Shown piece after piece: positions 1 through 64,000 of a stretch of 64,000 nt of DNA; position 1 is the first letter of the stretch, and every line of letters begins with the position of its first letter. Under the pieces are notes generated by a model. The model did not search any database. It was not told the origin of the DNA and worked only from the letters and a program-made list of their open reading frames with translations. The DNA is from Macrostomum lignano. Lineage: Eukaryota. Position numbers and translations under genes: made by a program. The stretch is taken from positions 372,001-436,000 of the forward strand of contig NIVC01000251.1 of NCBI GenBank assembly GCA_002269645.1, given 5' to 3'.

Positions 1-3000
1 TCGAAGCTCTGTCCCCCGGGCCGACAGACAGCTGCTCATCGCCTGTGCGGAAAGTCGAGTCCCCCTTTGCGACACCGCCCAGTGCTGGAGAAGACTCACC
101 CAATTTTGACGACGACTGAGCCGACGGCTACGGCTGCTCGCGACGAGGCGTGCTTCACGTGTTGCGTCCCGCCCTACAGCCAAGAGTCGCCTGTGCTATG
201 CAGTGGAGGCATGCGCGCTGCTCCATCTGCGGAATCTTCTGTCATGAGAGCGATAAAGAGAACTTCGATTCGAGATCAACGGACGTACGCCGACGTTGTG
301 AGACAAAGTCCCTCGGAGCGACCTAATCCTGACGCCGACAAGACGGTGCCGTGTGATCGACCTGGAGCCATTAAAGCGGAGACTGCGGGAATCCGGACCC
401 CTCAGCCATGCCGCGCCGTGCTCTCTGATTTTCTGAAGCTGCCGATGACTCGCCAACAGTTCGTTGACGCCCAACGCGCTGACCGAGCCATCAGCTATGT
501 GCTCAACCTGGTCAAGGACGAAGCCCCGAAGCCTGAGTTCGACGCCCGGTTGCGCCTGACGAAGGAGCAGCGGAATCTGCTCGGATACTACGAGAACCTG
601 CAGGAGGACAACGGCCTGCTGCTGATTGACCTGTCCGATGGCCAGCAGCCGCCAAAGGTTGTTCTGCCTGAGGCCCTTGACGCCCAGGTGCTCCAGGAGC
701 TCCACAGTTCGCCACTGTGTGGACACCTCGGCGAGACGAAGACGTTACTGCGGCTACGAGAACGGTTCTGGAGACCCGGATTAGCCCGTGCTACCAAGAC
801 CTTCATCAGTAAGTGCCGCACTTGCCTTGAAAGTAAATCGCGACGGCGAGAGAGAGTTCCGGTCCAGAGCTTCCCAGTTTGCGAAGTTCTGGGTAGAATC
901 CACTGTGATGTAGTAGGACCAATCGCGCAGAAGAGCAAGAGCGGTAACCGCTACATCCTGACCTTGTGCGATGCGACGTCGAAGTATCCATTCGCCTACC
1001 CGATGAGAAACCAGAAAGCCAAAACAGTCATCAAGCTTCTGCAGGAGCGCTTCATCCCTGAGTTCGGTGTACCATGCTGGATCCACACCGACCAAGGCAC
1101 CAACTTCACCGGCTCGGCCTTCAAGAAGTTCTGCGACCTGTTTGGCATTCGGCATACGACAACAACACCGTACAATCCAGCTTCCAATGGACAAGTCGAG
1201 AACCTCAACAAGCAGCTGAAGAGTGTCCTCACCTGTCTGCTCGAGCGCAACCACAACGACTGGGACACCTTCCTCCCGGCCTGTCTGATGGCTCTCCGCT
1301 CCAGCGTGCACCCGGTGACCGGCTTCACGCCTCACTACCTGGTGTTCGGCCGTGACTTCCGACTCCCGATCGACAACGCGCTGAAGAAGCTGCCCGAGTA
1401 CGCCGACCTGCCCGACTACGTCAAGGACTTCCAACGTCGCCTGGACGAGGCGACTGAGCTAGCCAAGGAGCGCCTGCATCTGCACCAGCAACTGCGAGAC
1501 GAGCACTATTCGAACCTGCCCGCCGCCAAGAAGCTTCAACCCGGTGATCTGGTCTTCCTCAACAATCCGGTGCTTGAACCGGACGAGGCGGCGAAATTTC
1601 ATCGACCTCGCAAAGCGCTGTACGAAGTCGTCGAGCCCAAGGGCGAGGTCGTCTACAAGATTCGACGGAGACTGCCCAACCCGAGAGCCAGACGAGACGA
1701 ACTAGTCGTCCATCGCCGGAACCTTCTGCTCGTGCCTGACGCTGACTACACGAGAACTTCGGACCCTGAAGTCGACAAACCGAAGAAACGCCGGCGGCCG
1801 CCTGACGTCCCCGACGGCGCAGGACCAGGGACCCTGACGCCAATCCCCGAGGACGACCAGGACGACCCCGACGATGACGATGATGACGGCTACGACGCAA
1901 GGCCGGCCTTCCGATGGCACTTCCGGCCTGTGGCGATCCCGGAGGTGCAGCCAGGAGGTGGACCGGTCACGACACCAGCGAACCAGGCAAGTGCACTTCG
2001 GCGTGAGCCAGTGCCGTATGGTGAATGTCATCTGCATAAGCCTGTTCTTGATGCGTCTATGCCTGCTGTTTCTTTTCCTCCCGTTTCTGCTCCCGCTCCC
2101 AGTGCTGCTTTTTCTGTGGTCCAGACCCCTGGGCCGTCGTTATGCACCACTCCGGTGGAAGCGTCATTAGAATCGGTAGATGCCGGTAGGCCGGCTAGGA
2201 ACCGTAGGCAGCCTGAGAGGCTGGTTATTAATCCTAGGGCCAAGACCTATGTTAGCAGCATCGCCCGCATCCGCTCGCAAATTAAAACGCATTCCAGCGC
2301 AGAAATGCACCGCCGATCCTTCAAGCGCACTGAGCGCTCGCCAACTGAAGAGGACCGAGCCTCTTCCCGCCGCAACCGGCCTAGGATGGAGTCGCCGGCC
2401 TCCTACGCTCGACCAATTGGGGCCATGGCCGGCCAATACGAGCCGTTTGGCGGGCCACCTGATGCCCCACGTCGACCAGTCCTGACCCGTGTGGGCAGGC
2501 CATTGGGCAGGCCAGCGCAGCCTGAGCAGCCACCGCGTCGACGCTCGCCGCCGCCAGAGCGATGGTCCCTGCCCGAGGCCCGCCGGCGAGGTAGAGGACC
2601 TTGCCAGACTGCCAGGGCCCAGCGTGAGATCTTTAGTGATCTCACGAACTCGGGGAATCGGACCCCGGTACGGCGCCTGCAGTCGCCTGCGGCAGAGAGC
2701 GCTCAGCAGATGAACGTGGCACTGAGCGCTCAGGTCAACCGAGAGCTCCCGCGGCAACGCCGGGACCTGAAGGCCCAGCTGACCACCGAAGGCCCAGCTG
2801 CCCGTCGCCCAAAGCCGGAACCTGCGGCCCCAGCCCCGGAAGCCGCCGGGCACGACCACCTTGGAGCTGGAACTTCGGCCGCGACTCTAGACGTGGGAGC
2901 TGAGCAGGAAACCAGCCAGCCTCCAGTCCCTTTGTCCCCGCAGGTGCCCCAAGTTCTGCGATTAGTCGGGCCGGAGCTGCGGGTCGAGCTGGCCTCCCCG

Positions 3001-3597
3001 CCGAGGGAAGGCTCGCCGCTGCTGCCGACAGTGCCCGAAGATGCTCCGGACAGCGACGGCCGGTGCGAGGTGGCCACGCAGACCAGCGACTTAGTCTGGC
3101 CGGGGCCTGAGATGTCGAACAGCGCCCAATCGACCGACTCGGCTGCAGGCCTGCAGCACATCAGCCTACCTCCGGTCCCGCCGAACTCGCCAGAGGGCCC
3201 AAGCGTTGCCACCGCCGCCGCAACTGCCCCGCCGGCCGGCATCGAGCCGGCACCAGACCATCTTGAGGCTGAGGCCATGCCTCCCGGGCTGAGGACGGCT
3301 ATTGATCAATATATAGCTGCCGTCTACTACATAGCCCAGTTGCTAACGACGGCGGCGCACCTGGGCACGCTCCCGACGGTGGCCGAATGGCCACGATGGG
3401 CCGCTCTCCGGGCCCTCACTGACGAGGACCGGCAGCAGCTCCTCGACGACGCCGCCGAAGTTGCCGCCCCCAACCTGCAGCGGCCGCGATACCCGGAGGC
3501 GGTGCGCTACGTAGGTCGGCTGGCGGCCGCGCAAATTGCAGGACGGACGCCGGTGGTGCCGGCCCTTATTGAGAACTGCGACCTAAACGCGGAGTGA
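1..3597 (+). CDS. pol: Gypsy pol C-terminal part: spacer, integrase (HHCC zinc finger, rve core, GPY/F-like region) and a long C-terminal extension; 5'-partial
   Basis: Frame is open from base 1 (no stop before the TTG at 67). H-x7-H (LHSSPLCGHLG) and CRTC zinc knuckle; core motifs IHCDVVGP, IHTDQGTNF, YNPASNGQVE; LYEVV...VYKIR...VVHRRNL GPY/F-like region; RPARNRRQPERL basic motif typical of Gypsy pol ends. Confidence 0.93.
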   Translation, partial: SKLCPPGRQTAAHRLCGKSSPPLRHRPVLEKTHPILTTTEPTATAARDEACFTCCVPPYSQESPVLCSGGMRAAPSAESSVMRAIKRTSIRDQRTYADVVRQSPSERPNPDADKTVPCDRPGAIKAETAGIRTPQPCRAVLSDFLKLPMTRQQFVDAQRADRAISYVLNLVKDEAPKPEFDARLRLTKEQRNLLGYYENLQEDNGLLLIDLSDGQQPPKVVLPEALDAQVLQELHSSPLCGHLGETKTLLRLRERFWRPGLARATKTFISKCRTCLESKSRRRERVPVQSFPVCEVLGRIHCDVVGPIAQKSKSGNRYILTLCDATSKYPFAYPMRNQKAKTVIKLLQERFIPEFGVPCWIHTDQGTNFTGSAFKKFCDLFGIRHTTTTPYNPASNGQVENLNKQLKSVLTCLLERNHNDWDTFLPACLMALRSSVHPVTGFTPHYLVFGRDFRLPIDNALKKLPEYADLPDYVKDFQRRLDEATELAKERLHLHQQLRDEHYSNLPAAKKLQPGDLVFLNNPVLEPDEAAKFHRPRKALYEVVEPKGEVVYKIRRRLPNPRARRDELVVHRRNLLLVPDADYTRTSDPEVDKPKKRRRPPDVPDGAGPGTLTPIPEDDQDDPDDDDDDGYDARPAFRWHFRPVAIPEVQPGGGPVTTPANQASALRREPVPYGECHLHKPVLDASMPAVSFPPVSAPAPSAAFSVVQTPGPSLCTTPVEASLESVDAGRPARNRRQPERLVINPRAKTYVSSIARIRSQIKTHSSAEMHRRSFKRTERSPTEEDRASSRRNRPRMESPASYARPIGAMAGQYEPFGGPPDAPRRPVLTRVGRPLGRPAQPEQPPRRRSPPPERWSLPEARRRGRGPCQTARAQREIFSDLTNSGNRTPVRRLQSPAAESAQQMNVALSAQVNRELPRQRRDLKAQLTTEGPAARRPKPEPAAPAPEAAGHDHLGAGTSAATLDVGAEQETSQPPVPLSPQVPQVLRLVGPELRVELASPPREGSPLLPTVPEDAPDSDGRCEVATQTSDLVWPGPEMSNSAQSTDSAAGLQHISLPPVPPNSPEGPSVATAAATAPPAGIEPAPDHLEAEAMPPGLRTAIDQYIAAVYYIAQLLTTAAHLGTLPTVAEWPRWAALRALTDEDRQQLLDDAAEVAAPNLQRPRYPEAVRYVGRLAAAQIAGRTPVVPALIENCDLNAE

Positions 3598-4470
3598 ACT
3601 AGGATGTGCCGCTTCCCCCCCCCGAATAGCTGCATGCGCAATCTTTAATCCTGCCATGTCATGGTGCCAACATTGCTTTTCTATTTAGGCGCGTTTTCCC
3701 GGGCCTGCGCCCCCGAACTGTCCGTGACTCGTCTCTGCTCGTTCACGCCCGAGGGACCCTGTGCCCTCCGTTTTTAAGTTCTCCCTTCGGGCTCTGCCTT
3801 GGCGTGGGCAACCCACGTGAATTGCTTGCCAATAACTGCACCTCTCCACATTTTTGCGCCTGTTGAGGTGCCTCCACTACGGGCTCTGCACTTGTCGCTA
3901 GCATCCCGGCATTTAGGCGCCTTTTCTTTGCTGGGGCTGGCGTCCCCCTTTTAATTGTGTGCATTGAATCAGGGTCGCACCATGGGCCCTGACCCAGCCC
4001 TCGCCTCCGCGCCGTGTGACATACCATCCTTTTGCCACTGCCGATTATGTTTTAATTATAGCCAACGTTTCTATCTTTTAAATAAAGGCGCGCTCCGCCT
4101 TCACTCCGCCTCTTTATTTGAACGGGGAGAGTGTAGTGAGCCGCTAGTTTATTGTTAGGCGTCGCCCTTGTCAGCCGTTCCCTCGCCCTCCCTTTGGGTT
4201 GCTGTCTGCCGCTGGTCAGCTTCCCGCCCTCCTTTCGCTTGCCTGTTGCCCCCGTGTCCTTTCCGCCCTGTTGCGTTTCCGTTCTCAGCCCTCAGTCTCT
4301 CGACTGTGGGCTGTCTCTGTTTCGCTCCCGTCCCGTTTTCCCTGTCTTGTGAGCAAGTCACATGACAGTTCTTGCGTTCTTTGAGTCTTAAAGTGCAGTA
4401 AACATGTTTACTGCACTCGTTGGCCCTGTTTACCGGGTGAGTCACGTGCTTTCGGACCCTTCCCTTCTCT

Positions 4471-4481
4471 AAGGAGAGGAG
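4471..4481 (+). other. Polypurine tract (plus-strand primer) AAGGAGAGGAG
   Basis: Pure purine run directly followed by TG at 4482, downstream of pol. Confidence 0.7.
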
Positions 4482-4686
4482 TGACTCATGTTGCTAAAAA
4501 TAGCAACTGAGTCACAGCCGCGTGTACTCTGGCCGGGGACCTCAAGTGACGTCAGTTCTAAAAATAGAACAAGTCACGAGGTCTTCCGCGCGCTTGTACC
4601 CTGCCCAAGACTCTCGAGTGACGTCAGTTCTAAAAATAGAACAAGTCACGAGGTCTGGAGCGTGGGAATTTCCCGGCTATAAATAG
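4482..4686 (+). promoter_or_regulatory. LTR U3 enhancer/promoter: AP-1 x2, CRE x2, MEF2-consensus x3, kB-like site, TATA
   Basis: TGACTCA 4482, TGAGTCA 4508, TGACGTCA 4547 and 4619, CTAAAAATAG 4494/4558/4630, GGGAATTTCCC 4664, CTATAAATAG 4677. All read directly; binding is inferred. Confidence 0.65.
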
Positions 4687-5201
4687 GAGCCCTCTCCCCC
4701 TTGTTTCCGTCAAGGAGTCTTCCTTCTGTTCAACCTCGAGTTCTACGTCCGCGTGTGACTAAGTCCCGAGTGTCCGAGTCTTTGCGCACATTGATTCTGT
4801 TCCTATTGCTCCGACTGAGACCCGACCAAACCAATCCAAGTCTACGAGAGGCTAACTCAGCCCTCCCTGTACCATCCAAGCCCGGCAGGTGCTGCTGACG
4901 AGACGCCTTATACGTTGAGCTGCAAATCTGCACGTCGTGCTGTGTTCGTTGACTTCATTATTTCGTTCCGACGGGAAGCTCACCTCACCGAAGGCCGAGA
5001 CCTGAAGGAACTGGTGGCAGCACTACCTACGCTACTAAAGTTAAGAAGGCTTCTAAGTGAGAGGACGGAGCCCAAGTCACTGCGCTGTACAGCAGGACAA
5101 CCACAGGTACAACACCAAATTAGCATTAGATTATATTTAGTATATTGGACTGTTACTGACAGACTACCGACCCTTTGATCCCTTTATTCCCTGGCCTTAC
5201 A
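4482..5201 (+). repeat. Probable 3' LTR (~720 bp)
   Basis: Starts TG right after the PPT; contains a 44-bp internal direct repeat and a TATA box; candidate end ...GGCCTTACA at 5201 precedes AT-rich flank. The 5' LTR is not in the window, so the end is unconfirmed. Confidence 0.6.
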
Positions 5202-7842
5202 TATCTTTTTTTGTTAATCTTAAATTACTTTGTTGCTTTTTAATCTCCGAAGTCTGAGCCTTATAACAAAATTACATATGCAAAAGAAAGTTAGACGTCT
5301 TCAATACATAATGATTCTACGAGCGTATAATAATTATTTTTATTTATTCACAGTTTTTGTAGAAACAAGCTTTTAGAGGATCATAAATGAATTGTATTTG
5401 TTTTGGAGACGTTCCTACGACCTAAAAGATACCTATTGGAGACGTCTAACTTTTTATTGGATAAGTACTTTTATTATACAGGTGACGGCGTCGCAGACTT
5501 TTCTCCAGAGTCCAACTGCACTATATACTTCTTCAGAAAATTCCAAACTCCGAGTCTATACCGAGTTGCTGTATTCGAGAGACAAGCTGGCAAGAGTCGC
5601 GAAGCGATCCCAATTGCACCTTCTTAAAACCCACGTGTGGGTCTAAGGACAGCAGAAGCCACTTTGTGTACTATATGTGGAGTAGACCTGGGCCGTCAAT
5701 TCTTTTAATTTTAATTTTAATTTAATTTAATTAATCCGATTCGCGGAAACGCGCATAGAAAAAAAACTAGGAAGGGAAATCATATCTCCGGTTTATCAAC
5801 ACTATTGAATTGCGATGAGAACTGTCGAACATTCGGGCTCTGCTTCCGCGGCACGCCGGTTCTTGCTTTTTCTTAGTAGCTATTTCTTTTTTACCAATTT
5901 TGGCTTCTTGTGTGGCTGCATGAGAGGCGCGGATAGTTCACTAGCACTTAAAAGAAATCCTATATATACTTGGCAGTTCTTAAACCCTGAAACCTTGAAT
6001 AATAAATCAGAAACTTTGATGCAACAACGAAACAAGCTCTATTTCTAATTGATATCCGTCTGATGCTTGTGTACGTGTGCAGTCAAAGGAAGCCCTTGAC
6101 TTTGGAAAATGAAAATCAATTAACCGACTACCTGCAATTTTTGCGTCCCTAAAATTTTCTTCGTTGATTTGTTAAGTCTTCTATAATAAATTTTTAGCTA
6201 AAATCACTTACCGATTGAATGGTTTAGCCAGATCCTCGGATTGGGGCCGACTTGCTGGCAACACTATGGGTTAGGATCCTGAAAAGAAGATCAAAGTTGA
6301 TAATCTGAAAGAAGTATTGTAAAAAGTCGAAACACGTTTTTATAGTATCCTTCATTGTAGAGTTTGTGAAAATTTGTGGTTTGCGAGACAGACTGCAAAG
6401 GCTGGTTAGAAGTTGTCGCCGTCGCAGGCCTCTGGTCGGTCACGGATCACCGGCCCTGATTGAAGAAATTTTATGGTAGCGTTGGGTCCTGAGGGGTTGG
6501 GCTTATACGGACCACTGTGGCTGTTTACGGTGCTTTTGCTAGTCTGTTGGTGGACCGCTGTTGGTTGACCACGAAGGCTACCAACACCCTTTATGAGCAC
6601 GCGCTCCGTCGGGCCCTAATCGAGAGACTACTACACCAACCAGAAAAATTTTCAACAGGGGATGCTTTGTGGCTGTATTTGACAAAGGCACCAGCGTCTA
6701 AGACTACTAAGAGTAGCGTGATAAAATGTGAACTCTATGCTTTCCAGATGCTCAGTGCGAGAATGGCCCTATATAGGGTTGGAAATTCTACCGGCTTTTC
6801 ATTATTTAACAGATTTCTAACCCACTCACCTGTTTACAGCAGCTCATAGCTTACGAAAAAGTCTCACCTGGCCAATGAAGTTTGACAATCAGCAAGCCAT
6901 TAAGATAAAAGTTATGAAAATAAAAACACTATAGATTTCATGATTTGGGCTAAGAGAAGCTTGTTAATAATTAAGAGTCCTGGGATAAAAAAGTTCGCTA
7001 AATGGAATCGATAAATAATGAACACAATGAGTGCAGGCTCCGGTCTATAGCATTATAGTCTATAGCATCTATTGCGCCCAAGGTAAGCTGAGCACAGACA
7101 AGAGTCACAAACAAGAGAAGGAGAGAGATAGAGGGAGAGAGAGGGAGAGATAGAGAGCACGGTGCAGGCCTAGAGACGGCTGAAGGCGATCGAATCTAGG
7201 GATGATGCTGCTGGCTTGATGAAGCCGAGGCTGGCATCCCTCCCCAATAGGGGTCGGTGTCGTAGAATATTCACTAGGCTGGGGGGCTGGGCGTCACTGG
7301 ATTTTGCTTTTTCAACTTTTTCTGTAATCTTCATTCTTAAATTCATTATTTTTGAATAATTTCAAGTTATTAAATCTAGAGTCAGCAAAATATGATGATG
7401 ATGCTGAAGATGATGCAATACGAAAAAAATCAAAATGTCTTGTAGAATTTACTGTTTTCATTTTACTATTGTAAAAACAAAAACGCAAATATTGCTACTT
7501 TTTTTCGAGTGACATACCTATAGTTATTCTAGTTTCTGTGACTAATTCAGATGCAGTGTGCAGAAACTAATTTCATAACTTTACTTAGCGATGGTGTATC
7601 GAGATTATGCGTATGAGTAGTGCATGATAGATCAAATTGGTACATACATGTACCTACAACAATAAGTCACTGAAAGTATACTTTATGTGCATCATAAATC
7701 GATTCAAAACGAAACAATAGTGTTAGTTAAAAAAAAAACAAAATAATTATTCAACCATATAGATAGCCAAAGCATAGCATAAATTATGCATAAATGTACG
7801 GAGTCCTTCCAAAGTAAGTCTGCAGAGAATTGCAATAAAACT

Positions 7843-9462
7843 CTAATTCAGCAGCCGATACACACACAGCCGTTTCCTACCCCAATCGCACACAATAAGA
7901 GCATTGACCTGTTCACAACGCAATAGCGTCAGTCCAGTTGGATGCTTGAATGTTCTAGCACCGACAGATCTTGAGCTGCTGGCTTTGCTGGTTGAGCTGC
8001 ATATAGTGTCAGTACTATTCTCAGCTGCACTCGATGGATCCGACGATGTCCTGCATGATCCGTCCAGACGTCGAATGGCGCTAAAATCTCCAACGCTCAG
8101 CGCGAGTACCTGGTTGGCGTTCCGCTCCGAAACGAAAACTACGCCGCTCACGGGGTCGACAGCGACACGCCAGGGATGGTGGAGCTCGCTCTGACCGTCA
8201 GCTGGGTAAGTCGCTATGAGCTCCTGACTGATGGTGCACAGTCGGTGAAGCCGGTCATTCTCCAAGTCCAACAGGATCAACTTGGATCCGCACAGAGCCA
8301 AGCCATCTAGTCCGCCAACGTTGAAGTTTTTGAGATTGATCACCCGCTCCAGACCGTAAGTTCCCTGGTCAATTATAAGTATTTCTCTATTCACTTTGTC
8401 CAAAAGAAGTATCCTATTTGAGTCGCAGGCCATGTCGCTCACTAGCAGACTGTAAGAAGATGCGTCTAAATTTAGACTTCGTCTATCTATCAGCCTTTCT
8501 AAGTGACCACTAAGATCTGTGACTGTCACTGCAGAGCCCTGCGCTATGAATAACAGTTGCCTAACGCTGTCGCAGTGAATGCCAAGAATCCAGTTGGACC
8601 AATTGATTCCCTCGCAGTGGCAGCGAAATCGACTGCTGATGCTTTCCTGTTTATCATTCACAATCGTTGTTACCAAAAGGTGTTCAACTTGCTTTCGCCC
8701 GAAAGCCACATAGATCAAAGGCATCGGCAAGCACGACGCATCTTCTAAACCTTCAGCATCGATGGCTCGAATTATGCGACACGAGGCATCACTAAAGAAA
8801 CCCGAGGAATTGGTGCAACAGGTCACGTGATAGGGAGTACTTTCGAGTTTACTAATTAATCCTATCGGTAGGCAAACATCCTGCTCTGCTTCGTTGGATT
8901 TTTCCAAGTCTAGCCAACACCGCTTCATCACTTTCCTCACGTGTCGGTCGGTCTCAAACAGCAACTCCTGAATCCCTGCTGCCACATCGCCGACAACTCT
9001 GAAACTGACGCCTTCACTCGCGGAACTTTGCCTGCTGCGCAGCTCTGAACGAGCTCTTTTGAATTCGGATACTCTCTTGTGAGCTTCTAGCAGCCAGGCT
9101 TGATTTGCGTCTGTCATGGTACTCTGCTCAATAGTAACAGACGAATCTTTTTTCTTGAGCTGTTGTGCTCGTGAGGCATCTTCCAATCTCTGAGCTACTG
9201 AGTCTTCTATCGATCTCAATCGAGTGACGATTTTTGACCTCCAACTAAGAAGTTTCTCCTGTACAGCATCGAACATTGCGTGGGTTTCTTGAATTTCCGT
9301 CGCCAGAATCTTCAGTTCAGTTTCCGAAGCTGTAGTTTCTTCGACTGACATACTAAGAAAGTTCAGCTTGTGTAGAACATCGTTTTCTTGTGCTGTTAAA
9401 TAGATGGGATTTTCAGCACAATCGGACGAGTTGTTTTTTACGTTTTCGACGTAAATTTCCAT
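7843..9462 (-). CDS. Intronless coiled-coil + NHL/beta-propeller protein (TRIM-NHL-like without RING/B-box), 539 aa
   Basis: ATG-to-stop ORF; N-terminal heptad-rich helix; C-terminal NHL-type blades (LHHPWRVAVDPVSGVVFVSERNANQVLAL; FKHPTGLTLL...LIVCDWGRKRLCVYRL). Confidence 0.8.
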   Translation of the reverse strand: MEIYVENVKNNSSDCAENPIYLTAQENDVLHKLNFLSMSVEETTASETELKILATEIQETHAMFDAVQEKLLSWRSKIVTRLRSIEDSVAQRLEDASRAQQLKKKDSSVTIEQSTMTDANQAWLLEAHKRVSEFKRARSELRSRQSSASEGVSFRVVGDVAAGIQELLFETDRHVRKVMKRCWLDLEKSNEAEQDVCLPIGLISKLESTPYHVTCCTNSSGFFSDASCRIIRAIDAEGLEDASCLPMPLIYVAFGRKQVEHLLVTTIVNDKQESISSRFRCHCEGINWSNWILGIHCDSVRQLLFIAQGSAVTVTDLSGHLERLIDRRSLNLDASSYSLLVSDMACDSNRILLLDKVNREILIIDQGTYGLERVINLKNFNVGGLDGLALCGSKLILLDLENDRLHRLCTISQELIATYPADGQSELHHPWRVAVDPVSGVVFVSERNANQVLALSVGDFSAIRRLDGSCRTSSDPSSAAENSTDTICSSTSKASSSRSVGARTFKHPTGLTLLRCEQVNALIVCDWGRKRLCVYRLLN

Positions 9463-10083
9463 GTTGATTTATCCGAAGCTCGGCAGCCTGTCTACAGGTG
9501 TACCTGCTATGAAGCTTAACTGTAACTCTTACGTAGCTAATATATATTTACTGGAGATTTCGTCTGTCAAACTTACTTTACTGTGTAATTTCTTATCTCT
9601 AAAATATGTCGATTAAATTATTCTAAATTCACCTATACTAAATGTTATTTCTAAATTCGTGACTTCAGTATTTATTAGATAAAATCTCTGATTTTACACC
9701 AACAATAGCCACAGAGAATTCAGCGAATGCAGAGAGTAAAATAGAACTTGCCATTGTGTACGTGCAGTTCGTACCTGTATATTTACGCATCTGTATGCAC
9801 ATGAGGAGAGACATTTTCAAAGTGGAATTCAAATTGAAAAGTCCGATGCGAATCACGCGCTGTTGTTGTGACATTTCGGGCTGGAATTGGCAGACTAAGA
9901 AATGTAAACATGAACCGGATAAATGCGGTTTTAAAATGATTTACTCTGCTACTTTTACTTGCGCAGAAACAAAATTAACAAAAACAAATAGCTTTCCGTT
10001 TTCTACTTGATTTTCATTTTCAAGTCGACCCAACGAAGGCGTCAACTGCTAGTAAGACCGAAAGCTCGACTAAAGGCACAGAG

Positions 10084-11928
10084 ATGACTAAATTGCTGCA
10101 ATTTTCTATCTTCTGTCTCGCTCTCGTTGCAATTAACGCAATCCGATTCGATCTGTCGTCAAGACAGTCACTAATCCGTAACGAGCAGCGTCACCGATCC
10201 AGGGTCAGGGGATTCGGACTTAACTCGAATTCTCCCCACGTGATGAGGATGCAGCAATCGCTCAAGTCGCAGGTGGTACAACAAAATGATTTTGACATGC
10301 TGATAAAATATGAGCATCAAAGAAATCATCGAAAAAAATCAGCAGATGATTATGTGTCAATGGCCAGCATTGTCTACAAGAATGGCAAGTTTCAAATTGC
10401 CGCCAACATCTGGGCAGATGACGCGTTAGCCTACGGAATGTTGGCCCGTTCGCTCAACAGTACCGGCTGGGACGTGCTTGACATCGTGACTACCATGGAC
10501 AAGTCGTTTAAGAATGACACAGCCGTGATGTACGCTGCTGGATTGCTTGAAGGCTACCTAACAGCCGATCGCATCGCCCTGATGTACCAGAACTCGATTG
10601 CGACCGAATTTCCGACTGAGCAAAGCCGAAAAGTGCTACTGCCGAAAGTTCGCAATTTTCTAACGCGCCAGTACAAATGGGCCCGATGCTTTGCCGCTGA
10701 GAATCCGAAGTCTGCTTTTCATAGGCACACAGGATTTGTCATGACTCAGCTTGAAGGACTCATCGATGGCTATTTGGCTAGTAACGATTCAGTAGTACGA
10801 GATCCGTTTGTGCTGCTCATGCTCAATGCAGCTGGAGATCTTGGCGACATCAAGACTGCGCTTAACGACACTAAACCCGATTTCTTTGACCGAATGTCCA
10901 ACGACGAATTTCGAAACTATGTACAATCAACCGGTCACTGCTCGGCTCTCATCAGGGTAACGCCGGGCCTAGAACGTCTGTACATGGGGCACTCAACTTG
11001 GTCTTCCTACTCAACAATGCTAAGAATTTACAAGCACTATCAAGTGAATCTGTCAGATCCGGAAGCCGCAAGTCGTGGAATGTCCTTTTCCAGCTATCCC
11101 GGGTGTCTAGTGTCCATCGACGATTTCTACATTCTCGACAGCGGTATGGTCATGCTGGAAACTACAAATAATGTGTTCAACGTGTCGCTATTTAAAACAG
11201 TGAAACCTGAAAGTCTACTCTCGTGGCAGCGAGTCCGGATCGCCAATCAAATAGCACAGAACGGTAGTCACTGGGCTTGGGCGGTTAGCCAACAGAACTC
11301 GGGGACCTACAACAATCAGTACATGATAATTGATCTCAATCGAATCCATCCTAATGCGTCCATCGATGACGGAGCGCTGACTGTCGTGGAGCAGATCCCG
11401 ACTCTGGTGGTGTCTTCGGACCAGACGGGCCTGCTGCGCACCGGCTATTTCCCTTCCTATAACGTGCCGTTCCACGAGACGATCTACAACCTGAGCGGCT
11501 ACCCGGATGTGGTGAAGCAGCGCGGCCTGGACTTCTCCTACCAGATGGCGCCTCGAGCGAAAATCTTCCGCCGGGAGGCACCTCGAGTCTTCGACGCAGC
11601 CGGCATGGCGGCCGTCCTTCGCTTCAACGAGTTCGCCGACGATCCGTACTCCGAGGGCGACGCGTGCAACAGCATCTGCTGCCGGAGAGACCTGAGACCG
11701 GCTGGAAAAGACGCCGCACCGTCGGGCTGCTTGGACTCAAAGTTCACAGATCTGGACATGGCCAAGTACATGACTAGCTACGCTATCAGCGGGCCTACAA
11801 CCGGCAGTTCAAGTCGGAAGCTTCCACCCTACGCTTGGAGCCAGTTTTTGAACGTCAGCCATATGGGACTGCCGCCTGTTTACAACTTCAGCTGGGTGAC
11901 AATGAGCCCCACTGTTCTGCTCGGATGA
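10084..11928 (+). CDS. PLBD1: Phospholipase B-like 1 (lysosomal Ntn-hydrolase), intronless, 614 aa
   Basis: Signal peptide MTKLLQFSIFCLALVAINA; GHCSALIRV autocleavage/nucleophile Cys; MLRIYKHY, FSSYPG, NSGTYNNQYM, EQIP, SYNVPF, APRAKIFRR, ICCRRDL, AISGPT all follow the PLBD1 rather than PLBD2 pattern as recalled. Confidence 0.93.
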   Translation: MTKLLQFSIFCLALVAINAIRFDLSSRQSLIRNEQRHRSRVRGFGLNSNSPHVMRMQQSLKSQVVQQNDFDMLIKYEHQRNHRKKSADDYVSMASIVYKNGKFQIAANIWADDALAYGMLARSLNSTGWDVLDIVTTMDKSFKNDTAVMYAAGLLEGYLTADRIALMYQNSIATEFPTEQSRKVLLPKVRNFLTRQYKWARCFAAENPKSAFHRHTGFVMTQLEGLIDGYLASNDSVVRDPFVLLMLNAAGDLGDIKTALNDTKPDFFDRMSNDEFRNYVQSTGHCSALIRVTPGLERLYMGHSTWSSYSTMLRIYKHYQVNLSDPEAASRGMSFSSYPGCLVSIDDFYILDSGMVMLETTNNVFNVSLFKTVKPESLLSWQRVRIANQIAQNGSHWAWAVSQQNSGTYNNQYMIIDLNRIHPNASIDDGALTVVEQIPTLVVSSDQTGLLRTGYFPSYNVPFHETIYNLSGYPDVVKQRGLDFSYQMAPRAKIFRREAPRVFDAAGMAAVLRFNEFADDPYSEGDACNSICCRRDLRPAGKDAAPSGCLDSKFTDLDMAKYMTSYAISGPTTGSSSRKLPPYAWSQFLNVSHMGLPPVYNFSWVTMSPTVLLG

Positions 11929-12167
11929 GGAGCGCTCTCATTTGGTTAATTTGCAATCAATGCTATTCACTGCACCACTTTTTATGCATGAATCAATCAA
12001 AATACGTTTTAATTTGCATTAATGTGAAATCTGGAAATACATTAGCGATTCGATAAATCGCGCATCTCGAATTCAGTAGATATTTTGGCTTAACAATAAT
12101 AGTTGGAAAATAGTTGAATAGTAAAATAACATGAATTATCCATAAAATATATGATAAAAAGAATATG

Positions 12168-12420
12168 AGTTGTCAAGGCTTACTGGGGGAATTGCAAAGA
12201 TGTCAAGACTTACTGGGGGAATTGCTGAGATGTCAAGGCTTACTGGGGGAATTGCTGAGATGTCAAGGCTTACTGGGGAAATCGCTGAGACTGAGACGTC
12301 AAGGCTTACTAGGGGAATAGCTGCAATTTCAAGGCAATTACTGGGGGGAATTGCGTAGATGTTAATGCTTACTAAGGAAATTGCATGTTTAGGTTGTCAA
12401 GGCTTACTAGGGGAATTGTT
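12168..12420. repeat. 30-bp minisatellite (TGTCAAGGCTTACTGGGGGAATTGCTGAGA), ~7 degenerate copies
   Basis: Visible tandem units. Confidence 0.85.
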
Positions 12421-12575
12421 TATGTGTCAAGGCAAGGACCACTGGGACTGTGGATTATATTGGACTATATTCGTCGCTTAAATAGTACTTCAGACTTATG
12501 TCAAAATATAATTTACTGCTGTGGGTCATATTGTAGACCAAATGCAATTGCCTCAAGAATTGCCATATCTTTATA

Positions 12576-13950
12576 CGAGGGTTGTTCGGAAAGTCCGCGA
12601 TCAAACGTATCTAACAGATTAACGGATTGAACAACTGTAACGCTACTCTTCCTGCTTCTCAACGTAGGCACCCTTGCGATTTATGCACTTGTGCCACCTC
12701 TCAGGCAATTAACTTCTCGATGCCGGCAGCATAGAAATCGGCAGGTGACCCCCTGACCCACTGGCTGATGGTCGGTGCCAGGGTCTGTAGAGAGCTGTAC
12801 TGGCGACCTCGGGGGGGGGGGGGTTTATCTCCCCGAACAGCCAGAAGTCACTGGGTGCGAGGTCCGGCAAGTAGGGCGGGTGTGGCAGCACCTGCACAGA
12901 AGCCCAGGTCCAAAATGGCAGCCATTGTTGCCTGGCTAGTGTGCGGCAGCTGGCATTGTGCTGAAGCAGGATGCCACGGCTCAGCTTGCCACGCCGCTGG
13001 GCCTTGATGGCTTCACGCAACTTCTGCAGGACTTGGATGTAGTACTCACTGTTGATTGTGGCACCACGGGAAAGCCATTTGATGAGCAGAATATACCCTC
13101 CTTGTCCCAGAAGACGGTGGCCATTTGCTTGCCAGCTGAAGGTCCAGTCAGGGCCTTGACAGTTGTGGGCTCATGGCTGTGGCCTTCCGCACACTGCTTT
13201 GCATATTTGGACTCTGGCTCGCTATAATGGAACCAGGATTCATCCCCAGTCACAATCGGGTCCAAAAAGTTGGGATCACTGCGATATGACTGGAGGAGCT
13301 GCCGGCACACCTGGACCCGCTCTCGCTGCTGCTGGTCAGTCAGAAGTTTCGGGACCCAACGAGCAACAACGCGCGTCATACATGTACCAAGCTCAACCGT
13401 CAGTATTGAGTAAATGGCCTTTGATGAGATGCCAATAATGGTTGACAACTTTCGCACTGTGGCTCGGCGGTCAACATCCAGAGCACGACGCACAAGCTCG
13501 ATGTTTGGCCTGTTGACCGTGGTGGCAGGCCGGCCGCTCTGTCGAAGGTCATCGACTGTCTCCCAGCCGTCTTCAAAGCGCTGCACCCACTTGTTGACCA
13601 TGGTTTTTGATGGTGCACAGTCACCTCGTTGCTTGCTTGCAGCTAGTGAAGAATTTCTGCTTGTCGGTTTCCTTGTTTCCCTTGATAATTTATCCCGCTT
13701 GGAGTAAGACATCCGAAAGGAATGTCTTGGTTGTCTGGAAAAAGAGAATGAGGAAATAGACTACGCAGATTCCAGCATGCAGCTGTAGACTTGAAAACTG
13801 GTGGATGGTCAGCTTAAACTTTCTACACATTCTCATACATCATAGATCAAAAAAGAGACCTGCATTTACTTCTGAAGAGTCAGGGTCGAAAAAAGAAAAC
13901 CGGCCTTCTAAACTTTTTGCACAAATTTGGTGTTGCGCGTCCTTTTACGC
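12576..13950 (-). mobile_element. Decayed mariner element; transposase pseudogene with frameshifts
   Basis: TA|CGAGGGTTGTTCGGAAAGT terminus at 12576; minus-strand motifs SGRP, ARWVPKLL, VTGDESWFHY, PHPPYLPDLAPSDFWLF, GIEKL split across frames. The other TIR is not clearly identifiable, so the right end is approximate. Confidence 0.85.
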
Positions 13951-15190
13951 TCGTAGTGTAGTCCATTTGTGCCAAGTATTAGGGTGAGCCAAAAGTTTTT
14001 GGAATTTTTTCGAATCGAACTTTCAGTTAATTTTTGTCTATGGAAAAGCTTAAAAGCAGCAACCGTCTACTATTCTGTTGGCCAGCCTTATCATCACTCT
14101 TTAGCTTAGCATTGCTCAGTTTCCCAGACCCTGCCTACTTACATGTAAGCCAGCAAACGCATTCAATGGAACTGCCCCAAAGGGGTGGGTTTCACAACCG
14201 CGAAACTTCATAACCGCTAAAATTTTTGCACTTACTTTCATATACAACAATCTTTTTAGCGGTTGTGAAATTTCGCATTTGTGAAAGCAACCCCTGCCAA
14301 GAACTGAATGGCGAGCAATTCTGCTCAGCCACTTTCATGCGGGACGCAAAGCAGCCGAGGCACATCGCGAGTTGTTGCAGCTGATGGGCCCACATGCACC
14401 CGCTTTGCTGAGGAGAACCATGAGCTGCAGGACAAGCTGAGGTCAGGCCGACCCCCTGCTGCTGATGGCGATGCCGTTCTCCAAGGCCTTGAGGAAAATC
14501 CGGACTACAGCGTGCGCAAGCTGTCAGCTGCTACTGGGGTGTCCTGTGGCACGGTCCGGCGGAGCCTGCATGCTGCGGACAAGGTGGCAAAGAAGCCAAC
14601 TCTGGTGCCCCATGAGCTGACGCCTCAGCAGCTGAGAGCCAGGGTGCATGTGGCGACTTCGAATCTTCACCAGGCCGGTTCGCCAAACTTTCTCAAGTCG
14701 ATAATCGCTCAAGACGAGAAGTGGGTCTGCTGTATATGAGAACCCAAGCACATCAGCCGTCTGGGTCGATGCTTCGAACCACCCAGCTGCCCAATGCGAA
14801 ACAACCACTGCGGCAAGGAGCTGCTGCTCTCTTTCTGGTTCTTCTCGTCTGGCCCTGTTTTCTTGGAGGTCATCCCGCAAGGCATGGCTGTGAACGCGGA
14901 GGTGATCTGCAGCGAACTGGAGCAGGTCGTCCGTTTGCTGCGATCCTTGTGCCCGGGGCACTGCGAAAAGGTGCTCCGGCAGCTCTTCGACAATGCGCGG
15001 CCTCGCAAAGCAAGACTCACCCAGGCCAAGCTGGAAAGCCTGGGCTTCAGTGCTTTGCCCCACCCACCAATGCTCGCCAGACCTCTCGCCATGCGATTAC
15101 CGTGTTCAGATCCCTCCAGAGCTTTTTGCAATGGACAGCGGTTCGCCAACAAGCAACATGTGGAGCTGGCGGTGCAGAAATGGTATATTC

Positions 15191-16046
15191 CCCATTTATA
15201 CCAGTGCTAAGGCACAGGGGCGTAGCCAGAGGGGGGGCAAGGGGGGCCGTGGCCCCCCCCAATCAACCAACTCTGGCCTTGGCGCCCCCCCCTAAAAGAA
15301 ACTGGCGCCCCCCCCCTATAAGAAACTGGCGCCCCCCCCCTATAAGAAACTGGCGCCCCCCCCCCCTAAAAGAAACTGGTGCCCCCGGCCCCTCCTAAAA
15401 GAAACTGGCGCCCCCCCCCTAAAAGAAACTGGCGCCCCCCCCCCTAAAAGAAACTGGCGCCCCCCTCCCTATAAAAAACTGGCGCCCCCCCCTAAAAGAA
15501 ACTGGTGCCCCGGCCCCTCCTAAAAGAAACTGGCGCCCCCCCTAGCCCCCCCCCCTAAAAGAAACTGGCGCCCCCCCCCTATAAGAAACTGGCGCCCCCC
15601 CCCCTAAAAGAAACTGGCGCCCCCCCCTAAAAGAAACTGGCGCCCCCCCTAAAAGAAACTGGCGCCCCCCCTAAAAGAAACTGGCGCCCCCCCTCCCTAT
15701 AAAAAACTGGCGCCCCCCCCCTAAAAGAAACTGGTGCCCCCGGCCCCTCCTAAAAGAAACTGGCGCCCCCCCCCCCCCCTAAAAGAAACTGGTGCCCCGG
15801 CCCCTCCTAAAAGAAACTGGCGCCCCCCCCCTAAAAGAAACTGGCGCCCCCCTATAAGAAGCTGGCGCCCCCTAACTCACGGCCCCCCCCCAATCAAAAT
15901 TCCTGGCTACGCCCCTGCTAAGGCAATAAATGCTTGAGTGACCAGTTTATTGACCGAGGCGAAGCCAAAGCTGGGGGATGCAACTGGGGGTCAATAAACT
16001 GGTCACTCAAGCATTTAGTGCCTTTGTTAGCACTGGTATAAATGGG
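15191..16046. mobile_element. Hairpin MITE with CCCATTTATA...TATAAATGGG termini (piggyBac/MER85-like ends)
   Basis: After removing the inner insertion, ~55-bp arms are nearly perfect inverted repeats around a ~35-bp spacer. Flanks are TATA-like, not a clean TTAA, so the superfamily call is tentative. Confidence 0.7.
15215..15917. mobile_element. Non-autonomous hAT-like element with an internal ~27-bp minisatellite
   Basis: 15-bp TIRs CAGGGGCGTAGCCAG / CTGGCTACGCCCCTG; perfect 8-bp TSD CTAAGGCA (15207-15214 and 15918-15925); interior repeats CCTAAAAGAAACTGGCGCCCCCCC. Confidence 0.9.
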
Positions 16047-18290
16047 TATATATACCATCTTGATTCAAAGCCTACGAACTTCTGGAGGGGATCGAGGCAT
16101 TGCCAGCAAGATGGGAGAGGGTCAGGGCCTTGAATGGCAACTACATCACATCGCTGTAAACTGTTTGTTCTTGACACTGTTTTGTTACAGTTTTCAATTA
16201 TTCAAATTCCGGAAACTTTTGGCTTACCCTATACAATAGGATTCACAAAAAGTTTACGTCGCTTGTTTTTTGGGCGGGGCACTACTAGATTATTGCTAGT
16301 AGTCTTATAACTATTGTAGTTGCATTTACTTGTGCGTACATAAATTACCGGTGTTAATAATATGCAGCAATGTCTATAAAAAAGTCAAAAAAGAAAGTGT
16401 GCTAGCAATAAAAATCGTTTAAAATATATACGTTTCATGTAGAATTACGGTATTTGCTTACTTATTTTAGTAAAGATCAGTTATTTGTTTTAATCTTTAA
16501 AAGCGCGGCGTTATACTGCTTTTCAAAGAATACCCGAAGAAACAAGTTCTTTTCAAATTTTCTGGCATGCCAAATTTTTCCGATATCCTTATATAGATGT
16601 AACTCAAAAATGGGATAGAATTTGCGAAGAAATCTTTTAGTTAAATTTATTTTTACGTATTGTCTACCAACCTTGATTTTAAAGTATAGAGACGCTCATA
16701 ATCCACCTAATAAAATGAATAAGTGCCTTAAGTAAGTGCCTGGTACGAGTACACAAACTTTTATGTCACAACTCTTATGATGTATTTTTGGCAAAGGCAA
16801 TTTTTTGGTATTTTTTACTTTAATGCATGACTAAATTGGACTACATAACTGTACCTAAAATAGCAATTAATTCTAAGTTAACAAGTTAAGAAGTTTTATT
16901 TAAACAATGTAAGGTCAGACCTATTTTAGGATATTAGGATCTGGATTAGGCTAAGACAAACAACAAATTATGCAATTAGGCCTATTTATTGCCTTTTAGG
17001 CTTAAAGTTTAGCTTATAAGCTATTGATAGGATACAAATGTTTATGTACCACAACCTAGCTTTAACACTGAAAAAAGCAATGTTAAAGATATAGTGTATG
17101 AATCTCTGTCCCTCACCAGCCAGAATCTAGAAAACAGCCTATAAACATTCATGTATATAGAAATAATAAAATATATTTGGAAATCTAAGTTGAATTAAAA
17201 AATAATGACATATTTTAGGTCAATTTTGCCAAAAAGTTATGTCCTCATAGTCAATAGTCATACACTAAAAATATCTTAATCTGTTTCTGCCTTGATTGTA
17301 TGCATATTAAGGACCCTTGTATGTACCATTGATATAGGTAGTTTGGATTCCTTATTAGTATACTCTGGGTTTGGTGGAGGAAAAAGTATAGGATCATTTT
17401 TAGTTTTCTACCGCCAACCTTTATATCTTCGTAGTTATAGCCATACTAAATTTTATTATGCTATCTCTATAGCCGCTATTTGTTATGTTTTGTCAAACCT
17501 CTATATTCCAAATTTTCTCATAGCCATATTAAAAATTAGAAAAATTAATCAAAAACCACTAATTTCCAAAGTGAAAAGCAAAAATGTAAAGCCAAAGTAA
17601 AAGCAAGATCAAGCAAAAAGCAAAAAATTCAAATTTAGGCCCCCTAGTAATTTATAGAGATTTTAATATAATGTATTTAGTTTGTTACAACAAATAAGAA
17701 TGCATTTTATGAGAGATAGCCAATAGTGTATCTATTTATTTAGCCAAGAATATAAAAATTTTAATGAAAATATCTTTTCCTTACAAAAAAAAGAATTTAT
17801 ATTTAATTTATATTGTTATAGGAAATTATGTATAGTGCTCCAAATCTCCATAATCTATAACTGTAGCCACCAATTGGCAAGATCTCTGTAGCTGCAATCT
17901 GTAACCAAATTTTGCTTGAAAAAAGTGACACCAAATTTTCCCGTAACTGTAACCATAATTATAGTAGAACACTTTAGAATCACTTTTGTACACTAGGATA
18001 AAAAATGTTTTCAAATATGTATGTTGAATTGAAGTTGTACACTTTTTCATTCTTGAATTCATTATTCATACAAAATAACAAACTTAAAAATTATACCCTT
18101 TTGCAATATTCACCAAGAAAAGACAATTATAAAAAGTATTTTAAATCTTTTATTTGTTAAAAATTGAAAAAAAATAAGTTTTTAGGGCACAAAGTTTAAT
18201 TTTTTTTATTATTGTTGTTCTATATTGATAGTGTTGCATATAGCATATTCTATGTAAAGTCATTTTATTTGATCTTAACATGCAAGTATG

Positions 18291-18689
18291 TAGAGGTCGG
18301 ACGGGATCCCGATCCCAATCCCAAAATCTCGGGATCCCGAGGAAAATTGAATTCCCGCGGGACCAGAATCCCGACCCTAAAAAAGTTGAGATTCGGGAAC
18401 AGGTCTTTCGATTAATAATTTATAGAATTAGTGATTACTTAAAGGTATTTTGCTTCAACTTGTACTCGTTATATTATTTACTTTGTTGGTTACAAAACTT
18501 CATATCAATTTCGTTGTGTTTTACTTCTTGATCTTGACAATCTTTTCTCAATTTTGTTTAACTTTACATGGACAATACACTAAAAGACCTGATCCCGATT
18601 CCCGAATCCCGATCCCGATCCCGATCCCGAGAAAAAAATTATTCCCGATCCCGATCCCGCCCGAAGATTTCAATCCCGTCCGACCTCTA
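18291..18689. mobile_element. hAT-type MITE (399 bp)
   Basis: 17-bp TIRs TAGAGGTCGGACGGGAT / ATCCCGTCCGACCTCTA; 8-bp TSD CAAGTATG (18283-18290 and 18690-18697); subterminal GATCCC hexamers. Confidence 0.92.
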
Positions 18690-19388
18690 CAAGTATGCCA
18701 TAGATATAAGCAAAAAAATTTCCACTGTGTCATGTATACTGATATATGTTAAAAATGGCAAGTACCTTTGTTGTATACTTGAAAATCCTGGCATACATGT
18801 TGCCTTCCAAACTATGTTATATGTAACATGATTGTGCATTGAGTGCATTGGGGATCCCTTGTGTGTGCTATGATTGTGCTGTGCAGTTATATCTTGGACT
18901 TAGACTGCTTGTAGGTGCTATACAAGAATTTTCTTTGGCAAAGGCCACCTTCTTGACTATGGTTAAAACTTGAATAAAAATTTAGATTAAATATTAAAAA
19001 TTATGTTTACTCAAGTATAAGGTTAGGGTTTGCAATTAATTTGTTGTAGTCAGTTACTATTGATCTACTGAATTAGGCGTAACTATTAATTTATGATTTT
19101 ATTCTTAATTGATAATTGTTATTGAAGTTACAAGAAGGCAAGGCAGTTACTTTTAATTATGAAAGTCTTATAATATATATTTAGAATTATGAAATTTTCA
19201 TCAAAATATTTAAAGTACAAGATATTTTAAATTGAAATTCTAATCTTGAGAGGTCAACAAAATAATGAGTATCAAATAAAATGGTTGCATTAAACAAATG
19301 TCATTTAAATCAAACTGTCTGTTTGAATACCTTATTTCAAATCAATGTTTAGTCTTACACACTGACTCCTTTCTATCCTATGATTTAG

Positions 19389-45331
<25,943 letters not shown>

Positions 45332-45379
45332 CTGCTTCAAGCGAGTGGGTTTGATGTTTTGCTATGATCTACTTCTCAT

Positions 45380-46340
45380 ATGAGATCTCACCACGATCTC
45401 TCATTGTCTCACCCTACTCTCCTAGTAAATCTCACCCCGATTCTCTCATTGTCTCACCCTACTCTCCTAGTAAATCTCACCCCGATTTTCTCATTGTCTC
45501 ACCCTACTTCTCTCCCAGTAGATCTCACCCCGATTCTCTCATTGTCTCACCCTACTTCTCTCCTAGTAGATCTCACCCCGATTCTCTCATTGTCTCACCC
45601 TACTTCTCTCCCAGTAAATCTCACCCCGATTCTCTCATTGTCTCACCCTACTTCTCTCCTAGTAAATCTCACCTCGATTTTCTCATTGTCTCACCCTACT
45701 CTCCTAGTAGATCTCACCCCGATTTTTTCATTGTCTCACCCTACTTCTCTCCTAGTATATCTCACCCCGATTCTCTCATTGTCTCACCCTACTCTCCTAG
45801 TAAATCTCACCCCGATTTTCTCATTGTCTCACCCTACTTCTCTCCAAGTAAATCTCACCCCGATTCTCTCATTGTCTCACCCTACTTCTCTCCTAGTAGA
45901 TCTCACCCCGATTCTCTCATTGTCTCACCCTACTCTCCTAGTAGATCTCACCCCGATTCTCTCATTGTCTCACCCTACTTCTCTCCTAGTAGATTTCACC
46001 CCGATTCTCTCATTGTCTCACCCTACTTCTCTCCCAGTAGATCTCACCCCGATTCTCTCATTGTCTCACCCTACTCTCCTAGTAGATCTCACCCCGATTT
46101 TCTCATTGTCTCACCCTACTTCTCTCCCAGTAGATCTCACCCCGATTTTCTCATTGTCTCACCCTACTTCTCTCCCAGTAAATTTTACCCTGATTCTCTC
46201 ATTGTCTCACCCTACTTCTCTCCTAGTAGATCTCACTCCGGCTCTCACTCTCACTCTCACCTTACTTCTCTCCCAGTAGATTGTACCCCCGATTCTCTTA
46301 TTGTCTCACCCTACTTCTCTCCTAGTAGATCTTACCCTAA
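45380..46340. repeat. 45/48-bp minisatellite just downstream of the ARHGAP39 stop
   Basis: GATTCTCTCATTGTCTCACCCTACTTCTCTCCTAGTAGATCTCACCCC units. Confidence 0.92.
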
Positions 46341-46919
46341 TTCTCTCACCCTACTTCTCATGAGCAGTGTCACTACACAGTTTCATGCTGACACTTATGA
46401 AGCTACTTGAAAGAAACCATTTAATTTTAAAATATTTTCCCTACCTCAAAATCCTTTCCTTCATTCTTAAAAATAATTTCAAAAATCTTGCGCTAACTCT
46501 GCTTTCGAATATTGCAGTAAAACAATATTTACTTATTTTTTTCTTCAATATGCCTCTGTGTACTTGTATTTCTGTTTCTTATAAATTGCTTACTGCGTGT
46601 GGCACTGTCTTCTTTATAACTAATATTGTGATAGGCTTGAAGCTTTGGTTGTCTAGTTTGTTTTAATTAAGAAACTTGAGTAGTATTAATTTCGGAATTT
46701 GCCAGTTTTTTGTCTACTTTAACACTGTAAACTTTCTCGTGCGTAATTTCTACTTTCAATAGTGCTTTTTGTGCACCTTGATTATTTGTTATTATAAGCG
46801 AATTACCTGCTGACGACAATAGTTAATTATATGATTGTCTAGTCTGATTTTATCCATTCATACCAATCACTTCAAGGTTTATCGGGTCCATGGCTCTTCA
46901 CCCTTTCACTCTAAAGTGT

Positions 46920-47530
46920 GACTCTACTTCTCATTCTACTTTTCAATAAGCTTCCTAATCTACTGCTCATTTTATTTGTCGCTCTACTTCTCATTCTACT
47001 CCTGATTCTACTTCTTATTCTACTTCTCATCCTACTTCTCATTCTACTTCTCATTCTACTCCTGATTCTACTTCTTATTCTACTTCTCATCCTACTTCTC
47101 ATTCTACTTCTCATTCTACTTCTCACTCTACTCCTCCTACTTCTCACCCTACTCATAATCCTACTTCTCACCCTACTCATAATTCTACTTCTCACCCTAC
47201 TCATAATTCTACTTCTCACCCTAATTCTCATTCTACTTCTCACCCTACTCTTAATTCTACTTCTCACCCTACTTCTCATTCTACTTCTCACTCTACTCCT
47301 CCTTCTACTTCTCACCCTACTCCTAATTATACTTCTCACCCTACTCCTAATTATACTTCTCACCCTACTCCTAATTATACTTCTCACCCTACTCCTAATT
47401 ATACTTCTCACCCTACTCCTAATATACTTCTCACCCTACTCCTAATTCTACTTCTCACTCTACTTGTCGTTCTACTTTTCAATCTACTATTTATTATACT
47501 TCTCATTCTACTTCTCATTCTTCTCATTCT
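46920..47530. repeat. 12/24-bp minisatellite (CTACTTCTCATT)
   Basis: Visible tandem units. Confidence 0.9.
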
Positions 47531-48084
47531 ATATCCCATTCTACTTTTCGCTAATTTGCTAATCACCTCATTTGAGTCATTCCATTTAGTTAACCGCGCT
47601 TTCTCTCTCTCTCTCTCTCTCTGACTTCTTAAAGCGAAAAAAATTAATCAAAATGGAATGCTTGTCTTTAATCTTGTCAATCTGTTATTCCTAACAGCCT
47701 TTTTCTAGTTATCACTAGCTTAAGTAACTGCTGATTAATACTATCAAATAATGATATAGTTCGCGTTGTACTTATGGAACATTAGCTGTAATACTGCCAT
47801 TACACGGGGCACTGTGGTGTTCTTTTTGATTGACATATTGCAAATCAATTTCTACCGATGCGCTTAACTGCCTACTGATAGTATGGACATAAATATATTC
47901 AGAACTAAATATTTGCCTTTATAATAATCGTAAATATATAACTTGTATTTCTGGCGCTCATGAAAGTAGAGCGATTATGCAGTTTGATGATATTGTATAA
48001 TATTGTTAAACTGCTTGAATTTCACCTTTCTTGTTACTTTTGAATTGCTGCTTTCATTGGCTGCACTGGTAGCTTATCTTCACG

Positions 48085-48830
48085 TTAAACCCTCCCAGAT
48101 CCTTATTTACTGGGCTACCAGCCTCCCAGATCATCAGTTGCTAAGCTACCAGCCTCCCAAATCCTTAGTTGCTAGGCTGCCAGTCTGCCAGATCCTCAGT
48201 TGCTGGGCTGCCAGCCTGCCAGAGTTGCTGGACTACCAGCCTCCCAGATCCTCAGTTACTGGGCTGCCAGCCTCCCAAATCCTTAGTTGCTAGGCCAGCC
48301 TCCCAGATCCTTAGTTGCTAGGCCAGCCTCCCAGATCCTTAGTTGCCGGGCCAGTCTCCCAGATCCTTAGTTGCTAGGCCAGCCTCCCAGATCCTTAGTT
48401 GCCGGGCCAGTCTCCTAAATCCTTGGTTGCTAGGCCAGCCTCCCAGAACCTTAGTTGCCGGGCCAGTCTCCCAAATCCTTAGTTGCCGGGCCAGTCTCCC
48501 AAATCCTTAGTTGCCGGGCCAGTCTCCCAAATCCTTAGTTGCTGGGCCAGTCTCCCAGATCCTTAGTTACCGGGCCAGTCTCCCAGATCATCAGTTGCCG
48601 GGCCAGTCTCCCAGATCATCAGTTGCCGGGCCAGTCTCCCAGATCATCAGTTGCTGGGCCAGTCTCCCAGATCCTTAGTTGCTGGGCCAGTCTCCCAGAT
48701 CCTTAGTTGCCGGGCCAGTCTCCCAGATCATCAGTTGCCGGGCCAGTCTCCCAGATCATCAGTTGCCGGGCCAGTCTCCCATATCCTTAGTTGCTATGCA
48801 AGGTTTGCAGATCCTCAGTTGCTGGGCCAA
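48085..48830. repeat. 28-bp minisatellite, locus 2 (same family as 41465-41790)
   Basis: GATCCT(C/T)AGTTGC(T/C)GGGCCAG(C/T)CTCCCA units. Confidence 0.9.
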
Positions 48831-49479
48831 AAAAGGTGTTATAAGTAAGAAATTCGAATTTTTAGCTTCACATTGTCTAGCACAATCATCAGAACAAAGT
48901 CAAACTGATTAACATTCCAATCTGCTCTTTGAGTTCCCTCTCTGCTTTCTCTAACTTATTTTCGTCCATTTTTGGTAGCAAATTTGCGTTGCCGACGGCT
49001 CTCTACCCTCACTGCTTTTGTACAACTGTTAGGAAAAATCAATACAGCTACACGAAGGTTGAGCACACTTATGTACTTTGCTATAGCGGCTCTCGGATCA
49101 CCTGGGTGTCGTGTTGGAACTGGCAGCAGTTTTAGTTGCCAGGGACTGCCATATCGATCCTGATTAAAATCTGTCAGAGCCGTTTCGAGGCAAAGAGATC
49201 CACGGGGGGGGGGTGTACAAGTGAGTGTACAATGCTTTGCTTCATACAGCAGCAGCTCCGGTCCCGCGTGTGTGTTTTGACTGCACGGAAACCCGATTTG
49301 AAAGGTTATTGATTTTTCTCCGCGGGGTGTGGTGACTGGGGTGGGGGAACTGGCGGAATAGGGAAGACCTGAAAAATCAGACTAAATTGCTAATTGTTGA
49401 GAGCGCCAGGCCAAGGAGGCTAAAGAGAATATCTGGAGTCTTTCATAAATTCAAGGTTGATGTTGAGATTGCAGTGAGA

Positions 49480-50100
49480 TTAGAATATGGTTAGACTGAG
49501 ATTAGATTGAGATCGAGTGAGATGATAATGAGGTTGCTGTCAGACTAGATTATAGTTAGGCTGAGATTAGATTGAGATTGAGTGAGATAATATTTAGATT
49601 GCAGTGAGATTACAATATGGTTAGGTTGAGATCCAGTGAGATGATATTGAGATTGCAGTGAGATTATATTATTGTTAGGCTGAGATTAGATTGAGATCGA
49701 GTGAGATGATATTGAGATTGCAGTGAGATTATATTATTGTTAGGCTGAGATTAGATTGAGATCGAGTGAGATGATATTGAAATTGTAGTTCGACTAGATT
49801 ATGGTTAGGCTGAGATTAGATTGACATCGAGTGAGATGATATTGAGATTGTAGTTCGACTAGATTATGGTTAGGCTGAGATTAGATTGAGATCGAGTGAA
49901 ATGATATTGAGATTGTTGTTCGACTAGATTATGGTTAGGCTGAGATTAGATTGAGATCAAGTGAAATGATATTGAGATTGTAGTTCGACTAGATTATGGT
50001 TAGGCTGAGATTAGATTGAGATCAAGTGAGATGATGTTGAGATTGCAGTGAGATTAGATTGAGATCGAGTGAGATTGGGCTTAGATCAAGAATGAGATTA
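49480..50100. repeat. ~65-bp composite minisatellite built of GAGAT-containing subunits
   Basis: TGAGATTAGATTGAGATCGAGTGAGATGATATT... recurs at 49681, 49746 and 49811. Confidence 0.85.
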
Positions 50101-50550
50101 TTAAATTCCTTCAAGGTGGTTTATAAGTGCAGCTATCCGAGATGAATATTTTTTTAAACTTACGTAACGTAAAATTTATTGATTTTAGTTCTTTGAAACC
50201 ATTTTTAGCTCAAAGCCATATAAGAATAAAGACATTTCCTGGAAAATCCGACAATCCAGATTTGACTTCATCAAGTTCTCCATATGGCTGCACTCGCTGG
50301 GGTGGCTGCTACCAGGGGGGACAGGGAGTTCCATACCGACTTATAAATGCACAAACCTGTGTATATCGGTAGCCAGAGACAGAGAAATTTCCCAACTTAG
50401 AAATCATTGCAAACTTATATTTGTATAATCGATTCCCCTGCTAAGCTGTGATCCGATCAGGTTTATTCACGGAGTGAGAGCTTCGGGAACACTTTTCCTG
50501 CCATTCTCAGTAGGTTCTCATTTGAGATTTTTTTACGAAGACTTTTGAAG

Positions 50551-53500
50551 ATGTCAAACGCCGAGTTGCAAGCGATGCTGGCTGAGAAGGCCAAGGAGCT
50601 ATTTGACGTGTGCGACATTGAGCAGAAGGGCTTCATCACCAAGAGAGACATGCAGCGACTCAGCGGAGTCCTGCCACTGGACCCCGACCAGATTGAGGAC
50701 GTGTTCGACAGGCTGGATGACGATGGCAATGGCTACTTGACGCTGGAGGAGTTCACGGGTGGCTTCGGTGAGGCTGCAGCCTTGAGACTCATTAGCTCAC
50801 TCATGAACTCACTCATAAACTCACGCATAAATCACTTATGACCTCACTAATTAACTAACTCATTAACTCATTCATGATTTCATATTAACTCACCCATGAA
50901 CTCACTCATGAACTCAGTCATAATCTCACTCATGAACTCACTCATGAACTCACCCATAAACTCACTCATGAACTCACTCATGAACTCACTCATGAACTCA
51001 CTCATGAACTCACTCATGAACTCAGTCATAATCTCACTCATGAACTCACTCATGAACTCACTCATGAACTCAGTCATAATCTCACTCATGAACTCACTCA
51101 TGAACTCACCCATAAACTCACTCATGAACTCACCCATGAAGTCAGTAATGAACTCACTCATGAACTCACTCATGAACTCAGTCATAATCTCACTCATGAA
51201 CTCACTCATGAACTCACTCATAAACTCGCTCATAAAATTGCTCATAAACACACTCATGAACTCACCCATGAACTCACTAATGAACTCACTCATGAATTCA
51301 CTAATGAACTCACTCATAAACTCGCTCATAAACTTGCTCATAAACTCATTTACTCAATCAAAGTATTTCACGAACTCCTCAAATCCTATCACCCCGCAGG
51401 ATCATTTATGGGCCTAGCGTCAGGTAGTGGCGACGGCGCCACAGGCGGAGGCGGCGGCGGCGAGGCGGATGGCGAGTACATCGAGGAGGGACGCCGCGGT
51501 AGGCGGGGCTTCGGCGAAATGGGTGATGACGACGGCTACAGCGTTGAAGAGGACGAGCACTTCCACCAGACGATGGAGAAGCTGGGAGCTGCCGGCGTGT
51601 TTCAGGAGTGAGTTCGGGCTGGGGTGAGACTGAGCTGGGGTGAGACTGAGGGCTGTAGATTGAGTTACACTAGAATAAGATTGCGATGGTATTATATATC
51701 AGGGTGAGATTAGGGTGAGACTCGAAATAGGTCGGGTGAGATTCGAGTGACATCAGGTTGAGACTAGAGTGAGATCTAAATGAGACTAGAGTGAGATCTA
51801 AATGAGACTAGAGTGAGATCTAAATGAGACTAGAGTGAGATCTAAATGAGACTAGAGTGAGATCTAAATGAGACTAGAGTGAGATCTAAATGAGACTAGA
51901 GTGAGATCTAAATGAGACTATAGAGTAAGATCTAAATGAGACTAGAGTGAGATCTAAATGAGACTAGAGTGAGATCTAAATGAGACTAGAGTGAGATTTA
52001 AATGAGACTAGAGTGAGATCTAAATGAGACTAGAGTGAGATCTAAATGAGACTAGAGTGAGATTTAAATGAGACTAGAGTGAGATCTAAATGAGACTATA
52101 GAGTGAGATCTAAATGAGACTAGAGTGAGATCTAAATGAGACTAGAGTGAGATCTAAATGAGACTATAGAGTGAGATCTAAATGAGACTAGAGTGAGATC
52201 TAAATGAGACTAGAGTGAGATCTAAATGAGACTAGAGTGAGATCTAAATGAGACTAGAGTGAGATCTAAATGAGACTAGAGTTAGATCTAAATGAGACAG
52301 GGTAAGATCTGATTGAGAATATACTGAGACGGAGGTGAGATTGGATGAAATTCTAGTAAGATTAGATTAAATCGGGGTGAGACTAGAATTAAAACTAGAT
52401 TCTGCCTACTAGAGATGACGAATGCTGAGATGAAATCTGTCCGTATCAAGGTATCAAGACTCAGACTAACACTAACACCAGATCAGTTGCACTCTTACTA
52501 ACCAACAATTAATAATTCTAAACCAAACTATAAAACACTCACTTGACAATTGTTGCAACAGGAATTTGATCAGGTGAGTCTTCAAGGTTTTAGTGGGGCT
52601 CTGCAGTGCTTCAAATGTGTTTTTATAATAAAACTCGAATATTTAATTGTAGATAATTATATCGCTTATCCGATCTGTATATCCTGACATAATTGTGCAC
52701 GAAACAATATTGTTAAATAACTACGATTGTTAAATAATGCACACGCATAGTAATAAGCCTACTTGGCCGTTTGGTGGCACAGTACGTAGGGTTTGTTTTG
52801 TTTTAGTTTCTTAGATGTCTGCTTAAAATTTGAATATTCAGCTTATGCCTAATAGACAGCCTTGATCGCTTTCTGAGTAGGCCTACGAGTGCGCTTCATC
52901 TTAGCTAGCGCTTTGTGTTTTATTCTGCTCAAGTCGATTATTAAATAATCAGTAACCATGGTTACCGCACTGGCTGGCTCTTTTCCCGCTTTTGCACTGT
53001 GCCTACACCGCTCCCCACTCTCTCCCTCTCCCTCTCCCACTCTCCCTCTCCCTCTTCCTCTCCCACTCTCCCTCTCCCACTCTCCCTCTCCCATTTTCTC
53101 TCTCCCACTCTTCCACTCTCCTTCTTCCACACTCCCTCTCCCACTCTCTCTCTCCCTCTCCCTCTCTCCCTCTCCCTCTCCCACTCTCCCTCTCCCATTT
53201 TCTCTCTCCCACTCTCCTTCCACTCTCCCTCTCCATCTCTCCCTCTCCCTCTCCCACTCTCCCTCCCATTTTCCCTCTCCCACTCTTCTTCCACTCTCCT
53301 TCTTCCACTCTCCATCTCTCCCTCTCCCACCCTCCCTCTCCCATTTTCTCTCTCCCACTCTTCTTCCACTCTCCCTCTCCCACTCTCTCTCTCCCTCTCC
53401 ATCTCTCCCTCTCCCTCTCCCACTCTCCCTCTCCCATTTTCTCTCTCCCACTCTCCTTCCACTCTCCCTCTCCCACTCTCTCTCTCCCTCTCCATCTCTC

Positions 53501-56500
53501 CCTCTCCCTCTCCCACTCTCTCTCTCCCACTCTCCCTCTCCCATTTTCTCTCTCCCACTCTCCTTCCACTCTCCCTCTCCATCTCTCCCTCTCCCTCTCC
53601 CACTCTCCCTCCCATTTTCCCTCTCCCACTCTTCTTCCACTCTCCTTCTTCCACTCTCCATCTCTCCCTCTCCCTCTCCCACTCTCCCTCTCCATCTCTC
53701 CCTCTCCCTCTTCCACTCTCCTTCTTCCACTCTCCCTCTCCATCTCTCCCACTCTCCCTCTCCCACTCTCCCTCTCCCACTCTCTCTCTCCCACTCTCTC
53801 TCTCCCACTCTCTCTCTCCCACTCTCCCTCTCCCACTCTCCTTTTTCTTTTCTGTTTAGCCTGTACAATCGCAGATTAGAAACTTTCTCATTGCACACTA
53901 TGTTTTAAAAAACGAGTTATACACGAGAAAAGCGAGTATTTCAATCATAAATTATTCAATTTCTTCATTTTTTGAAATCCTTATTCAAATAAAGGGATCA
54001 ATATGACACTCGAACTTTTGGGTAAAAATTGATTTTGTTTATCTAATTTTGCGCGCATTTTTCCGCGAAAAAAGATGCGAAATTTTTTTACAAATACTAT
54101 TACGTTTTTGGTAATTGAAGTCCGTGTATTTTTTGTTTAAACGATTGGGTTTTAAGTTGAAGTGTATTGGAAGATATTTTTGTTAAAAATATTGAATAAT
54201 AATTATTACGAAAAAAATGATTAAGCAAGATGGCAGGGTATTCATTTTAACAAATTATTCAATAAGGTGATAAAATTTTGTATTGATTCTTATCCATTAT
54301 TGATAATCAATTTATTAATTTACATTACATGTTCTACGATTGCTACTACCAAACCAAATTTCAGTAGGGTAGTTAGCGCATAAATTTTAAGAGTAAATTT
54401 TTAACTTGTTCAAAAATCTCTACTTTTCCCCGTTCGCCCAGAGAGGACAGCGTGAAGGAGCTGTGGGGCCGTCTGCAGAGAGACTACCCAGAGTTGGTCC
54501 CCGGGCTCGAGTCTCTGCTCACAAAAATGACTACAGAAATTCAGAAAAGTCAAGAGAGTTATAAAAGTTTGGAGAAAGTTCTACGAACGTAAGTAATCGT
54601 TTTGTTATACTGATAATGAATTTTTAGTGTAAAAATAAAACAAAAAATCTATTTTTTAAAATTGAAATTTTCCAGGAAATCCTCAGCTCACGACGACGAG
54701 GTGCGAAAATTGTACGAAGAAATGGAGACTCAGATTCGAGCTGAGCGAGACAAAGTACTCGCCGAGGAGCGAGCCAAGGAGAAACAGCTGCGCGAGGACA
54801 TGGAGCGGGAGATTCGCGAGAAGGAGAAGCTGTGTCAGGAGCTGATGAAGAACCACGAGAAGGTTTGTTAGCGCCGATTTGGGGTGTGGGACAGACTGGA
54901 GATTGAAGCTGGTCAGGTGTGGGACAGACTGGAGATTGAAGCTGGTCAGGTGTGGGACAGACTGGAGATTGAAGCTGGTCAGGTGTGGGACAGACTGGAG
55001 ATTGAAGCTGGTCAGGTGTGGGACAGACTGGAGATTGAAGCTGGTCAGGTGTGGGACAGACTGAAGATTTAAGCTGGTCAGGTGTGGGACAGACTGCAGA
55101 TTTAAGCTGGTCAGGTGTGGGACAGACTGGAGATTGAAGCTGGTCAGGTGTGGGACAGACTGGAGATTGAAGCTGGTCAGGTGTGGGACAGACTGAAGAT
55201 TTAAGCTGGTCAGGTGTGGGACAGACTGCAGATTTAAGCTGGTCAGGTGTGGGACAGACTGAAGATTTAAGCTGGTCAGGTGTGGGACAGACTGAAGATT
55301 TAAGCTGGTCAGGTGTGGGACAGACTGGAGATTGGAGCTGGTCAGGTGTGGGACAGAATGAAGATTGGAGCTGGTCAGGTGTGGGACAGAATGAAGATTG
55401 GAGCTGGTCAGGTGTGGGACAGAATGAAGATTGGAGCTGGTCAGGTGTGGGACAGAATGAAGATTGGAGCTGGTCAGGTGTGGGACAGAATGAAGATTGG
55501 AGCTGGTCAGGTGTGGGACAGAATGAAGATTGGAGCTGGTCAGGTATGGGACAGACTGGATCGATGCTGCGGGGTCAGTTGTCATAAATAATCTCTAATT
55601 CCGCCTGTTGCCGCCATCAAAACATATCAGCTCCAGCAGCGCTTGGATGAAATCAACCTGGTGCAAGCTGAGACTGCTCAGGAAAACGAGAGACTAGCCA
55701 AGGAGCGCGACGCTCTGGAAGAGGAGCTCTCAGAATCTCGCGAGGCTCTGGAAGAGTCGCAGTCCTACGTTGAAGAGTTGCAGAAGAAGTTCAAAGACGA
55801 CCGAAGGAAACGGGCTCAGGCGGCGATTGCTTTGAGCGAAGGCATCGCGCTGGAGCGGGAGACTCTGGTGCGCCAGCTGGACACCCTCCGGGACGTGAAC
55901 AAGAAGCTGAAAGACGAGTCTGACATGTCAGGAACCCTGGACTCGGGCGACAGAGGCCTGGGCTTCGGGGAAATTGTGCACTTCCGCGAAGGCGGCGAAG
56001 AGGGCAGCAGCGGCGGCGGAAGCGGCAGCCAGAAGGACAGCCCGACTGGAGGGGCCGCGGCGAAGAGCTTCAACAGGCAGGAGTCGCTGCAGGGCTTGAA
56101 TGCCGCCTCTGCTGTCATCGTTGGGTGAGGAATGACTTCCATAATCCTACAGATTTGTTCTCCAACTGTATCCTCATTCAAGCTTCATCCTTTGGTTCAT
56201 CGTCATCTCCAGCTTCATCCTCCTCCTCAGCTTCATCCTCATTCTCAGCTTCATCCTCCTCCTCAGCTTCATCCTCATTCTCAGCTTCATCCTCATCATC
56301 AGCTTCATCCTCATCTCCAGCTTCATCGTCATCTAAAGCTTCATCGTCATCTCCAGCTTCATCCTTATCATCAGCTTCACCGTCATCTCCAGCTTCATCG
56401 TCATCTACAGCTTCATCGTCATCTCCAGCTTCATCGTCATCTACAGCTTCATCGTCATCTACAGCTTCATCGTCATCTCCAGCTTCATCGTCATCTACAG

Positions 56501-59500
56501 CTTCATCCTTTTCACCAGCTTCATCTTCATATCCAGCTTCATCCTCATCTCCAGCTTCATCCTCACCCAGCTTCATCCTTATCTCCAGCTTCATCCTCAT
56601 CTCCAGCTTCATCCTCATCTCCAGCTTCATCCTCATCTCCAGCTTCATCCTCATCTCCAGCTTCATCCTCATCTCTAGCTTCATCGTCATCTACAGCTTC
56701 ATCCTTTTCACCAGCTTCATCCTCATATCCAGCTTCATCCTCATCTCCAGCTTCATCCTCATCCAGCTTCATCCTTATCTCCAGCTTCATCCTCATCCAG
56801 CTTCATCCTCATCTCCAGCTTCATCCTCATCTCCAGCTTCATCCTCATCCAGCTTCATCCTCATCTCCAGCTTCATCCTCATCCAGCTTCATCCTCATCT
56901 CCAGCTTCATCCTCATCGTTATATTTGGCATTTTAACCCTGATTTTCGCCCTCGACACTTTCAGCGGCGAAACCCTCGCCGACATCATGGACGGCGACGA
57001 AGACGACTGCGAGTATGACTACGACGGCGACGCTGGCGCATTCGGTGGCGCTGGCGGCGGCTTTGGACGCGGCAGCCCCATCGTGTACGAGACCATCGAG
57101 TCCGAGTCCTACCAGCCTGTCAATCTGGTTCCGCCGGTGCCGCCACCGCCGCCTCCGAAGGAGACTTCTGAGACGGCCACCATGATGACTCCATGTCCGA
57201 GTCGTCAACCGACGCCACCGCCAACGCCGCCGCCTCTTCCGCCGCCGGTTTCAAAATGCGAGATTGAAATTCAAACCGAAGAGATCGAACTGCCGACGCC
57301 TGTGGTGCCAGTGGTAGTTAAAGAGTGAGCGAAATTTAGTATGGTGGTCTAGCGGAGCTTATCCCTTCGAGTGTCAACGGAACCCCCCTTCCATGAATAA
57401 CCTTTCTCCTGAATGAATACCCCTGTCAACAGAATCTCTCCATACACATAACTCCTTCCACCACAGAACCTCCGCCGCATAACTCCCCCACAGAACCCCA
57501 GCCCCCACAGAACCCCAGCCCCCACAGAACCCTCCCCCACAGAACCCTCCCCCAACAGAACCCTCCCCCACAGAACCCTCCCCCAACAGAACCCTCCCCC
57601 AACAGAACCCTCCCCCCACAGAACCCTCCCCCTACAGAACCCTCCCCCCACAGAACCCTCCCCCAACAGAACCCTGCCCCCACAGAACCCTCCCCCCAAC
57701 AGAACCCTCCCCCAACAGAACCCTCCCCCACAGAACCCTCCCCCAACAGAACCCTCCCCCAACAGAACCCTCCCCCACAGAACCCTCCCCCTACAGAACC
57801 CTCCCCCTCCACAGAACCCTCCCCCAACAGAACCCTCCCCCTACAGAACCCTCCCCCACAGAACCCTCCCCCAACAGAACCCTCCCCCCACAGAACCCTC
57901 CCCAACAGAACCCTCCCCCCACAGAACCCTCCCCCAACAGAACCCTCCCCCACAGAACCCTCCCCCAACAGAACCCTGCCCCCACAGAACCCTCCCCCCA
58001 CAGAACCCTCCCCCTACAGAACCCTCCCCCACAGAACCCTCCCCAACAGAACCCTGCCCCCACAGAACCCTCCCCCCAACAGAACCCTCCCCCAACAGAA
58101 CCCTCCCCCACAGAACCCTCCCTCTACAGAACCCTCCCCCACAGAACCCTCCCCCACAGAACCCTCCCTCTACAGAACCCTCCCCCACAGAACCCTCCCC
58201 CCAACAGAACCCTCCCCCAACAGAACCCTCCCCCACAGAACCCTCCCCCACAGAACCCTCCCCCAACAGAACCCTCCCCCAACAGAACCCTCCCCCCAAC
58301 AGAACCCTCCCCCAACAGAACCCTGCCCCCACAGAACCCTCCCCCAACAGAACCCTCCCCCAACAGAACCCTCCCCCACAGAACCCTCCCCCACAGAACC
58401 CTCCCCCCACAGAACCCTCCCCCACAGAACCCTCCCTCTACAGAACCCTTCCCCCAACAGAACCCTGCCCCCACAGAACCCTCCCCCACAGAACCCTCCC
58501 CCAACAGAACCCTCCCCCACAGAACCCTCCCCCAACAGAACCCTCCCCCACAGAACCCTCCCCCAACAGAACCCTCCCCCCACAGAACCCTCCCCCTACA
58601 GAACCCTCCCCCACAGAACCCTCCCCCAACAGAACACTGCCCCCACAGAACCCTCCCCCAACAGAACCCTGCCCCCACAGAACCCTCCCCCAACAGAACC
58701 CTCCCCCAACAGAACCCTCCCCCACAGAACCCTCCCCACAGAACCCTCCCCCAACAGAACCCTCCCCCTACAGAACCCTCTTCCCTATAAGCTTTCCCAT
58801 TTTTCAATGAAAAACTATTTTTAAAGTACGCCATACACTTTTCCTCCCTCTGCAGCTCAGAAGCCAACGCTGACTCTGGTGTCGACCGACCGACGCCCGA
58901 AGGGGCCGGCGACGAAGATGCCCACTCGGTGGCCACCACTGGAGCAAACAGCTCGGAGGCTGCCATGCTGGTAAGATGAGGCAAATAAAGTTTCCTATTA
59001 TTTAGAAGCATTGATAGACACTCGATTCGATTATATTTAGGCTGGCAAATCGCCCGAACGAATCTTCAAAGTGGTGTTCGTTGGCGACTCCGGAGTTGGC
59101 AAAAGTTCCATCATTCATCGGTTCTGTCAGAATTCGTTCAAGTCAACGTTTTCCGCCACTATTGGCATCGATTTTCAAATTAAAACAATGTGCGTTGAGG
59201 AGCAGGTGATTGCGCTGCAACTCTGGGACACGGCTGGGCAGGAGCGGTGAGCTATGACATACTTACACGCGTCTTGAGGGCGCCAAACTATACTTACACG
59301 TGTCTTGAGGGCGCCAAACTATACTTATAAGTGTCTTGAGGGCGCCAAACTATACTTATAAGTGTCTTGAGGGCGTCAAACTATACTTATAAGTGTCTTG
59401 AGGGCGCCGATCAATGCTTATAAGTGTCTTGAAGGCGCCAAACTATACTTATAAGTGTCTTGAGGGCGCCAAACTATACTTATAAGTGTCTTGAGGGCGC

Positions 59501-61292
59501 CAAACTATACTTATAAGTGTCTTGAGGGCGTCAAACTATACTTATAAGTGTCTTGAGGGCGCCGATCAATGCTTATAAGTGTCTTGAGGGCGCCAAACTA
59601 TACTTATAAGTGTCTTGAGGGCACCAAACTATACTTATAAGTGTCTTGAGGGCGCCAAACTATACTTATAAGTGTCTTGAGGGCGCCAAACTATACTTAT
59701 AAGTGTCTTGAGGGCGCCAAACTATACTTATAAGTGTCTTGAGGGCGCCGATCAATGCTTATAAGTGTCTTGAGGGCGCCAAACTATACTTATTAGTGTC
59801 TTGAGGGCGCCAAACTATAGTTATTAGTGTCTTGAGGGCGCCAAACTATAGTTATAAGTGTCTTGAGGGCGCCAAACTATAGTTATAAGTGTCTTGATGG
59901 CGCTAAACTGTAGCTTTAGGTGTCTTAAGAGCGCCAAACTTCAATGTCTGTGGCGCCAAACTTTAAAATGTCTGTAAAAAAAACTTTAAAAAACAGACAC
60001 TTTAAAGTGTCTGTGGCACCATAATTTTGAGGTGTTTAGTAGCGCCCAACTCCCAGGTGCTGAGTGGCCCCAAACTCTAACGTGTCTGTGGCGCCAAACA
60101 ATCAGGTGTTCAGTGGCGCCAAACTCTCAGGTAATTAGTGGCGCCAAACTCTCAGGTGTTTAATGGGGCCAAACTCTCACTACTTAATTCTATTTTCATC
60201 TCCATTTCAAATCAGATTTCGCAGTATAACAAAGCAATACTTCCGCAAAGCCGATGGCATAGTGATTGTTTACGACGTGACCAACTCAGTCACCTATTTG
60301 CACCTGCGCGAATGGATGGAATCCGTGGTTGAAGGCGCCGAAGACAACGCAGTCAAGATGGTCCTTGGCAACAAGGTAGATCTAGCCGGTGAGGCGAGTT
60401 CCGATGGAATGCAAAATGTTGTCGACAAGAAGAGTGGCAGCCAGTTGGCTGACGAGTTCGAAGCTCTGTTCTATGAAGTTAGCGCTAAGAGTGGCTCAAG
60501 CATCAATGAGGCTTTTCACGCCCTTGCCTGGTAAGAATTACCTAGTGCTTATACTAGAGGGATTTACGTGTAGAGGGATTAATGACATCTAAAGAGATTA
60601 GTGAGAAATAGAGGGTTAGTGAGATTCAGTTGGGATTGATAAGAGATCTAGTTGAGATTGATAAGAGATCTAGTTGGGATTTATAAGATATCTAGTTGGG
60701 ATTGATGAGAGATCTAGAGTGATAATTAAGAGATCTAGGAGGGATTGATAAGAGATCTAGGGGGGATTGATAAGAGATCTAGGGGGGATTGATAAGAGAT
60801 CTGTAGTGTTGATAAGAGATCTAGGGGGGGGGGTTGATAAGAGATCTGTAGTGTTGATAAGAGATCTAGGGGGGGGGGGGTTGATAAGAGATCTGTAGTG
60901 TTGATAAGAGATCTAGGGGGGGTTGATAAGAGATCTGTAGTGTTGATAAGAGATCTAGAAGGATTTGTGAGATATTAGGTAAGATATCTTAAGGCACGAT
61001 TGGGATATTTAGACAGATACATACCAGTACATAACATACGAGCCTATGTGAGAGATTCAGGGGGCATTGCTGAGATCTAAAGGAATAACTGTTAAGATCT
61101 ACATGTCGCACAGGTTAGAGATGTACATGTACCCGTCTATGTCAGCTATCAAAATAAAAGTGCATGACCTGATCGAACTGACAATAAACGCAACATTTCA
61201 GCGTTCTTCGCGAACGGGAAGACAGAGAGCTAAAGAACGCTATCAGAATCAGTGCCGACATTGAAAAGAAGAAGGGATGCTGTGGAAAGTAA
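50551..61292 (+). CDS. CRACR2A: CRACR2A/Rab46-like large Rab GTPase (EF-hands, coiled coil, Pro-rich, Rab), 779 aa; join(50551..50767,51400..51607,54442..54588,54676..54862,55631..56124,56965..57324,58856..58970,59041..59246,60216..60530,61202..61292)
   Basis: N-terminus AKELFDVCDIEQKGFITKRDMQRL...DVFDRLDDDGNGYLTLEEF; VKELWGRL; coiled coil; G1 GDSGVGKS, G2 SATIG, G3 WDTAGQE, G4 NKVD, G5 SAK; C-terminal KKKGCCGK prenylation motif. All 9 introns are GT-AG and phase-consistent; CDS 2340 nt. Confidence 0.93.
50790..51350. repeat. 12-bp minisatellite (ACTCACTCATGA), CRACR2A intron 1
   Basis: Visible tandem units. Confidence 0.92.
51760..52310. repeat. 22-bp minisatellite (GAGATCTAAATGAGACTAGAGT), intron 2
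   Basis: Visible tandem units. Confidence 0.93.
53010..53845. repeat. CT-rich (CCCACTCTCCCTCT) low-complexity repeat, intron 2
   Basis: Direct reading. Confidence 0.92.
54885..55560. repeat. 33-bp minisatellite (GTGTGGGACAGACTGGAGATTGAAGCTGGTCAG), intron 4
   Basis: About 20 tandem units. Confidence 0.95.
56170..56915. repeat. 18-bp minisatellite (CCAGCTTCATCCTCATCT), intron 5
   Basis: Visible tandem units. Confidence 0.93.
57455..58780. repeat. 15-18-bp C-rich minisatellite (CAGAACCCTCCCCC(A)A), intron 6
   Basis: Visible tandem units. Confidence 0.95.
59255..60180. repeat. 31-bp minisatellite (GGGCGCCAAACTATACTTATAAGTGTCTTGA) grading into divergent GGCGCCAAAC units, intron 8
   Basis: Visible tandem units. 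Confidence 0.92.
60600..60960. repeat. ~20-bp minisatellite (TTGATAAGAGATCTAGGG / ...CTGTAGTG), intron 9
   Basis: Visible tandem units. Confidence 0.85.
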
Positions 61293-61463
61293 CTTTTTGC
61301 GTAGAATATGATTTGAAATCAACTAGCTACAATATATTTTTAATTGTTTAAATGGCGTGGGACGAAATCTAGAAAATTTCATGACTTTCAACGTCCTAAA
61401 AAGACATTGAAATTTGTTAATCCAATTCCGAACGGATATAAACAAATATTGGATTTTCTAGTC

Positions 61464-61469
61464 AATAAA
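61464..61469 (+). terminator. Candidate polyadenylation signal AATAAA for the CRACR2A-like gene
   Basis: First AATAAA noticed after the stop (~170 nt downstream), in AT-rich context, so it could be chance. Confidence 0.4.
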
Positions 61470-63859
61470 TTTATCTACTCCCATTGACCATTGCTGCATG
61501 GCATTTATTAACTATCGTCACTTGTAATGGATTTTGTTTCTAAGTCTTCAAAAAATTGGAAAATATGCTATTTTTGCGTATTAAAACACTTAATCTATCT
61601 AACCACAAATTTTAACTCGTAGCGCTCAGCTTGCGTGTGTCTGCCTTGCGGTGTTTCATTTCTCTCGTGTCTCTATCCTGTAGCTCTATTGCGTCAATTC
61701 AGGAAATTTATTTTAAATAATTAATACGCTACTTCAAGTAGTTGATGTGCGCTTGATTAATATACTATATGTAACTAGTAGGTGGTGGATAAGTGTTTAT
61801 GTTTATGCAAAACTATTTATTCCCTGATTCCAATTGCAGTAGTTTCACTTTTGAATTTTATATTTGTGATGCTCAATACACGCATAAGCATATACATATG
61901 AGTCGTATATTTACGTATATTTTATATCAGTAAGTGCTATCATTTCGCTAGCTAAATTTTGTAACATGCAATTACGGGCCTGAATGTTTAAAGCTATCTG
62001 ATATAAAATTTATACTTGAGGCCTTTCAAGTCGTAAATTATTTGTTATAATAGATAGTAACAATTTTAAAGTACTGTTTCAAGGGCCTATGGAAGGGAGA
62101 CACACAGGACAATTTGTATATTTTTATATTAATTCAAGCACATGTTAAATTTAATACATACAAATTCATGCATCGATGCCACTTATGAAAGGTTTCAGAA
62201 CTTATAAACTGCACAAAACAGATTATATTTTGTTTAAGTTCTAAAAATTACACGAAACTAATGTACGTCCATCGCGGTCCGGTCCATATTTTTCATTGTC
62301 CCAATTGTTTTAAGGATAGCTGTCGTTAATTTATAGTTTCACTTGATTTTTAAAAGTTAAAATGATTTGCATTGCGTATCATATATTTTAATTTTTAAAT
62401 TAGATATTTAAAAACGATATGTATAATAATGATCACCAATTGTAAAAATGTTATCAATGTGTTACTGCATGAATCATTTCATTTTTTAACTTGCACATTA
62501 TAGTAAACTTCTATGTTTGCACATAGAGAATTTATCTAGCTGTCACTAACTTGTTAATAGATATTTTAATTTATTTTGATAATATTAGCATAGCGCGGTC
62601 ATTCGATGCTTATATTTTATTTCTTCTAATCAAAATGTGTTAATACAATATTTTTGTTATAAACTTTATTTTTCTCGGCGGCGTTTGTGGTGATTCGCGC
62701 CTTTAGCAAATTATTTGGTGATTCTCTTCCTCGATTCAATGGCTTTGTTAAATTAAAATGTAATAAACACCTCGTGTGCTTATATTAACACGCCTACATG
62801 TAAATTGAATATATAAATACATAACTATAGCTGTCACATCAACTGCCGGTCCCACTGCACGTGGATCGGATCAAATATCAATTCATATGCAGTTATATTT
62901 TCTGCATCTACTTTGTCTATTTTTTCAAAGCAACACTGTAGCTTATAAAACCGCCACATATTATTTTGAATATAAGAAATATTGCCATATTATTACAGAA
63001 ATACGAAACTACTTTTTAAATCGTGGTAATTGTCTTCCTTGTACTGGACTCGTCGTAAACAATTAATAAAGTACATGTTAAAACAAAAATGCAGACAGAA
63101 ACTAATTAGAGAAACAAATTTTGAAACATTCAAAACCTTTCGATCTAAGTTATTTATCTCGTTGGGGATAAAAAATTCATGCTTGCATCAGTCAGCCGGT
63201 TTAATTTTTAAATGTGCTCTCTAGATATGGCTACTGCAGTATTTTAATTAATGCAATCGTCGCTATAAAACACAGCGGGAGTATTAACTACCACTCTAAA
63301 AATCTAGCGGCTACTCAGCTAAATCATGATGAGCCTACACATCATATATGACTGACTGTGTATTTTTAAATGGCATATACGGTACATTAACTGCCTGCCT
63401 GCCTGTCTATGACATCCGCAAACTGCTGCTGTACATGACAGAAAAATTCTTGTTTATTCCTAACCCAGCTCTGCAACCCCCTAATCGCAGCAGTTATTCC
63501 ACCGTTTACCCGGGTCCTCTACATTGAAGTAGCTCACATATCGTTTATTAGTAATAGCTATATTTGTAGACAATTTCAGCAAATTATTCGTCTAATAGCT
63601 TCTCTGCTTCTTGAAAAATACTTGTCCTGCAACTGCAGGTGTTGATAATAATAATATTGCAATATATGGCAGGTTGAATCGGTTTTGATTGTGCTTTATT
63701 TCATTTACACTTTGTGTGAATGCATGTCTTGCAGGCAGCTTTGGATTGGCATTTTTCGGCGGAGGGTATGAGCGATTGAGTCTGCTCATTTAGTCTCCTT
63801 TCCCGTCTTTCCTCTCCGGCTCCTTCTGTGTCCCCTACAGCCTACCGCTCCCCTCCCTT

Positions 63860-64000
63860 CTCTCCCCCTCTCCCTCTCTCCCCTCTCCCTCTCTCCCCTC
63901 TCCCTCTCTCCCCTCTCCCTCTCTCCCCTCTCCCTCTCTCCCCTCTCCCTCTCTCCCCTCTCCCTCTCTCCCCTCTCCCTCTCTCCCCTCTCCCTCTCTC
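63860..64000. repeat. 15-bp CT repeat (TCCCTCTCTCCCCTC) running off the window
   Basis: Direct reading. Confidence 0.92.

Follow-up and report, generated by a model that had tools for sequence, protein, structure and literature searches.

The U3 promoter of a young Ty3/gypsy family in Macrostomum lignano is interpreted here, with a probability of about one-half, as a signal-gated switch that was built by tandem amplification of a single bZIP/MEF2 unit. The cassette concerned sits in the U3 region of the 3′ long terminal repeat (LTR) of one family member, within the 64,000-nucleotide stretch of DNA that was analyzed (the window). The interpretation is supported because a tight CRE-MEF2 pair is kept in 54 of 61 LTRs, in one to three units, because the host shows the same pairing and encodes the factors, and because other LTR families of M. 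lignano use heat-shock elements in like fashion. It is weakened because the tight pair is missing from all 18 regions that were examined near bZIP, MADS and Rel genes of the host and because the host arrays are not placed at classic immediate-early genes. Judged from its motifs, the cassette appears to be a conserved LTR enhancer of a known kind, and its novelty would lie in mirroring an apparently undescribed host composite.

The two LTRs of the element are each 983 bp in length with no difference between them, and the 5′ LTR lies 9.2 kb upstream of the 3′ LTR. As its LTRs are identical, the window copy is a recent insertion and not the old insertion by which a host-domesticated enhancer would be recognized. 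The portion of the element within the window comprises the following features.

1–3597, forward strand: 3′ part of the pol frame, with integrase followed by a low-complexity tail of ~600 amino acids
4120–4131, forward strand: polypurine tract directly 5′ of the 3′ LTR, assigned by sequence
4132–5114, forward strand: 3′ LTR, 983 bp, TG...CA ends, identical to the 5′ LTR (G000:C251:366928)
5115–5118, forward strand: 4-bp target-site duplication, CCAA

Target duplications of 4 bp also flank four other copies of the family. Reverse transcriptase (RT) and RNase H are encoded upstream of the window, in L031, and the element has gag followed by RT, RNase H and integrase in that order. The gag frame of the window copy contains an in-frame stop, as was the case in two of ten copies counted. 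The primer-binding site 3′ of the 5′ LTR starts with TGG and is presumably of the tRNA-Leu type. No env-like Pfam match was found in the part of the pol frame at 1–3597. Beyond integrase, pol continues for ~600 residues as a proline/alanine-rich tail (1750–3597), and the stretch 5′ of the purine tract varies among copies. The primer-site word TGGTGGCAGC is repeated inside the LTR at 5012–5021, in a strongly conserved U5 block, and sister families (L281–L283, L268, L271) have two or three such words. Just 3′ of the LTR, at 5262–5478, a pair of 45-bp inverted repeats may represent a small inverted-repeat element. The upstream end of a receptor-like frame, labeled by eye (L031:120-1697, reverse strand), is 1.2 kb from the element, and a 541-residue frame with no Pfam match (7843–9468, reverse strand) and a phospholipase B gene (9979–11928, forward strand) are 2.7–4.9 kb from it. 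In contigs from eight sequencing runs, the LTR was covered in most runs guessed to be RNA, little in two, and there was no coverage over 5304–7291, a pattern that would also arise from a trace of contaminating DNA, as the repeat has hundreds of copies, and that is given no weight in either direction. A GT..AG joint at 3816–4088 in these contigs was rejected as a splice: it also occurs in the DNA-like run X18, and genomic copies differ there.

The preliminary description of this DNA had viewed positions 4482–4686 as an LTR enhancer composed of AP-1, CRE, MEF2 and kB-type motifs. That assignment stands, as the LTRs are paired and identical and the cassette motifs are conserved among copies, and every motif that it named was recovered at its position. 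AP-1 sites at 4482 and 4508 form an inverted pair around the MEF2 site at 4494; CRE palindromes at 4547 and 4619 are each followed after 3 bp by CTAAAAATAG (4558 and 4630); and the kB-type word GGGAATTTCCC at 4664 precedes CTATAAATAG, a TATA box and MEF2 consensus, at 4677. The duplication within the cassette had been given as 44 bp with an offset of 72: the offset is correct, and the repeat is exact only over 40 bp (4545–4584), with one mismatch over 44 bp. The conserved cassette also reaches upstream of the limits set previously to include a forkhead-like pair and an E-box. The predicted sites are as follows, with the column identities among the aligned copies described below.

4358–4365, forward strand: TCACATGA box, identity 0.85
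4392–4417, no strand assigned: inverted repeat with two forkhead-type sites, GTAAACA/TGTTTAC, identity 0.85–0.87
4438–4448, forward strand: overlapping AP-1 site (not kept as AP-1) and CACGTG E-box (0.96)
4482–4514, forward strand: unit 1, AP-1, MEF2, AP-1, identity 0.98, 0.99 and 0.99
4541–4584, forward strand: unit 2, CRE, 3 bp, MEF2, AGTCACGAG (AP-1-derived position)
4613–4656, forward strand: unit 3, CRE, 3 bp, MEF2, AGTCACGAG, identity 0.99, 0.96 and 0.98
4664–4674, forward strand: kB-type site, GG/CC ends 0.97–1.00, center 0.25–0.84
4677–4686, forward strand: TATA box and overlapping MEF2 consensus, with an invariant core (1.00) and last G 0.66
4706–4712, forward strand: initiator-like word ~30 bp 3′ of the TATA box

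The eight sites are not independent, but represent three copies of one bZIP-MEF2-bZIP unit whose number varies from one to three in the family. In other subfamilies, either AP-1 or CRE can occupy the first position of the unit, and either TGAGTCA or AGTCACGAG the third. When positions 4482–4686 were shuffled with dinucleotides preserved, none of 5000 shuffles held one each of AP-1, CRE and MEF2, and positions 5201–64000 of the window contain no CRE and a single strict MEF2 site. Transcription is predicted to start near 4708. No canonical heat-shock element (HSE) was found in 4100–5450 and no CArG box, CC(A/T)6GG, in the LTR. The TCACATGA word is taken to be a MITF/TFE-type box and GTAAACA/TGTTTAC to be forkhead-type sites, a third of which is located at 4427–4433.

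Conservation of the cassette was assessed in copies that were identified by a 16-base U5 word, which has 481 matches in the genome versus none for the control. This anchor was chosen because copies found through the motifs themselves are biased and the best matches (97–100% alike) are uninformative. A search with the primer-site pattern found only 10 copies. Seventy of the 481 places were sampled by taking the first 30 in the list plus 40 of the 70 that followed; in nine of these, a TATA box was missing at the expected distance, and the remaining 61 LTRs were counted. The exact pair of CRE, 3 bp and MEF2 occurred once in 25 LTRs, twice in 26 and three times in three. Among the 61 LTRs, CRE was present in 57, MEF2 in 59, AP-1 in 56 and forkhead-type sites in 55, CACGTG in 44 and TCACATGA in 41, and the MEF2-type TATA box in 44 and the kB consensus in 20. 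The units are offset by 72, 71 or 64 bp in this sample and by 84 bp among the matches to CRE-N3-CTAAAAATAG, with the pair within all of them. The latter pattern matched the genome 785 times, versus none for the control, and all 19 of the places that were fetched are related to the window LTR.

Column identity, measured relative to the base in the window, was determined from 57 copies aligned over >700 bases that were reduced to 32 by dereplication (30 for the upstream segment). The AP-1, CRE and MEF2 columns showed identities of 0.96–0.99 versus 0.73 for the linkers in the 32 copies; values elsewhere were 0.72 in 5′ U3 and 0.60 in U5 at 4723–4900. The motif-linker gap was reached by 4 of 145 circular shifts. 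Although the copies are 80–90% alike overall, five consensus words remain at 0.96–0.99. Thus, in the comparison that the preliminary description had proposed, these motifs are preserved well above the linkers in diverged copies. As U5 4900–5009 (0.90) and some unnamed U3 blocks are conserved about equally, conservation alone is no proof of factor binding. The upstream sites raise the prospect of a nutrient or starvation switch in which FoxO-type forkhead factors and MITF/TFE-type boxes would cooperate with CREB and MEF2. CREB and MEF2 are both controlled by salt-inducible kinases, and the upstream sites are widespread in the family with column identities of 0.85–0.96. However, the forkhead pair lies within a hairpin that could persist as an RNA or DNA structure, and the AP-1 and kB sites fit poorly with such a switch, which is considered distinctly improbable.

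Conservation was uneven nearest to the predicted start. The TATA box was described previously as itself a MEF2 consensus, which is true of the window copy, but this form is kept in only the 44 LTRs noted above. The kB-like site likewise is present in the window, whereas across the family only its GG/CC ends are conserved: exact GGGAATTTCCC occurs in 1 of 60 copies and is a subfamily trait. The commonest form, GGGTGTTTCCC (26/60), misses the kB consensus and could, we presume, be an E2F-type word. In the most diverged subfamilies, the kB consensus is present without the MEF2-type TATA box.

The origin of the cassette was examined in four sister groups with 52–69% RT identity, for which 20 stretches located 5′ of RT were inspected, one of them cut by a contig end. 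Neither the CRE-MEF2 pair nor a match to the LTR was found in any of these 20 stretches. The nearest sister group instead has a lone MEF2 site ~300 bp before the TATA box in all three copies with an LTR. As the sister groups lack the pair, the cassette is best viewed, on this sequence comparison, as a family-level acquisition. In a distant relative (L041, L042) that can be aligned only in U5, the CRE-3bp-MEF2 arrangement is kept with different spacer letters, although this relative was found through the motifs and so is a biased observation. No convergent use by another retroelement family was found; a site close to a Copia element was rejected, as it falls outside the 287-bp LTR of that element.

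Pairing in host DNA was monitored by searching for a CRE followed within 20 bp by MEF2 in the orientation that the family does not use. There were 155 matches, compared to 7 for the reversed pattern and 20 for a same-orientation decoy in which the CRE was replaced by its reverse; these counts are inflated because ~29% of the 380 kb of host DNA scanned is tandem repeat. Spacers of 3–5 bp accounted for 51 of the 100 matches listed. After matches were grouped by hand into independent loci, with L112 and L115 dropped as host sites since both are family members, 17 of 35 loci had spacers of 3–5 bp (p = 1.5e-6 versus a uniform distribution), compared to 1 of 9 decoy loci (Fisher p = 0.06). Many of the host pairs belong to tandem arrays with a period of 37–49 bp, often in introns, whose linkers are little alike between loci. 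In the arrays at L101–L106, L113, L071 and L119, units of CRE and MEF2 recur at ~40 bp, often as two arrays 500–1000 bp apart. Between neighboring units of 11 arrays, 621 of 699 motif positions matched versus 708 of 851 positions elsewhere (0.89 versus 0.83, a small excess; p = 0.002, with positions that are not independent), and in four of the 11 a motif scored below the linker. Overall, host DNA appears to favor the CRE-(3–5 bp)-MEF2 spacing that is seen in the LTR cassette, a composite element that is apparently undescribed.

These data also bear on the proposal that the motifs have no factor function, but were retained because of recent ancestry, template slippage or RNA structure, the host arrays being minisatellites with chance motifs. 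In favor of this view are the youth of the family, the prevalence of tandem repeats and the conservation of part of U5 that has none of these motifs. Nevertheless, the near invariance of five consensus words among diverged copies, and a peak in spacing at 3–5 bp over unrelated host loci whose linkers share little besides the motifs, make this the least probable of the alternatives.

Inspection of 140 frames in 20 host regions placed the arrays within or next to genes that encode MCU, a GRK-type kinase, a P-type ATPase, a tyrosine phosphatase, PSMD5 and ankyrin proteins, which are not classic immediate-early genes. No bZIP-MEF2 pair within 12 bp was detected in any of the 18 regions examined near bZIP, MADS and Rel genes of the host. 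One alternative is that the cassette is a constitutive enhancer of a cell type, muscle or neurons being the likeliest, in which MEF2 would be the driver and CREB/ATF a steady partner with no stimulus switch. MEF2 sites outnumber all others and are the only type found in the LTR of the nearest sister family, the MCU and P-type ATPase genes handle calcium, and the tight pair is absent near genes of the immediate-early type. Set against this, AP-1 is conserved as well as MEF2, the LTR has no CArG box, and calcium handling is indicated in only 2 of the 20 regions. On balance, a constitutive enhancer seems unlikely.

Several further features of host DNA were observed. The Fos/ATF3-like genes (L252, L253, L255) have looser MEF2 clusters with AP-1, kB or CArG sites nearby, and near such a gene MEF2, kB, CArG and AP-1 sites fall within 280 bp (L253:6610-6890 and L255:5732-6011, in gene orientation). 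At gene-associated sites the asymmetric MEF2 word reads CTAAAAATAG on the sense strand in nine of nine cases (L101, L102, L103, L105, L106, L107, L109, L116, L118), a bias that possibly avoids a TTTTTAG splice acceptor. Possible repeat-built regulatory arrays were also seen (L226, L229, L208, L105:6712-7290), in which minisatellites carry AP-1 words next to bZIP exons of CREB3-like and ATF6-like type, CRE-like words next to a CREB exon, and kB words within an MCU intron.

The host was confirmed as M. lignano, a flatworm, through a protein translated from the genome that showed a 100% match to a named record. Its genes include ones for CREB-, Jun-, Fos/ATF3- and MEF2-like proteins, as labeled by eye from sequence. 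The preliminary description had also recommended a search for Rel-homology proteins and had suggested that, as a flatworm host may lack NF-kB, NFAT-type factors could bind the kB-like site. Of the 24 genomic matches returned by the search, 10, 6 and 5 are clustered at G000:C109:280817-388359, C475:52891-90672 and C1505:189111-215205, respectively, and one each lies on the contigs C85, C103 and C278. All nine translated Rel exons contain RFRYxxE. A full Rel protein of 395 amino acids with a basic C-terminal stretch aligned over its DNA-binding and dimerization parts to RelB, c-Rel and p65 as the best structures; no NFAT chain was recovered for it at E<=1, although an exon-wise search of the genome may have missed NFAT itself. 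The suggestion regarding NFAT is not supported by these results, as the host Rel set seems from its sequences to be closer to Rel/NF-kB than to NFAT and to be expanded. As the host encodes proteins of this class, the kB-type site has candidate readers other than NFAT. Divergent Rel-domain genes are reported in Schmidtea, according to the accessible text (PMC13563047), and one survey, in the part available, lists Platyhelminthes without p50/p105 (PMC11432056). The clusters reflect a tandem expansion of short Rel-class genes, in addition to which there is a solitary gene; the proteins that were seen have no ankyrin match, and in one Rel gene a kB-type word recurs in 24 copies of a 22-bp minisatellite (L264).

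The abundance of Rel-class genes also is compatible with a promoter for immune responses that, like those of Drosophila antimicrobial-peptide genes, combines a Rel site with a MEF2-TATA box. The kB-type site is directly 5′ of the MEF2-type TATA box, its GG/CC ends are conserved, and the accessible account of the compound boxes in the fly describes them as required for immune induction (PMC3807682). However, the two elements are kept in 20 and 44 of the 61 LTRs, respectively, the most diverged subfamilies retain one without the other, and the commonest form of the kB-type site is off consensus, such that this possibility is very unlikely.

In the preferred signal-gated switch, CREB/ATF and MEF2 would bind the adjacent predicted sites and would be activated together with Jun/Fos by calcium, cAMP or stress-kinase signals. 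AP-1 would act in the first unit, the number of units would scale the output from the TATA box at 4678 with a start near 4708, and modulation by a Rel dimer bound to the variable kB-type site would be dispensable. Selection would operate via the copying of the element itself instead of through benefit to the host. A broader and more tentative proposal is that M. lignano possesses a CREB-MEF2 composite of fixed geometry that has been multiplied as ~40-bp intronic minisatellite enhancers. The retrotransposon family might have captured this composite, tuning its dose by unit number and carrying several-fold more exact copies than the host loci (785 versus 155), and might thereby act, in an animal that regenerates, as the chief means by which a wound- or calcium-responsive code is spread, with expanded short Rel proteins as modulators. 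The analysis points to a host regulatory grammar in which a spacing-constrained CRE-MEF2 pair is tandem-amplified in introns as well as in a retrotransposon. The cassette is a candidate reporter of injury or activity for a regeneration model that is tractable to transgenesis, and the family would make it possible to ask directly whether retrotransposons gain access to stem cells by exploiting the response to wounds. Moreover, the expanded Rel-class genes correct the view that NFAT must be invoked to account for a flatworm kB site.

No paper on the present cassette or the host pairing was found in the literature that was covered, with most subscription journals outside that coverage. The cassette nevertheless can be set beside several known systems. 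Direct repeats in retroviral U3 enhancers include the 72–75 bp repeats of MLV and the CRE repeats of HTLV-1, and resemble the present LTR in being tandem enhancer units that vary in copy number. The EBV BZLF1 promoter contains MEF2 and CRE/AP-1 sites and likewise shows use of MEF2 and CRE logic by a parasite. Unlike these viruses, the present element has another site composition, and no env-like frame in the part examined. The AP-1/ATF and MEF2 sites of the vertebrate c-jun promoter are closely spaced. That promoter shares bZIP and MEF2 sites with the cassette and is subject to p38-type activation, as set out in the text available (PMC2628930). In contrast to the cassette, the c-jun pair is single-copy in a host gene, and the tight bZIP-MEF2 pair was absent from both M. 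lignano jun-like regions examined.

The preliminary description had likened the cassette to the enhancer of Arc. The resemblance holds insofar as the Arc SARE enhancer, as presented in the accessible text, also has CREB and MEF2 sites within ~100 bp (PMC3561385). It fails for SRF, whose CArG site is part of SARE but is absent from the cassette, and the latter differs also in its repeated pairing at a fixed 3 bp and its promoter-proximal location in a mobile element. Drosophila antimicrobial-peptide promoters share a kB-type site beside a TATA box that can be read as a MEF2 site, although the fly consensus given in the part of the paper available is CTATAWAAGM or CTATATAAAGC and not the TATA word found here (PMC3807682). 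Moreover, unlike in the fly, neither the kB-type site nor the MEF2-TATA box is fixed in the family, in which CRE-MEF2 units dominate.

The closest parallel is within M. lignano itself. According to the accessible text, the LTRs of the Mlig-id115, id36, id55 and id38 families make use of HSEs, as shown with reporter mutants, and plant ONSEN is cited as a like case (PMC12801592). That text mentions MEF2, CREB, AP-1 and NF-kB zero times, and the present family may be among the 137 families that it covers. The two systems share the same host, the Ty3/Mdg4 superfamily and an LTR promoter that has captured repeated stress elements of the host in a family-specific manner (PMC12801592). Whereas those LTRs depend on HSEs, the present LTR has none and instead employs a combinatorial code of bZIP, MEF2 and Rel sites that is found also in tandem arrays of the host.
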